Positions 1 through 64,000 of a stretch of DNA of 64,000 bases are shown here, in pieces. The notes beneath the pieces are model-generated. The model saw only the letters and a program-made list of their open reading frames with translations, searched no databases and was not told where the DNA came from. Positions within the stretch are counted from its first letter, which is position 1. Each line of letters starts with the position of its first letter. Where the stretch lies: the IMG/VR virus record IMGVR_UViG_3300027801_000017; one strand, 5' to 3'. The position numbers and the translations under genes were made by a program. The stretch comes from an uncultured virus (IMG/VR IMGVR_UViG_3300027801_000017) (taxonomy: Duplodnaviria > Heunggongvirae > Uroviricota > Caudoviricetes > Crassvirales).

Positions 1-87
1 GATTTATCTGATTACAGTGATGGTGTTTATAATATTATAACTATATTTGAAGGAAAGAAAAATAATTTTAAAATTATAAAAAATTAA
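1..87 (+). CDS. 3' end of a truncated CDS ending in a T9SS (Por secretion) C-terminal sorting-signal-like tail
   Basis: Frame 1 reads DLSDYSDGVYNIITIFEGKKNNFKIIKN*, fitting the DLSxxxxGxY...KIIK pattern of type A T9SS CTDs. Confidence 0.55.
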   Translation, partial: DLSDYSDGVYNIITIFEGKKNNFKIIKN

Positions 88-90
88 ACT

Positions 91-1818
91 TTGAAATGGC
101 TAGGTCAACATATTGTAGATTTTATTGCACGATTTAGAAGCGATGTGTATTTAGAAGATTTAACTACAGATTCATCTACAGATATTCTTGTAGTTGATTC
201 AGATGGTAAGATATGTAAAAATGCAGGTGCTGGAGATGATACAGAGTTTACTTTAACAGCAGACAGTGGTAGTGACCAAACTATAGTAGATGGAAATACT
301 TTAGATATAGCTGGGGGTAATGCGATAACTACAGTAGTTAGCGCTACAGACACCGTTACTATTAATCATGATGACACATCTACCCAGGCAAGTGTAGATA
401 ACTCTGGTAATACTGTTATACAAGATATACAGGTAGATACATACGGGCATGTAACTAGATTAGTATCATTAGAAATTACTTCTGTAGAAGGTGCTACACT
501 TGCAGAAACTGCTGCACTTGCAAATGTAGCAACTGCTGTCACAGCATCAGCAAATAATACAGCAAATGAAACAGTATACCCAACTTTTGTAGATGGAGCA
601 ACTGGGAGTCAAGGAATAGAAACAGATACAGATTTAACATATAATCCAGGTACAAATATATTAACATCAGTCAATTTTGCAGGAGCACTAGCAGGCAATG
701 CAAGTGGTAGTTCTGGAAGTTGTACTGGTAACGCAGCAACTGCAACGGCTTTAGCTACATCTAGAAATTTTCAAGCAGATTTAGCTAGTACATCAACAGC
801 TGGTTTTACTGGTGCTGCTAATTGTACTCCAGGAGTAACGGGAACTTTAGCTATAAGTAATGGTGGTACAGGTGCAACAGCGAGTACTGGTTGGTTAAAT
901 TCTAATGTTACTTCTGTGTCAGGTTCTGCAGCTACAGTTACAGCTGGAAATCAAGCGTCTATAACAACTTGTGGTAATTTAACTACGGTTGGAACAATTG
1001 CAACTGGTACTTGGAATGCAGGGATTATTGCTGAGGGTAAATTACAGAATCAAAGTGGAACTAACACAGGTGACCAAACTAATGTTACAGGTTCCTCTGG
1101 TTCGTGCACTGGTAATGCAGCAACATCTACTAAGATTGCGAGTATTACAAACACTGATATTGTTCAATTAGCAGGTAGTCAAACACTTACCGGAACAAAG
1201 ACATTAAACTCATTTAAAGGTACAGGAGGAGCAACTGTCACAAATATACTAGATGAAGATGCCATGGGTACTGATAGTGCAACCGCATTAGCAACGCAAC
1301 AATCTATAAAAGCTTATGTTGATGCAATGCCTGTTAAAGCCTATTTTACTTTTAGAGGGTATGGAACATCTAGCCAAGATGGTTCAGGTGATGCTATTTA
1401 TGAAATGCCTGAAATATTCTCAACTACAAATTCTCCATTTGAACACGACACTACTACAGGAACTGATGGTTTAACCGCTCAACAACCTAGAATATTTTTA
1501 AAAGGAGGCGCTTATGTTATGCCTTATAATGGCGTGATAAGGAAATTCACTGGATGGGCCCTATCAGCTGGTGGTGGAACTCTTGATATAGGTCTTTTTA
1601 AAGCTACATTTGTAGATGATGATTTGGCTGACAGAACTCCTTCATTATTAATAAATACCCAAATTGATGCTGCGGGTAACCAAAAACCAAGAAGTTTTAC
1701 CGAAGCATCTCTTAGTGCTTCTTTCAACGCTGGAGACGTAATTTATTCAGCTGCTAAAGGTTCATTAGATGCTAAATTATGGTATTTAGGTAGTACACTA
1801 GAAGTAGAATGGACATAA
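91..1818 (+). CDS. Putative tail fibre / virion fibre protein
   Basis: 575 aa, Gly/Thr/Ala/Ser-rich with repeated GSSGSCTGNAAT, GTLAISNGGTGAT, QTLTGTKT and ATQQSIKAYVD motifs typical of phage fibres. Confidence 0.7.
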   Translation: MKWLGQHIVDFIARFRSDVYLEDLTTDSSTDILVVDSDGKICKNAGAGDDTEFTLTADSGSDQTIVDGNTLDIAGGNAITTVVSATDTVTINHDDTSTQASVDNSGNTVIQDIQVDTYGHVTRLVSLEITSVEGATLAETAALANVATAVTASANNTANETVYPTFVDGATGSQGIETDTDLTYNPGTNILTSVNFAGALAGNASGSSGSCTGNAATATALATSRNFQADLASTSTAGFTGAANCTPGVTGTLAISNGGTGATASTGWLNSNVTSVSGSAATVTAGNQASITTCGNLTTVGTIATGTWNAGIIAEGKLQNQSGTNTGDQTNVTGSSGSCTGNAATSTKIASITNTDIVQLAGSQTLTGTKTLNSFKGTGGATVTNILDEDAMGTDSATALATQQSIKAYVDAMPVKAYFTFRGYGTSSQDGSGDAIYEMPEIFSTTNSPFEHDTTTGTDGLTAQQPRIFLKGGAYVMPYNGVIRKFTGWALSAGGGTLDIGLFKATFVDDDLADRTPSLLINTQIDAAGNQKPRSFTEASLSASFNAGDVIYSAAKGSLDAKLWYLGSTLEVEWT

Positions 1819-1831
1819 AATAAAATAAATT

Positions 1832-2173
1832 ATGGCATTACAATATTCAAATATAACAGGTAATTCAGCACAGGTGCTTATCGCTAAAAGAAGTGTTAGA
1901 AACAACCTAACAGGGCTGATTGATTCAACTTTTAATGCTTTAAATATTAGAAGTGTAAGTTTAGCTAATAAACACGCTACAGATGCTGTAACTGTTGATT
2001 TGTATATATATGACGCTACACTAGGAACTTTCTATATATTAAATAATGTAAAGATACCAAATGGAGCTACATTAAATCTAGACAATTCAGATGTATCTTT
2101 TAACAATGCAGATTATGAATTAAAAATACTACTAAGTGCTTCGGATAGTGCTGTAGATGTAATAATAAAATAA
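1832..2173 (+). CDS. Hypothetical virion-associated protein
   Basis: 113 aa beta-rich ORF directly after the fibre gene. Confidence 0.5.
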   Translation: MALQYSNITGNSAQVLIAKRSVRNNLTGLIDSTFNALNIRSVSLANKHATDAVTVDLYIYDATLGTFYILNNVKIPNGATLNLDNSDVSFNNADYELKILLSASDSAVDVIIK

Positions 2174-2182
2174 AAAAAAATT

Positions 2183-2575
2183 ATGAGTATATTAGGAAAA
2201 ATATTTAGTAGCGGAGCTACAGAATTAATTAAAGGTGTAGGTGGAGTATTAGATAATCTAACTACATCTAAAGAAGAAAAACTTGAGGCAGAAAGAAAAA
2301 TAAAAGAATTAGTTTCTAGTTACGAAATAGAGATGGAAAAAAATATAACTGAGAGATGGAAAATGGATATGCAATCCGATTCATGGCTTAGTAAAAATAT
2401 AAGACCGTTAGTTTTAATATTTCTAGTAGTATCTACAATGTTATTAGTATTTATAGATGCTGGTGTTATTGCTTTTGAAGTTAAAGCTAGTTGGGTTGAT
2501 TTATTACAATTAGTTTTAATAACTGTAATAGGAGCATATTTTGGTGGAAGAAGTTTAGAAAAAGTTAAAAAATAA
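2183..2575 (+). CDS. Putative holin (3TM / GTA-holin-like)
   Basis: RWKMDMQSDSWLSKNIRP motif, two hydrophobic segments and C-terminal YFGGRSLEK. Confidence 0.75.
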   Translation: MSILGKIFSSGATELIKGVGGVLDNLTTSKEEKLEAERKIKELVSSYEIEMEKNITERWKMDMQSDSWLSKNIRPLVLIFLVVSTMLLVFIDAGVIAFEVKASWVDLLQLVLITVIGAYFGGRSLEKVKK

Positions 2576-2865
2576 TGGCAGAAAGTAAATCAGGCGTAAA
2601 AGCTAGTTTAAAAAGAGCAGGAGTTTCAGGATTAAATAAACCAAAAAGAACTCCTAGTCATAAAACAAAGTCACATGTTGTTGTAACACGATGCAAGGGA
2701 AAAGTTAAAACAATACGTTTTGGTCAGCAAGGAGTAACTACAGCAGGAGATAAAACAGATACAAAATCTAATGCTAGAAGAAAGTCATTCAAAGCTAGAC
2801 ACGCTAAAAATATAGCTAAAGGAAAATGCTCTGCAGCTTATTGGGCAAACAAAGAAAAATGGTAA
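2575..2865 (+). CDS. Conserved small basic phage protein (resembles DUF6321)
   Basis: NKPKRTPSH, IRFGQQG, RKSFKARH and SAAYWA motifs; very basic. Confidence 0.5.
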   Translation: MAESKSGVKASLKRAGVSGLNKPKRTPSHKTKSHVVVTRCKGKVKTIRFGQQGVTTAGDKTDTKSNARRKSFKARHAKNIAKGKCSAAYWANKEKW

Positions 2866-2866
2866 A

Positions 2867-3343
2867 ATGAAATTAAAGGTATTAAGATTTAGTAGTCAGA
2901 AGGATTCCACAAGTGGATTGTTATTTGATGATAGTGATGGGAAATTAGAATTTTTATGCTATACTTTAGAAGACGAGTATAGAGAAGAAAAGATTAGTGG
3001 GGAAACTAGAGTTCCTGCTGGAACTTATAAAATAAAATTAAGAAATGAAGGGGGATTTCATTCAAGATATGCTAAAAAATATGGCAAGATACATAAGGGC
3101 ATGCTACATGTCACTAATGTTCCAGGTTTTAAATGGATTCTCATACATACTGGTAATACTGATGAGCATAGTTCTGGATGTCTTCTTGTGGGCGATTCGC
3201 AGGAAAATAATGTCATCATCAAAGATGGCTTCATTGGGAAATCAGTTAATGCGTACAAAAGAATATATCCAGATATTGCTAGGTCGTTAGAGAAAAAGGA
3301 AGAAGTAACTATTGAATATATAGATTTAGATAATAATGGATAA
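2867..3343 (+). CDS. DUF5675-family putative L,D-peptidase endolysin
   Basis: CYTLED, GETRVPAGTY, VPGFKWILIHTGN and GCLLVG motifs; next to the holin. Confidence 0.75.
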   Translation: MKLKVLRFSSQKDSTSGLLFDDSDGKLEFLCYTLEDEYREEKISGETRVPAGTYKIKLRNEGGFHSRYAKKYGKIHKGMLHVTNVPGFKWILIHTGNTDEHSSGCLLVGDSQENNVIIKDGFIGKSVNAYKRIYPDIARSLEKKEEVTIEYIDLDNNG

Positions 3344-3776
3344 AGGATTAAAGTATTTAGTTATACACTCTACTAATACTAGAGAGGGTAAGGAAATAAG
3401 TCTTATAGGGAGTATTAAATCATTATATTCAGATGTAGTAGATATAAGCGGCAATATTATAAATTTTTTATCAGACAGTAAAGATAATAGAGTTAATGAT
3501 TGGAACTTAAAGTATAATAATGAAAATATAGATTCTACATCAAGACATATTGCTTATGTGGGTGGGGCTAATAAAGACAACACTAATGCAAAAGACACTA
3601 GAACAGAAAAACAAAAAGAAACTCTAGAAATATATATTAAATATATGGTCAGAAGACATCCTAATATACAAATAGTGGGATACAATCAATTAAAGGATAA
3701 TTCTTCGCCTAACTTTAAAGTTAATGAATGGTTAAGAGAAATAGGAGCTGAAGATAAAAACATTTTTATTCAATGA
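3336..3776 (+). CDS. T7-lysozyme-type amidase homologue, apparently lacking Zn ligands
   Basis: YLVIHST, HIAYVGG and DTRTEKQK fit Amidase_2, but the GH and CP motifs read GYNQ and SSPNF. Confidence 0.65.
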   Translation: MDKGLKYLVIHSTNTREGKEISLIGSIKSLYSDVVDISGNIINFLSDSKDNRVNDWNLKYNNENIDSTSRHIAYVGGANKDNTNAKDTRTEKQKETLEIYIKYMVRRHPNIQIVGYNQLKDNSSPNFKVNEWLREIGAEDKNIFIQ

Positions 3777-6100
3777 GAAAATTTGTAAACAAATATATAA
3801 ATAGATTTAATGCCATTAAAAAAACTATTACTGATGCCGCTACTTTTTCAATGGGTGGTGCTGCAGCTAGGAAAGGTGCTGCTTTCTGTGATGGTAAAAC
3901 TAGGGTGCATAATCATAATTTATGTAGTGATGCAATTGGCCCCTTAATATTTTATAAAAATGAGTATGATAATAGTTCTCTTTCTATTAACGGTACTAAT
4001 ATTACTGATTTTTATAATATGCTTTCAAGTACCAGTCAAGGGTTTAGAAAAGCCGCTACTTATTGGCTTGCTATAAATAGACCTGAAGAAGCTTCGGGAG
4101 ATTTTTATTTTCAAATTTTAGATAGCATGAAGAAGGTTGATTCTTATCCCGAATTATACACCCCTGATGATGCTGTACCTACTGCAAACTGGATTTCGTA
4201 TTCCCCCACACCCACCACTAGTTTCTATTCAGGATGGTTAAAAGGTGAGTCGCCTGACCAAAATCATGCAGTACTAAATTCACCATCATGTGTTGAAGTT
4301 CCTCAAAATTTTACTGCTTGGGATTTAATAGTTGCAGACCCTAAATCGGCAGTTGGTAATGTTAATGCTGTTACCCCCCTCTCTTCGTATGATAAACCTG
4401 CATTAAGAAACTCTTATTTTAGTGCTGGGTTTTCTGTAGTTATGGATTTAACTCGCATTCATGACCCCGCTCAAATTCTGAGTTCAACCTCAAGTTATAA
4501 AAGTTGGTGTACATCAGTACAACCTTTCCCTGATGTTAATGGGAATCCCTCAGACAACACTGGTTATGCTAAATTTAGTTATAAAGATTTTCTTTATAGG
4601 TTAAAATCACATGCAGAGAATCCAATGATGAGCGGAGATGGAGCTGGTGAGTATCCTTTTGAAGTAAATGAGATGGCAAGTGGGGGGTGGAGGTACGAGC
4701 TTAAATGGTTTAGGGGATGTTTCCATGGTATTACTTTAGATATGAGTCCACAAGAGGTGTATAATCATTCTAGAAGAATAATGAACTCAAGGTATTCCAT
4801 TACTCCATACGCATATAGTTTTACCCCAATAAGTGGACATAGTAATATGGTTGCCGCCAACACTGGTAATACCCCATCGCAAGGTCAGGCATTTGATGCT
4901 GGAGGATGGTATGAGATGGATATAACAGACAAGACCCGTTATAACTCAACATTAGTTGGGAATTATACAATTGACCCTGCTACTTCCACCGCTATTCAGG
5001 GTGTTTGGTATGATGCTGGTCAAAATCCAGGAGCCCCATATCAGCATCTTCATGCATCAAATAATCCTGGAAATGTGGGGTATCATGGTGTTGATAATAC
5101 TGATGATGATGGTGATGGTACTTTTGATTCTTATTCTGGGACAAAGAATAAGAAAAGAACTCTATCTGAAATGAAAATACAAATTGGTAAGATTGAATTA
5201 TTACGTGAAGGATTTCAGAATTGTAAAGGATGTGAATATAGTTGTTATTGGTCAGGTATAAAGCTTAAAATATTATGCTCATCCTCAAGGCCATCATTTC
5301 CTTTTAAGGAAATAATTGACTGCAAGAACTTTACATCATCTAACCCTCAATATCTTTGTAAAAATGGCCCTATAGAAACTCCTATAGGGATTCGTGGTGA
5401 TGGTGTTTCAACTTTAACTGGTGTTCTATCACCAACTACCTCCCCTTACTATACCTGTAATGATGCTACTGGAGGATGTTCTTATCTGGGTAATTACACT
5501 GCACTACAAACCCCTCCCCCTAATTCTTATACAAGTACGAGTGGCTGTCTTCAAGATTGTATGTGTGAATCGGATTGTTGCCAAAAAGAATTAACCGTAC
5601 CTATTCCACTTGTTAATACAACAAAAACACATGCTAAATGCTGTATAACGCATTGGGAATTAGGAAGCGTCATCAATAATCCTACTGGCTCTAATGGTTG
5701 GGATTCAACTGGAAATGACTCTCTTAGAATACGGACTTGTATAGACACAGATGCAATTGCAGGCGCACCTGGTGTTGCTGCTAATTATGAGATTGCCCTC
5801 AAACCCCTCGCTGGTGTTTGGACTGTTATAGCTACTTCCACAAATAATCAGGGTAATGTCTTTATAATAAACCCTATAAATCCAGGATTATACAGGGCTC
5901 GGATTAAATGTTCAGAGTGTGTAGGAGCATTAAGTGGGTGGGATTCTGTTGCTTATATTAGTCTATCTAATCATCCTTCAGGGTCAGGATATACAGAAGG
6001 AACTCTTAGTTTCTCTAAATTCCCAGGATGTGAGCCAGGCATAATACAAGTTGATGTAGGTGCAGTCCCAGAACCTGACGACTTAATAACTTATGGTTAA
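3773..6100 (+). CDS. Large hypothetical protein with Cys-rich C-terminal half (possible virion surface protein)
   Basis: 775 aa ORF with no family recognised by eye. Confidence 0.55.
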   Translation: MRKFVNKYINRFNAIKKTITDAATFSMGGAAARKGAAFCDGKTRVHNHNLCSDAIGPLIFYKNEYDNSSLSINGTNITDFYNMLSSTSQGFRKAATYWLAINRPEEASGDFYFQILDSMKKVDSYPELYTPDDAVPTANWISYSPTPTTSFYSGWLKGESPDQNHAVLNSPSCVEVPQNFTAWDLIVADPKSAVGNVNAVTPLSSYDKPALRNSYFSAGFSVVMDLTRIHDPAQILSSTSSYKSWCTSVQPFPDVNGNPSDNTGYAKFSYKDFLYRLKSHAENPMMSGDGAGEYPFEVNEMASGGWRYELKWFRGCFHGITLDMSPQEVYNHSRRIMNSRYSITPYAYSFTPISGHSNMVAANTGNTPSQGQAFDAGGWYEMDITDKTRYNSTLVGNYTIDPATSTAIQGVWYDAGQNPGAPYQHLHASNNPGNVGYHGVDNTDDDGDGTFDSYSGTKNKKRTLSEMKIQIGKIELLREGFQNCKGCEYSCYWSGIKLKILCSSSRPSFPFKEIIDCKNFTSSNPQYLCKNGPIETPIGIRGDGVSTLTGVLSPTTSPYYTCNDATGGCSYLGNYTALQTPPPNSYTSTSGCLQDCMCESDCCQKELTVPIPLVNTTKTHAKCCITHWELGSVINNPTGSNGWDSTGNDSLRIRTCIDTDAIAGAPGVAANYEIALKPLAGVWTVIATSTNNQGNVFIINPINPGLYRARIKCSECVGALSGWDSVAYISLSNHPSGSGYTEGTLSFSKFPGCEPGIIQVDVGAVPEPDDLITYG

Positions 6101-6126
6101 AAATAAAATAATACACAATAATTTTG

Positions 6127-6134
6127 TATATTTG
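6127..6134 (+). promoter_or_regulatory. Bacteroidetes-type -7 promoter element (no clear -33)
   Basis: TATATTTG(C) in the intergenic region. Confidence 0.45.
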
Positions 6135-6138
6135 CGAA

Positions 6139-6213
6139 TCTTTTGTTCTTCATAGCGAAAGTTATTAGTTTTAGTATTAAGAATGGGGTGTTAATAACAT
6201 CCCATTTTTAATA
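6139..6213 (+). ncRNA. Candidate ~75-nt sRNA
   Basis: Lies between a -7 element and a long hairpin; internal AUAGC-GAAA-GUUAU tetraloop hairpin; arms antisense to the early-gene leader repeat. Confidence 0.4.
6175..6213 (+). terminator. Terminator-like hairpin
   Basis: TATTAAGAATGGGGTGTT / AACATCCCATTTTTAATA 18-bp stem with two G-U pairs. Confidence 0.65.
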
Positions 6214-6234
6214 TAAACTTCTTTTATTTTTTCA

Positions 6235-6242
6235 TATATTTG
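6235..6242 (+). promoter_or_regulatory. Bacteroidetes-type -7 promoter element
   Basis: TATATTTG(C) 24 nt upstream of ATG 6267. Confidence 0.55.
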
Positions 6243-6266
6243 CTTAATAACCAACACGTAAAGAAT

Positions 6267-7358
6267 ATGTCTAAAGAATATGGCAAAAGAATCAGACTTT
6301 CAGAGGAGGAGGTTGAAATAGTTTATGAGAGTAGAGCAGAGAATACAACTAATTTAAATGGCAATACAGCACTAGATATACATCTTAATGAAAGAGGTAT
6401 AGATAAGAAAGATATAGTATCTATAAAACATTGGCAGTCTGCCAGTGGAGAATATAGATTTAGTATTGTAACAAAAGAGGATTTAAATATAGATGAGAAT
6501 CATATCATAGATAAGATAACCGAATTTATAGATAGGCATTCTCCCGTATACCCAAAACCCAAAAGAGATAAAGGTGGTAATCATTTATTAGTGATAAATC
6601 CAGCAGATATACATATAGGTAAATACGCTAATAAATTAGAGACTGGTGATGGATATAATGTTGAAACCGCCTGTAAGCGTGTTTTAGAGGGTATACATGG
6701 GCTTATATCAAAATCACAAGGGTTTAAGGTGGATAGGGTTCTTTTTTGCATAGGGAATGATATTTTACATATAGATAATGTATATAATCAAACAACGGCT
6801 GGTACTGGTCAAGATGTTGATGGTAAATGGTGGGAGCATTTTGAGTTTGCTTTAGAGCTGTATGTTAAGTGTATAGAAATACTAAGAGATGTAGCTCAGG
6901 TAGATGTAATTCATAGCATGAGTAATCATGACTATCAAAGTGGATTTCATTTAGCGCATGCACTTAAATCTTGGTTTAGAAATGATAAGGAAATTAATTT
7001 TGATATTAGCGTAGCACATAGAAAGTATTATCAGTATGGAAATAATCTGATTGGATTAGAACATGGAGATGGTGCTAAGATGGATAATCTACCTTTATTA
7101 ATGGCTCAAGAAAAACCTAAGATGTGGAGTGACACTAAATATAGATATTGGTATCTTCATCACTTACACCATAAGGTAAAACATAAATGGAGAGATGCTA
7201 AGGATTTTATAGGAGTTACGGTAGAGTATATGCGTAGTCCATCAGGAACAGATAGTTGGCATTCACGCAAAGGATATACGGGTGTTCCTAAAGCTGTAGA
7301 GGGGTTCCTTCATGAAAAATCTAACGGACAAGTTGCAAGGTTAGTTCACTACTTCTAA
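6267..7358 (+). CDS. Calcineurin-like metallophosphoesterase
   Basis: DIHIG, GND, SNHD, HGD and HHLHH motifs; start moved to ATG 6267, downstream of the promoter. Confidence 0.8.
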   Translation: MSKEYGKRIRLSEEEVEIVYESRAENTTNLNGNTALDIHLNERGIDKKDIVSIKHWQSASGEYRFSIVTKEDLNIDENHIIDKITEFIDRHSPVYPKPKRDKGGNHLLVINPADIHIGKYANKLETGDGYNVETACKRVLEGIHGLISKSQGFKVDRVLFCIGNDILHIDNVYNQTTAGTGQDVDGKWWEHFEFALELYVKCIEILRDVAQVDVIHSMSNHDYQSGFHLAHALKSWFRNDKEINFDISVAHRKYYQYGNNLIGLEHGDGAKMDNLPLLMAQEKPKMWSDTKYRYWYLHHLHHKVKHKWRDAKDFIGVTVEYMRSPSGTDSWHSRKGYTGVPKAVEGFLHEKSNGQVARLVHYF

Positions 7359-9817
7359 TACATACAAGTTCCGTCATCAATATTGGCAATAGGGCTATAG
7401 TTAAGAGCTAAAGGGTCTGTACATCCTGAGTATTTAAAGGATGATGAATCACCACAACAATAATTTATTACCCCACTTTTTTCACAAGGATGTGTAGCGC
7501 TAGGATTGTAGTTTAATGAATTTGGATTTGTACATCCGTATATTTTATAATCATTACCCCCTTCATTAGTATGCTCATCTAAAAGAGTAGAACATAATCC
7601 ATACTCTTCAGACTGCATTATTTCTATATAATCTGTATCACCACATTCATAAGCCATATCTCTCATCACACGAAGATTCATAAATCTTTGTAGATTTCTT
7701 TTTTCTGTTATATAATCATCTTCAGTACATCCTTCGCAATTAGCTTCTTTATACAATACATTTAATAATTTAAAACAATCACTACACTCTCCTTCTAGAC
7801 AACTTCCGTCATCACAAGTAGCGGTAGAATTATAATTACTAGAAACAGGGTCAGTACACCCATACTCACAGTATTCACAAGAACCATCATCACAAGTAAC
7901 AAGAACATCATAATTTATAGCGGTAGGGTCAGTACAACCATCTATACAGCAAGAACCATCATCACAGGTTGCTGATGCCGAAAAGTTAGATGCTAATGGG
8001 TCTGTACATCCATATATACACCCCGAACATGAACCATCATCACAAGTAGCTAACGGATTATAATTAGAAGATGCTAAATTTGTACAGCCATACACACAAG
8101 GTATACAGCTTCCGTTATCTTGTGTGGCTAATGGATTGTAATTTACAGAATCTCGGTCTGTACACCCCCATATAACTACATCACATGAACCATCATCAAT
8201 AGTGGCTAATGGGTTGTAGTTAGAAGATAACAGGTTAGTACATCCATAAACAGGATATAAACATGAACCATTATCAATAGTGGCTAATGAGTCATAATTA
8301 CTAGCTGTAGAATCTGTACATCCATATACATCAGTGCCACCACAATTACCCAATTCACTAATATTAAAGTCAAACTCTAGCGAACAACCAATATGCGTAC
8401 CAGGTAGTGCCATGCTCTGTATACATGAGCATGTACCTTGATTATCATCATCCACACAAACGTAGGTAAGTTTATAATCAGCTGTATGTAAATCATCAGC
8501 CCAAGGGTCAGCAGGGTCATTAGGGCCAACCGTAAGAGAAGGTGTAGGTACAGAAATATTGGCGACGCTTTTAAAATACCCCCCAGAAACAGCAGTGTTA
8601 GCACTAGTATCCCACTCTTCAAGTTTTACATCCCATCTAAGGTCTGAAGTTAAATCTTGGTTGCTACATGTAGGGCTACAGCTATTAAATGTCTGAAGAC
8701 CATTAAATGTAGGGTCAAAACCAATACTTAGCACACATGAACCTGTAGCACCCCCAATACATGAACTACTTGTATTTGCAGTTGCGTTTATCCATGATGC
8801 TGCCAATACACTATTACAATCTGTCGGTGCTCCAATTTGTATACAGCTTCCGTCATCATAACATGCGGTAGCATCATAGTTAGATGCCAATGGGTCTGTA
8901 CATCCTGACACATAACAACAGCTACCATCATCAATAGTGGCTGCCCAATTATAATTAAAAGCACCAGCATCTGTACAACCTAGAATTGTAACTGGGATTT
9001 TAAAAATACCTCCCCAATCTTGATTCCATAAAATCTTTATTCTCGTAGTTCCTCCACTACCATCAGGGATTTCCCAACCCCAATCTCCACCATCTGGTGC
9101 TCCACTTAAATCAACCGTATGTTTTTGATATACATTAGTTCCTCCAACCGAACTACAATCTCCGAAATAACTAGCCCCTCCACTAATTTCGCAAGCATAT
9201 CTTAGTGGTTGAGAACCCCCATTAGCAGGGTTAAGCGCCCAAGCCATTGACTCAAAGTTTTGTGTGCTCCCGTTAGCTATTATTGGTCTATTAGCAAGCG
9301 TGCTAGATGAGTCTGTAAAGGTTATGTCAGTTCTTAATGCAGAAGTTACATCTAGGGTATATAAAGAAACTTCTAAAGCATTTGTGTCTGGCTGGTAAGC
9401 GTAAAGAACACCTTGGTCTTGCGGAATAGTCCCCCAATTAGAAACAGGGTTTGTGTAGAATTTATATATTTTAACATCACCTTGTGCGTTTGTGCTTTTT
9501 AGTTGATATGTTTCTCCTGAATTTAATCCTGAGAAACTCTTAGACTGCATGTCTATATTGTTAAGAAAAGTAGGATTACACGTTGTGGTATTCCAAGTAA
9601 CGCCATTTACACCAGGAAATATAGTACCTGCCCCTATTCCAGTAATTTGTCTTAACTCATACGCGTAGGGGTCACCTTGATACCCTCCCAAGTCTTGGTT
9701 AGAAGGGAAGTTAATCCCACAAGTTTGAGGCATACCTATTGAGCTTATCTGTGTGTATATCTCTATCTTTTGAGATTTAACAGTAGCAAAATGGAGACCA
9801 TGTATATTATTTGGCAT
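7355..9817 (-). CDS. Cys-rich repeat protein (11 GCTDxxAxNY...DDGSC repeats)
   Basis: 820 aa; repeats counted in the translation; has its own promoter. Confidence 0.75.
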   Translation of the reverse strand: MPNNIHGLHFATVKSQKIEIYTQISSIGMPQTCGINFPSNQDLGGYQGDPYAYELRQITGIGAGTIFPGVNGVTWNTTTCNPTFLNNIDMQSKSFSGLNSGETYQLKSTNAQGDVKIYKFYTNPVSNWGTIPQDQGVLYAYQPDTNALEVSLYTLDVTSALRTDITFTDSSSTLANRPIIANGSTQNFESMAWALNPANGGSQPLRYACEISGGASYFGDCSSVGGTNVYQKHTVDLSGAPDGGDWGWEIPDGSGGTTRIKILWNQDWGGIFKIPVTILGCTDAGAFNYNWAATIDDGSCCYVSGCTDPLASNYDATACYDDGSCIQIGAPTDCNSVLAASWINATANTSSSCIGGATGSCVLSIGFDPTFNGLQTFNSCSPTCSNQDLTSDLRWDVKLEEWDTSANTAVSGGYFKSVANISVPTPSLTVGPNDPADPWADDLHTADYKLTYVCVDDDNQGTCSCIQSMALPGTHIGCSLEFDFNISELGNCGGTDVYGCTDSTASNYDSLATIDNGSCLYPVYGCTNLLSSNYNPLATIDDGSCDVVIWGCTDRDSVNYNPLATQDNGSCIPCVYGCTNLASSNYNPLATCDDGSCSGCIYGCTDPLASNFSASATCDDGSCCIDGCTDPTAINYDVLVTCDDGSCEYCEYGCTDPVSSNYNSTATCDDGSCLEGECSDCFKLLNVLYKEANCEGCTEDDYITEKRNLQRFMNLRVMRDMAYECGDTDYIEIMQSEEYGLCSTLLDEHTNEGGNDYKIYGCTNPNSLNYNPSATHPCEKSGVINYCCGDSSSFKYSGCTDPLALNYSPIANIDDGTCMY

Positions 9818-9850
9818 GTTTTTATTTTTTAATCACAAACTATAAGCTTG

Positions 9851-9881
9851 CAAATATACGAAAAAACAAGCATATATCAAA
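9851..9881 (-). promoter_or_regulatory. Bacteroidetes sigma-A-type promoter
   Basis: TTTG-N19-TATATTTG on the minus strand. Confidence 0.75.
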
Positions 9882-9889
9882 GTTATTTA

Positions 9890-10123
9890 CTAATCTGTAT
9901 CTAGTAAATCTCTCTTTAACCAATAAATAAGGTCTTGAGTTGCCTCTATAGATTCTTTTGGTGTAAGTAATAGTCCTAAGGTGTCATTAACTTTATCTAA
10001 TATGACAGATACCTGCTCACAAGTGAACATTTCTCGTTTCTTTCTGCTATATATAAAGTCGTATTTAACGTCTACATGGTAAGTTGCGGTCTGGGTATAG
10101 ATTTTTTTATCTTCTTGTTTCAT
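9890..10123 (-). CDS. Hypothetical protein
   Basis: 77 aa ORF coupled to the upstream gene. Confidence 0.5.
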   Translation of the reverse strand: MKQEDKKIYTQTATYHVDVKYDFIYSRKKREMFTCEQVSVILDKVNDTLGLLLTPKESIEATQDLIYWLKRDLLDTD

Positions 10124-10485
10124 TGTAATACTGATATTATTACTCCTGGTTTTTCTTTATCATATTCATACTTTTCAAATATAGGAATAATTTCTTCACA
10201 ATTATCATCATCTAGCCATTTGTTTTTAACCATCAAATCCTGCACTGTTTGACAAGGATTAATGTAATCAAATTTGTGTTTTGTTCCTCGGATAAATTTA
10301 AATGAAATTTTGTAGGGTTTTGACTTACCCTTTAGTAATTTTTTGAACTTTGCTTTGTTAATAAGATAATCTCCTTTTGTTTTAGAGATATATTTCATTG
10401 TTGTCTTAGAATTTATTAGCATTTTACCTGTCCATCTTTTAGAATTTTTACTAGAGGGTACGCTGCCAGGTATAAATATAGACAT
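10120..10485 (-). CDS. RusA-like Holliday junction resolvase
   Basis: IPGSVPSSKN, FDYIN, QDLM and DDDN acidic motifs. Confidence 0.7.
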   Translation of the reverse strand: MSIFIPGSVPSSKNSKRWTGKMLINSKTTMKYISKTKGDYLINKAKFKKLLKGKSKPYKISFKFIRGTKHKFDYINPCQTVQDLMVKNKWLDDDNCEEIIPIFEKYEYDKEKPGVIISVLQ

Positions 10486-10495
10486 GATAGTGATG

Positions 10496-10708
10496 CTATT
10501 TTCTTTTCATTCGTTTTAACATAATTTTTCCAGCACTACTTTCGTTCCTTATTATGTTTGGCATTCCCTCATCTTCCTCTGTATCATCCATATCCTCACC
10601 ACATTTACATATAGTTTCTAAGCAAACAACCTTACCATCTATTACCTGTATAGATAAGTTACTAACTTCTTTTTCGTATTTACAAGAATTACATTTATAT
10701 TTTGTCAT
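10496..10708 (-). CDS. Small zinc-ribbon protein
   Basis: YKCNSC...CKCG. Confidence 0.55.
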   Translation of the reverse strand: MTKYKCNSCKYEKEVSNLSIQVIDGKVVCLETICKCGEDMDDTEEDEGMPNIIRNESSAGKIMLKRMKRK

Positions 10709-11031
10709 TTAATTGACATTTTTAATAATAATAAGTATCCAATTATATCATCAACAGTATCTTCTGTTTTATCATTTATTCCTTTATTTTTTATTCTTGC
10801 CAATTTATCATCTAGTCTAGCGCATATAGCTTCAGTAGAATCTAACTTACTAAATATATTAGTAGGATTAAGAGCTGTATTGCCATAAGCTTTATTTTTA
10901 CTTATAAGTAAATTTGTTATATCTCTAGTAATTTTCATTAACTCAATATTAAAAGGATAGGTCTCTGGGTTATATCCATTTCTATCTTTCTCAAAGTACA
11001 ATTTATTATGAGCTTCTTCTTTCTTTGTCAT
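10705..11031 (-). CDS. Nucleotide modification associated domain 1 (DUF1599/Nmad1-like) protein
   Basis: KNKAYG, RLDDKLARI and DTVDDIIGY motifs. Confidence 0.75.
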   Translation of the reverse strand: MTKKEEAHNKLYFEKDRNGYNPETYPFNIELMKITRDITNLLISKNKAYGNTALNPTNIFSKLDSTEAICARLDDKLARIKNKGINDKTEDTVDDIIGYLLLLKMSIK

Positions 11032-11212
11032 TATCTAGTATTTTTATTAGTCCTTCTTGAGTGCTTAGGGGTTTAGCGTTTTTAGATTTTCTATATTCAT
11101 CTGGATTAAAAATAAGTTTAACCTCTCTTATTAAATTATCATCATTGTATTTAACAATCCATCTACTAGAGTGGTGCAGTTTATTTCTTTTTAAATGTGT
11201 TAAGTAGCTCAT
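11006..11212 (-). CDS. Hypothetical protein
   Basis: 68 aa ORF in the operon. Confidence 0.5.
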   Translation of the reverse strand: MSYLTHLKRNKLHHSSRWIVKYNDDNLIREVKLIFNPDEYRKSKNAKPLSTQEGLIKILDNDKERRSS

Positions 11213-11326
11213 AATGTAATTTTTTTATGGGTATTACCCGTTATTAAACATAAATAGTCTTGCTTAGTTGTATATACTCTTCTCCTGCAACTGGCATTAT
11301 GAAATCCTAATCTGTGTATAATGTAT

Positions 11327-11545
11327 CTAATATGCTTCATAATCGCTATCTTCATATTTATCTATATAACTTAATAGGGTTGATTGGCACTTTTGTAGTT
11401 GCTTATGAGATATTTGTAAGTCCACCTCCATAAGCCCCACATCAATCTTTGTTTTAAAATACATATATAAAGCTCCTATTATCATTCCTATTAATAAAGA
11501 TACAGATATACACAACAAAGGTTCTATCAAATTTGTATATTCCAT
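11327..11545 (-). CDS. Small membrane protein
   Basis: One N-terminal hydrophobic segment; downstream of the promoter at 11591. Confidence 0.5.
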   Translation of the reverse strand: MEYTNLIEPLLCISVSLLIGMIIGALYMYFKTKIDVGLMEVDLQISHKQLQKCQSTLLSYIDKYEDSDYEAY

Positions 11546-11590
11546 ATTGTTAATTTTGTAATGTTTTTATATAATCTACTTCCTTACCTG

Positions 11591-11622
11591 CAAAGTTAAA
11601 AATATAAACGCACTTTTCACAA
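11591..11622 (-). promoter_or_regulatory. Bacteroidetes-type promoter
   Basis: TTG-N21-TAACTTTG(C) on the minus strand. Confidence 0.55.
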
Positions 11623-11719
11623 TAAACATAGATTATTTTTTCTGTTTTGTGTTCTATTTTTTTTATACCTTTCTCAATAAGCATATTGTTTATATAAAAT
11701 TCATAGTGTTCTTTCATAT

Positions 11720-12202
11720 CTATTGTTTTAGTTTTTTAGTTTTAATAGTATCTACTCTAAAATGTTCCTTATATTCTTTTCTTGGTATAAGGACTAGCTG
11801 ACTTTGGTTATCATCTCCTCCTTTAACAATATGGAATTTATTTTTCTTTATTAAGGACTTTAAATCCGCTACCTTAATCATCCATAAATTATTGAATGGC
11901 AAATCTCTATACCAATACATAAACCATTCTGCCTCGGAGTGTGATACACCACTTGGCTTTCCTTTATATCTAATCTCTACAGCTATATTACCAGTGTCTT
12001 TAGGGTATACGTCTGTCTTTACTTCAAAAGAAACTTCTTTATCATGCTTTTCTGAATGCATCATTATATCATATTTATAATCATTATTAAGGTGTACCCA
12101 TTTCATACCCTGACACACAAGGTACATGGCTATTATTTTCTCTCCCTTTTGACCTTCCTCAAGGTCTTCCTTAAAATCACTTTTAAAATTCATGGTCATC
12201 AT
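11720..12202 (-). CDS. PD-(D/E)XK family nuclease
   Basis: GE...YDI...FEVKTD...TGNIAVE...PSG motifs. Confidence 0.7.
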   Translation of the reverse strand: MMTMNFKSDFKEDLEEGQKGEKIIAMYLVCQGMKWVHLNNDYKYDIMMHSEKHDKEVSFEVKTDVYPKDTGNIAVEIRYKGKPSGVSHSEAEWFMYWYRDLPFNNLWMIKVADLKSLIKKNKFHIVKGGDDNQSQLVLIPRKEYKEHFRVDTIKTKKLKQ

Positions 12203-13883
12203 TTTTTTCTACACAATACAAGTCATTATCAGGTAGGTGTCCTTCCTCTGTAAATCTTCCGTTCTGATGGTTATACCTAAAGTCAACCGCATCTATCTTA
12301 CCTAGGTGTCTAAACTTTACTTTCTGAACATGTATTGTTATTATGTTTTCTCTAAAATCTCTATAAACCGTTATACCATTATCCACTTGATTATAAAAAT
12401 GCGAACTACCAGCAATATCATATAGTGTCGGAACATCATACATCCCAGTATGATTCTTCATCATTTTCCTAGGGTGTGCTACTAGAAATATATGTATATC
12501 GTACTTTTGTTTAAAGATATTTAATCTTGTTAAAAGATTATTTATATATGTGGTTTCATTACCATGACCAAAATCATGAGATATTTTATTCCAAGGGTCT
12601 ATAATCATAGCGTTTATTCCATGCCTCATAACCAAACTCTTTGCAGCACTTAATATAGAATCTACACTAAATGTTTCGCTGTCGGGTCTTATCCAATGAT
12701 AGTGTTCGTTAATAAATTCCTTAGCGTACTCTAATTCTTGAGAATCCATTTGAGGATAATTAGGATTTACCCTGAAACATTTACCAATAAATTTCTCTGC
12801 TAAAACAGAGAAGTGTAATTCTATAGGGAAGTGTTCGGGACTAAACACCCCAAACTTCCAACCATGCCGACACGACAATCTCATACAGAGGTGTTCTAAA
12901 AAATGAGACTTACCATGAGTAGGTATGCCTGTTATAACTGTAAGTTGTGATGTAACAAAACTAAACACCTCATCAAAAGAACCTTGACCTATAGTTAGCC
13001 CTTTATTTAACCCATTAATATAAAGTCTATCAATATCATCTGATATAGAACTAATGCTAACCACCCCCTCTAAAGGGTAGGGTTGGGCATCAATTAAACA
13101 TTTTTCTAATTCTATTGAATTATATTTTGAAAGAACATCATTAGCATCTTTACATCCTTCAGGATAGTTAATCATGTAGCATTTATCCCTACCAATTCTT
13201 CTAGATAACTCTTTCTGTAATTCAACACCTGCCTCATCATTATCAGTGGCTAGGTAAACCTTCTTTATATTATTTATAATATCCTCACATGAGTCTAGGT
13301 AATTCATCTTTTTATTACCAGCTCCATTCGGTACGCTTATACAATTCTTATATCCTGCCTCCTCAAATGATAGTTTATCTATCTCTCCTTCTACAATTAT
13401 TATTTCTTCTGACTCCAATATATCATTAATACCATAGAATATTTTTTCAGCATCCTTAACCATTTTAAAGTTTTTACTACCATCTCTGTACTTAATGTTT
13501 ACTAATTCATCCCCCCTAAAATAATTAAATTGTATAGTGTTAATCTCTTTTAGTATTTGTGGCATATATGCCTTACCTTCTGTAACCTGATTTCTTATAA
13601 GCGTCTTTTGTGTTATACCTCTATCAGAAAACCATTCAACTAACTTGTCCGATAAATTTGTAGAGTTGCTCCATTTAGGCATTACATACTCTACATTTTT
13701 TTTTCTTTTATTTAACGAGCCATTCCATCCACAGTTATGACAATTCCAAATACCCTCATCTGCATTAACCGATAAGCATGGGTCTGACTTCTTCTTTCTA
13801 TCCTTAGAACATTTTGGACAAGTAGTTTTAAATTGTCCTGTTATTTTACCTTTTGTATTTATTCCGTAATCTAATAATATCAT
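12183..13883 (-). CDS. Primase-helicase (T7 gp4/Twinkle-like)
   Basis: CPKC/CHNC Zn finger, TOPRIM EGEID and DND, Walker A GIPTHGKS, IIDPW, VAHP. Confidence 0.92.
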   Translation of the reverse strand: MILLDYGINTKGKITGQFKTTCPKCSKDRKKKSDPCLSVNADEGIWNCHNCGWNGSLNKRKKNVEYVMPKWSNSTNLSDKLVEWFSDRGITQKTLIRNQVTEGKAYMPQILKEINTIQFNYFRGDELVNIKYRDGSKNFKMVKDAEKIFYGINDILESEEIIIVEGEIDKLSFEEAGYKNCISVPNGAGNKKMNYLDSCEDIINNIKKVYLATDNDEAGVELQKELSRRIGRDKCYMINYPEGCKDANDVLSKYNSIELEKCLIDAQPYPLEGVVSISSISDDIDRLYINGLNKGLTIGQGSFDEVFSFVTSQLTVITGIPTHGKSHFLEHLCMRLSCRHGWKFGVFSPEHFPIELHFSVLAEKFIGKCFRVNPNYPQMDSQELEYAKEFINEHYHWIRPDSETFSVDSILSAAKSLVMRHGINAMIIDPWNKISHDFGHGNETTYINNLLTRLNIFKQKYDIHIFLVAHPRKMMKNHTGMYDVPTLYDIAGSSHFYNQVDNGITVYRDFRENIITIHVQKVKFRHLGKIDAVDFRYNHQNGRFTEEGHLPDNDLYCVEKNDDHEF

Positions 13884-14224
13884 ATCACAACTTTTGTTTT
13901 TCCCTTATATTCATAAATTTTATTATTCCCTTTTAACAATTTCTTGTGTTTTTTAACACATCTTATTACTGGATAAATCTTCCTTGTTGAACGACCTTCA
14001 TCATCCTTACCATACTTAGCTTTAATAAATTTCTTATCCTTTAAGGATGTAATCCAATTACTAATGCTATTTATATGTACATTGTATGTTTGTGCAAAAT
14101 ATTTATTTGATGCAAAACAGAAGCCATCTCTTGATAAAGATAATATATCTCCATATAATATCTTAGCACCATGAGGTATATTACTGGTCTTTATATGGTT
14201 AGGTATTAGTATGTAATCTTTCAT
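13880..14224 (-). CDS. HTH replication-initiator-like protein (short)
   Basis: AKILYGDI, FCFASNKYFA and ISNWITSL resemble the N-terminal HTH of phage replisome organisers; start set at ATG 14224. Confidence 0.65.
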   Translation of the reverse strand: MKDYILIPNHIKTSNIPHGAKILYGDILSLSRDGFCFASNKYFAQTYNVHINSISNWITSLKDKKFIKAKYGKDDEGRSTRKIYPVIRCVKKHKKLLKGNNKIYEYKGKTKVVI

Positions 14225-14240
14225 AGTTTTAGTTTTAAAA

Positions 14241-14304
14241 AGGAAGGGACTCAATCAGTGGGTTGCTTTATCTGACTTTAGTTAACACCCTTGAGTCCCA
14301 ACCT
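14241..14304 (-). terminator. Long structured hairpin followed by a U-run (terminator/attenuator)
   Basis: GGGACTCAA...TTGAGTCCC stem with an inner GGGT/ACCC stem, then TTTTT on the minus strand. Confidence 0.5.
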
Positions 14305-14313
14305 ATTTAGTTA

Positions 14314-14574
14314 TTAAAATGGTAAATCATCATCTTGTTTGCTAACTACTTTTTTAGCTTCAGGTTTCCATGTGTCAACCTCAATATAATGAGTTTTACC
14401 GTACTGGTCTTCCTCTCTTTTCTTTACCACTTTTAATTTGATATACTTCTTACCATCATATTCAAATACATGTTCTTTAGGAATTTCTGTTAAACAAAGA
14501 CTACACACTACTTGGTCTCCATCAAATTTTTCAACTCCACTACCTACATAAATTCTTTCTGTTTTGTTTTCCAT
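14314..14574 (-). CDS. Putative ssDNA-binding protein
   Basis: Acidic DDDLPF C-terminus and DQYGKTH motif; lies in the recombination cluster. Confidence 0.6.
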   Translation of the reverse strand: MENKTERIYVGSGVEKFDGDQVVCSLCLTEIPKEHVFEYDGKKYIKLKVVKKREEDQYGKTHYIEVDTWKPEAKKVVSKQDDDLPF

Positions 14575-14624
14575 TTGTTTATTAATTTTATTTTTTGAAA
14601 CTATTATGGTTGTTTCGTTCACCT

Positions 14625-14924
14625 TTAGTTAATGCTTAATTGTTTGTAAAATTTACTAATCATCATTTTTGATTTTCTTGTTAATGTGTATAATCTTGAT
14701 TTATGATGCGCTCTCTCTCTAATCACTTTTAAGTATTCCTCTTTTACTAAAGAGAATAGTGCTAGTTTAAGTGTTGTTCGTGAGCATGGTACATAAGTAT
14801 CTAAAGATTTTCTATTGATATAATCATAATCATAAGCGAATAAAAGTATTTCAAATTCAGACCTAGATATTTCTTTATTCCTACACATCTCGTTAGCATA
14901 ATATCTGTACATAGCTAAACTCAT
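14625..14924 (-). CDS. Winged-helix (MarR-like) DNA-binding protein
   Basis: SRSEFEILL...LVKEEYL...SRLYTLT. Confidence 0.55.
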   Translation of the reverse strand: MSLAMYRYYANEMCRNKEISRSEFEILLFAYDYDYINRKSLDTYVPCSRTTLKLALFSLVKEEYLKVIRERAHHKSRLYTLTRKSKMMISKFYKQLSIN

Positions 14925-14931
14925 ACTTCAT

Positions 14932-15711
14932 TTATAAAATTCCTGTTTCATAATAATTTATTATATCATTATTTTCAGGTTTAGAATTAATAAAATATTT
15001 TTTATAGTCCATAAGAAGTGATGAATACTCCTCTCTACCACTAGCTATAAAATCATCAGAACAATAATACACGCCTATATTATATGGTGCTTTCTTTTCT
15101 ATGACTACAAATATAAATTCTTTTGCACCAAATCCATCTAAATAATATGCTGACTGTCTATTATACCCATACTTATAAGCGCTTCTTTTAAACCCCTCAA
15201 ATGATGAGTCTTGCGTGGTTTTAATATCAACAATAATATCATTGTTTAGTATATCAACTTTACCTTTACAATTAACTGATGATAGTGAGTCTTCCCAAAC
15301 CATAGGTACTTCTTTTTTACCTACTAGCAATTTAACAATATCTTCATTACCAACAAGAGCAGACTCCATGCCTTTGATACATTCAAATTCTATTTCTGTA
15401 ATAATATCTTTATCCTTATTTAATTCAGAAAATTCATCCCAAACCTTCCCTCTTTTAGTTTTACCATCATAGATAGCAACCTTACTAGAGAACACTTCGG
15501 GTTCTAATATAGCTAAATGAAATGCTCTACCAAAAGTCATAGCTGGTGTTGTAACGCTTCCTTTTTCAAAGTACCTAGCTAATTCTTTAGGACTTGATTT
15601 TAGTTTACCTAACATAGAGTTAGAAATAAATTTAGTATCAGAGTAATAAGCATCATCATTCGTAAACTTACTACAAGCGTTTATTATAGCTTGTTCGCTT
15701 AACGCACTCAT
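14932..15711 (-). CDS. RecE/exonuclease VIII-like PD-(D/E)XK nuclease (DUF3799)
   Basis: SNSML, FGRAFH...LEP, KGKVD, DIKTT and YNRQSAYY motifs. Confidence 0.85.
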   Translation of the reverse strand: MSALSEQAIINACSKFTNDDAYYSDTKFISNSMLGKLKSSPKELARYFEKGSVTTPAMTFGRAFHLAILEPEVFSSKVAIYDGKTKRGKVWDEFSELNKDKDIITEIEFECIKGMESALVGNEDIVKLLVGKKEVPMVWEDSLSSVNCKGKVDILNNDIIVDIKTTQDSSFEGFKRSAYKYGYNRQSAYYLDGFGAKEFIFVVIEKKAPYNIGVYYCSDDFIASGREEYSSLLMDYKKYFINSKPENNDIINYYETGIL

Positions 15712-16238
15712 TTCTTATCTACTTTAGGGTCTAACTCTACTGGCACTTCTTTAACACACTTACTAAGCTTATCTAGTTGTGCCTTAGTCATATCATATTT
15801 CTTCATTCTCATCTCTACAACATCTCCCTTACCCTCTTTACAAGCAGATAGCATAGCATCCATTATATCATTTGTCATCTTAACTTTATTAGAATTATTT
15901 ATTGCGTTCTTAACTTCTAATTCACTTGCAATAGAATTATCAATTCCAATACCTAGATTTCCTAATGCTCTACCCCAAGAACTTGTCTCGCAGTTTTCTA
16001 TAAAAGAAGTTTTATTTATAAAGGAAGAACTTTCTTTTTCATAGGCAGTTCCAGAAGCTATTAATCTATCGTTCTCATCAAATATACTAGCTTTCATAAC
16101 ACATCTAGTGTCATCTAATTCTATTATCTCTGATGTTAATGCCCAACTTTTAAAGTGTTCTCTAAAGTATTTAATTCTTTCATTTACCTCAACATATTGT
16201 TTACCTTTAATGTTGATTGTTTTCAATTTTGTTTTCAT
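15708..16238 (-). CDS. Single-strand annealing protein (Rad52/Sak-like)
   Basis: KGKQYVEVNERI and ENCETSSWGRAL motifs; paired with the exonuclease. Confidence 0.7.
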   Translation of the reverse strand: MKTKLKTINIKGKQYVEVNERIKYFREHFKSWALTSEIIELDDTRCVMKASIFDENDRLIASGTAYEKESSSFINKTSFIENCETSSWGRALGNLGIGIDNSIASELEVKNAINNSNKVKMTNDIMDAMLSACKEGKGDVVEMRMKKYDMTKAQLDKLSKCVKEVPVELDPKVDKK

Positions 16239-16613
16239 AGTTATCTGTTTTAGTTATTAATTTAGTTATTTGTTTTCATATTATATGTGTTCTTTACAAG
16301 TTGGACAAATTCTTATATTAGCTACATGACCGACAACCTCATCTCCGCAACAAGTTAATTCGTATTCAATATCTGCATAATCGTTTTCTTCTTGTGCGTC
16401 AGCAAAAGCCCTTCCCTTTTTATATATTTTTGAATAATTCATTTGAATATATTTCATAAATTCCTCCATCCAGTCTATCTTTTCTAAATTTGATTTGTTT
16501 ATGCTTATAGCCATTTTTAAAACACCTATTCTAGTATTTCTGATGTTAATGCCTAATGGTGCAGTTTCTTCATCTTTTTTCATAGTTATCTGCTTTAGTT
16601 ATTAATTTGTTTT

Positions 16614-16716
16614 GTAGTGGGGAGGAAACCACTCCCCCCCATTACTACCCCAACTGAAAAATTAAACGCTTTATGTAGGTCTTACCCTATATTAATTATT
16701 ATTGTTTGTTGGGGTA
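16614..16716 (-). ncRNA. Structured 5' leader of the recombination/replication operon
   Basis: TACCCCAAC/GTTGGGGTA stem enclosing a TAGG-GTAAGA-CCTA hairpin, plus a 13-bp G/C-rich hairpin with no U-tail. Confidence 0.45.
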
Positions 16717-16747
16717 TCTGTTTTAGTTTATATTAAATTCCATTTTT

Positions 16748-16778
16748 CAAAGTTAATATATTTTTTTAATTACACAAA
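16748..16778 (-). promoter_or_regulatory. Bacteroidetes-type promoter
   Basis: TTTG-N19-TAACTTTG on the minus strand. Confidence 0.7.
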
Positions 16779-18727
16779 TCTTATCACTATTTTTATTCAT
16801 TATCAGCTAAATAAGTTTTTCTTACTTTGTTTATTGCACCTGATACTTCAGGGAATAAAGGATGCCCTTGCATATAATTCTCTAAGAACCAAGAGTTTAC
16901 ACTCTTTAAGGCACTATGTAACCTATCACTATATTTTACAGCCATAGCCCTTTCATCTATATCTTCTAATAGTTCTTTTGATAAAGAATTGTTAAGATAT
17001 AATTCTATATTGTAGTCTTTATTTTTCTTAACAAACTCCACATAATCATGTTTATTTAGCTTATTATAATATCCTAAAATACCTGCCTTTAATGTGTATA
17101 TCTTAAACATAGCCACATCATAATTCTTCCCTCCATCATTACATAATACTACATACTTTTCTTTTTTCATTTTAATAATTTTTTAGTTTAGTTATTAGTT
17201 TTCTTGATGCCTCTATTAATTTTCCTTTATCTTCATTTTCTGTACTTGTAGACATTAATATAAAATTTATTACAAACTCTTTACATTCGTGTAATAGTAT
17301 TTTTTCATCTTGTTTATCCATCCATTTTTCTTTATTTTTTTCCATTTTGTTTTGTTTTGTTTTAGTTATTATTTGTCTTGTTTTATCTCCAATAAACTGG
17401 ACATATTATAAGTGTCCTCCATAATTTTTGCCTACAACATCAAATCTCCATTCACTTTCGTTATCTTTTTCATCTAACCCCCCATCATTATCCAATCCAA
17501 ATCCAAACTCATATTCTGCTTTTGATATTTTCTCATCTATCTCCTCAGTATATAAATCTTCATTATCAATTAGATACTCTTGCATATTATTATAGTCGTG
17601 TATCTCAGGCACTTCTACTTCTATCTCAGCGTATTTATGATATACACTTCTTTGCATAATTTTTACTTTCATTTTATTTAGTTTTAGTTAATAAATTTAT
17701 TTAGTTTTATGGTTAAATTCGTTAGATAATTGTTTTTTTATTCTTTCAACTAATTCATAAGGGGTAAAATTCCCCTCTTCAAATACTTCAATATCCACTC
17801 GCATTATTTCTTGCATTTTTTTAATCCTAGATATTGTATGTACTTTATGCGTTTCTAGTTCTACAATATAATCCATAAACGCTTGAACATAAAATTTTTT
17901 ATCAGTAGTTAATTCTTCTAAAAATCCCATATCAAAATACTCCATTCCATCACTTGCTTTTTCAAAATTTGTTTTCATTTTATTTAGTTTTAATTATTAA
18001 TTCGGTTGATGATAGTGATACTACTCTTCATATTTTCTTCTAGCATCTGCTTTTTCTTCCATAGTATTTTCTTCCATTCTTGCTTCATATTCGTTTTCTT
18101 CTTCGGGTTCTTCAAACCAATTATCACATTGATTACATACATACCCACTACATTTTGTTTTTTTATTACAAGAAGGGCATTTATTATCAAAATCTTCTAT
18201 TGTTAAATTATCTGCCCTAGAAGAAGGTACTACAACTGTAAATTTATTACATCTATACATCTCTACATTACAACAATCACTTATGAAACTATCCTCATAA
18301 GAACAACCACAACATCTACTTACATTTCCCATAGTTATTTAGTTTTTAATTAATAAATTTCGTGTGTTGTAGATATTCCTACATAATCATAATAAACCCC
18401 AATCTCAGAATGTATTACCCCATCTTCTCCAATACCTACAAGAAAAGCATTATCATCATCTTCAGATGCTTTATGGATTAATTCTTCTATATCTGTTACA
18501 TCTCCAAAATCATCATACCATTTTAAATATTCTGCCTCATAGATGAACATCTCAACTTCCCTAGCATCTTTTTGTCTGTGTCCTTTTGCAAGTTCAAACT
18601 CCTTATCTAGTTCATGTTCTTTTAGTATTTTCTCAAACTCTTTTTTGTATTTAGGTGCTATACCTAAAATCATTGTGCTTCTATATCCCATTTTATTTAA
18701 TTTTAATTAATAAATCTTTTTCTGTTT

Positions 18728-18820
18728 TTAATTTATATTCTTATTAGCATACTACTTAGTAGTATATGTTCACAATTAATTGTGTGAAGTGTTCACAATT
18801 ATTTGTAAAGGGTTGTATAA
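18728..18820 (-). repeat. ~92-bp non-coding element, copy A (iteron-like)
   Basis: Aligns with 25782-25873 in inverted orientation; TAATTG/ATG/A units recur with a 22-23 bp period. Confidence 0.7.
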
Positions 18821-20049
18821 TTATTTACACAAAGGTATATAATTATTTGTTATATTATTTTATTTACTCTTATATTTACCCATCACTCCATTATGAGTTC
18901 TTTGCAGTCCATACTTCTTAGTTCGTTTTTCAATATAAGTGTATTTCTTTTTTTCTGGGTACTTACTATTACTACACATATTTATACCAAACATCATAGC
19001 AAATGAACTTACTTCATCAGGGTTATACATTTTTTCTTTCATAGTTATATTTTTTTAGGTATTTGTAATATCATACTTATATATAAATCTTCATACTCAT
19101 CATACATTTCGTTATAATACTCTTGTGCTTCATCTGAAAATTTTATAGCATTTTCTTTTGTCTTATCCAAATTTGCCCAATCAACAAAAGTATCAGCACC
19201 AAAATTCATTTCAGTTATTTGGGTAGCCATTTCATCTATAAATTCCATCTCGTTAGGTTTCATTTCCATAGTTATTTAGTTTTAGTTAATTATTTCTAAA
19301 TTGTTTTCACTTATAAACTTAAATCTTTCTTCATCATTCTTAAACCATTGAACATCAATTATATCATCTTCATAAATTAAGTTTAGTCCATATATATATC
19401 CCTCATTATTATCATTCTCATCATATCCCATATCTTTTTTTATATTTTCCCACATTTCTAATTCTACTTTTTGTTTCTTTTCCATAGTTATTTAATTTTA
19501 ATGTTATAGTTATTAAATTCTTGATAGGTTTTTTATATACTCAATAGTTTCTTTTAAATCCTCAACACTATCATCTTTTCTATATTCTAACTCATCTGCA
19601 ATAAGCTCTTCAATCATCTCATCATTACTCATAGTTTTGCAAACGCTATGTTTATCAATATAAAGATTAAAAAACCAATCATTATATTCTTTTTCTAACT
19701 CATCTCTATCATAGTAAGATAAATAGCTTTCCTGTACCTGTTCCCATTCTTGTAATAAATCTTTCTTTTTCATTTTATTATTGTTTTAGTTATTAAATTA
19801 TTTTTGTTTTTTAGTTAGTAAGGAATAAAGCCCTCATCTAAAATTTCTAAGTCAATATGATTGGGGTTTATTTTATCCCAATTATTTGTTTTGTAATATC
19901 CTTGATTATCAAATCTTTTACGAAATTGAGTTATAAATTCCTTAGCTTCCTTTTTTGTGTTATAAGTATCGGCACTAGCAAATATATTATCAGTATAATT
20001 AAACACTACATACTTTGTTTTCATAGTTTTATTTAGTTTTAGTTATTAA

Positions 20050-20202
20050 TTATTTTCCACAACCAGCGTTCCAACCCACATAGGCAGGACTACTACCACA
20101 ATCGTTATATGTTCCACAACTTGATAGCCCTAGCACTATTATTATTCCTATTAGTATAGTTATTAGCACTACATTTCTTGATTTTTTATCTTCTTTGCTC
20201 AT
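20050..20202 (-). CDS. Small lipoprotein (50 aa, not in the ORF track)
   Basis: MSKEDKKSRNVVLITILIGIIIVLGLSSC-GTYNDCGSSPAYVGWNAGCGK; lipobox LSSC; shared leader upstream. Confidence 0.7.
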   Translation of the reverse strand: MSKEDKKSRNVVLITILIGIIIVLGLSSCGTYNDCGSSPAYVGWNAGCGK

Positions 20203-20847
20203 AGTTTTATTTGTGTTTAATTAATATTTATTCATTTTTTTCAAGTAATTCTTCTACTTCCTCTATATCTAAATCATCTACATCATAATATCCCATTATT
20301 TCGGTAAGTTCAATGTCATCTCCTTTTATTTCAATACCTTCTTCTAAATTTGTTCCATCTATATCAAACATAACATTTCTAACACTCACTTCTCCATAAT
20401 TATCTGTTGAAAAAATTCTATCTTCAACTTCCCATTCAGAAACTTCTTCATTAGGTGGTTGATGATAGTGTTCGTTATCTTGTTGTATTAAATAGACAAT
20501 CATAAGTCCTATAATTGTCGGTACTGCTATTAGTGTTCCCATAGTTTTATTTAGTTTTAGTTATTTGTGAATGTTTTTTCCAATAAGATATAAAATTATC
20601 TATATTATCTAAAGGTTTTTTTGTATCTGCATAATGTAGATGCGTAGTATTAATCATATCTACTAACACATCAATATTCTTTTCTAATTTTTCCAAATCA
20701 TCTATTAAGAATTTTTGTAATCTAGTTTCCATTTGTTTTAGTTTTAGTTATCAATGAGTAGGTTGCTCTTACTCTATCGGTTATTAGTTTATCTAACGCT
20801 TTCAATCTTTCAATCTCTAGCTTATACCATGCATATCTTTCTTTTGT

Positions 20848-22253
20848 CATCTTATTTAGTTTTAGTTATTAAAAAGGTAGTTCCTCTCTTATTTCCTCTA
20901 CTGATAAGTCATCATGTAGAATACCACTTCTTTTGTAGTCATCATACATCTTATCTGCTGCTTTAGAAGTCATTGGTTTTTTGTTTACAATTGCCCAATA
21001 TCCATTTTTCTTTACTATTAAATTGTACATAGTTATTTATTTTATGTTAGTTAAAAATCAGTTTTTAAAATTGTATTTATTAGTAGTTGCCCTTTAATAT
21101 CATTAAGTTTCTTATCTTTAATTTCCTTTAGGGTCTTTCTTATTAGTTCATTCTCTATTGCTATACTAGGTGCAACACAATTTAAGTTGCATATCTCTAC
21201 AAAATCGTTTCTAGTCATCTTATTTAGTTTTAGTTATTAAATCATTATACTTTTCCATATAATAATCTCTGCCTTTTTTCATATCGTTATAATCTTCTAA
21301 ATCTACTAAGTTATTAAAGTCCTCCTCCAAATTATTTTGTATTTCTACCCATCTTTCAATAGTTATTCTAGTATTTTTTTCTGTTTTTAATTTGTTTATT
21401 CTTTTGTCAATTAAGATAAGAATGTTTTCAATATCGTTATTTTTTGTTTTCATCTTATTTAGTTTTAGTTATTATTACATTCTTCACAATACCAATCATA
21501 TTTCTTATGATAATATTCTGTGTTTTTTAATACTCTAGTTATTCCGTAGAGGTTAAACATTTTCATTAATTTAATCATCTTATTTAGTTTTAGTTGTTAT
21601 TTATTTTATCCATTAATATCTCAATCTTTACCATTTTGCGTATATTAACTAACTGCTCATTTAATACAGATATTAATTTATCATTCTCATCACTTATTTC
21701 ATCACTATATCTTGGTATAATCTCATCTTCATAATCTCCCTCATTGTTATACCAAAACTCTCCAATAATCTCTCTACATATCATCTCTATCTCAACTAAA
21801 GAGTCATTGTAATATCCCCCCGTACCCTTATCCAACGCTTTTTGGATTTTATTAACTACTGACTGCATATCTTTAATTTCTGCATTTTGTTTTAATGGTA
21901 TTTCTACCTCGTATATTTCATTAAATACTTTCATCTTATTTAGTTTTAGTTTTTAATTTATTAAAAGGGCATACTTATTCTAGGTACAAAGTGTTCATCT
22001 TTCTTGTACAACCCTAGTATATCGTGGCATAAATCTCCTTTAAAGCCACTATATTCTCCCATACTTTCCTTGTATGCTATTAAGTCCTTGCAATAATCTA
22101 GGTTATCCATTAGAGTGAACACTACTAATTGCCGTTTGTCTTTACATTCGTGCATAAATGGTACATTGTTTTCGCAAATCTTAATTGCTTTGTCTATTGT
22201 GTCGGCTCTCCGACTTTGTATTAAAATTGTATTCATCTTATTTAGTTTTAGTT
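20848..22253 (-). repeat. Identical 20-bp leader repeat AACTAAAACTAAATAAGATG (6 copies; variants across 16.2-23.5 kb)
   Basis: CATCTTATTTAGTTTTAGTT on the plus strand at 20848, 21216, 21451, 21576, 21932 and 22234, each including a start codon. Confidence 0.9.
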
Positions 22254-22255
22254 AG

Positions 22256-22324
22256 TAATAGACAATAAGGCAGATGATAGTGTTCTACCTTATTGTTTCG
22301 CATTTTAAATGCTCATCAGTATTA
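22256..22324 (-). ncRNA. Type I hammerhead ribozyme HH2
   Basis: UAAUA CUGAUGA GCAUU-uaa-AAUGC GAAA CAAUAAGGUAGA-loop-UCUGCCUUAUUG UC|UAUUA: complete core, three stems, GUC site. Confidence 0.9.
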
Positions 22325-22334
22325 TTTTAGTTAA

Positions 22335-22583
22335 TTAATTTATTCTCATTACTAGATTAAGAGGTATATTATATCCATTCGGGTCAATAGTAGGGGATAA
22401 TTCCTCTTTGTTATCCTCATCTATTACATATTCAATTTCTAGCCAATCACTTATTTGTGGCTTATCACTTCCGTAATTATCTTTTACTCTTGCACTATCT
22501 CCGCAATCACTTAGTTCTATCAAATATCCTCCTAAATTTGAAATTGTATAGCACCCATGCGCTATGAAATTTTGGTCTTCCAT
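22335..22583 (-). CDS. Hypothetical 82-aa protein flanked by two hammerheads
   Basis: ORF track; lies between HH1 and HH2. Confidence 0.75.
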   Translation of the reverse strand: MEDQNFIAHGCYTISNLGGYLIELSDCGDSARVKDNYGSDKPQISDWLEIEYVIDEDNKEELSPTIDPNGYNIPLNLVMRIN

Positions 22584-22600
22584 AATCTTATATTTTAGTT

Positions 22601-22660
22601 AATAATAGACACTAGAGTACAACCCTAGTGTTTCGTCCTTTTGGACTCTTCAGTATTATT
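22601..22660 (-). ncRNA. Type I hammerhead ribozyme HH1
   Basis: AAUAAUA CUGAAGA GUCC-aaaa-GGAC GAAA CACUAGGG-uugua-CUCUAGUG UC|UAUUAUU: complete core, three stems, GUC site. Confidence 0.92.
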
Positions 22661-23117
22661 TTAGTCTATTCCTAGAGTAGTGTTTTCTAGGTAGTTCTTC
22701 CATTATGTAGAATGTTTCCCATTTAGTTTCCTTTACGAACACTAGAGTAAATCCTATCTTGTTGAGTATATCTGTCATACTCTGAAAGCCACAACCGCCA
22801 TCTACATAGGTTTTTGTGTTTTTACTTGCTCTATTTTGGCTCTTCTTTGTAACTTTATTCCAGTGAGTTATCCCATAGTAATCTGTTGAATTTATCTTTT
22901 TTAACTCATCATTTAGGTAGGTGTTCATAAATTGACCTAGTGCCGTTCCTTGTTTATCATAACCACCACCACCTGCCGACCCTAGTACATTGTCGTTCCT
23001 ATCGTACAACCAACATTTGTGGCTACCTGTTTTACCCCATTTGAAATGTAATGTTTTTACTTTCCAATTATCATCTAGAAAGTGTTCCTGTTTTGCTTTG
23101 CTTAAAATTGTTTTCAT
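22656..23117 (-). CDS. Hypothetical protein with GGGYDK motif
   Basis: 153 aa; AGGGGYDKQGTAL and DGGCG; its stop codon lies in HH1 stem I. Confidence 0.7.
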   Translation of the reverse strand: MKTILSKAKQEHFLDDNWKVKTLHFKWGKTGSHKCWLYDRNDNVLGSAGGGGYDKQGTALGQFMNTYLNDELKKINSTDYYGITHWNKVTKKSQNRASKNTKTYVDGGCGFQSMTDILNKIGFTLVFVKETKWETFYIMEELPRKHYSRNRLK

Positions 23118-23699
23118 ATCTAGTAATTTGTAGATATAAACGGGCTAATTTGTCCTAGCTTTTCGTTAATATCTTGGTTAATTTTGCGTATTAGTTCAAC
23201 ATCTTTTTGCTTATAAAACTCTAGCAATTCCCTATTTTTAATAGGGTTTTGCTCTAGTTCTATGATTAATTTTCTTAATTCAATTATATTCATATCTAGT
23301 AGTTTTTAGTTTTTCCATTAGTAATATCTGTATAGAATAGTAGTGCCATCGGTTTGTGTATTCTATTCACTCCTTTGTAATCTTGTATAATTTTCTGCAT
23401 TTCTAATCTAGTAAAATACTTTCCATTAGGTGCAATGAAATCTTTATTTTTTAAGACTTTTCCGTAATCATTCATATCTAGTTATTTAGTTTAATTAAAA
23501 AAGGATTGAAACAGCCATCAAAGTATTTTAGCTTGTATCTGCTATCTTTGTAGTTGTAAATTCTAGGTAAATCATTACCTTTGTTATCTTGGTAGGGGTT
23601 GCCATTATAATATTTGTGTTTTCTACAAAAGTCAAGATTAAATTTTTTAGATATACTATTGAGTACTCTAAAATTTTCTACTACTTCATACATAATTGT

Positions 23700-24078
23700 G
23701 TTAATTTAGTTAATAGTGAAGGTAGGACAAACGAATGTCCTTATCTAGTAATTCGTGTTAATAGATATTCTCTAGTAGAAACCTCCATAAATAAAAGTTC
23801 TTTTTGCCTTAGTTTCTCGGCACTTAATAATCCGATACACGCTAGCTACTTATCTCTAGTTTATCCGCAATTATTGTATCGTTTCTCTAGTACGGCTCTA
23901 GATACTCCTCAGCACTCCCTAGATATAGCTATCTAGTTGTTAATGGTGGCTCAATTTTGTTCAGTAGTGAATGTAGACCCTATGATATGTAGTGTTTCGG
24001 GCTGTACTCATTCCCGCTAATGTTTTGCGGTTGGTACTTGTGAACGTGTCATGTTGAAAGGTGTTTGTTTCGTTTTGA
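23700..24078 (-). ncRNA. Long structured 5' leader / candidate ncRNA of the early transcript
   Basis: ~385 nt with no minus-strand ORF in the track and several hairpins (CCGC/GCGG, CTAGATA/TATCTAG, CGATACA/TGTATCG, AGGACA/TGTCCT). Confidence 0.45.
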
Positions 24079-24083
24079 CAGTG

Positions 24084-24115
24084 CAAACATACGGATAATA
24101 TTTGACGTGACCAAA
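24084..24115 (-). promoter_or_regulatory. Probable major early promoter (Bacteroidetes-type)
   Basis: TTTG-N20-TATGTTTG(C) on the minus strand at the head of the small-ORF array. Confidence 0.75.
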
Positions 24116-24598
24116 TTTAAGCGTTAAGTCGCTGAAGTTCAATGAGTTATGAGGGTGTAATTTGGGCTTGTTTTGGTGTTCAATGTGTAGTTTTGTACTT
24201 GTTTATGTGTTTGTTGAGAGTTTTACGTTACTCTAGTGGTGTACCTAGTAAACAAAAGACATCAAAAAGCCATGCAGCAAGGCACAAAACAAGCGTTTTA
24301 CTAGGGTTGAGAGGGGGTGGCGTAGGTGTTCCCATGCTTCACGCCCATTCGTAGCGCTAGAAGGGGATAATGTATTTTTTAAGGGGATAAAAGCACCCAC
24401 CCCCCTAAAAAAAAGCGTTTTTCCTTTTAGGAAGTGAGTACCCTGCCATAGTATAGAACCCCCCTGATAAATATCTGTGCGAAATTTTAAAAAAAAATAG
24501 CAGTAAAGGTGTTTTGGAATAAGAGACTATATATATAGGGTATTGATATGGCATACAATACTTGCTATCAAGAAGTTAGGTAGGTAAAGTGTTAAAAT

Positions 24599-24662
24599 AA
24601 GTACCCTGGGAGGGCACTACAAGTACCCTGGGGGGGAACTACAAGTACCCTGGGAGGGCACT
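24599..24662. repeat. Three tandem 22-bp G/C-rich repeats
   Basis: AAGTACCCTGGG(A/G)GGG(C/A)ACTAC at 24599, 24621 and 24643 (third copy 20 bp). Confidence 0.9.
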
Positions 24663-24686
24663 TATGAGGGTTTATTTAGTGGGTTG

Positions 24687-25187
24687 TTAAAAGGAACGAA
24701 TAGCACGTACATCGTTTCCGTCACCCTTAGAGTTTTTGTTTTGACTACCACTATTGAAATCACGCCTCCATGCGTGAGTGTTGCTGAACTCCGAAGAACT
24801 CCAATATATTGCACTACTAAAACTACCAAGCCCTTCTTGGTGTAGATTGTTATACATTTGAGTCAATTCATCTTTTGAAGGCAGGAACCAATCACTATAT
24901 GCTCCAATAGTTAAATCACGACATAAATCAGCAGCAATATCTGCTGTAGTGCATTCAGCTAATATATCAATAGTATTTTGTGCCCCTGTACCAATATCTG
25001 TCCCATCTGCACCAGTAATAGGAGTGCTAGAACAACCCCATACCGCACTATTAGATTGGTCTGAAGGTGCAGCAATTAATCCTCCCCCAGAACCGTCTAA
25101 ATAAAAGATAAGACCTCCTTGATATGTATCACCAAGATGTAAATTTATTTTAGTTTGATAAGATAATCCTATTCCTAATCCTAACAT
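24687..25187 (-). CDS. DUF1566 (Lcl C-terminal, C-type-lectin-fold) protein
   Basis: GDTYQGGLIFY, DWFLPSKDEL, YWSSSE and VRAIRSF motifs. Confidence 0.8.
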   Translation of the reverse strand: MLGLGIGLSYQTKINLHLGDTYQGGLIFYLDGSGGGLIAAPSDQSNSAVWGCSSTPITGADGTDIGTGAQNTIDILAECTTADIAADLCRDLTIGAYSDWFLPSKDELTQMYNNLHQEGLGSFSSAIYWSSSEFSNTHAWRRDFNSGSQNKNSKGDGNDVRAIRSF

Positions 25188-25207
25188 ATTATTTTTTTAT
25201 ATAATTA

Positions 25208-25429
25208 TTATTTACCACACCCACAATCTCCTTTAGGTTTTGGAGGTGGTTTAGGTATATTTGCGTTATGGTTGTCTATGAAGTTATTTACCATTTGTTT
25301 GGCATTATGTTCTGCCATGGCGTTTCTGTATTGTCTAGGGGTAGAAGGGCCTCCTCCTAGTCCTAATGAGCCAGGTGCTACTTTAATACTGGCAGTGTTT
25401 GCTTTTGCGTGTTTCCCTATGAATGCCAT
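25208..25429 (-). CDS. Hypothetical protein
   Basis: 73 aa, ends in CGCGK. Confidence 0.5.
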   Translation of the reverse strand: MAFIGKHAKANTASIKVAPGSLGLGGGPSTPRQYRNAMAEHNAKQMVNNFIDNHNANIPKPPPKPKGDCGCGK

Positions 25430-25430
25430 A

Positions 25431-25496
25431 TTAATATTTTCTTTTATTAGATTTCTTTTTTTTCTTCTTCTTCTTGGATTTCGGTTTTCCGTACAT
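25431..25496 (-). CDS. Lys-rich 21-aa micropeptide (not in the ORF track)
   Basis: MYGKPKSKKKKKKKKSNKRKY*; fills the gap between two co-oriented genes. Confidence 0.5.
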   Translation of the reverse strand: MYGKPKSKKKKKKKKSNKRKY

Positions 25497-25514
25497 AGTA
25501 TTTTGTTTTTAGGG

Positions 25515-25754
25515 TTATGCTCTTTTAGAGCCTTTAAGTCTTGACTTCTCTGCCTTTCCTCTGTTAGCGCTTATTGATATGCATACGCAATTTGATGCTG
25601 AAGCGTTGCGAGGATTACCATCTTTATGATGCACCTCTTTACCAGGGCCACAATTTTTATTTCTACTAGCTTTATTTCTAGCAGCTCTATCCTTCTTAGA
25701 TTTTGTAGAAGACTGAAACTTTTTATATTCTGCTTTATAATTTCTTGTAGCCAT
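25515..25754 (-). CDS. HNH-motif protein
   Basis: EVHHKDGNPRN...SN...NR. Confidence 0.7.
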   Translation of the reverse strand: MATRNYKAEYKKFQSSTKSKKDRAARNKASRNKNCGPGKEVHHKDGNPRNASASNCVCISISANRGKAEKSRLKGSKRA

Positions 25755-25758
25755 ATTG

Positions 25759-25789
25759 CAAATATACGAAAAAACAATCTTTTATACAA
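25759..25789 (-). promoter_or_regulatory. Bacteroidetes-type promoter (probably leaderless transcript)
   Basis: TTG-N20-TATATTTG, 4 nt before the ATG. Confidence 0.65.
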
Positions 25790-25873
25790 CCATATATAGA
25801 TAATTGTGTGGACTTCTCACAAACAATTGTGGACATATATATACTACGTATAATATATAAGAATATAAATTAA
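25782..25873 (+). repeat. ~92-bp non-coding element, copy B
   Basis: Inverted homologue of 18728-18820. Confidence 0.7.
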
Positions 25874-25898
25874 TATTAATAATTTTTATCAAAAATAG

Positions 25899-25929
25899 TT
25901 TGAAAGAATGAATAAAATGATTAAGTTTG
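25899..25929 (+). promoter_or_regulatory. Bacteroidetes-type promoter
   Basis: TTTG-N19-TAAGTTTG(C). Confidence 0.7.
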
Positions 25930-25955
25930 CATATCTTAATTTAAATAAATATAAA

Positions 25956-26183
25956 ATGCAAAACCCCCCAACTCTATTAACACAAATAAGAACTTTCTTC
26001 AAAGCCTTATTTATCCATATCAAAACAGGCAGTAAAACGGTTGGAGGTAAGGTATACATGAAAAGATTAGATACGTGCAGTATGTGTCAATTTAAAAGAG
26101 GAGATAAGTGTGGTAAATGTGGATGCTTATTAATTCCCAAGGCTAAATGGAAAACCTCTACCTGCCCAATAGATAAGTGGTAG
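25956..26183 (+). CDS. Cys-rich small protein (DUF6171-like)
   Basis: RLDTCSMC...CGKCGC...CPIDKW; start set at the ATG after the promoter. Confidence 0.6.
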   Translation: MQNPPTLLTQIRTFFKALFIHIKTGSKTVGGKVYMKRLDTCSMCQFKRGDKCGKCGCLLIPKAKWKTSTCPIDKW

Positions 26184-26192
26184 TGCCTGTAC

Positions 26193-26636
26193 ATGAAAAA
26201 AATACTACTTAATACTGGTAAAAAAATATTAAAAAATGTTATTGAACCATTATATATTGAAAGCTCATTCGTACAAGTATACTCAGGGGTCAACGAAAAA
26301 CTATCTAAAGTTAATAGTCTTTGTGCCATACACCTTTTGTATTGGTCTATTGAGCGCATGAATAAATATAATACCTTGACATTAACCAAAGCAGAGAAGA
26401 AAATGTTTATATATGATATGAGAAATAAGTATAGCTTATCAGGGGTTAATAAAGGATTGGCAAGGTTAAAAGAATGTGGCATTATAGATACTACTAATGA
26501 ATGGTTATTTAATGGGGATAAAGAATATAAAACAAGAAATAGTATGTATTATATAAACCCTTATTACTTTTGGAAAAACCCAGTAAAAAACTCTAGAATA
26601 GAAATGATAAAAGCTCTTGAGCTTGAAAGAAAATAA
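26193..26636 (+). CDS. Winged-helix RepL-like protein
   Basis: VNKGLARLKECGII...YYINPYYFWK pattern. Confidence 0.5.
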   Translation: MKKILLNTGKKILKNVIEPLYIESSFVQVYSGVNEKLSKVNSLCAIHLLYWSIERMNKYNTLTLTKAEKKMFIYDMRNKYSLSGVNKGLARLKECGIIDTTNEWLFNGDKEYKTRNSMYYINPYYFWKNPVKNSRIEMIKALELERK

Positions 26637-26642
26637 AATAAA

Positions 26643-26900
26643 ATGAATGGCATAATAAGAAAAATAAGTGTAGGTGATGTTAAGACGGGAATTACTTATA
26701 AGAAAGGGCAGTTTATGTTTAATAACACTATACAGGTTATAGAGATATTACACAATGATGACTTTAGGGTTAATACAGGAAAAATAAGATATGATATATA
26801 TATCAAAAAAAGTGATTGTGAATATATAAGATTATGGAAATCTTTTGTAGATGTGCCAGTAGCAATAGAGTATGATGTTGAAGTAGAATATATAGCTTAA
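26643..26900 (+). CDS. Hypothetical protein
   Basis: IIRKISVG...LWKSF..VPVAIEYD. Confidence 0.55.
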   Translation: MNGIIRKISVGDVKTGITYKKGQFMFNNTIQVIEILHNDDFRVNTGKIRYDIYIKKSDCEYIRLWKSFVDVPVAIEYDVEVEYIA

Positions 26901-26917
26901 TTAAAAATAAAAAAATT

Positions 26918-27118
26918 ATGGATGCAAAACAATTTTTACACTCTGATGAGTTAAATGAATGGGATGCAGTATTTGACCCAGGAGGTAAACAAGAATATAC
27001 TGAAGAACAATTAATAAGGTTTGCGGAATTATGGGTAGATAGAAAAGTTGATGAATCTAATTATGATGGTAAAACAAGAACAGGAGGGCTAAGTCAAGAC
27101 ACAGGGCCTAGAAACTAA
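26918..27118 (+). CDS. Hypothetical protein
   Basis: 66 aa ORF with AT-rich leader. Confidence 0.5.
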   Translation: MDAKQFLHSDELNEWDAVFDPGGKQEYTEEQLIRFAELWVDRKVDESNYDGKTRTGGLSQDTGPRN

Positions 27119-27130
27119 AACAATAATAAA

Positions 27131-27286
27131 ATGAAATGTCCAAAATGCAATAATGAATTATTATGGGGTGGAGACCACGACTATGAAGATTACGAAAAGG
27201 AAGGTGAAGGTATAGTTTCAAATAACACTTGCAATAACGAAGATTGTGATGTAGAAACAGTTATTATATATACAAATATAGAATAA
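27131..27286 (+). CDS. Small zinc-finger protein (not in the ORF track)
   Basis: MKCPKCNNELLWGGDHD...TCNNEDC. Confidence 0.6.
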   Translation: MKCPKCNNELLWGGDHDYEDYEKEGEGIVSNNTCNNEDCDVETVIIYTNIE

Positions 27287-27289
27287 GTT

Positions 27290-27976
27290 ATGAAAAAAGA
27301 ATGTACCCCTTTAAACGATTGTGTTCTTGTGTATAGAGAGAAAAATACAAATGACGAAGTAGAGATAGGAGACAATAAATTATTTATAGATACATCATGG
27401 TATGAATACGACCATGTTATACAGCATGCTACAGTAAGATATGTACCTAAAAGAATATCTTCTTATTTTAAAACCGAGATGGAGCTCCTGCCAGGAGATA
27501 AAGTTTATTGTCACCACTTTATAGCAGATGAAAAGAATATGATAGAAATACATGACGAGAAATTAAGTAAGTTAAATTATGGACAGCTTTATGCAAGAGT
27601 AAGAGATAATAAGGTTCACATGCTATGTGACTGGGTTCTTGTAGAAATAATTGAAGACAAAGAAGAAGAGCTACAAACAAAATCAGGAATATGGATTAAA
27701 ACAGAAAAGGAAAAGAAAGAACAAATGGGAAAAATAAAATATGTTAATTCTAAATCTATTAACGATGGTTTTAAGCCTGGAGATACAGTTATGTTTATGA
27801 AAGATGCTGATTACGAGATGGAAGTAGAGGGAGAGAAGTTATATAGAATGCGTAATCAAGATATATTAGCGAAGGTAGATGGAGAATCATTACCATTAGT
27901 TGTTGACCATGTGTATAAAGAAAATCATGCAGCAGATATGCCTTCATTTGATGAGTATAATGAAAAAATGCAATGA
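27290..27976 (+). CDS. GroES/Cpn10-like co-chaperonin (apparently two domains)
   Basis: PLNDCVLV and DWVLV...TKSGI...G...PGDTV.F....YEMEVEGEKLYRMRNQDILA. Confidence 0.75.
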   Translation: MKKECTPLNDCVLVYREKNTNDEVEIGDNKLFIDTSWYEYDHVIQHATVRYVPKRISSYFKTEMELLPGDKVYCHHFIADEKNMIEIHDEKLSKLNYGQLYARVRDNKVHMLCDWVLVEIIEDKEEELQTKSGIWIKTEKEKKEQMGKIKYVNSKSINDGFKPGDTVMFMKDADYEMEVEGEKLYRMRNQDILAKVDGESLPLVVDHVYKENHAADMPSFDEYNEKMQ

Positions 27977-28293
27977 AAAAGAAACAAGAAAAAATATTAT
28001 CCGTTTATGAATCAAAACTAATGGAACTTGTAGAGGCAGGAAAGAAAGCGTTTGACCTTCTGGTAAAAGAAGTGGAAAGACCTATTGATGAGGAGCTACA
28101 AGATGACAGAGCACGTAATGCTATGAAAGCTAAGAAGGAATGCTTTATGGATGCTAAAGAGATTATGTCAGAGGTTCAAAAATTAGAGGCACAACTAAGG
28201 GGGGAGGAAGAAGAAATTTTAATAACTCAAGAAGTAAAGGACTCTGTATACACTGGAGGATATGCAGAACAATTTGCTAAAAATAAAAAGTAA
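27973..28293 (+). CDS. Possible terminase small subunit
   Basis: Helical 106-aa protein upstream of TerL; call is positional only. Confidence 0.4.
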   Translation: MKKKQEKILSVYESKLMELVEAGKKAFDLLVKEVERPIDEELQDDRARNAMKAKKECFMDAKEIMSEVQKLEAQLRGEEEEILITQEVKDSVYTGGYAEQFAKNKK

Positions 28294-28568
28294 TGAAAGA
28301 ACTGGATGATATAAAAGAACAGGAGGAATTAATATATTACGCTATGCATGACAGTTACAGAATTATTACAAATAAGATTTCTACCGCAGGGTTTATGATA
28401 GAAAAAGATAAACAAGATATAGATTTTGTTTTATTATTTGACATTCATGACTTACGCACTTTAAAGAAAGGTACACTTGAAAATATTATAGATTATTTTT
28501 CTGACCTAGAAGAATACGAAATGTGTGCAGAACTCGTTGCATATAAAAAGAAACGAGGATGGAAATAA
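28293..28568 (+). CDS. Hypothetical protein with UVR-like C-terminal motif
   Basis: DYFSDLEEYEMCAEL. Confidence 0.5.
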   Translation: MKELDDIKEQEELIYYAMHDSYRIITNKISTAGFMIEKDKQDIDFVLLFDIHDLRTLKKGTLENIIDYFSDLEEYEMCAELVAYKKKRGWK

Positions 28569-28594
28569 AAAAAGGGGCATAAAGCCCCTTTTTT
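28567..28594. terminator. Bidirectional intrinsic terminator
   Basis: A7-GGGGC-ATAAA-GCCCC-T6 between convergent genes. Confidence 0.85.
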
Positions 28595-28609
28595 ATTATA
28601 AACAATATA

Positions 28610-28987
28610 CTATGCTCTTCTCCAGTAAGCGTATTCTACTATACAAGTAGCTGTGTGTGCTTGAACTTCAAGTCCTATAGCTTCTTTTAAAGGTAAGAAC
28701 ATAAATTCTCCAGCTCTTAATTTAGCAAATGTTACTACCCCTGATGCCTGTTTTACTTCTACAAAATTTGTACTATCCATATTTTTTACATAAAAGTATA
28801 CTTCATCTCCAGCCGCTACTGCAGCTGCAGCAGAAAGTAATTCTGTTGGAGCTGTATGTAAAACTGAAGCTCTAGCTATATTGATAGACGGGTTCCCAGT
28901 TGTTAGACTACGTGTTACTGTAATACTTAAAGCATCAGAAGTAGCATCCGTACTTGTTAATGTTAATGTTGGTGTTAATGTTGCCAT
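28610..28987 (-). CDS. Putative virion structural protein
   Basis: 125 aa beta-rich; YVKN...LRAGEFMFLP pattern. Confidence 0.5.
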   Translation of the reverse strand: MATLTPTLTLTSTDATSDALSITVTRSLTTGNPSINIARASVLHTAPTELLSAAAAVAAGDEVYFYVKNMDSTNFVEVKQASGVVTFAKLRAGEFMFLPLKEAIGLEVQAHTATCIVEYAYWRRA

Positions 28988-29013
28988 TTTTTTCTAATTT
29001 TTTAAGTTATTGA

Positions 29014-30114
29014 TTATGATATTACGTGGTCTTCCATTGTAGAAGCTACTGCTACTGTGATAGTTTCATCTAAAGCTAAAGTATCGTATCCTGGTTTCCC
29101 GTAAGTTTTTAATTTTATTTGTGCTTTATCTGCAACTAGAGCATCTCCATCTCCAGGCCCTACTATTACAGCTCTTGAATCATGACCACAAATAATGTTT
29201 TTACATCTCACTAAACCAGATACTGAAGTGTCTGGGAATGCAACTACATTTCCATTTACTGTTAATGTAGCCATATCAGATACAGTAAGTCCTCCTAAAT
29301 GTTGTAAGAAAGAAGTTTTTAAAGCATCCAATGAAGTTTCAACATTTAATATATCGCAGTGTGGAGAATCCATTCCTGCACAATTAGTGTTAGAAGCATC
29401 ATACCATGTAGCCCAGTCATCTGCAGAAGCACCACCAGCTAGTGTTCCTAGCCTGTCAGTAGCAGCTCCAGCAGCTATCGCTCCTTCATAAGTCATTATA
29501 ACTCTATCAGTATTTATCATTAAGTTAACTTCTGAAATAGTATCTGCATCATATACAACACCATTTTTAGAATTTATTTCAACTGCTCTTAATTGATTAG
29601 ATTTAGAGGATACTCCTCTACCATCTGTCATATTTACACAAGGCTCTACGGTTCTGATTACAATAGGTCTTCCGTTATTTTGAGTGTCAGCATATAGCAG
29701 TTCACCTTGAACTTGATAAGCTTCTAAAGCTAATCCAGATTCTGAATTTTGTGTTGTTGCTGTAGTTCCTGATTCATCCATAGACATAGTAGGATTGCTT
29801 CCTCCGTTAATATCTTTGATTTTGAATATTGTTCCAGCGATTAAGTCTGCAGATAAAACATCCATAGTTGCTACTGCGTTTCCTACATTTCCAACACGAA
29901 CATAATCTCCAGCTGTAAGTCCAGTTTGCCCACTAAATGTAAATGTGTTTGAAGCTCCCGCTCCTCCAGTTAATGTTACATCCATCAGTGTTTCTACATT
30001 AGTACCATAGATAATATGCTCGGTACTAAGTAGCATTGTTTTTGCAGCAGCTTTAGTAGTACCAAACTCTTCATGTCCGTACTTTAAAACGCTAACGCTA
30101 ATTAAATTTGCCAT
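29014..30114 (-). CDS. Putative virion structural / auxiliary capsid protein
   Basis: 366 aa, Ala/Gly/Thr-rich; divergent from TerL. Confidence 0.45.
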   Translation of the reverse strand: MANLISVSVLKYGHEEFGTTKAAAKTMLLSTEHIIYGTNVETLMDVTLTGGAGASNTFTFSGQTGLTAGDYVRVGNVGNAVATMDVLSADLIAGTIFKIKDINGGSNPTMSMDESGTTATTQNSESGLALEAYQVQGELLYADTQNNGRPIVIRTVEPCVNMTDGRGVSSKSNQLRAVEINSKNGVVYDADTISEVNLMINTDRVIMTYEGAIAAGAATDRLGTLAGGASADDWATWYDASNTNCAGMDSPHCDILNVETSLDALKTSFLQHLGGLTVSDMATLTVNGNVVAFPDTSVSGLVRCKNIICGHDSRAVIVGPGDGDALVADKAQIKLKTYGKPGYDTLALDETITVAVASTMEDHVIS

Positions 30115-30148
30115 TTTTTTGTTTTTTTGTTATTAATAGATTGATTGA

Positions 30149-30183
30149 TTTGCAAATATACAAAATTTTCGTTATATTTGCAA
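30149..30183. promoter_or_regulatory. Overlapping divergent promoter pair
   Basis: Plus: TTTG(30149)-N20-TATATTTG(30173). Minus: TTG(30183)-N20-TATATTTG(30160-30153). Confidence 0.75.
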
Positions 30184-30188
30184 GTTAT

Positions 30189-32207
30189 ATGGAAAAACCT
30201 ATCTATTTGAACGAAAAGTCCAAGGGTAAGGCGGTAGAAATCTCAGAGTTGAAGATTTGCATTCCCAAAAAACCAAGTAAAGGAATACTGGGTTATAGGA
30301 AATCTAAAGTAAATCAAAAATGGGAAAGAACACCACTGCCAGAAGATTGGGACATATTAGATAGTAAATCCAAGTCTAAATTTATAGAGCAAGAGTTTAC
30401 TCGTAGAGAGCAGGGGGTTTGGTTTTATAATAATGGAGAGCCGACCTATATTACAGGAGCTCATTACTATTACTTAAATTGGGGAAAGATTGATATTGGC
30501 TATCCAGACTATAGAGATAGAGATAGAAGATTTTTTATTTTTTGGGAAGCGTGTGTAAAGGATGATAGATGTTTTGGTATGCAAATGATTAAACACAGGC
30601 GAGAAGGAGCTTCGTGGAAAGGAGCTTGTTTAGCTTTATATTATTCTACATCTAATTATAATGCTCATGGAGGATTGCTTTCTAAAACAGGAGCAGATGC
30701 AAAAGATTTATTTTTCAAGGTGGTAGATATGTTCAGGTCTTTACCCGATTTCTTTCAACCTATTATTGACGGAACAGATAATCCTAAATCTGTATTATCA
30801 TTTAAAAAGCCAGGAGAACGTATCACTAAAACAAATCAATCGGTAAAAAAATCAGAAGCTCTTAATTCAAAGATAGATTGGAGGAATACAAGAAACAATT
30901 CTTATGATTCTGCTAAGTTAAAATACTTTATGTCAGATGAGGCAGGGAAATGGGAGGAAGCAGATGTTTGGAAAAATTGGCAAATTGTTAAACCTTGTCT
31001 TACTCAGGGTAGAAATGTAGTGGGAAAATGCTTTATGCCTTCTACTGTAAATGAGATGACAAAAGGGGGTGGGGATAATTATAAGAGAATATGGGATATG
31101 TCTGATTGTAATGATAGAGATTTTACAGACAGAACACGTTCTGGTCTTTATAGATACTTTACCCCAGTATACGATGGGTTGGAAGGATTTATAGATGATT
31201 ATGGAATGTCTATGGTAAAAGAGGCAAAAGCGTATATGGATGATGTTCGTAAAGGGTTACAACATGATACAAGAGCTTTATCAGAGAATAAAAGACAATA
31301 CCCATATACTCCAGAAGAAGCGTTTAGGTCAGATTCAAAAAATTGTTTATTTGATTCTGAATTATTATATCAACAGATAGAATATGCTGAAGTAGTAAAA
31401 GAAAAATTAACAACCTCTGGTAATTTTATATGGAGAAATAATGAAAAAGATACCGAAGTAGTTTGGATGCCAGATAGAAATGGACGGTGGACTGTTTCTT
31501 GGATACCAGCAAATGAAAGAAGAAATACAACCTCTATGAGAAAGGGAGGAACATTCCCTGGTAATGACGCAACTATAGTATCAGGATGTGACCCTTATGA
31601 CCATAGTACAACAACAGATGGTAGACGTTCAGATGCAGCCGCTTATATATTTAAAAAATATGATATGACAGACCCAGATAATTCACATATTTTTGTTGCA
31701 GAATATATTAATAGACCTCCAAAGGTTGAAGCTTTTTATGAAGACATGGTTAAGCAGTGTATATTTTATGGTTGCCAAATTCTTGTAGAGAATAATAGAG
31801 TGGGACTTATCAATTATTTTGAATTAAGAGGGTATGGTAATTATTTAATGGTAAGACCAGAAACAACGCATACAGCATCTAGTAGAAAACAGGTAACAAA
31901 AGGAATACCAACATCAGGCCAAGTAGTGATTAATGCAATAGCAGATTCTATTCAGGCATATATATATGATAATATAGGAATTAATCCAGTGACAAGTGAA
32001 ATGGGAAAATGCTATTTTACGAGACTATTAGAAGATTGGGTTAGTTTTGATATAGACAATAGAACAAAATATGATGCATCTATGGCTTCAGGAATTACTT
32101 TAATTGCAGCACAAAAATTTGTTGCTGCTAAAGTAGAAAAGAAGCCGTTTATACAATTTGTAAGAAAATATAATAATAATGGAGGAATATCAAAAGTAAT
32201 TAATTAA
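30189..32207 (+). CDS. terL: Terminase large subunit
   Basis: KHRREGAS Walker A variant, SDEAGKW Walker B, GCDPYD nuclease motif; precedes the portal. Confidence 0.9.
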   Translation: MEKPIYLNEKSKGKAVEISELKICIPKKPSKGILGYRKSKVNQKWERTPLPEDWDILDSKSKSKFIEQEFTRREQGVWFYNNGEPTYITGAHYYYLNWGKIDIGYPDYRDRDRRFFIFWEACVKDDRCFGMQMIKHRREGASWKGACLALYYSTSNYNAHGGLLSKTGADAKDLFFKVVDMFRSLPDFFQPIIDGTDNPKSVLSFKKPGERITKTNQSVKKSEALNSKIDWRNTRNNSYDSAKLKYFMSDEAGKWEEADVWKNWQIVKPCLTQGRNVVGKCFMPSTVNEMTKGGGDNYKRIWDMSDCNDRDFTDRTRSGLYRYFTPVYDGLEGFIDDYGMSMVKEAKAYMDDVRKGLQHDTRALSENKRQYPYTPEEAFRSDSKNCLFDSELLYQQIEYAEVVKEKLTTSGNFIWRNNEKDTEVVWMPDRNGRWTVSWIPANERRNTTSMRKGGTFPGNDATIVSGCDPYDHSTTTDGRRSDAAAYIFKKYDMTDPDNSHIFVAEYINRPPKVEAFYEDMVKQCIFYGCQILVENNRVGLINYFELRGYGNYLMVRPETTHTASSRKQVTKGIPTSGQVVINAIADSIQAYIYDNIGINPVTSEMGKCYFTRLLEDWVSFDIDNRTKYDASMASGITLIAAQKFVAAKVEKKPFIQFVRKYNNNGGISKVIN

Positions 32208-34474
32208 TGGAAAACAACCTAAACTATGCAACAGGATACCCAAATCCTATGGCATCAAAAGAAGATAAACAAAAAAAAGAGTTTGGTATACAGTATTTTA
32301 AGAAGATGTATGCCGATTGGAATGGTGATAATAGTTCTCTTTTAAATTTAAAAAGTCAAAGATATGATAGAACTAGAAGATACTCAAGAGGATTACAGGC
32401 TATAAATAAATATAAAAATCTAATTAATTCTAGTGGGGATACTTCTTATCTAAATTTAGATTGGACTGTAATTCCTATTATACCTAAATTTGTAGACGTA
32501 TTAGTTGGTAGTCTTACGAATCAAGATTATCAGGTATTATGTAATGCTATTGACCCTGTATCAACTCAGAAAAGGAAAGATGATAAAATGGATATGGCTG
32601 TAGATATTATGGTAAAAGATTTTGCAAAAACATTAAGTGCTGCTTCAGGAATCCCTATGGGGGCTTCGGATGGGGCTCCAGAGACAAATGAAGAGTTGGA
32701 ATTATACATGCAATTAAATTACAAGCAAGCTACAGAGATTGCACTAGAAGAGGGTATTGATTTAGCTTTTACAATAAATGACTGGGAAGAAATATCTAGA
32801 AGATTAATTAGAGATTTAGTGGATATTAATATATCTGCAACAAAAACATTTTTAGATGCTAATGGTATAGGTATACGATATGTAGACCCAAAATATTTAG
32901 TTACATCTCATACTACTAATCCTGATTTTAAAGATTTATTACATGTTGGAGAAATAAGACAAATAACTATTCAGGAACTTAAAAGAATAGCTGGAGACCA
33001 ATTTACAGAAGATGAGTATTATGATATGGCTCGGAACTTTGTGAGTAAAAATGGTAATCCAAAATCTTTAAGTACTTCCTTAATAGGAAGTCATTTTGAA
33101 GTTGAAAAGTTTACTGTAGATATATTAGATGCTGAATTTAAGTCTGTAGATATTATGCATTATGAAAGAAAGGCAAATAAATATGGAGGGTCTACAGTGA
33201 ATAAAAAAAGTAAAGATTACAAGCCGCCTAAAAAATCTAAATATAAAAGACAACAGGTAAAGCCACAAATTGAAACATGGTATACTGGTAAATGGGTGAT
33301 AGGTACAGATTATGTATTTGATTATGGTTTAAAAGAAAACATGTTAAGACCTAAAAATAATTTAGCAAGAACATTAGGTTCTTATACTGTCTATTCTCCA
33401 GACCACTCTATATTAGACACTAAATCTATGGTAGAGAGAATGATTCCTTTTGCAGACCAAATTCAATTAATACATTTAAAGATGCAGCAACTAATCGCTA
33501 AAACTAGACCAAAAGGAATGGCAATTGAAGTTGGTTCTATTGAAGGCGTGTCCAAAGGAGAGGGGGGGACATTTACTCCTTTAGAGGTTCAAGATATATA
33601 CGAACAAACTGGTAATCTATATTATCGTCTTCAAGATGATTCTGGAGACCCAATGCATGCCAGACCAATACAAGAATTATCAGGAGGAGCTGGGCAATAC
33701 TTGCAAGAATTAATGGCTTCATATAATTATAACTTAGAAAGAATTAGAGATGTTTCTGGTATTAATGAAGTTAGGGATGGCTCTGCTCCTTCAAACGATG
33801 CTTTAGTAGGGGTTCAGAAATTAGCTTTGCTTGCTTCTAATAATGCAACTAGAGGAATTAATCACGCATACATTCATTTGATGGAAGGTGTTGCTAATAG
33901 AACAGCATTAGCTCTTCAAGATTTAGTGAAGTATAAAGGAGCTTATAGTGGTTATATAAGTGCTTTAGGAGAAACAAATATGAAGGTAGTTAATATAACT
34001 AAAGATATATCACCTATAGAGATTGGTATTAAAATTCAAGCATTGCCTGATGAAATAGAAACAGAATTATTAGAACAAAATATTCAACAATCATTAGCGC
34101 AAAAAGAACTTAGATTAGAAGATGCTATTATGATTCGTAATATAAAAAATATTAAACTTGCGAATCAAATGCTAATATTAAGGCGTAAAAAATATACTGA
34201 AGAGCAAATGCAACAAGCGCAGCAACAGGCGCAAATAAATGCTGAGTCTCAACAACAAGCATCTCAGATTGCTTCAGAAATAGCAATGCAGGCGCAACAG
34301 GTTAAGGTTGATGGAGAGATTCAAGTAAAACAATTAGAATTTCAATTAAAAGAACAATTTGCTCAATCTGAACACGAAAGACAATTGGCAATAATTGAAC
34401 GCCAAGGAGATATAAAGTTAGAACATATTCAGGAAGCTGAAGATGACTCAGACCTAGTTAGGATTAAAAAATAA
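32207..34474 (+). CDS. Portal protein
   Basis: 755 aa after TerL; IIPKFVDVLV, SGINEVRDG and Gln-rich coiled tail. Confidence 0.85.
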   Translation: MENNLNYATGYPNPMASKEDKQKKEFGIQYFKKMYADWNGDNSSLLNLKSQRYDRTRRYSRGLQAINKYKNLINSSGDTSYLNLDWTVIPIIPKFVDVLVGSLTNQDYQVLCNAIDPVSTQKRKDDKMDMAVDIMVKDFAKTLSAASGIPMGASDGAPETNEELELYMQLNYKQATEIALEEGIDLAFTINDWEEISRRLIRDLVDINISATKTFLDANGIGIRYVDPKYLVTSHTTNPDFKDLLHVGEIRQITIQELKRIAGDQFTEDEYYDMARNFVSKNGNPKSLSTSLIGSHFEVEKFTVDILDAEFKSVDIMHYERKANKYGGSTVNKKSKDYKPPKKSKYKRQQVKPQIETWYTGKWVIGTDYVFDYGLKENMLRPKNNLARTLGSYTVYSPDHSILDTKSMVERMIPFADQIQLIHLKMQQLIAKTRPKGMAIEVGSIEGVSKGEGGTFTPLEVQDIYEQTGNLYYRLQDDSGDPMHARPIQELSGGAGQYLQELMASYNYNLERIRDVSGINEVRDGSAPSNDALVGVQKLALLASNNATRGINHAYIHLMEGVANRTALALQDLVKYKGAYSGYISALGETNMKVVNITKDISPIEIGIKIQALPDEIETELLEQNIQQSLAQKELRLEDAIMIRNIKNIKLANQMLILRRKKYTEEQMQQAQQQAQINAESQQQASQIASEIAMQAQQVKVDGEIQVKQLEFQLKEQFAQSEHERQLAIIERQGDIKLEHIQEAEDDSDLVRIKK

Positions 34475-34480
34475 TAACAA

Positions 34481-34512
34481 TTTGGATTTTAAATAAAAAT
34501 TCATTATATTTG
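34481..34512 (+). promoter_or_regulatory. Bacteroidetes-type promoter
   Basis: TTTG-N20-TATATTTG(C). Confidence 0.75.
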
Positions 34513-34536
34513 CAAATTAATTAAATTAAATTTACT

Positions 34537-35643
34537 ATGAAAGAAAATAAAGAAATAGCTGAGGCTTTAGGCTATCAGCTAGTAGAGGAATCTGCACCAG
34601 TAGAAGAAACTGTGAAAACGGAAGAAGCTGTTAAGGTAGAAGAATCTACAAAACAAGAGGGGGCTCCAGTATCTGAAAAGAAAGAGGAGTCAACTGAACA
34701 ATTGGATATAACAACCGATTCTTCAGAAGTTACTCAGGAAGTAAAAACTGAAAGTCCTAGTTTTGAAGACCTATTGCTTGAGAAAAGTGGTGGTAAATTT
34801 AAAAGCTATGAAGATTTAGAAAAAACTTTAACTGAAAAACCTCAAGAAACAAAATCTGTTGACTTTGCTAACGAGCAGTTAGAAGTTTTAAATAGATATG
34901 TTAATAATGGAGGTAAGTTAGAAGATTTTTTAAAGACACAAGTTGATTACTCTAGCATGTCCGAAATGGATGTGGTTAAAGCAGAAATGAAATTGAATGA
35001 CCCTGATTTATCAGAGTCAGATATGGATTTTTTAATCAACAAAGAATACCAGTTAGACACTGAAGAGTATGATGAAGATGATGTTAGATTATCAAAAATA
35101 AAGCTTCGTAAAGATGCTAGAAAAGCTAAAACGACTTTAAAGGAATGGCAAGATAATTATGCTATTCCTGAAAATAAAGAATCTGCTGAACCACAACAGG
35201 AGAGGGAACAAACTAACCAACCATCACAAGAAAATCTTGCAAAAGAAAAAGTGAGATGGGAAAAAGCGGTTAATGATTCAGCTTCTAAAATGGAGAAAAT
35301 AGATTTTGAGATAAACGAGAAGGGTGATAAGTTTTCTTTTGCATTATCAGATAATGATAGGCAGGACATGGTTAAAAACACTTCTGATTTATCTAAGTTT
35401 TGGTCTAGATTTATGAATGGAGATGGTACTGAAAATGTAGAGAAGTTGAACAAGACCATGTTTATGGTTGACAATTTTGATAAGATTATTAGAGCCGCTG
35501 CTTCACAATTTAAGTCAGAAGGTAAGGATGCAATATTAGAAGATATTAAAAACCCTAACTATAGTGCTGACAGTAATGTGGAGACTTCAGGTTCTCAATC
35601 TATGCAAGAGCAAATGTACGAAGCTTGGAAAAAACAAAATTAA
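34537..35643 (+). CDS. Putative capsid scaffolding protein
   Basis: Highly acidic helical protein between the portal and capsid genes. Confidence 0.65.
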   Translation: MKENKEIAEALGYQLVEESAPVEETVKTEEAVKVEESTKQEGAPVSEKKEESTEQLDITTDSSEVTQEVKTESPSFEDLLLEKSGGKFKSYEDLEKTLTEKPQETKSVDFANEQLEVLNRYVNNGGKLEDFLKTQVDYSSMSEMDVVKAEMKLNDPDLSESDMDFLINKEYQLDTEEYDEDDVRLSKIKLRKDARKAKTTLKEWQDNYAIPENKESAEPQQEREQTNQPSQENLAKEKVRWEKAVNDSASKMEKIDFEINEKGDKFSFALSDNDRQDMVKNTSDLSKFWSRFMNGDGTENVEKLNKTMFMVDNFDKIIRAAASQFKSEGKDAILEDIKNPNYSADSNVETSGSQSMQEQMYEAWKKQN

Positions 35644-35669
35644 AAATTAACAATTAAAAAAACAAAAAA

Positions 35670-37142
35670 ATGGCAATTCCAAGTGCGTCGCAAGTAGCGA
35701 CAACACAAAATTACATTTCTTCTGCAAACTTTATCGCTGCATCAGCTGGTAAAGGTGCTGGTTTACACAAACCAGAAGTATCAGAAGATTTTGTAAAAAG
35801 ATATGGCAGTCAAAATTTGACTGGCTTTCTAGATGTATTAGGAGCAAAAGCTCCTGTTTCAAACTTTCAATTTTCTCATTATGAAGAAGATTGGATTCAT
35901 CAAAGTTTCACAACTGATGCTGCTGGTGTAACTTTAGCTGGTGGTATAGAGATTCTTATTTCAGATGCTTCTTCTTTAGCAGTAAATGCTTTAGGAGATT
36001 CTACATTCGTTAGACCAGGTGCAGTTATCTTATTAAAAGACGGCTCTATGGGTCTTGTTGTGGCTAAATATACTGTAGGTACTGCAGTGACTGGAGCTGG
36101 AAATTCTTCATTAGAAGGATATACAACTGCTGCTTCTACTACTGCTGCTCCAAATCAGCACGTAATTCATGTTATGAATTATAATGGGACTACAGCTTTA
36201 GCTGTTGCTAATGGTGATACTTTTGCTATTGTAGGTATGGAGTTTGCTGAAGGTACTGGGCAACCAGCTGGTGTTACTCCAAAGGTTTTAGAATACAATA
36301 ATACTTGTATGATTCTTAAAGAGTCTTACCAAGTGTCTGGTTCTGAATCTACAAATAAAATTTGGTTTAAAGTAAACGATGAAGCTACAGGTCAATCAGG
36401 ATACCTTTGGTATTTAAAGGGCGAAGGAGATACTTACCGAAGATTTATGGATTACTCTGAAATGATGATGATTTTAGGTGAGCAAGCTACAGCTACATCT
36501 CTTGTTGGTGCAGGAAATGCATCTGCTGGAATTACTGGTGGTGTAAGAGGTACGACAGGTTTACTTAACTTTATGGGGAACACTCATAATTACAATCAAT
36601 TAGCAGGATTTAACTTATCTGACTTTGATTCTATGATTAGAACTCTTGATAAATTTAAAGGGTCTAGAGAGAATACAGTATGGGCTGGATTAGATTTGTC
36701 TTTAGCTATTGATGATGCAGTAGCTGCAATGTTTGCAGGTGGAGGTATCTCTTATGGTGCATTTAATGGTGCTGAAGAAATCGCTGTTGCAATGGGCTTT
36801 AAATCATTTACTAGAGGAGGTTATACTTTCCATAAGAAAACTTACCAACCATTTACTCATTTACCAATGCTAGGAGCAGCTGGTTTTGATTATGCTGGTA
36901 TGGGTATGGTTATTCCTGGAGATGCTGGTAGAGATGCTAAATCGGGAGATTCTATTCCTGCTTTAAGAGTTCGTTATAAAGCGGCTGAAGGTTATTCTAG
37001 AGAAATGGAGCACTGGTTGACAGGCTCTGCTGGTTTAGCTCAAGCTACTTCTGATGTTGACGAATTAAGGTGTCACTACAGAACGGAAAGAGGTTTTGAA
37101 GGATTTGGTGCAAACCGATTCATCAAGATTGCAAGAGCATAA
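35670..37142 (+). CDS. Major capsid protein
   Basis: 490 aa; position after the scaffold; ILKESYQVSGS and GTTGLL motifs; hairpin downstream. Confidence 0.85.
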   Translation: MAIPSASQVATTQNYISSANFIAASAGKGAGLHKPEVSEDFVKRYGSQNLTGFLDVLGAKAPVSNFQFSHYEEDWIHQSFTTDAAGVTLAGGIEILISDASSLAVNALGDSTFVRPGAVILLKDGSMGLVVAKYTVGTAVTGAGNSSLEGYTTAASTTAAPNQHVIHVMNYNGTTALAVANGDTFAIVGMEFAEGTGQPAGVTPKVLEYNNTCMILKESYQVSGSESTNKIWFKVNDEATGQSGYLWYLKGEGDTYRRFMDYSEMMMILGEQATATSLVGAGNASAGITGGVRGTTGLLNFMGNTHNYNQLAGFNLSDFDSMIRTLDKFKGSRENTVWAGLDLSLAIDDAVAAMFAGGGISYGAFNGAEEIAVAMGFKSFTRGGYTFHKKTYQPFTHLPMLGAAGFDYAGMGMVIPGDAGRDAKSGDSIPALRVRYKAAEGYSREMEHWLTGSAGLAQATSDVDELRCHYRTERGFEGFGANRFIKIARA

Positions 37143-37161
37143 GTAGTATATATATGTAAGG

Positions 37162-37192
37162 TTAGAGAGGGGGTTAATCCCCCCTCATCTAA
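37162..37192 (+). terminator. Hairpin/terminator after the capsid gene
   Basis: GAGGGGG.../...CCCCCTC stem. Confidence 0.6.
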
Positions 37193-37231
37193 TTAAAATT
37201 ATTAAATTAAATTAAATTAAATTATATTAAA

Positions 37232-38140
37232 ATGAACAATTCTTTTTACAAAAAATCTACACTCAGTAGATTAAAATCAGTCCCAATAGTTTTCAGACTA
37301 AAAAAAGGTTTAGCAAAATCTAATCCTTATGGAGAGGGCTCAAAACACAATATGACATACAGACTACCTTCTGTTGATGAAATATTTGATGTTGAAAAAA
37401 ATACAAACAGAAAGATACAATATGTTCTTGGTGAAGAAAGTGTTTTTGCTAAAGAACAATCAGATAATCCTGTATTGGCAGATATTATATTTGTTAATGG
37501 AGCTTTAATAGCAACAGCACAGCAGGTAAATTTATTAAAATATTTAGAATTATCAAATTATAATGATTCTAATCCTAATAGAATGCCTGGTAAAACTGCT
37601 CTTTTTTATAAGGTAAATATAGAATCAGACACTAAAGATACCGTAGAAACTATGGAAGTAGAAGCTGATGCATTATATACAGCTCGTTCTATGGAACCAC
37701 AGAAATTAGTAGGATATGCTAGAACTATAGGTGTTAATACAGATAGAAGTATGTATGAAATCAAGCATGATGTAATGTCATTTGCTAGAGATAATCCATC
37801 TGAATTTCTAAAAAGTATTGATGACCCTAGAACAGAGCGTAAGCAAGTAATATTAGACGCTATAGATTATGGTATTATTGTTTTCTCTCATCATGCAAAT
37901 GAAATAAATTGGGTAATGGGTACAAAGAAACCAATTATCATGCATACTCCTGTAGGAGTAGAAAAATTAGATTATTTCGTAGAGTATACGTTTGATTCTG
38001 AAGGAGAAGATGTTTATAAAGAAATTCAGAAAAAAATGAAGAGAATGGACTCTATAGATGAGATAGAAGAAGTTAAGGAAATGGTTATTGATGAAGAGGT
38101 TATTGTGAAGAAAAAACTAACCAAGAAGAATATTAATTAA
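37232..38140 (+). CDS. Conserved hypothetical protein downstream of the capsid gene
   Basis: 302 aa; IIFVNGAL and FARDNPSEFL motifs. Confidence 0.55.
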   Translation: MNNSFYKKSTLSRLKSVPIVFRLKKGLAKSNPYGEGSKHNMTYRLPSVDEIFDVEKNTNRKIQYVLGEESVFAKEQSDNPVLADIIFVNGALIATAQQVNLLKYLELSNYNDSNPNRMPGKTALFYKVNIESDTKDTVETMEVEADALYTARSMEPQKLVGYARTIGVNTDRSMYEIKHDVMSFARDNPSEFLKSIDDPRTERKQVILDAIDYGIIVFSHHANEINWVMGTKKPIIMHTPVGVEKLDYFVEYTFDSEGEDVYKEIQKKMKRMDSIDEIEEVKEMVIDEEVIVKKKLTKKNIN

Positions 38141-38162
38141 TCACACATTCATATCTAGTGAG

Positions 38163-38187
38163 AGGGCTGCCGTTTGGCGGCCCTTTT
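38163..38187 (+). terminator. Intrinsic terminator
   Basis: AGGGCTGCC-GTTT-GGCGGCCCT followed by TTT. Confidence 0.8.
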
Positions 38188-38188
38188 G

Positions 38189-38219
38189 TTTGATATATCC
38201 TATAAATTTCGTATATTTG
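38189..38219 (+). promoter_or_regulatory. Bacteroidetes-type promoter
   Basis: TTTG-N19-TATATTTG. Confidence 0.75.
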
Positions 38220-38247
38220 TAAACTTTAATATTTTAGTATACTTTCC

Positions 38248-39264
38248 ATGAAAATAACTTTTAATAATAGTCATATACGCTCAGAACAATCTATTACTGT
38301 ACAATTTGAAAATTATGTATCAGCAGATTGGTCTGGAGGACACGTAGAGCTTGTCCCACCTTTTGGTACTAAAGTTACAAAAACTTTAACCTCTGAGTCC
38401 GTATATAAATTCTCTAGAGAAGATAAAACATTATTAGACGGCTCTAATAGAGTGGCTGATGATTGTAATTTGGAGCCAACAGAAACAATTAAAAAAGGAG
38501 ATTTTAAAAGAGGAAAATGGATTGTTAATTATAAAGATGCCGCAGGAACAATCACAAGTGAGTCTTTTCTTATTAAAGAACCTCGTATTGATATTGATTA
38601 TAATGTAAACATTTCAAATTCTACCTGTAGGATTTATGATAAAACAAATTATAAGATGAATGGCGGAATGCCTGTAACAAAATCATATAGCTTAAAATTT
38701 ACTGCTCCTGCTGTAAAATGTCCTGATACAAATACAATGGGATTAACTTATACTGCTCCAGAGTCTTGGAATAGTGGCTCCCTAATGTATATTAACAATA
38801 GAGCATCTAAGGCTGTAGCGTCAACTGAAGATGACGAATTTATCATAACACCAATATATAATTCAACTTATTATATTCGTTATGAATCTGAATTTGCTTA
38901 TAATTTTACAGCTACAGCAATAACATCAACAGATGATTCGGGAGCTACAGCAACCAGTTCTGAAGGGGCAGAGGGGACAAGTGTATTTTATGAAACAGGA
39001 AAAGTGGCAATGGGATTACCTGTTAGTATTCAAAGTCCATCTGAAATCATTTGTGAAATATGGGAAAGAATTAAAGATATAGATATAAAATATAAACAAG
39101 CTCTTTGTAAGAATACAGTATTAGCTGATAAATTAAGAGATATATTAGATAGAGCATTACAATTACATATATTAGCTAAAAAAGCAATAGAAATAGGGAA
39201 TACGACATTAGCTTTATTATATTTAGATAAAATTGTTGATATAACAAAAACTAGATTAATTTAA
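38248..39264 (+). CDS. Putative virion protein with C-terminal Cys/helical module
   Basis: Shares the C...Y...C...LDRALQL module with three other ORFs. Confidence 0.55.
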   Translation: MKITFNNSHIRSEQSITVQFENYVSADWSGGHVELVPPFGTKVTKTLTSESVYKFSREDKTLLDGSNRVADDCNLEPTETIKKGDFKRGKWIVNYKDAAGTITSESFLIKEPRIDIDYNVNISNSTCRIYDKTNYKMNGGMPVTKSYSLKFTAPAVKCPDTNTMGLTYTAPESWNSGSLMYINNRASKAVASTEDDEFIITPIYNSTYYIRYESEFAYNFTATAITSTDDSGATATSSEGAEGTSVFYETGKVAMGLPVSIQSPSEIICEIWERIKDIDIKYKQALCKNTVLADKLRDILDRALQLHILAKKAIEIGNTTLALLYLDKIVDITKTRLI

Positions 39265-39265
39265 A

Positions 39266-40459
39266 ATGGCGGCAGGACAACTCATAGCTACGGTAAATTG
39301 TTCTACCATGGAAATTATATTGGATGTTACAAGTTCGCCTCCTTTTATGGGTTCTTTTACAGCTACATGGCCAGATGGCACTACATATCCTGTTTCTGGC
39401 CACTTTCCAATAAGTATGGGTGGGGTTGGGGGGATACAAAATGGTGTTTGGACTTTTACCGATAATAATAATCTGCTTTCCCCTACATCTGTTTCTGTTA
39501 ATTGTGGTGAAGGTGGTGGCGGTGGTTACGAAGGTGATGGCCGAGGTGGAAAAACTGGATGCGATGCTATAGCAGGGGTTTATGATTGTGTATTTAATTT
39601 GAATAAAAGATATGAAGAGTTAGAGTGTGTAAATGATAAAAGAGCACAAAAAGAAAAAATAAAGTTAGACAGAGTAATGCAGTTATTTCAACTTGCTGAA
39701 TTTGATTGTGAGTGTGGTATGAATGATATAAATGAATATATTAGAGAGATAAAGTCTATTGCTAATTGTGATGATTGTGAAAAAAAACTATCAATAGTTT
39801 CTACAGAAGGTCATGGATGCACAGACCCTGATGCTAATAATTATGATTCTTTTGCAACTGTTGATGATGGCTCTTGTAGTTATTCTCAAAATTGTGTAGA
39901 GGTAACAATGTCAGATGGGACGTTAAAAAGTGAAACTTTGATTCCAGACCCTGTTTTTGAAACATGGTTAGAAAACCAAGGATATGGTAATGGAGTGTTA
40001 GACGGAAAAGTATGCACTGCAAATCTAATAGCTGTATCATCTCAATTTGATATAGATGGTTCGCCTCTTGCTTCAGGTATAACTGATTTAACAGGAATAA
40101 CAGATTTTGAAAATGTTATAAGTTATATTAATATTGGTAATACTTCAGTATCCACAATAGATTTAAGTAATGGATTTACAAGTTTACTAAAAATATATGC
40201 AAATTTTATGCCTAATTTAACTTTAGCAAATTTTACTAATTTAAATAATCTTACTCAGGTGCAAATTACAGGTAATGATAATTTAACTAAAATAATTTTA
40301 GGTTCAAATATTAATTTAGCAAATTTATCTTTATGGGCTGCAAATAATCATTCTAGCTTACAAATTGATGTAGGGACAGCGGCAAGAGTAACTCAGGCAC
40401 AATCTTTATTTACAGTGGGTAACGGTAACATATCAACAGGAACAACATTTATAGCATAA
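39266..40459 (+). CDS. Putative virion surface protein: Cys/helical module, one GCTD repeat, LRR-like domain
   Basis: IPDPVFE...ITDLTGI cap followed by LRR-like repeats; paralogue of the next gene. Confidence 0.65.
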   Translation: MAAGQLIATVNCSTMEIILDVTSSPPFMGSFTATWPDGTTYPVSGHFPISMGGVGGIQNGVWTFTDNNNLLSPTSVSVNCGEGGGGGYEGDGRGGKTGCDAIAGVYDCVFNLNKRYEELECVNDKRAQKEKIKLDRVMQLFQLAEFDCECGMNDINEYIREIKSIANCDDCEKKLSIVSTEGHGCTDPDANNYDSFATVDDGSCSYSQNCVEVTMSDGTLKSETLIPDPVFETWLENQGYGNGVLDGKVCTANLIAVSSQFDIDGSPLASGITDLTGITDFENVISYINIGNTSVSTIDLSNGFTSLLKIYANFMPNLTLANFTNLNNLTQVQITGNDNLTKIILGSNINLANLSLWAANNHSSLQIDVGTAARVTQAQSLFTVGNGNISTGTTFIA

Positions 40460-42639
40460 TGGCGACAGGACAACTCATAGCGACAGTAGATTGTATCACC
40501 CAAGAAATCATCTTGGATGTTCAGGGAGGAACTGCAACTGGAGATTTCAGGGTTATGTTTCCAGATGCTACTATACAAGCGATTAGTGGTACTTTACCTT
40601 TAACTGTTACATCTATTTTTAGTGGAATACATGTGTTTTGGAATGTTTCATTAGACCCTAGTTCAACAGTAACTTCAGTGGCTGCAACTTCTTTAGATGT
40701 TCAGTATACTAGTTGTGAGGAAATTTATGACATGTCATACTGCTTGTTTAATTTAAATAATGCTTACGAAAAAGCTAAATGCACTAATGATAAACAAGCG
40801 GAGATAGAAAAGAAAAAGCTAGATAGAGCATTGCAATTAGTGGCATTAATGGAAAACATTACCGAATGTGGTGTAGACCAATTATATAAATATAAAGCAG
40901 AATTAAACACTATTACAAATTGTGATAATTGCACTACATTAGATGATGATATTTGGGGAGATTATGAGGTTTATGGATGTACAGACTCTAATGCTGATAA
41001 TTATAATCCTGCTGCTAATATAGATGATGGGACATGTGGTGATATTGTTTTTGGCTGTACAAATCCAATAGCAAATAATTATGACCCTTTATCCACAACA
41101 GATGATGGTAGTTGTACGTTTGATATATATGGATGCACAGATGCTACAGCGTCTAACTACGACTCTACTGCAACAATAGATGACGGCTCATGTATAGCAT
41201 GTGTATATGGTTGTACAGACAATACTGCTGTTAATTATGACTCATTATCAAATTGTGATGATGGTTCTTGTATTGCGATTATTTACGGTTGTACGGATTC
41301 AGCAGCACTTAACTACAATGGTGCTGCAAATATAGATGATGGAACTTGTAATTATGGAACTTCTAATTGTGCTAATAACACTACTACAGCTACTAATCAG
41401 ACAGGATATGTATATTCTAATTATAATTCTAGTGCTTTATATGATTGTAATTCTGAGGTTTTAGGAACTGCTGGAGATTCATCTACAGGTCTTCAAAATA
41501 CTGGGTATGATTCTTGTTGTATTCCTTGTGTAGAAGGTTGTACAGAATCAATTGCAATTAACTATAACCCATTAGCTACTTGTAATGACGGTTCTTGTAT
41601 AGCTATTGTGTATGGCTGTACTGACCCAACTGCACTTAACTACTATGCTGGCGCAAATGTTGATGATGGTTCTTGCTGTTTGGTATATGGTTGTATGGAT
41701 AATGCAGCAAATAACTATAATTCTGCAGCTTGTTTTGATGATGGTTCTTGTACATATTGCAATGTTTATGGATGTACTGATACTTTAGCAACTAACTATG
41801 ACCCATTAGCAGATTGTGATGATGGCTCTTGTGTTCCTTTTGTAAGTAATTGTAATGGAACTACAGCAATCCCAAATAATAATTTTGAAAGTTATTTAGA
41901 GCACTTAGGATATGGTGATGGAACGTGGTTTAATAATACTATTTTAAATGCTAATGCATGTAATGAAACATTTGTAGATATAACTAATCAGAACTCTGGA
42001 TTTCCATATGGAAATATTAATAATCTTACAGGAATAGAAGCTTTTATAGATTTAGAAAAACTTTATGTTAATAATCATACTATGTCTACATTACCTAATT
42101 TTTCATTTGCTCCTAATCTGAAGTATCTTTGGGCTGCGAGTAATTCTAATTTAACTGGCTCTGGAATCAATGTAACTTCAAATCCTTTGCTAGAGATTCT
42201 AAGATTGACTAATAGCGGATTAAATTCGTTACCTAATATATCTAATAATCCTGTTTTAAAATACATTCAAGCGGTGGATACTGGGATTACAGCAGTAGAT
42301 TTTAGTGACAATCCGCTTTTAGAAAGAGCACACCTTCAAACGAATAATATAACTTCATATAATTTTACGGGATGTACTGTATTGTGGCAGTTACATGTCT
42401 CTAATAATAATGCAGCATTTTCTATAGATGTAAGTATGTGTGTTTCATTAACAGAATTTTATGCTTCTGCATGTCCTAATGTAGCGCATATATATTTGGG
42501 AAGTAATATAAATTTAGCTACTCTAAGTTTTTCTACAAATAGTAGTAATGCTTCAGCACAGATTCATGTTGGGACAGCAGGAAGAATAACACAAGCAAAC
42601 CTTTTATTTTCTGGTGCAGTTGGAACATTCGTAATATAA
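40459..42639 (+). CDS. Putative virion surface protein: Cys/helical module, nine GCTD repeats, LRRs
   Basis: IPNNNFE...NLTGIEAF and NPLLExL repeats; N- and C-termini similar to the previous gene. Confidence 0.7.
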   Translation: MATGQLIATVDCITQEIILDVQGGTATGDFRVMFPDATIQAISGTLPLTVTSIFSGIHVFWNVSLDPSSTVTSVAATSLDVQYTSCEEIYDMSYCLFNLNNAYEKAKCTNDKQAEIEKKKLDRALQLVALMENITECGVDQLYKYKAELNTITNCDNCTTLDDDIWGDYEVYGCTDSNADNYNPAANIDDGTCGDIVFGCTNPIANNYDPLSTTDDGSCTFDIYGCTDATASNYDSTATIDDGSCIACVYGCTDNTAVNYDSLSNCDDGSCIAIIYGCTDSAALNYNGAANIDDGTCNYGTSNCANNTTTATNQTGYVYSNYNSSALYDCNSEVLGTAGDSSTGLQNTGYDSCCIPCVEGCTESIAINYNPLATCNDGSCIAIVYGCTDPTALNYYAGANVDDGSCCLVYGCMDNAANNYNSAACFDDGSCTYCNVYGCTDTLATNYDPLADCDDGSCVPFVSNCNGTTAIPNNNFESYLEHLGYGDGTWFNNTILNANACNETFVDITNQNSGFPYGNINNLTGIEAFIDLEKLYVNNHTMSTLPNFSFAPNLKYLWAASNSNLTGSGINVTSNPLLEILRLTNSGLNSLPNISNNPVLKYIQAVDTGITAVDFSDNPLLERAHLQTNNITSYNFTGCTVLWQLHVSNNNAAFSIDVSMCVSLTEFYASACPNVAHIYLGSNINLATLSFSTNSSNASAQIHVGTAGRITQANLLFSGAVGTFVI

Positions 42640-42663
42640 AAATTAAAATTAAAATAACAAAAA

Positions 42664-43320
42664 ATGGCAAAACAAATAACACCTTTAAAAAACTCAAAGC
42701 TAGGGTCTAATTCTAAAACGCTTGTAGGAAGTAGCTATCTTCAAGTCACTAGAAGTGGAGAAGGGAAAGAATGTCTCCCGTATGTAGATACAGTAGATTT
42801 AGCACCCTCAACAAAGACAACTATTACAACACATACATCTAATATAACTACATTACAAAGTGATGTTACTGCTATTAAGACTATACAAAATGGTGCAGAA
42901 AACAAAAACACTAAAGCAGAATTTATTGTATGTAATGTAGATATATCTATAGCATCTGGAGGTACACAAACTATAGCGGCAACGGTAATAGATGTAGTTA
43001 ATTTATCTTCAGGTACTGGATATGTAAAGCCTACTATAGTCACTACAGATGCAGCATTAGGAAAGAATAATAGGTTTTTAGTTAATAAGTTTATGACTAC
43101 AGACCATTCTAATTATATTGTACAAGCTACATATGAAGATGGTGCTGGATTTGATTATACAGACTTACAGGAAGAAATAAATATTGAAATTAGCGGATGT
43201 TCTGCTGATTCATTTTATTTTAGAATGGTAAATAAAAAAGGAATACCTTTAACTAATTTAAGATTAGCTAAAATGGGTACATTAAAATTAAAATTTGAAA
43301 TAACAGGAACAAAACGATAA
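42664..43320 (+). CDS. Putative virion structural protein
   Basis: 218 aa with a short coiled segment, in the structural block. Confidence 0.5.
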   Translation: MAKQITPLKNSKLGSNSKTLVGSSYLQVTRSGEGKECLPYVDTVDLAPSTKTTITTHTSNITTLQSDVTAIKTIQNGAENKNTKAEFIVCNVDISIASGGTQTIAATVIDVVNLSSGTGYVKPTIVTTDAALGKNNRFLVNKFMTTDHSNYIVQATYEDGAGFDYTDLQEEINIEISGCSADSFYFRMVNKKGIPLTNLRLAKMGTLKLKFEITGTKR

Positions 43321-43324
43321 AACT

Positions 43325-45019
43325 ATGGCGACACCAACATTAAGTAATTTAGGAACCCAATCTACATATAAAATATATATATGTGATGGAGATGGTGCTA
43401 AAGGCTCATCAAATGGTATTTTGGCTAATTTACAAAATACAACAGATATACGTAGGATACTATTAGAACATGCTTCGCAAAATAGAGCATTAGTATATGA
43501 AAGTACTACATATGGATATACAAATCAAGAGATAGATGGTACTGCATCTGCCTATAAGTATTTTATATCAGATGCTGGTGGGGCAGAAGGTACTGTTCCT
43601 GCAGATGCTTTAGATATTACCCCATATGTAACTAATGGTTATAAGACTGCACTATATCCTGACGCTAATGATATAGCATTATCAGGAACGGTAGATAATG
43701 TTGCCAGCGGAGTATATACATATGAAAGAAGAGGTAATCTACAGGTTTTGAAAATAGATACTCAATCTAATGCAGCAATTGATAATTTATATAGAATTAT
43801 AGAAACTAACAGTCAAATAGCTGATAAGGATATATTAATTATTGTAGGAACAAACACAGGAAGAGCAATTACTATAAATGACCATAGTATTGAAAATACT
43901 GAAGTAGCTACAGCTAGTCAAAATATATGTTTAGAAAATTCCGCAACATTTTCAACCGCATCTCCTGAAGCACAAAGAATATATGGAAGTGCGAACTATG
44001 ATAAATCATCTTTAACTTTAATGTGGGATGCTACAGTAAGTTTATGGATAGAAATTAATCGTGCTCCAAAATCTGTAATAAGCAGAAAAACATTAAGAGA
44101 TGCCAGTATCAATATCCCAGTAGAAGGGACTACTGTTATTACTGTAGGTGCAGCAGGAGGGGTAGATAAGGTAACTTTGGTAAATGACGGAGGTACAAGA
44201 ACAATAGAGTCAGGAGTAGACCCCTCTACACTTGTATTTGAAGGTAGTATAACCACGTCAAATGCTTATACAGTAGAAAAGCCTTATGGCTCTGCATTAG
44301 AGGGCGATAAATATACAGCTGTATGGAATGCAGCTTGGACTGCTGGTAGTACAAATGTAGTTACTATCTTTGGAAAAGCCTTAACTGCTGCAGATGCTCT
44401 TTCGGGAAATCTTGAAATAACAACAAGATATATAGATGGAGAGTGGGAAGATGGGAAGAAAATTATAGGCTCTGAAGAAGTAGAACCTACTTTACCTACC
44501 CCTAAAGGTAATGGGCAAATATTAACTTCTACAATGGCAAATGTCAGAAGTTGGGTAGATTCTCCTGGTACAGTAATATTAGCATCTGGAACTTATGATT
44601 TTGCTGTAAATGAAGGTACTGCAAATACCACTTTTACTATAGGCTCTGAAGTTATTCCTGCTGGAGCAATTATATTATTAGACCAAGCTATTATTGAAAT
44701 GCATACAGCCCTTACAGTCTCTTCAGGAGTCCCAACAATTTCTGTTGGTTATTCTGGAGCTTCTGCAGCTGTTGATGCTATACATGGTGCAGTCAATTTT
44801 AGTGCAGAACCTTTTAATAGTGCATCAACTGTTACAAGAACTACTCCAGCTAGTAGTGGAACAGTAGTTAAGATTAGTGCTACAGCTAAAACGAATATTA
44901 CAGTAACTACGGCTAATTCAATTGCTTTAACTGCTGGTAAATTCACAATACATGTTCCATATATAGGTGGTACAACAGCTAAAATAGGTGGAGGTGGAGG
45001 TGTAGATATTGGAGCTTAA
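43325..45019 (+). CDS. Putative virion structural / fibre protein
   Basis: 564 aa, Ala/Thr/Gly-rich; IPAGAII...LTAGKF C-terminal domain. Confidence 0.55.
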   Translation: MATPTLSNLGTQSTYKIYICDGDGAKGSSNGILANLQNTTDIRRILLEHASQNRALVYESTTYGYTNQEIDGTASAYKYFISDAGGAEGTVPADALDITPYVTNGYKTALYPDANDIALSGTVDNVASGVYTYERRGNLQVLKIDTQSNAAIDNLYRIIETNSQIADKDILIIVGTNTGRAITINDHSIENTEVATASQNICLENSATFSTASPEAQRIYGSANYDKSSLTLMWDATVSLWIEINRAPKSVISRKTLRDASINIPVEGTTVITVGAAGGVDKVTLVNDGGTRTIESGVDPSTLVFEGSITTSNAYTVEKPYGSALEGDKYTAVWNAAWTAGSTNVVTIFGKALTAADALSGNLEITTRYIDGEWEDGKKIIGSEEVEPTLPTPKGNGQILTSTMANVRSWVDSPGTVILASGTYDFAVNEGTANTTFTIGSEVIPAGAIILLDQAIIEMHTALTVSSGVPTISVGYSGASAAVDAIHGAVNFSAEPFNSASTVTRTTPASSGTVVKISATAKTNITVTTANSIALTAGKFTIHVPYIGGTTAKIGGGGGVDIGA

Positions 45020-45030
45020 AATAAATAAAA

Positions 45031-45750
45031 ATGATAGATATTAATGAATTATATAGATTTGTACAATTTGTTTCCAATAAGGAACAATCAGGATATGTAA
45101 AGCCATCAGAGTTTAATATAGCTGTAGATAGAGCACAAATGCAATTATTTATGGAAAGGTATAATAATCCTGCTGAATATCAACCAGGAAGACCTGTACC
45201 TAGAGTGTCATATCAGCAAACACAAAAAGTATCTGATGATTTAAGACCTTTTATAAAAAAAGTATTTCAACCTTTAGCAGATGAGGGTAAATTTTTATGG
45301 ACTGCTTTACCTGATTATATGCATCTTAGCTCATTAAGGGCTAGGTATTATAAGGTTAATAACACAACAGGTGAATCAGAAATAAGAACTTCTGGTATTA
45401 AAATATTGGATGACTCAGAATTATCTAGTTATTTAGATAGTTCTATTTTATCTCCAACAACGGAATATCCAATAGCTGCAATATATAATGGATATACACA
45501 GATATATCCTACTAATATAGACGGTATAGATGTAACTTATCTTAGTAGGCCAGTAAAACCAAATTGGGCATTTACTGTTAATGCAGTTACAGCTATGCCA
45601 GATTATGATGCTGTTAATTCAATTAATTTAAACTGGTCTAATGAAGTATTTAATGAAATAGGGATTCGTGTACTAAGCTTTATAGGGGTAACTTTAAAAG
45701 ACTCTACAATAACGCAGTATAGTGAACTCAAAAAACAACAAGGTATATAA
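45031..45750 (+). CDS. Tail tubular / ring protein
   Basis: NKEQSGYVKPSEFN...AQ, LPDY and YLSRP..PNW motifs; position. Confidence 0.65.
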   Translation: MIDINELYRFVQFVSNKEQSGYVKPSEFNIAVDRAQMQLFMERYNNPAEYQPGRPVPRVSYQQTQKVSDDLRPFIKKVFQPLADEGKFLWTALPDYMHLSSLRARYYKVNNTTGESEIRTSGIKILDDSELSSYLDSSILSPTTEYPIAAIYNGYTQIYPTNIDGIDVTYLSRPVKPNWAFTVNAVTAMPDYDAVNSINLNWSNEVFNEIGIRVLSFIGVTLKDSTITQYSELKKQQGI

Positions 45751-46409
45751 TGGCAATAACTAAAAGAAAATTAGCGGAACAATCTCTCAGAATTATTCAA
45801 GGGGGTTCTATTCGTGATGATGCTGAAATTGACATCAGAGAAGTGATGATGAATGTAGAGCAAGAAAGAGATAAGCTTGTAAGACAAGATTTATATGAAT
45901 CATTACAAGCAGGAGAGGCTTATGTTAATGGTTCTTTTGTCACCTCTTATACTGTTAGTGTAGAAACTGATAATATTAAAGATATGTTTTTTTCTAAAAT
46001 ACCAGTCACACCATTATCTTTACCTAAAGATATGGGGGTTGTTCAGGTTAGTTTTATTCAAGACCAATACAAACCTTTTATTAGAATGTCAACGGGTCAA
46101 TTAGGATTATATCATGGGCTTCCTTCAGAGGGGGCTTTTGGAAGGATAGGGTTTTTTATTGAAAACTCTTTGGAGTTTAGTCAAGAAACATCTCAAGGAA
46201 CTAAGATATTTTATAATAAAGGAATGAAAAAGAGAGATTGCAGTAAAGAAGTTTTAGTTAAAGTCGTTACGGTTTCTGAGGATATAGGCCCAGATGATAT
46301 TTTTCCAGTAACTCCAGAGATGCAATCTATTATAGTGAGAAATGTAGTTGAATTATATTCTGTTATGAGAAATGCAGTTGCAGATGAACAAAATGATAAT
46401 ATAGAATAA
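45750..46409 (+). CDS. Putative tail ring/adaptor protein
   Basis: 219 aa, in the ring-protein cluster. Confidence 0.5.
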   Translation: MAITKRKLAEQSLRIIQGGSIRDDAEIDIREVMMNVEQERDKLVRQDLYESLQAGEAYVNGSFVTSYTVSVETDNIKDMFFSKIPVTPLSLPKDMGVVQVSFIQDQYKPFIRMSTGQLGLYHGLPSEGAFGRIGFFIENSLEFSQETSQGTKIFYNKGMKKRDCSKEVLVKVVTVSEDIGPDDIFPVTPEMQSIIVRNVVELYSVMRNAVADEQNDNIE

Positions 46410-46410
46410 T

Positions 46411-47145
46411 ATGAAATCGTATATTAAAATTAGTGAAGTAATAAAAAGTTTACTTGTCCAAATGGGTGAGCAGAATGAAAATAAGTTTATGCAATTACTT
46501 GATATAGGTATTAGGGGAGCTAAGGAATTAGCATTTGATACCACTCAAGAAGTTAAGGTTGCTAAAATTGCAGTAAATGATAATTTAACTGTTGACTTAC
46601 CTTGTGATTATATTAATTATAGAAGAATAGGTGTGTGTAGTGCAGGAGAGTTAAAATCATTAGGATTAGATACAGAGATGTGTTTACCGACAGATTTTGA
46701 TAGTTGTGGAGATTCTATATCTTACGCATCATCTAACCTGTCAAATTTAAATTCAGTGTATTGGACTGGAGTTGCTTCTGATGGTGTTTATGGTTTAGGT
46801 GGGGGTAATAATATATATGGCTTTTACAAGATAGATAAGCAAGCTAATCAGATTGTATTATCGTCTGATTTTAGTGGGACACATATAGTTATGGAATATA
46901 TTAGTGATGGCTCTACAGATGATGGGGAATATCAGATACATGTATTTGCCGAAGAAGCATTACGTTCATATATATGGTGGAAACACTTACAAAGAAAAAG
47001 AAATGTAAATGGAAATGAAAAGATGATGGCGAGAAAAGATTGGTATAACGAAAAAAGAATATCTACAGCACGATTTAGTTCATTTAACAAAGAAGAAGCT
47101 TTACAGGCTTCAAGAAAACATAACAAACAATCTCCTAAGTTTTAA
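46411..47145 (+). CDS. Putative tail ring/adaptor protein
   Basis: LPCDYINY, MEYISDG and FAEEAL..YI motifs. Confidence 0.55.
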   Translation: MKSYIKISEVIKSLLVQMGEQNENKFMQLLDIGIRGAKELAFDTTQEVKVAKIAVNDNLTVDLPCDYINYRRIGVCSAGELKSLGLDTEMCLPTDFDSCGDSISYASSNLSNLNSVYWTGVASDGVYGLGGGNNIYGFYKIDKQANQIVLSSDFSGTHIVMEYISDGSTDDGEYQIHVFAEEALRSYIWWKHLQRKRNVNGNEKMMARKDWYNEKRISTARFSSFNKEEALQASRKHNKQSPKF

Positions 47146-47147
47146 AT

Positions 47148-50100
47148 ATGGCAGAGGAAAAAAAGACATTTGCTGGTGGCGGTATGGATATGGACACCGA
47201 AGAAAGATTTATCAAAGGTAATAATTATAGATATGCTCTTAATTGCAGGATTACATCTTCTGATGAAGAAAATGAGGGAACTGTAGAGAATATAAGGGGA
47301 AATAATGTTTTAAATTCAGGATTAACAACATCAGATGGCACTCCTCTAAGTAGTGAAGACTTTAAAGTTATAGGTCATTATGAAGATAAAAAATTAAATA
47401 TATTATATTATTTTATTGCTGAACATCCAGACGCTCTCATGTCTCTTTCTCCCCCCAGACATTGTATTGTCTCAAATTATGGCTATGATGCATCTTCGGG
47501 GGGTATCCCTGCTGCATTTCGTATTCTCCATGAAGACTCATCATTAAATTTTCATAAAGATAAATTAATCACTGGTGTTAATATGATTCATAGTGAGGAA
47601 TTTGCTAAAGGAGGAATGTTATATTGGACAGATGATAGAAACCCTCCTAGAAAATTAAATGTATTAAGAGCTTATTGGTGGTCGGTTAATCCTGGAAACA
47701 TAACAGACTTTCAACTTTCTTATCAAGAAACACCAATATTAGACGCTATCCCTAAAGCGCCAACAGAACCTCCTTTAGTAGTCTCAGGGACATGGGGGTT
47801 AAAAAAAGCTAATTATATAAAAGGAAATTTATGGCAATTTAAATATAGATATGTATATCATGAAGCTGAAAAATCTTCATGGTCTCCAATAAGCGAATCT
47901 ATAACAACTAGGCATACCACTTCAAACACAATAATTCTTGAGCAAGATAATTATATTGAACTTAGATTGATAAACGGAAGAACGGATGTTAGAGCTATAG
48001 ATATAGCAGCAAGAAAAAATGGCACAGGACATGATTTTTATCTAGTGGGGACTGTAAAAAAAGACAACTCTACTCAAGAAAATATAACATTAAATACATC
48101 TGGTAATCCAGGTGTTATAAGCACTCCAGATGTCAAAACTATTATACTAGATAGTTTGCCAAATTGGACTCATATATATTTTATATTTACAGGAGAAGAA
48201 CCAAAAATACCTATTGATATAAAGGAATCTAATAAGTTATATGACGATGTTCCTCAGTTAGCAAAATCACAAGAAATAATTGATGGTAATAGATTGGTGT
48301 ATGGGAATATAGTTAATGGATATGACCCTGTACCTACAGATACTGAATTAAGTGTTGTCTATAAAGAAACGGCTCTAACAGTAGGGCCTGTAACTAATTT
48401 GAATTATACCACTCATGTATGGACAGATACTTGTAATTGGGCAGCTGGTATTAATGGTAGAAGTATTGCTAGATACTCTTTAAGGATTCAGGTTCCTAAT
48501 ATGACAACAAGAACTGCAGGGGAAGTTATTCATTTAAAACTGTCTGGTGTTTCTTTTGGTGCTGCGTTACAGCGTGGGTCTACGGTTTGTGGTGATGAAT
48601 CTGGAAGTCGTATAGTAAAAATAGATATTGACTCTACACCATATGTATGTACTGGTTTTGATACTATAGGTAATTTAAGAGCACATATGGAAAACAATTG
48701 TTTTACTACTTTTACTAACATGCATAATCAGTCTACAAGTCCTGACGCTAAAATGGAATTAGGGTGGGGACATGACTATTCTATTCATTGTATTGGAAAT
48801 AACCCTTTTTCAACTGGAACACACCAAGGAAATTCAGTAACAGCTGGATTGTGGGCTACAAGTGGTACTAATATAGCATTAAATTTTAGTGTTTGGAATA
48901 ATGATAATTTGAATGTAGGGTCTTGTCCAGCATATCATTTTTATGCTGCTTTTGGATTTTCTGGATTTGAGATTCTTCAAGGGTGGAATAGTAATACCCT
49001 ATTAGACACAGGTATACCAGGAGAGCCTATTGCGGGAGGGCATGTAGATGGGGATGGAGACCATAGTACTGTATTTGATGTTTGGGAACGCAAATGGCTC
49101 TATTTATATAATTTTTCTAACCAGTTTAGTAGTTATCCGATTATAAACACTATGGTACTAATAGGTATACCTTTAGTACAGACAGGAAATTATAGAGGAT
49201 TTAAATCAGGTACTAGACATAATTTTGGGTTAGTATATTACGATGCTGCAAATAGAAGTGGTACTGTAAATAAGGCTGGAAGTGTTTATATCCCATCAAG
49301 GCATGAAAGAGACCCTGCAATAACTGATTATACAGCACATATACATTTTAAAATAAACCATTTACCTCCTGATTGGGCTACGCATTATCAATGGGTTCAT
49401 TCTGCTAGAAAAATAGAGAAGTTTGTACACATTATAATACCTGAGATTATGTGGGACTCTAAAGTAAAATCAAGATATAATACTGTATTACAGGATAGCC
49501 AAAAAGACGAAGGTACTGGAGTAATTGAACCTGGATACCAAGCTATTATAGAGTCTAGTACGGGGCTAACACATGGGGCTGTTATAATGGATATGGATGA
49601 ATTAATTAAACATTCAGCAACCTCATCAGAAAATAGTTTTTTATGGGATTGGAAAAAAGGAGATAGAGTAAAAATAATAGATACAGTAAATTATACAGGT
49701 AATGATTGGGAGATAATAGGAGTTCTTGAAGATGTGTTGGGAGAGTATGGAGCGGTGGCTGCGGGGCCGCCGCCGGCTGCTACTGGCACTGCTAAACTAT
49801 GGTTTGTTTTAGAGCATAGTACTGTTGGTACTATTCAGACTGGAGGTGCTGCTAATGATGTATATGTAGAAATATATAGACCTGCTCCTGAAGGTGAAGA
49901 TATGTATCATGAATTTAATCATGCTAATAGACTGAATTGGGATAGTACTGGGACTATTAGGGGGCATAGAGCAAATACATGGGCATGTGGCCTTAATGAA
50001 GGGCAATTAACTACAATGGGGTATTCTAGTGTTTATGTTGATGATACAGGTGCTAATACTCCAGCAGTATTTTCTTATGACCAGTATGACCCAACTAATC

Positions 50101-51452
50101 CAGACCCCAATCTACCAGCTGAAGGTACATTTCTAAATGGAGATGTATATATAAGAGACAGAATTATTATGACTGCATTTATGCTTGTAATAGTGGCAGA
50201 AGATTTTTCAGCATCTGATTTCTGGCCTTCAAAAGCGTGGGATTTAGGAAGACCGAATGCATATTTGCCTGATTTTAAACAAACAAGAAGAGATGCTACA
50301 ATATTTTTCTCAGAACCATTTATTCCAAATACAGCTATTAATGGTTTAGGAACTTTTTATCCAGATGTTTCTTTTCAAGAATATGATAAATCATATAATT
50401 CTATACAGAAATTATTTTCTATAAACGATAGTTTAATTATATTACAAGAAGATAAAGTGTCAAAAGCAATGGTAAGCAGGTCTGTACTTTTTGATGCTAC
50501 TGCAAAACAAAATGTTGCTATTAGTCAAAATGTACTTTCCTCTTCCCTCCCTTATGTTGGAGATTTTGGAATATCTAGGAATCCTGAATCATTTGCTAAT
50601 TTCGGATTTAGAAGTTATTTTGTTGATATAAAAAGACGTGTTGTATTAAGGTTGTCTCAAGATGGTCTTACTCCTATATCTGAACATAAGATGAAGAATT
50701 TCTTTACAGATTATTTTCAAGAAGTAATTGATGAAAACCGACATATAGGTAGTTCTTTTAAAGCTTATGGAGCTTATGATAATAAATTTGACGAATATGT
50801 TGTATCTATTGCGGATATAAGTTGGTCAACATTAGATATGCAGGGGAACACAATTAAACATGGAATACCTGGGTTTACGATAGGATTCAACGAACCTTCA
50901 AAAAAATGGAACTCATTTTATAGTTATAATAATAATATAGCAACATATAATGCAGAATTACATAGTTTTAGGAAAGGAATTGTATATCAACATAATGCAG
51001 CAAAAGATAGCAATGATGTATCAATATATAATAACTTTTATGGAGTAGACCATCCTTCTGTATTAGAATTTCCTGTTAATAGTATGCCTGATGTAACTAA
51101 AGTGTTTCATACTATATCTGAACATGCAAATAATATTTGGGAAGTAGATGCTTTTTATACTAGAAATGGTCAAATGACAGATATTTCTCGTATAGAATTT
51201 ACAGGAGGGAATACATACACATGGGAAGAAGGTCATGGAACAAAAGAAAATATACATAATGCTACAATTAGATGTGATGTATTAACCCCTGGGATTGTAA
51301 ATCCTAAGATAGAGGGGGATAGAATGAGAGATACGTCTGTTATGTGTAGATTGGCTTTACCTATTCCTCAAGCGCAAGAACAGAATGTTTTATTTGCAAT
51401 TAGATTTGGATTTATAGCTTCTAGTAGTCCTAGTTTAATTGGAAATCAATAA
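47148..51452 (+). CDS. Tail stabilisation (muzzle-like) protein
   Basis: 1434 aa; MDMD.EER...YRYALN, LYWTDDRNPPRKLN, GNRLVYGN, GISRNPESFA and RLSQDGLTPIS motifs. Confidence 0.8.
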   Translation: MAEEKKTFAGGGMDMDTEERFIKGNNYRYALNCRITSSDEENEGTVENIRGNNVLNSGLTTSDGTPLSSEDFKVIGHYEDKKLNILYYFIAEHPDALMSLSPPRHCIVSNYGYDASSGGIPAAFRILHEDSSLNFHKDKLITGVNMIHSEEFAKGGMLYWTDDRNPPRKLNVLRAYWWSVNPGNITDFQLSYQETPILDAIPKAPTEPPLVVSGTWGLKKANYIKGNLWQFKYRYVYHEAEKSSWSPISESITTRHTTSNTIILEQDNYIELRLINGRTDVRAIDIAARKNGTGHDFYLVGTVKKDNSTQENITLNTSGNPGVISTPDVKTIILDSLPNWTHIYFIFTGEEPKIPIDIKESNKLYDDVPQLAKSQEIIDGNRLVYGNIVNGYDPVPTDTELSVVYKETALTVGPVTNLNYTTHVWTDTCNWAAGINGRSIARYSLRIQVPNMTTRTAGEVIHLKLSGVSFGAALQRGSTVCGDESGSRIVKIDIDSTPYVCTGFDTIGNLRAHMENNCFTTFTNMHNQSTSPDAKMELGWGHDYSIHCIGNNPFSTGTHQGNSVTAGLWATSGTNIALNFSVWNNDNLNVGSCPAYHFYAAFGFSGFEILQGWNSNTLLDTGIPGEPIAGGHVDGDGDHSTVFDVWERKWLYLYNFSNQFSSYPIINTMVLIGIPLVQTGNYRGFKSGTRHNFGLVYYDAANRSGTVNKAGSVYIPSRHERDPAITDYTAHIHFKINHLPPDWATHYQWVHSARKIEKFVHIIIPEIMWDSKVKSRYNTVLQDSQKDEGTGVIEPGYQAIIESSTGLTHGAVIMDMDELIKHSATSSENSFLWDWKKGDRVKIIDTVNYTGNDWEIIGVLEDVLGEYGAVAAGPPPAATGTAKLWFVLEHSTVGTIQTGGAANDVYVEIYRPAPEGEDMYHEFNHANRLNWDSTGTIRGHRANTWACGLNEGQLTTMGYSSVYVDDTGANTPAVFSYDQYDPTNPDPNLPAEGTFLNGDVYIRDRIIMTAFMLVIVAEDFSASDFWPSKAWDLGRPNAYLPDFKQTRRDATIFFSEPFIPNTAINGLGTFYPDVSFQEYDKSYNSIQKLFSINDSLIILQEDKVSKAMVSRSVLFDATAKQNVAISQNVLSSSLPYVGDFGISRNPESFANFGFRSYFVDIKRRVVLRLSQDGLTPISEHKMKNFFTDYFQEVIDENRHIGSSFKAYGAYDNKFDEYVVSIADISWSTLDMQGNTIKHGIPGFTIGFNEPSKKWNSFYSYNNNIATYNAELHSFRKGIVYQHNAAKDSNDVSIYNNFYGVDHPSVLEFPVNSMPDVTKVFHTISEHANNIWEVDAFYTRNGQMTDISRIEFTGGNTYTWEEGHGTKENIHNATIRCDVLTPGIVNPKIEGDRMRDTSVMCRLALPIPQAQEQNVLFAIRFGFIASSSPSLIGNQ

Positions 51453-51459
51453 AAAATAG

Positions 51460-51467
51460 TATCTTTG
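51460..51467 (+). promoter_or_regulatory. Bacteroidetes-type -7 element (probably leaderless transcript)
   Basis: TATCTTTG 5 nt before ATG 51473; TTG 18 nt upstream. Confidence 0.55.
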
Positions 51468-51472
51468 TAAAT

Positions 51473-52003
51473 ATGTTATCAGAATTAAAAACATTAGAGA
51501 AAAGAAAAAAGTTAAGAAAAAAGATATTTTCTATTGAAGATACAATAAGAAATACCACTAACCCTAACTATAAAACATATATTGGGGATAATGAGGCTTG
51601 TCCAGTTAAGCATACGTTTTCTGATGGGGTATATGTAAGAGAGATGTTTATCCCTAAAGGCATGATGCTTGTAGGTAAAATAATCAAACAGACACATCAT
51701 ATATTTTTAATGTCTGGGAAGATAGCTATAATTACTGAAGATGGAGAAAAGATAATGCAAGGGCCTTGTTCAATAGTGGCTAAAGGAGGAACTAAGAGAG
51801 TTGGGTATGCACTTACAGATGTTGTGTGGATAAATGTACATCCTAATATAACGGACACACAAGATTTAGATAGATTAGAGCAGGATGTAATTGCAGAAGA
51901 TTATGATGCATATAATAGATATATTGAATTAAAGAATGCTAATTTATTTACTAAAACTTTAAAAAAAATAAAACAAATGATAATTAAAACAATACAACTA
52001 TGA
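51473..52003 (+). CDS. Cupin-like protein preceding the ejection genes
   Basis: HTFSDGVYVREMFIPKG...GKI...GGTKR motif. Confidence 0.6.
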   Translation: MLSELKTLEKRKKLRKKIFSIEDTIRNTTNPNYKTYIGDNEACPVKHTFSDGVYVREMFIPKGMMLVGKIIKQTHHIFLMSGKIAIITEDGEKIMQGPCSIVAKGGTKRVGYALTDVVWINVHPNITDTQDLDRLEQDVIAEDYDAYNRYIELKNANLFTKTLKKIKQMIIKTIQL

Positions 52004-52953
52004 GTTGGGCAGCCGTAGCCGCATCAGCAATATCAGCTGGTGTAGGTATATATCAAACACAGAAAGGAAAAAAACTAGCAGAACAAGCTGGAGAAAGACC
52101 TGAATTTGAAATTCCAGGAGCAGTGAAATCTGCATTAGGGACATCTCAATTAAAATCTTTACAAGGAATCCCTGGAGCGGTAAAGTCTGAAATGCTTCAA
52201 GAGATGGATAGGTCTAGAATGGCTTCTTTAAAACAAGTTAATGAAAGAAGGGGAGGTTTGGGAGTTGTGTCTCAACTTGACCAAAACCAACAAGATTCTA
52301 TACGTAAGATGGGTATAATGGATATTCAGCAAAGAGAAAAGAATGTTCAAGGACTTCAGGATATGAGAATGAAAATGGCTGGTTATCAAGAGAAACAACA
52401 AGCAGATACATTAGCGGCATGGGGACAAGAATCTCAAGCAGCAGCAGCTATGCAGGGTGCTGGTATGCAAAACATAGCTGGAGCTGTTACATCTTTAGGT
52501 ATGGCTGCAGCGTCTCGTACAGGAGGAGGAGGTAGTAAGCAAAGACAAGCAAATCAAGCTGATATAGATACCCCTGCATTAGATACAACTATAGGGGGTC
52601 AACAGGGTAGAATGATAGGAGGAACAGGCTTTGAAGGTGGTGCATTAAATGCTAAAAATTATTCTGGAGGTCAATTCACTGCACCTACATCTGCTTTTGC
52701 TACAGGAGGAGGATTAAATATGCAAGGACAACAAGGGTCTCTTACTAATAAAATAAATCCATCTAGTTTAAAAACTATGGGTTTTGGAGGGGGGCCAGGA
52801 TATAATGAAGGTATGTTTTCTAATATAGGGTTAGCATCAGAATTGAATACATTTGAATTAAATTCTCCTAGTGTACAAAATCAATTATTTGGAGTTAATA
52901 ATACAGAGGTCGGAAGCGATGACTGGAAAAGTGAATATCCATCATTATATTAA
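52000..52953 (+). CDS. Putative internal virion / ejection protein
   Basis: Gly/Ala/Gln-rich; hydrophobic MSWAAVAASAISAGVG N-terminus. Confidence 0.6.
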   Translation: MSWAAVAASAISAGVGIYQTQKGKKLAEQAGERPEFEIPGAVKSALGTSQLKSLQGIPGAVKSEMLQEMDRSRMASLKQVNERRGGLGVVSQLDQNQQDSIRKMGIMDIQQREKNVQGLQDMRMKMAGYQEKQQADTLAAWGQESQAAAAMQGAGMQNIAGAVTSLGMAAASRTGGGGSKQRQANQADIDTPALDTTIGGQQGRMIGGTGFEGGALNAKNYSGGQFTAPTSAFATGGGLNMQGQQGSLTNKINPSSLKTMGFGGGPGYNEGMFSNIGLASELNTFELNSPSVQNQLFGVNNTEVGSDDWKSEYPSLY

Positions 52954-52990
52954 AATCAATAAAAAATAGTATCTAAATAAATAAATAAGC

Positions 52991-54451
52991 ATGGCAAAAT
53001 ATATAAATCCAGTAGCAACAGGTCAGGCAATAAATCAGGGGGAGGCTCAAGTTTTTGATACCACTGGTTTAATGAAGTATTCTCTTGACCGAAAAGATAA
53101 GGCCAAGGCTGCGGCTCAAGCCGATAAAGAAAAGAAAGAAAAGGCATTATTAGATTCTCTTGTAGATGTAAATACTTCAAATTTATGGAGTAGGGATTTA
53201 GACATGTATAATGGTAAATGGAATGATTATAAAGACTTTATAAAAGATAATAATATTGCCCTACAGAACCCCTCAAAGAATGTAGACCTTTATACGCAGA
53301 AAAAAAGAATGGAACAAGAGATGTTACAATTTGTCAGTTCTTCTGGGAAGGCGGAGAAGATAGATATAGAAATTCAAAAAATGCTATTACAAGATAAAAG
53401 TAAAGAGCTTCAAGATGTAGATGGTCTTTATGAAAAATCCAGAACAGAGGCAGGTAACTTTAATAATGCAATGGAATATATAACAAGAGTACCAGAAATA
53501 GTTCCTCTTGCTACTTTGATAGGGGAATATAAAGACGCAGAGGGAGCTGGGAAAGATGCTAATTTTGAAGTCTATAATGAATCTACTAACTCAATGGTTA
53601 CTAGAAAAGGCCCCTCACGAGAATCTTGGCAAATGCATATGAAAAATAATTACAGGGACGATAAAAAACTTCAAATGAGTGCTCAAAGTTCTTTTGATGA
53701 AGCTGGTGGTGCACAAGAAAGTGGGTTTAATACTGCTGAAGAATTGTATATGGATATGATTAACCAACAATATGATGACCCATATACTAAAGTAAGACCT
53801 ATGGGTAAAGGTGGCAAAGGGTTTGAGTTTACTTTAGGAGGAGGAGGTACATTTAATAATCATGTTTTTACTCCAGATGAGATAACATCAACAGGGTATA
53901 ACTCTACTGACATTGGAGGGACAATTCAAAAAGATAAAAGAATTGCTTTATCTAAATATGGTAAGGATATAGGTATGTTTACTATGGATTTACAAGGGCC
54001 TGTTTACCAAGATGGTAAGCTAACTAAAATTACAGGAAGTCATGAAGTGTCATTTCAAGATGTTATTGAGAAGGGGGATGGTTCATATACGCTTAGATTA
54101 AATAAGGGAAAGATGAGTGATTCTGAGTATAAAAATAAGAAAACTGCAATGGAAAAAACTGTGTTGGTGGGTAAATATGAACCCTATGCGATTGATGATT
54201 ATTTAACTATGGAAAAACTAGAAAAAAACGGAAAGGGTTCTGATGCTTATCATAAATATATAGAAAAGGAAAATGAACTAGAAAACAGTAGGAATAAAGT
54301 CCAGGTTATAGAAGTAAATTTAGATGATAAGACAAATTCATCAGAGCTGAATTCTAACATAAGAATTCCAGATTTTTATGAGAGCTTGCCTAAATTATTT
54401 CATGGGGAGAGTGGTAAAGCTAACAAATCAAAAAAGAAATTAAACGGATAA
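52991..54451 (+). CDS. Putative internal virion / ejection protein
   Basis: 486 aa, between ejection-like genes. Confidence 0.55.
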   Translation: MAKYINPVATGQAINQGEAQVFDTTGLMKYSLDRKDKAKAAAQADKEKKEKALLDSLVDVNTSNLWSRDLDMYNGKWNDYKDFIKDNNIALQNPSKNVDLYTQKKRMEQEMLQFVSSSGKAEKIDIEIQKMLLQDKSKELQDVDGLYEKSRTEAGNFNNAMEYITRVPEIVPLATLIGEYKDAEGAGKDANFEVYNESTNSMVTRKGPSRESWQMHMKNNYRDDKKLQMSAQSSFDEAGGAQESGFNTAEELYMDMINQQYDDPYTKVRPMGKGGKGFEFTLGGGGTFNNHVFTPDEITSTGYNSTDIGGTIQKDKRIALSKYGKDIGMFTMDLQGPVYQDGKLTKITGSHEVSFQDVIEKGDGSYTLRLNKGKMSDSEYKNKKTAMEKTVLVGKYEPYAIDDYLTMEKLEKNGKGSDAYHKYIEKENELENSRNKVQVIEVNLDDKTNSSELNSNIRIPDFYESLPKLFHGESGKANKSKKKLNG

Positions 54452-54455
54452 AAAG

Positions 54456-57400
54456 ATGAATGAAAAATTCTTAGAACTATATGAATATTTAAAATCTGAA
54501 GGAATCACTGACTTATCTCCTGAAGATTTCTATAACGCATATAAAGACCCCAATAAAGCAAAAGATGTTTATGACTTTGTTTCTAGTGAAGAAATGACGG
54601 ATTTAAATGAGAATGACTTTTTCTCTGCTTATTTCGGAACTGAAGTAAAAAAAAAAGACGATTCAGAAGTTGTTACAGATACCTCAGAAGTTGTTACAGA
54701 TACTTCAGAAGTATCAGAATCCGAAGTCCTTTCTACAGGAGCTGACGAGACTAGCGAGACTGAAGAAGCTGTTACGCCACCTATAAACTTTGATGAATTA
54801 ACATATTTTGATTTTTCCTCAATAAATAGAGCAGTTAATGGGGTGGAATTTTCGGATGATAATATAGGGCATCTTTCAGAATCAAAAGAAGAAGAATTAT
54901 TAGATTTAAATATCAATCCTCATATTCAGTCTTTAGTATCTATAGGTGCGAATATGCCAGAGGATGCTAATGTTGCTGTGACAGAATTAAGTCCATCTGA
55001 GAAGAAAACGTATGATTTTAATTTTTCTAGATACCAGAAAGTACTTGATAATCAAAATAAAGTAAAAGAAGTTAATGTACAAAAAGGAACTAATACTGGA
55101 CAGTATGGTTTTAATTTAGCAGATGCTTCGTTACCAGGTCTAATACCAAGTCTTGAAGGTTTTGGCCCTTTTGGTGGAGAGACAACCTACAATCCCGTAC
55201 CAGGAGAAGATAATTATTCAAATGACCCTGAAGTTATTGCTAAAGCTAAAGTTATTTTAGATACAGACCTTCCTAGAGCAAGAAATAAAATTATTAGGAT
55301 ATTTAAGAATAAGAAAAAAAGCTATGGTTTACCTTCCGATATAACTACCGCTACTGATGAGCAGTTAGCAGAAGCTTTTAAGAAATTTAATAAAGAAAAT
55401 ACTTATGCTAAAACTGGGAAGTCTATAACCACTACTATGCCTATAAGCGGAGGAACTTCTACAGAGCCGACTTATGAAAAAGACTATATAAATATTAATA
55501 AGAAGTATTTAGAAAAAATATTTAATAATCAATTTCTAGTAGCAAAGAATAACGCTCAGATAGAACTAGACAAAAAGGTAGATGAAGAAAAAAGAACAGC
55601 GATTCAAAATGCAGATTCTTCTATTTTATCTAGAGATGTTATAGGTAAGAGAATATATGATTTTCATAAAGACTATGATTATAATAATAATATGAGTACA
55701 GAGGAGCAAAGGTACTCAGATGCTGAAACTGTATTAGAAGGTCTGGAAGTTCAATTAAAAAAATTAACAGCAGAAGAAAAGACTCCAGATGATGAACTTA
55801 TAACAGAATGGGAAAAAGCAAAAGCCGAACTTGCATCAGCTCAAAAAGGATTAGGGGACGATATACATCCTTTATATGACCCACTTACTGGAGAGAGAAC
55901 AGATAAACTTGAAGGGGCTTTAGACTTAACTGAGCAAATAAAAAGACATGAAAAAGATGCTTTAACTTTTAAAGGAAATATAAAAAATAGATACGTAACG
56001 GTATCTAATAGAGAAGAAGACCATAGGATAATGGGGGGTCTCATGACAAGAGATTTAATAGTTAAAGACCCTCGTAGGTGGCAGAAAAGAGCTAATCAAG
56101 AAGGATTTATAATAGAGCCCTCTGATGATGGGAAAAGCTTTATAATAAAAGGAGTCCCATTAAGTAAAATCGGGTTGTATACTAGTGATATTTTAAATAA
56201 AGAGGTAAAAAATGAAGCAGAAGAGTGGAATGATAAAAATGCAGAGAATATAGCTTCTAGAAAAGTTTGGATGAAGATGGCTTTAACAAATATAGACCCA
56301 GGTAAGGTTGATAAAAGTAAGACCGCTAGATTTTTTGAGGTTCTTGCTGGAGATGGAGCTTTGGCGGCTAGTTTTGGAATGTCTGACCAAAAGTTTGTTG
56401 ATTTCTCTGTAGATGAATTTACAAAGGCAGGTATTCCTTTATCCCCATCTCTAATTAAGAATATGAAAAGAACATGGGGAATGGAGCTAACTGAACAGGG
56501 TGCTGGTTTTCTTCCTATAGCAGCTCAAATGTGGTTAGGTAATAAAGTTTTAGGGGCTGTGGGTTTTGCAGGGTGGCTTAAAAATACAGTACAGGGATTA
56601 AATACAGCAAAGAAGTTTCAAAGGTGGAATAAGTTTAGAGGGTTTATCTTAGAGGCTAGTGTTGAGGAGGTAAAGATGCAAACTTATGGCTTTCATGATG
56701 GTACTGGATTTGGGTTTACTATGGCTGGCCGTTTTATGCCTGCTGCTGGGATATTTAAATTTAAAGGGGAATTGGCTAGATTAAATACTGTAGGAAATGT
56801 GGTTTTTGATAGCGGATTGAAGGGTGCGTTTGCTTTAGAGTTTGCTGGTCATGTAGAGGCTATTGTTGAGGATGTAAAGGGAGGTTCAGCATATGGAACT
56901 TTTATGGAAGAACAATACCCTGATGTATCCACTGTTGGGAGAAGGGTAATTTTAAGTGGTGCTCTATTTTCTATCTATGGAGGTATGGGTCTATTTGGTA
57001 AAGGTAGGTCAGGTATGAATATTAAAAACATGGAGAGTGTTGTAAAGGAGTTAAAGCAAAAAGGATATAATGAGGAAGCTTTAAAAATACAAAAGAATGT
57101 AGATTTATATTATGAAGGTAAAAAGAAATTATCTAAAGAAGAGCAGGATATACTTACTGAGAATGAAAACGGAAAAGGAAAAGAATATAATACTGATTTA
57201 ACAGAAGCAGAATTAAAGCAAAGGTTAAAAGATATGGGAGGCAGGGAAGTTAAACCTGAAGCTGAAGTTAAAGCAGAAGAAGTTAAAGCAGAAGAGGTAA
57301 AAGTAGAAGAGGTTAAAACAACTTCTGAAACAAGAGAAAGCTTAGAAAGAGAAGTGCAGAAAACATGGGAAGAGTTAGAAAACACCCCTGAAACTAAATT

Positions 57401-60400
57401 TAAAAAGAGAAGAGAACTTAATAAAAAGTTAGATGAGCTTATTCCAAAATATGAGAAACTTGAAGCAGAGGTTAAACCTGAAGCTGAAGTTAAAGAAGTA
57501 GAAATACCGTCTTCTTACAATGAGAAGATGAAAGTTTATAAACAAAGTGATTTAGGAGGAGGTAAAGGAGGTAAGGTTAATGAAAAATCTGATTTAGTTA
57601 AAGAGGCTGAAACTCCAGAAGGTAAAGAATATGTAAAACAAGAAGTAGAAAAATTAGAAAAAAATGAAGATGGCACTATAACAGTTTATAGAGTAGGTAA
57701 TCTAAATGAAGGTCATAATCCTACAACTACTAGTAAAAAGACGGCTGAGACGATAGCTAAAGAGAGAAAGGCTCAAGGATTAAGTTCTCAAATAATAGAA
57801 ACTAATGTAAAAGCAGAAGATATATCTGTTGTTGTCCCTGGGGTAGAAGCTGAGATTTTCGTAAAGGTAACTAAAGAGAACCAAAGTAGGATTAATGAAA
57901 ATAGTAATACTCTACAAGAAGGTCAATCATTAAAATCTTTACAACAAAGAATAAATGAATTACAAAAAGATGTTGAGAAAACAGAAAAAGATTTAACAAG
58001 TGGAAAAATAAAAGGAGATATTTATACTAATAGTATAAAAAAGAAAAAGACGGAGATAAGTAATCTTGAAAAACAAATTAATAAAAAGAAGTCAGATTCT
58101 AAATCTGAAAAATTAACAAAGTTAAGAGAGGAAGCTGCGAAATCATTAAATTTTAAACCTGAAGTAAAAGAGGTGAAAGTAGAGGAAACTACTGGAAAGG
58201 AAGTGAAAGTAGAGGAAACTACTGGAAAGGAAGTGAAAGAACCTGAAAAAGAAGTGGTAGTACCTGAAAAAGAAGTGGTAGAAATATTATTAAATAAGAA
58301 AGATGGAGTATTTGCAGGTATATGGAATAGAGGTGGTTTTAGTGCAAGCAATAAAGCAGGGGATAAGGACGCTCATAGCGCCAATACACGAAAAGTACAA
58401 GAGAAATCAGAAGAATTACAAAAATTAGAATCTAATAATCCAAAAGTAAATGAAGGGGAGTTTAGTGTTTCTGGAACTTTTGAAGGTAGTGGTTATAGAG
58501 CTATTGTTGGAAAAGAAAGAGGGGAGTTATCAGATATTAGAGAGAAGGCATCTCAAACAGAGAAAATGTTTTTTAATGAGCAAACTCTTGAAAATGGAGA
58601 TGTAGTATATTCTTTAATAAACGGAAAACATAGAGTTCGTAATAGAGAAGGTTATTATGCTGTAAATCTTACATATAAGAAGGGTACAGAAGTGAAGTTA
58701 AATGATGTAAAAAATCTTTTGACTACAAAAATGAATGATATAACCACTATTATTACAGGGGTAAAATCCACAGTTAAGCCTAAAGTAGAACCTAAAGTAG
58801 AGCCTACAGTAAAAGAAGTTACAGAAAGCATAGAAGAGGTTAAGGTTGAAGACAGTAAGAGCACCAATCCTTCATTTGAAAAAGGCAGTATGCGTAATTT
58901 TTCTGTAGACGGTGGAGTATTAGAAATAGGAAGGGTAAATAATGCAAGTTTATCGTCAATTTTAAAATTAGAGGTTGAAAAAGACTCAAGAAGACAAGGC
59001 AAGGCTGAAGTGTTATTAAAACGAGCATTAAACGAAACTAAAGGGGAATTATCAGGACAAGCATCTAACGATGCTGCTGTAGCGTTAAATTACAAATTAG
59101 GTATGAGAGTAAATGGCAACGAAACCCTCTCCTTAAAAGAATCCCAAAGCGAAAGAGCTCAAAGTGCAGGAGAAAGTGTTAGTATGGTTTTACCTAAAAA
59201 TAAAAGAGGTGATAATTACAAGCCTTTTAAAGTAGAGCCTACAGTTAAAGAAAAAGTTATTGAACCTACAGTTGAACCTGAATATACTAAAAATAACATA
59301 ATTAATATAAAAGACCCTACTGATGTATTAATACAGGCAAAACAAAAAAGAAAGTTAGCCAATCAGAAATACAATAAGATGAAAGACTCTCTAACTGAAA
59401 AACAAAAGAATCAATTTAGAGAAGAGTCTTTGAAAATAAATAACCTCATTAAAAATTTAGAAGCTGAGATAGTAGAAAAAGGAGTAACGGGAGAAAAAGG
59501 AGAAAAAGAAATACAGCAGTATGCAGATAAAGTCATAGAAGGATTAGAGTCCGCTAAAAAAACTTTAAAGGAGAGTGGATTAACTTATTCCTTTATCCTA
59601 CCTGGGGTTAACGCTAAGACACTTTCCGTAGCTTTAGATATAGGGATAGCATCCGTTAAAGCTACAAAGTCTGCTGTTATTGGGTTAAATAAATTTAAGA
59701 ATAGTATATTAACACAATTAAACATAAAAAAATTAACTAAAGCTCAAGAAAAACAACTTAATGATTTCTTTAATAGAAACTATGATTTATCTAAGCAAAA
59801 AGTTTTGAGTTATACTAGAGAGATTATAAAAGAAAATAAATTAGATAATGTAGATTCATTTATAAAAGAAATGGAGTCAGACCCTATGTTTAAGAAGTAT
59901 GATAAACAAGATTTAATATTATTGTATAATAATTCTATTAAAGGTAGTACGCTTCAACTTACCAACATTAAAGAAAAAACTGAAAACCTAAAAAAAGGAT
60001 TCTTTAAAGGTAAGACTGAGGAGTATAAATTCACTAAACAATCCAAAATAGAAATGGATAATGTGATTACAGAGTTTAATCAGTTTGTGGAAACATTAGA
60101 CGGGAGTATTACCGCTAGTAAGGAGACTATGAGGATAATTGGTAATATTAAAAATAAAGAAACTTTACAGACAGCTATAAATAGAATAGAAGAGCTAATG
60201 TCTGATAAAAAAGTTGTAGAACAAGTGCAGGAAAAAGAGAATGTTATAAATAAAATAACTTCTTTGACTAATATTAAAGAGGGTGAAGGAAAGGTAAAAA
60301 AATCTCTTAGTGGGGGAATAAATATTAATCCTACAACAAAATTAACAAAAGAACAGAGTGCAAAACTTTCTACTATAAATACCAAATTAGACAATATAAA

Positions 60401-63400
60401 TAAAATAATTAAAGACGTAAGTAATAAAAAAACGGGTATTGAAAGTGAGATAAAATATTCTCAAGAGATGGTTAAGGTACTTGAAAGTATAGAAAGATAT
60501 GAAACGTCAACAAGTGAGGGATTCGTTAGCGTCTCTAAAGGGGGTATCAAAAATGATAAACAGTTAGAAAATGCATATTTAAGATTAGAAGAATTAGAAT
60601 TTTATAATATATACAATTTAGAGGTTAAATCTGGAAACAACTCTTCTTTAACAAATCTGATGACTAAAGTAGAGCAATTCCAAACTGAGGGTAAGTCATT
60701 ATCCACTATACTTAGAAAAGAAAGAGCCATAGAAAAGGCAAAAATAAAAGAGGGGGCAGTAGTAGCTCTCAAGTGGGATGGGTCTAACTTTGCTAAGTGG
60801 TGGAAGAAAAAGTTTAAGACTAAAGAGACGTTTACAGAAGATTTTAACAAAGGAAGAACATGGTATGATGTGTCTGGAGAAAAATCACACTATAATATTA
60901 TTAGGACTATAGACATGTTTAATAATAAGGATGGTAAGGGAGTGGATTATTACAAAAAGAATGTTTATGAATCTTATTTTGATGCCAATAGAAATAAAAT
61001 GAAAGACGAGATGGCTCTTACAAATGAAATGAATGCGGAAATATCAAAGATTTATGGTATTACAAAAGGGAAGGGGAATATATTCACAACAAAATCAACC
61101 TATATAACAGCAGAAGTAGGTGCGAAACTTACTGAGTTAGGTATCTCAAAAAAACAGCCTTTTACACAAATCAACTTTGAAGGAAAAACAGAGACAGTAT
61201 TTAAAAGTGATTTTGGAATGTTAGAGTTATGGCTAATAGCAAAAAATCCTCTAGAGAAAGCTCCATTAGAGAGAATGGGATGGACTCCTGAAAAATTAAA
61301 AGACTTAGATAATCATTTAAGCCCTAAATTAAAAAAACTAGGAGAATTTATGATGGAAAAGTTAAACGGGGAAAGATATGATAAATATAGTGCTCGTTAT
61401 CAGGAAAATAAGGGGATAGGCTTACCTAGGGAGGCAAGTGCTCCTTATTACTGGCCTAGGCGACCAGATGAGGCATGGTCTAATATAGGTAAATCAGAAC
61501 CTTCTTGGGATAATTCAAGTTGGAATAATTTTTCTTCTACTATTCAAGTTGGTCATCATAAATCAAGAACGAGTACTGCTCCTTTTAAATATGATAATGC
61601 TATAGCTACTTATATGGGTTATATAAATAAAATGGAACATTATCATCATTTCCAGAAACCAGTTGAAATTTATTCCACTGTATTTAAAGACCCTGCTGTA
61701 AGACAATCGCTAAATAAAAATTTTGGAACGTCTTATACTCAAGCCATGGATAGGCATATAGATAAAATGAAAGGAGAGTTCTCTGCGAAAGGTTGGGAGG
61801 TCTTTGATGCATTTTCATTGCAGTTTTCAAAGAACGTATTGTCTGCCAGCCCAGCTATTGCTGTAAAACAAGCAGCCTCTAGTGTGATATTTGCGTCTGT
61901 AACTCCTTTATCTTATACTATCAAATCCGCCCTATCAGGAGGGCAGTATGTAAAAAATATAGATGCTAAAACAACTAGCGCTTATATGATGCGGAAATAT
62001 AGGAGATATGAACTTGGTTATAATGAGCTTAGTCAGCAAAATATTTTCTTTAATGAAAGCTTTCTTGTTAAGAAATCAATTAAAGGGCAAGAAACATTCA
62101 ATAGAGCTTTTGGTAGTAATGTTGATTTATCTAAACCTGCCCGCAAGTTTTCTTCATTTAACAAGAAGTATGTTGAACCTGCAGCTGGATTTCTTTCTCA
62201 ACGTGGAGATAAGGTTGGAATGACTTGGTTAGGTCAGGGGTATTTAGATTATAAATATGATTATTATGCTAGTCGTAAAAATGAGACTACAGGGAAATTG
62301 TATACTAAAAAAGAAGCTACAATTGAGGCGGTTAGAGATTATGAGATGCTTGCTCTTAGTACTCAGCAAACAGATATGGCTATGGAGACATCTAGGTGGA
62401 GACAAGATATGGGGTCGTTTGGTAAGCTTCTGACTACATTTACAACATCTATGTCTGCTGTACGAGAATTTACTGTCCTTAGTCAACAAGAAATGATTAA
62501 CGGAAAAAATGTAAAGCAAAATGCTAAAAAAGTAGCTGTTTCTTCTGTACTTTTGGGAACGATATTTGCTTTTTTAAATAATGGAACATTATCTGATGAA
62601 AAAGATGTTGCTTACGCTATAGCAAAAACTAATATTCAAGGATTTATGTTTGCAGGTAAAGTGATTGATAATATGAAAGGTATGGATAGATATAAGCCAT
62701 CATCCCAAGTCCCTTTTGAGTCGCATGTCTACAAAATTAGGGGGTTATATTTAAATAATAAGAAGAGTAATGATAAGTGGGAAAAACAGATAGATGACTA
62801 CGCATTAGGTAAAATTAACCTCACAGAGAAGGAATTAAATGTGCTTCGTCTAGAGAATAAGCAGAGGAAAGATAAATACTTGAAGAGTCTAGGGTTAGAG
62901 TTATCAGTTTTCGGTTTACCTATTAGCTTAAAGAATATAAATAAAATTGCAACTAATGCGGAAAGTGCTTATTACAATGAGATGAAACTTCAACATTTAA
63001 ATAAACAATTATTATTATTAACGAGCAAGAGCAAAGAGAACATCTCGGCTGAAGATATTGTAGAAACTAGTTTAGCAAAAAAAGTTTTACTTTTAAATCC
63101 CTCTAAATACCAAGAAGGAAAAACAGTGCTAGAATTATTTACGGGTCAAGAAAAACATCCAGATGAATGGTTTACATTAAGAAATACTTTAAATGATAAC
63201 TGGGAGCAAGTGATGGCGATTGAAAAATTTAAGAAAAATAACGCTGAACCATACGATACCGATAAATTTCTAGAATATTATATTTTAAATAAAAATTACA
63301 AAACATCAGAGGAAAAAATAAGAAAAGAACAGATGGAGCTTTTAAAAATTCTAGAATTAAGGGATATGAAGAATAAGGAAGAGAAGGAAGAGAAGGTAAA

Positions 63401-63449
63401 CCCAGTAGAAGAGATGAGAAGGCAAAAAATATTAAAACCAGTTAAGTAG
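54456..63449 (+). CDS. Giant (2997 aa) polyvalent ejection protein with ART-like and GNAT-like inserts
   Basis: Position after the tail genes; YRVG/TTTS/EAE and RRQGKA motifs; no RNA-polymerase DxDGD/DFDID motif seen. Confidence 0.65.
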   Translation: MNEKFLELYEYLKSEGITDLSPEDFYNAYKDPNKAKDVYDFVSSEEMTDLNENDFFSAYFGTEVKKKDDSEVVTDTSEVVTDTSEVSESEVLSTGADETSETEEAVTPPINFDELTYFDFSSINRAVNGVEFSDDNIGHLSESKEEELLDLNINPHIQSLVSIGANMPEDANVAVTELSPSEKKTYDFNFSRYQKVLDNQNKVKEVNVQKGTNTGQYGFNLADASLPGLIPSLEGFGPFGGETTYNPVPGEDNYSNDPEVIAKAKVILDTDLPRARNKIIRIFKNKKKSYGLPSDITTATDEQLAEAFKKFNKENTYAKTGKSITTTMPISGGTSTEPTYEKDYININKKYLEKIFNNQFLVAKNNAQIELDKKVDEEKRTAIQNADSSILSRDVIGKRIYDFHKDYDYNNNMSTEEQRYSDAETVLEGLEVQLKKLTAEEKTPDDELITEWEKAKAELASAQKGLGDDIHPLYDPLTGERTDKLEGALDLTEQIKRHEKDALTFKGNIKNRYVTVSNREEDHRIMGGLMTRDLIVKDPRRWQKRANQEGFIIEPSDDGKSFIIKGVPLSKIGLYTSDILNKEVKNEAEEWNDKNAENIASRKVWMKMALTNIDPGKVDKSKTARFFEVLAGDGALAASFGMSDQKFVDFSVDEFTKAGIPLSPSLIKNMKRTWGMELTEQGAGFLPIAAQMWLGNKVLGAVGFAGWLKNTVQGLNTAKKFQRWNKFRGFILEASVEEVKMQTYGFHDGTGFGFTMAGRFMPAAGIFKFKGELARLNTVGNVVFDSGLKGAFALEFAGHVEAIVEDVKGGSAYGTFMEEQYPDVSTVGRRVILSGALFSIYGGMGLFGKGRSGMNIKNMESVVKELKQKGYNEEALKIQKNVDLYYEGKKKLSKEEQDILTENENGKGKEYNTDLTEAELKQRLKDMGGREVKPEAEVKAEEVKAEEVKVEEVKTTSETRESLEREVQKTWEELENTPETKFKKRRELNKKLDELIPKYEKLEAEVKPEAEVKEVEIPSSYNEKMKVYKQSDLGGGKGGKVNEKSDLVKEAETPEGKEYVKQEVEKLEKNEDGTITVYRVGNLNEGHNPTTTSKKTAETIAKERKAQGLSSQIIETNVKAEDISVVVPGVEAEIFVKVTKENQSRINENSNTLQEGQSLKSLQQRINELQKDVEKTEKDLTSGKIKGDIYTNSIKKKKTEISNLEKQINKKKSDSKSEKLTKLREEAAKSLNFKPEVKEVKVEETTGKEVKVEETTGKEVKEPEKEVVVPEKEVVEILLNKKDGVFAGIWNRGGFSASNKAGDKDAHSANTRKVQEKSEELQKLESNNPKVNEGEFSVSGTFEGSGYRAIVGKERGELSDIREKASQTEKMFFNEQTLENGDVVYSLINGKHRVRNREGYYAVNLTYKKGTEVKLNDVKNLLTTKMNDITTIITGVKSTVKPKVEPKVEPTVKEVTESIEEVKVEDSKSTNPSFEKGSMRNFSVDGGVLEIGRVNNASLSSILKLEVEKDSRRQGKAEVLLKRALNETKGELSGQASNDAAVALNYKLGMRVNGNETLSLKESQSERAQSAGESVSMVLPKNKRGDNYKPFKVEPTVKEKVIEPTVEPEYTKNNIINIKDPTDVLIQAKQKRKLANQKYNKMKDSLTEKQKNQFREESLKINNLIKNLEAEIVEKGVTGEKGEKEIQQYADKVIEGLESAKKTLKESGLTYSFILPGVNAKTLSVALDIGIASVKATKSAVIGLNKFKNSILTQLNIKKLTKAQEKQLNDFFNRNYDLSKQKVLSYTREIIKENKLDNVDSFIKEMESDPMFKKYDKQDLILLYNNSIKGSTLQLTNIKEKTENLKKGFFKGKTEEYKFTKQSKIEMDNVITEFNQFVETLDGSITASKETMRIIGNIKNKETLQTAINRIEELMSDKKVVEQVQEKENVINKITSLTNIKEGEGKVKKSLSGGININPTTKLTKEQSAKLSTINTKLDNINKIIKDVSNKKTGIESEIKYSQEMVKVLESIERYETSTSEGFVSVSKGGIKNDKQLENAYLRLEELEFYNIYNLEVKSGNNSSLTNLMTKVEQFQTEGKSLSTILRKERAIEKAKIKEGAVVALKWDGSNFAKWWKKKFKTKETFTEDFNKGRTWYDVSGEKSHYNIIRTIDMFNNKDGKGVDYYKKNVYESYFDANRNKMKDEMALTNEMNAEISKIYGITKGKGNIFTTKSTYITAEVGAKLTELGISKKQPFTQINFEGKTETVFKSDFGMLELWLIAKNPLEKAPLERMGWTPEKLKDLDNHLSPKLKKLGEFMMEKLNGERYDKYSARYQENKGIGLPREASAPYYWPRRPDEAWSNIGKSEPSWDNSSWNNFSSTIQVGHHKSRTSTAPFKYDNAIATYMGYINKMEHYHHFQKPVEIYSTVFKDPAVRQSLNKNFGTSYTQAMDRHIDKMKGEFSAKGWEVFDAFSLQFSKNVLSASPAIAVKQAASSVIFASVTPLSYTIKSALSGGQYVKNIDAKTTSAYMMRKYRRYELGYNELSQQNIFFNESFLVKKSIKGQETFNRAFGSNVDLSKPARKFSSFNKKYVEPAAGFLSQRGDKVGMTWLGQGYLDYKYDYYASRKNETTGKLYTKKEATIEAVRDYEMLALSTQQTDMAMETSRWRQDMGSFGKLLTTFTTSMSAVREFTVLSQQEMINGKNVKQNAKKVAVSSVLLGTIFAFLNNGTLSDEKDVAYAIAKTNIQGFMFAGKVIDNMKGMDRYKPSSQVPFESHVYKIRGLYLNNKKSNDKWEKQIDDYALGKINLTEKELNVLRLENKQRKDKYLKSLGLELSVFGLPISLKNINKIATNAESAYYNEMKLQHLNKQLLLLTSKSKENISAEDIVETSLAKKVLLLNPSKYQEGKTVLELFTGQEKHPDEWFTLRNTLNDNWEQVMAIEKFKKNNAEPYDTDKFLEYYILNKNYKTSEEKIRKEQMELLKILELRDMKNKEEKEEKVNPVEEMRRQKILKPVK

Positions 63450-63512
63450 GGAAAGAAATACAAAAGCTAATTATAAACAAGTAAATTACTAGGTTAAATC
63501 AAGAAAATTTAG

Positions 63513-63520
63513 TATTTTTG
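63513..63520 (+). promoter_or_regulatory. Possible -7 promoter element
   Basis: TATTTTTG upstream of ATG 63545. Confidence 0.4.
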
Positions 63521-63544
63521 TAGAATTAAAAAAAATAAAAAATT

Positions 63545-64000
63545 ATGTCGTATACAGATTATTTAGGACTAGGAATGGGAGGCCCTTCTATTTTAATGTC
63601 AGATGGAGATATTGCTCTTAATATTAGAGGATATGCTATTCAAGCATTAGAAACCTGCACATTTGCACAATTTGATTTAGACCAAACGCCTGCTTGTGGA
63701 ATTGAAAAGAAATTACAAATTACAGCTGTTACTATTGCTAGTGAAGAATTTACATTATCAGCAGCAGATGTAGCAACACTTAAAGTAGGAGATAAAGTTC
63801 TTTTGAATTGGGGGGGTGTAAATATACCTTTAGGTACTGTTAAGGATTCAGAGGGGAGACCAACTGAATTTAAAGATAGCTCTATATATTTCATCAAAAC
63901 TATTGACACTGCTAGTTATGAGGTTACTTTAGAAGAAACTTTAGGGGCTGGAGTGATTACACTAGATGATGTTGGTGCTTTATATGGAGCAAATACTTGG
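63545..64000 (+). CDS. Truncated hypothetical (probably structural) protein
   Basis: Open from ATG 63545 (MSYTDYLGLGMGG...) to the window end. Confidence 0.65.
   Translation, partial: MSYTDYLGLGMGGPSILMSDGDIALNIRGYAIQALETCTFAQFDLDQTPACGIEKKLQITAVTIASEEFTLSAADVATLKVGDKVLLNWGGVNIPLGTVKDSEGRPTEFKDSSIYFIKTIDTASYEVTLEETLGAGVITLDDVGALYGANTW

Follow-up and report, generated by a model that had tools for sequence, protein, structure and literature searches.

The window, as we call the whole 64-kb stretch of DNA analysed here, is phage DNA and encodes a terminase, a portal protein, a primase-helicase and a crAss-type muzzle protein (51 bits, above the cut-off). Its closest cultured relatives infect Flavobacterium, Cellulophaga, Maribacter and Riemerella, with protein identities of 33-41%, and the sequencing runs containing window DNA are marine. 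By blastn, the region studied gave no match to cultured phages. We found two hammerhead motifs, HH1 and HH2, within about 40 co-oriented small minus-strand ORFs upstream of the replication genes; from approximately 23693 down to 9890 all ORFs are on the strand of the ribozymes and the gaps between them are tiny. The features of the locus, in the direction of the minus strand, are the following.

25756-25770, minus strand: promoter-like 15-mer TTCGTATATTTGCAA, the nearest exact copy on the ribozymes' strand (putative promoter)
22656-23117, minus strand: 153-aa ORF upstream of HH1, with its TAA stop (22658-22656) within the 5' strand of HH1 stem I
22601-22660, minus strand: HH1, type I hammerhead (sequence; 57.2 bits with model R1, described below; compensatory stem II pairs in a strain variant)
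22654-22660 and 22601-22607, minus strand: 5' and 3' strands of HH1 stem I (sequence)
22647-22653, 22635-22646 and 22631-22634, minus strand: HH1 core CUGAAGA, stem II and GAAA (sequence)
22610-22630, 22609 and 22608, minus strand: HH1 stem III, U16.1 and C17, with the predicted cut between 22608 and 22607 (sequence)
22584-22600, minus strand: leader of the 82-aa gene, AACTAAAA at 22593-22600 plus a 9-nt spacer
22335-22583, minus strand: 82-aa ORF between HH1 and HH2 (ORF list)
22256-22324, minus strand: HH2, type I hammerhead (sequence; 55.7 bits with R1; hybrid variant in the related contig L241)
22320-22324 and 22256-22260, minus strand: 5' and 3' strands of HH2 stem I (sequence)
22313-22319, 22300-22312 and 22296-22299, minus strand: HH2 core CUGAUGA, stem II and GAAA (sequence)
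22263-22295, 22262 and 22261, minus strand: HH2 stem III, U16.1 and C17, with the predicted cut between 22261 and 22260 (sequence)
22237-22253, minus strand: leader of the 91-aa gene, AACTAAAACTAAATAAG, a 17-mer also found directly before five other ATGs of the operon
21961-22236, minus strand: 91-aa ORF downstream of HH2 (ORF list), absent from L241

The array of small genes would be early and transcribed as one unit. Copies of the 15-mer TTCGTATATTTGCAA, which we take to include the Bacteroidetes -7 motif, are located just 5' of operon-first genes, with 16 occurrences at up to three mismatches versus 4.65 expected. Those at 9848-9862 and 25756-25770 (both minus) are exact; others are at 30150-30164 (minus) and 38208-38222 (plus), and a three-mismatch copy is found at 24081-24095 (minus). 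A sigma-70 promoter scan of the window gave 70 candidates versus 72.5 expected from shuffles. Two larger non-coding gaps of the operon also gave better folds than shuffled sequences, each with no Rfam match: 16584-16792 (minus; z -3.8) carries a G+C-rich hairpin, and 18692-18859 (minus; z -3.5) carries three hairpins from repeated AAUAAUU-type inverted repeats.

Reading of the minus strand bore out the two hammerheads of a preliminary description of this DNA, with the sequences, the full core and the paired stems that it had claimed for both. In HH1, stem I is made of seven A-U pairs (AAUAAUA/UAUUAUU), stem II is GUCC-AAAA-GGAC and stem III is CACUAGGG-UUGUA-CUCUAGUG, closed by A15.1-U16.1. 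Stem I of HH2 has five A-U pairs (UAAUA/UAUUA) with an A.C mismatch next to them, followed by a stem II that reads GCAUU-UAA-AAUGC and a stem III in which 8+4 pairs enclose a 9-nt loop. The core positions C3-U4-G5-A6-N7-G8-A9 read CUGAAGA in HH1 and CUGAUGA in HH2. Both contain G12-A13-A14 and the A15.1-U16.1 pair (GAAA ... UC), a C at position 17, where the class has H and not G, and the GUC cleavage triplet. Three helices surround the core, G10.1-C11.1 closes stem II, and the topology is that of type I, stem I being open and loops closing stems II and III. These two stems are present in the minimum-energy folds of HH1 and HH2 (z -3.4 and -5.0). Stem I has a duplex energy of -2.5 kcal/mol in HH1; HH2 alone may cleave slowly or not at all, since its stem I is calculated at only -0.1 kcal/mol and is followed by the A.C mismatch. 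Also, the minimum-energy fold of HH1 with its flanks pairs AAUAGAC with GUCUAUU, masking the cleavage site. Loop II of HH2 (UUAAA) agrees with the family consensus, and that of HH1 (AAAA) deviates from the U-N-A-A-U loop usual in the family, so the tertiary contact between stem I and loop II that is needed for fast cleavage is uncertain in HH1.

The pattern CTGANGA..CGAAA..GTCT has two matches in the window compared with a mean of 0.01 in 100 dinucleotide shuffles, none of which had two or more. The check with Infernal and the Rfam hammerhead models that had been proposed for HH1 and HH2 gave no match at gathering score to either of them, nor did the Rfam scan find anything at that score in the whole 64-kb window. 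In a permissive scan, the best family below threshold was RF03152 RAGATH-1-hammerhead, with 39.5 bits for HH1 and 28.0 bits for HH2 versus a gathering score of 56.3 bits; all other Rfam hammerhead models stayed under 20 bits, and within the hammerhead clan CL00010 HH9 gave 19.4 bits versus 52 and type III 17.7 bits versus 48.5. Because the Rfam models remained below gathering score, we constructed an independent one. Viral contigs scanned for TACTGANGAG..CGAAAC..GTCTA gave at least 131 matches in at least 124 loci, and among the matches listed 102 of 131 have at least five pairs in stem I, four in stem II and five in stem III. The covariance model R1 was made from an alignment (A1) of 60 of these phage hammerheads, chosen for short loops, the window being excluded. 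Run without filters, R1 assigns 57.2 bits to HH1 (E 7e-14) and 55.7 bits to HH2 (E 2e-13), both over the full length of the model (positions 1-65 of 65). The third-best match on both strands of the 64 kb reaches 13.8 bits (E 0.63), so the window contains exactly two hammerheads. HH1 and HH2 are real and not chance matches, and are members of a large family of type I hammerheads that lie between phage genes. None of the hammerheads detected with R1 (at least 29, in 20 loci) reaches any Rfam gathering score. A search of viral contigs for the exact flank pattern gave no match.

The preliminary description had argued for selection on structure and proposed to look for covariation in related contigs, where compensatory changes were indeed found at three levels. 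When 119 family members were aligned to R1, 96.3% of the pair cells were standard versus 61.8% in shuffled controls, and 14 of 17 pairs had changed on both sides; slid controls gave 27-40%. These figures should be read knowing that the seeds were selected for pairing and the alignment was fitted to the model. In this family stem I covaries, and CUGANGA, GAAA and GUC are invariant. Scanning metagenomes for stem I of the window produced 27 marine hammerheads in 25 loci, all 27 of which pair; in an alignment likewise fitted to the model, 98.2% of their cells are paired versus 81.8% when shuffled, and eight pairs in stems II and III have changed on both sides. One of these 25 loci, L240, is 100% identical to window positions 21656-23259. 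A contig from another marine run (X3), which corresponds to 22606-22747, has eight differences from the window, six of them within HH1. In stem II they convert U-A to G-C and C-G to A-U, that is, two compensatory pairs, and the other HH1 changes affect a loop base and N7, where A is replaced by U; the remaining HH1 sequence is identical over the contig, whose start is 22606. In L241 and in X2 and X3 contigs we found a hybrid hammerhead with stem II of HH2, and stem III and the 3' strand of stem I of HH1, the pairing being intact; stem I of the L241 form is a perfect helix of 7 bp. L241, which carries this hybrid and is without the window genes at 21590-22236, is 93-99% identical to the window segment by segment; L240 and L241 are strains of the window's phage. 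The helix covariation expected of the hammerhead class is thus found at the HH1/HH2 locus, in the subfamily and in the family. These substitution patterns, together with the R1 scores, indicate that HH1 and HH2 are under selection for structure, and the earlier claim is upheld.

The position of the family in phage genomes is regular. In 91 of 97 members an ORF start lies within 200 nt, at a median of 29 nt, and in 71 of the 80 members with an upstream ORF end found, the upstream stop ends between -10 and +4 nt of stem I; as a rule, stem I in this family adjoins a stop codon. In the window the upstream stop codon lies inside stem I of HH1, where the overlap noticed earlier is real (TAA of the ORF at 22656-23117), and 10 nt before stem I of HH2, and both hammerheads have the family position, between an upstream stop and a start 20-40 nt downstream, with 24-nt leaders. 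For the 153-aa protein encoded upstream, the viral contigs searched gave no relatives. In several family members (L014, L033, L034, L063, L067, L083, L104, L120 and L122) inspection by eye suggests that a complement of the stem I 3' strand is present immediately downstream and could pair with it, sometimes looping a Shine-Dalgarno sequence, which would give a 5'-terminal hairpin after cleavage.

The distribution of these elements is sporadic. Among 80 primase-relative loci, 29 extend for 6 kb or more upstream of the primase gene (993 kb in total, counting the window), and only two of these relatives carry family hammerheads, L139 with five and L141 with six, all on the primase strand. Both also contain pistol ribozymes (RF02679), three in L139 and four in L141, so that hammerheads and pistol ribozymes together place a ribozyme at most small-gene junctions over about 5 kb (L141 1-5000 and L139 1900-5300). 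Six other relatives sampled with Rfam gave no ribozyme match. The ribozymes are therefore dispensable for this operon type. Among four phage records searched, one, the cultured Flavobacterium phage elemoE_6-9C, whose host is Flavobacterium sp. BAL314, contains a family member (47.3 bits) between gp64 and gp66, 28 nt before the gp66 start. It corresponds to L221 1499-1568 and to NC_055854.1 16298-16367 (minus), with the predicted cut between 16310 and 16309, under the annotated opposite-strand 35-aa gp65, and its stem I marks the end of a 21-codon ORF that is not annotated. In another locus (L225 594-661), a hammerhead and a different gene follow a homologue of a 57-aa ORF after which the window has no hammerhead.

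The positions predicted earlier for the cuts, between 22608 and 22607 and between 22261 and 22260, agree with the sequence, each being 24 nt before an ATG (22583 and 22236). What did not stand is the idea that this regularity belongs to the ribozymes. The 24 nt are made of the 7-nt 3' strand of stem I, the 8-nt AACTAAAA and a 9-nt spacer. AACTAAAA occurs 34 times in the window versus 11 expected, with 28 copies on the minus strand from 9497 to 25155, and 18 of the 46 minus-strand starts listed have it in their leader, usually at 9 nt from the ATG; the majority of these 18 lack a ribozyme. Also, the 17-mer AACTAAAACTAAATAAG is directly 5' of six ATGs, one being that after HH2. The leader is 24-41 nt long in the 27 close relatives (commonest 27) and has a median of 29 nt in the 97 members of the wider family (interquartile range 25-38). 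The distances are thus equal because the leader of the operon is homogenised, and not as a property of the ribozymes. The homogenised leader, AACTAAAA usually followed by CTAAATAAG, precedes many small ORFs between 16238 and 23693 (minus), and relatives have leader versions of their own, such as CCCTAAATTAAATTATTATG in L141. This repeated leader may allow translation without a Shine-Dalgarno sequence and also be a site where gene cassettes recombine. We considered AACTAAAA flanking each ribozyme as a target-site duplication and rejected it, since related hammerheads lack the 5' AACTAAAA, with the exception of L240 and L241, strains of the same phage.

The 82-aa protein encoded between both hammerheads (22335-22583, minus) has a beta-rich domain with the invariant motif IDPNGYNIP. 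The domain is conserved in ten viral loci, always inside larger ORFs, and these ten relatives have no hammerhead nearby. We found no Pfam or PHROG family and no usable Atlas match for it, and its AlphaFold model (pLDDT 83.4) gave no PDB fold match at E <= 0.001. The single RNA-library record, a 169-nt contig of X20 (22415-22581), falls inside the 82-aa gene; such contigs carry neither ends nor strand.

Taking this together, we estimate a probability of roughly 70% that HH1 and HH2 function as type I hammerhead ribozymes on a long minus-strand transcript of the small-gene array. Transcription across the sites, cleavage in the cell, 5'-OH ends and any effect on expression are what the sequence would predict. 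Each ribozyme would fold after the ribosome leaves the preceding stop codon and would then cut itself after C17, and terminating ribosomes could modulate the cleavage. The upstream RNA would carry a terminal 2',3'-cyclic phosphate, preceded by the stable stems II and III, and the downstream RNA would start with a 5'-OH, 24 nt before the AUG, in an unstructured A-rich leader. Cuts at both HH1 and HH2 would release a 347-nt single-gene mRNA (22607 down to 22261) for the 82-aa protein, and the HH2 cut would give the 91-aa gene a separate 5' end. The likely outcome would be an altered stability or translation of these cistrons compared with their neighbours.

Another possibility, which we consider unlikely, is that the hammerheads are active but mainly passengers or junction pieces of gene cassettes that are shuffled, where the conserved core and flank act as short homology blocks for swapping small genes and persist because they are harmless. 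Several loci are consistent with it: one and the same upstream gene end (..VARHEK[S/P]AL) precedes a hammerhead and then two different genes in L224 and in L232/L242, L241 has the hybrid ribozyme and is without two window genes, L225 has a hammerhead at a junction that is bare in the window, and the presence in 2 of 29 relatives is sporadic. Contig joints from 21952 to 22233 and from 22258 to 22655 point in the same direction as hints only, being weak because their sides are of 24 and 21 nt. However, the strictly conserved catalytic core and the compensatory stem changes indicate selection for a working ribozyme, the placement from stop codon to ribosome-binding leader is not random, and plain leader repeats could serve for recombination without any ribozyme.

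That the motifs are inactive relics or plain hairpins, acting as partial terminators or 3' end stabilisers without catalysis, seems to us very improbable. HH1 stem III followed by CUAUUAUUAA was flagged as terminator-like, stem I of HH2 is very weak and every Rfam score is below gathering, but the U tract is interrupted, the independent model R1 gives E values of about 1e-13, and such a reading leaves unexplained the invariant CUGANGA, GAAA and GUC of 119 relatives and their covarying stem I. Still less probable is a third alternative, in which the pair excises the 82-aa mRNA and then clamps it, or ligates it (by the ribozyme or a host RtcB-type ligase), into an end-protected circle: the stem I sequences of HH1 and HH2 are interchangeable, the 347-nt RNA could be clamped end to end because the HH1 3' product starts with UAUUAUU, which fits the HH2 5' strand (-2.5 kcal/mol, versus -0.1 kcal/mol with its own 3' strand), and in L141 as in L139 the members of one adjacent pair have stem I in common and differ in stems II and III, but stem I matches in only 5 of 25 adjacent pairs (5.7% of random pairs), one of the five duplicating the window and another having been picked by the search pattern, the window yielded no RNA ligase, and Perreault et al., 2011 (PMC3088659) report that circular or spliced products were looked for and none found. 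As a family rule, identity of stem I between adjacent hammerheads is unsupported, at those 5 of 25 pairs.

The reading of HH1 and HH2 as functional ribozymes has precedents. In prophages, Perreault et al., 2011 (PMC3088659) describe clusters of hammerheads on either side of single genes or of short blocks of genes, propose processing into single-gene mRNAs, and report cleavage in vitro and, in one case, in E. coli; both the arrangement and the processing idea are thus already published for prophages, and the processing idea is also found in a 2019 review (PMC6765202). As in those prophages, several hammerheads per phage transcript bracket here a small unassigned gene, and the type I architecture is likewise known from bacteria. 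Unlike them, the present ones are found in marine phages of the Flavobacteriia type with crAss-like structural genes, and the genes have no Shine-Dalgarno sequence and use an A-rich repeated leader. In the literature searched we found no paper that treats hammerheads together with crAss-like or flavobacterial phages. The 2011 paper also describes HHphage of the haloviruses HF1/HF2, with a mapped 5' end within 3 nt of the cut. It shares with our case a hammerhead a few nt before a start codon, that of HHphage being in an early polycistronic transcript, and differs in being a core variant located 13 nt before the start in archaeal viruses, versus a canonical core and 24 nt here. RF03152 RAGATH-1 is also a type I hammerhead with the same core, but stem II is an ordinary helix of 4-5 bp in HH1 and HH2, and HH2 is without the upstream hairpin of the model; this comparison is based on the Rfam model, RAGATH-1 being unmentioned in the main text of Weinberg 2017 (PMC5737381). 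Pistol ribozymes (RF02679) occupy the same intergenic slots in the operons of relatives, with an unrelated fold, and none was found in the window. In synthetic insulators of the RiboJ type, engineered from a plant satellite RNA, a hammerhead strips the upstream context and leaves a defined 5'-OH leader. By analogy, HH1 and HH2 could have a role as natural insulators.

The findings leave the knowledge of the hammerhead as a kind of element unchanged. They denote that the curated thresholds of Rfam miss a whole type I family of phage intergenic hammerheads, with the visible consequence that in elemoE_6-9C an ORF (gp65) has been annotated over a ribozyme. HH1 and HH2 add well-supported ribozyme-punctuated operons in marine phages of Flavobacteriia-type hosts. 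Furthermore, the purpose of phage hammerheads is still described as undefined in the 2019 review (PMC6765202), and elemoE_6-9C with its host constitutes a tractable cultured pair in which their role may be approached.
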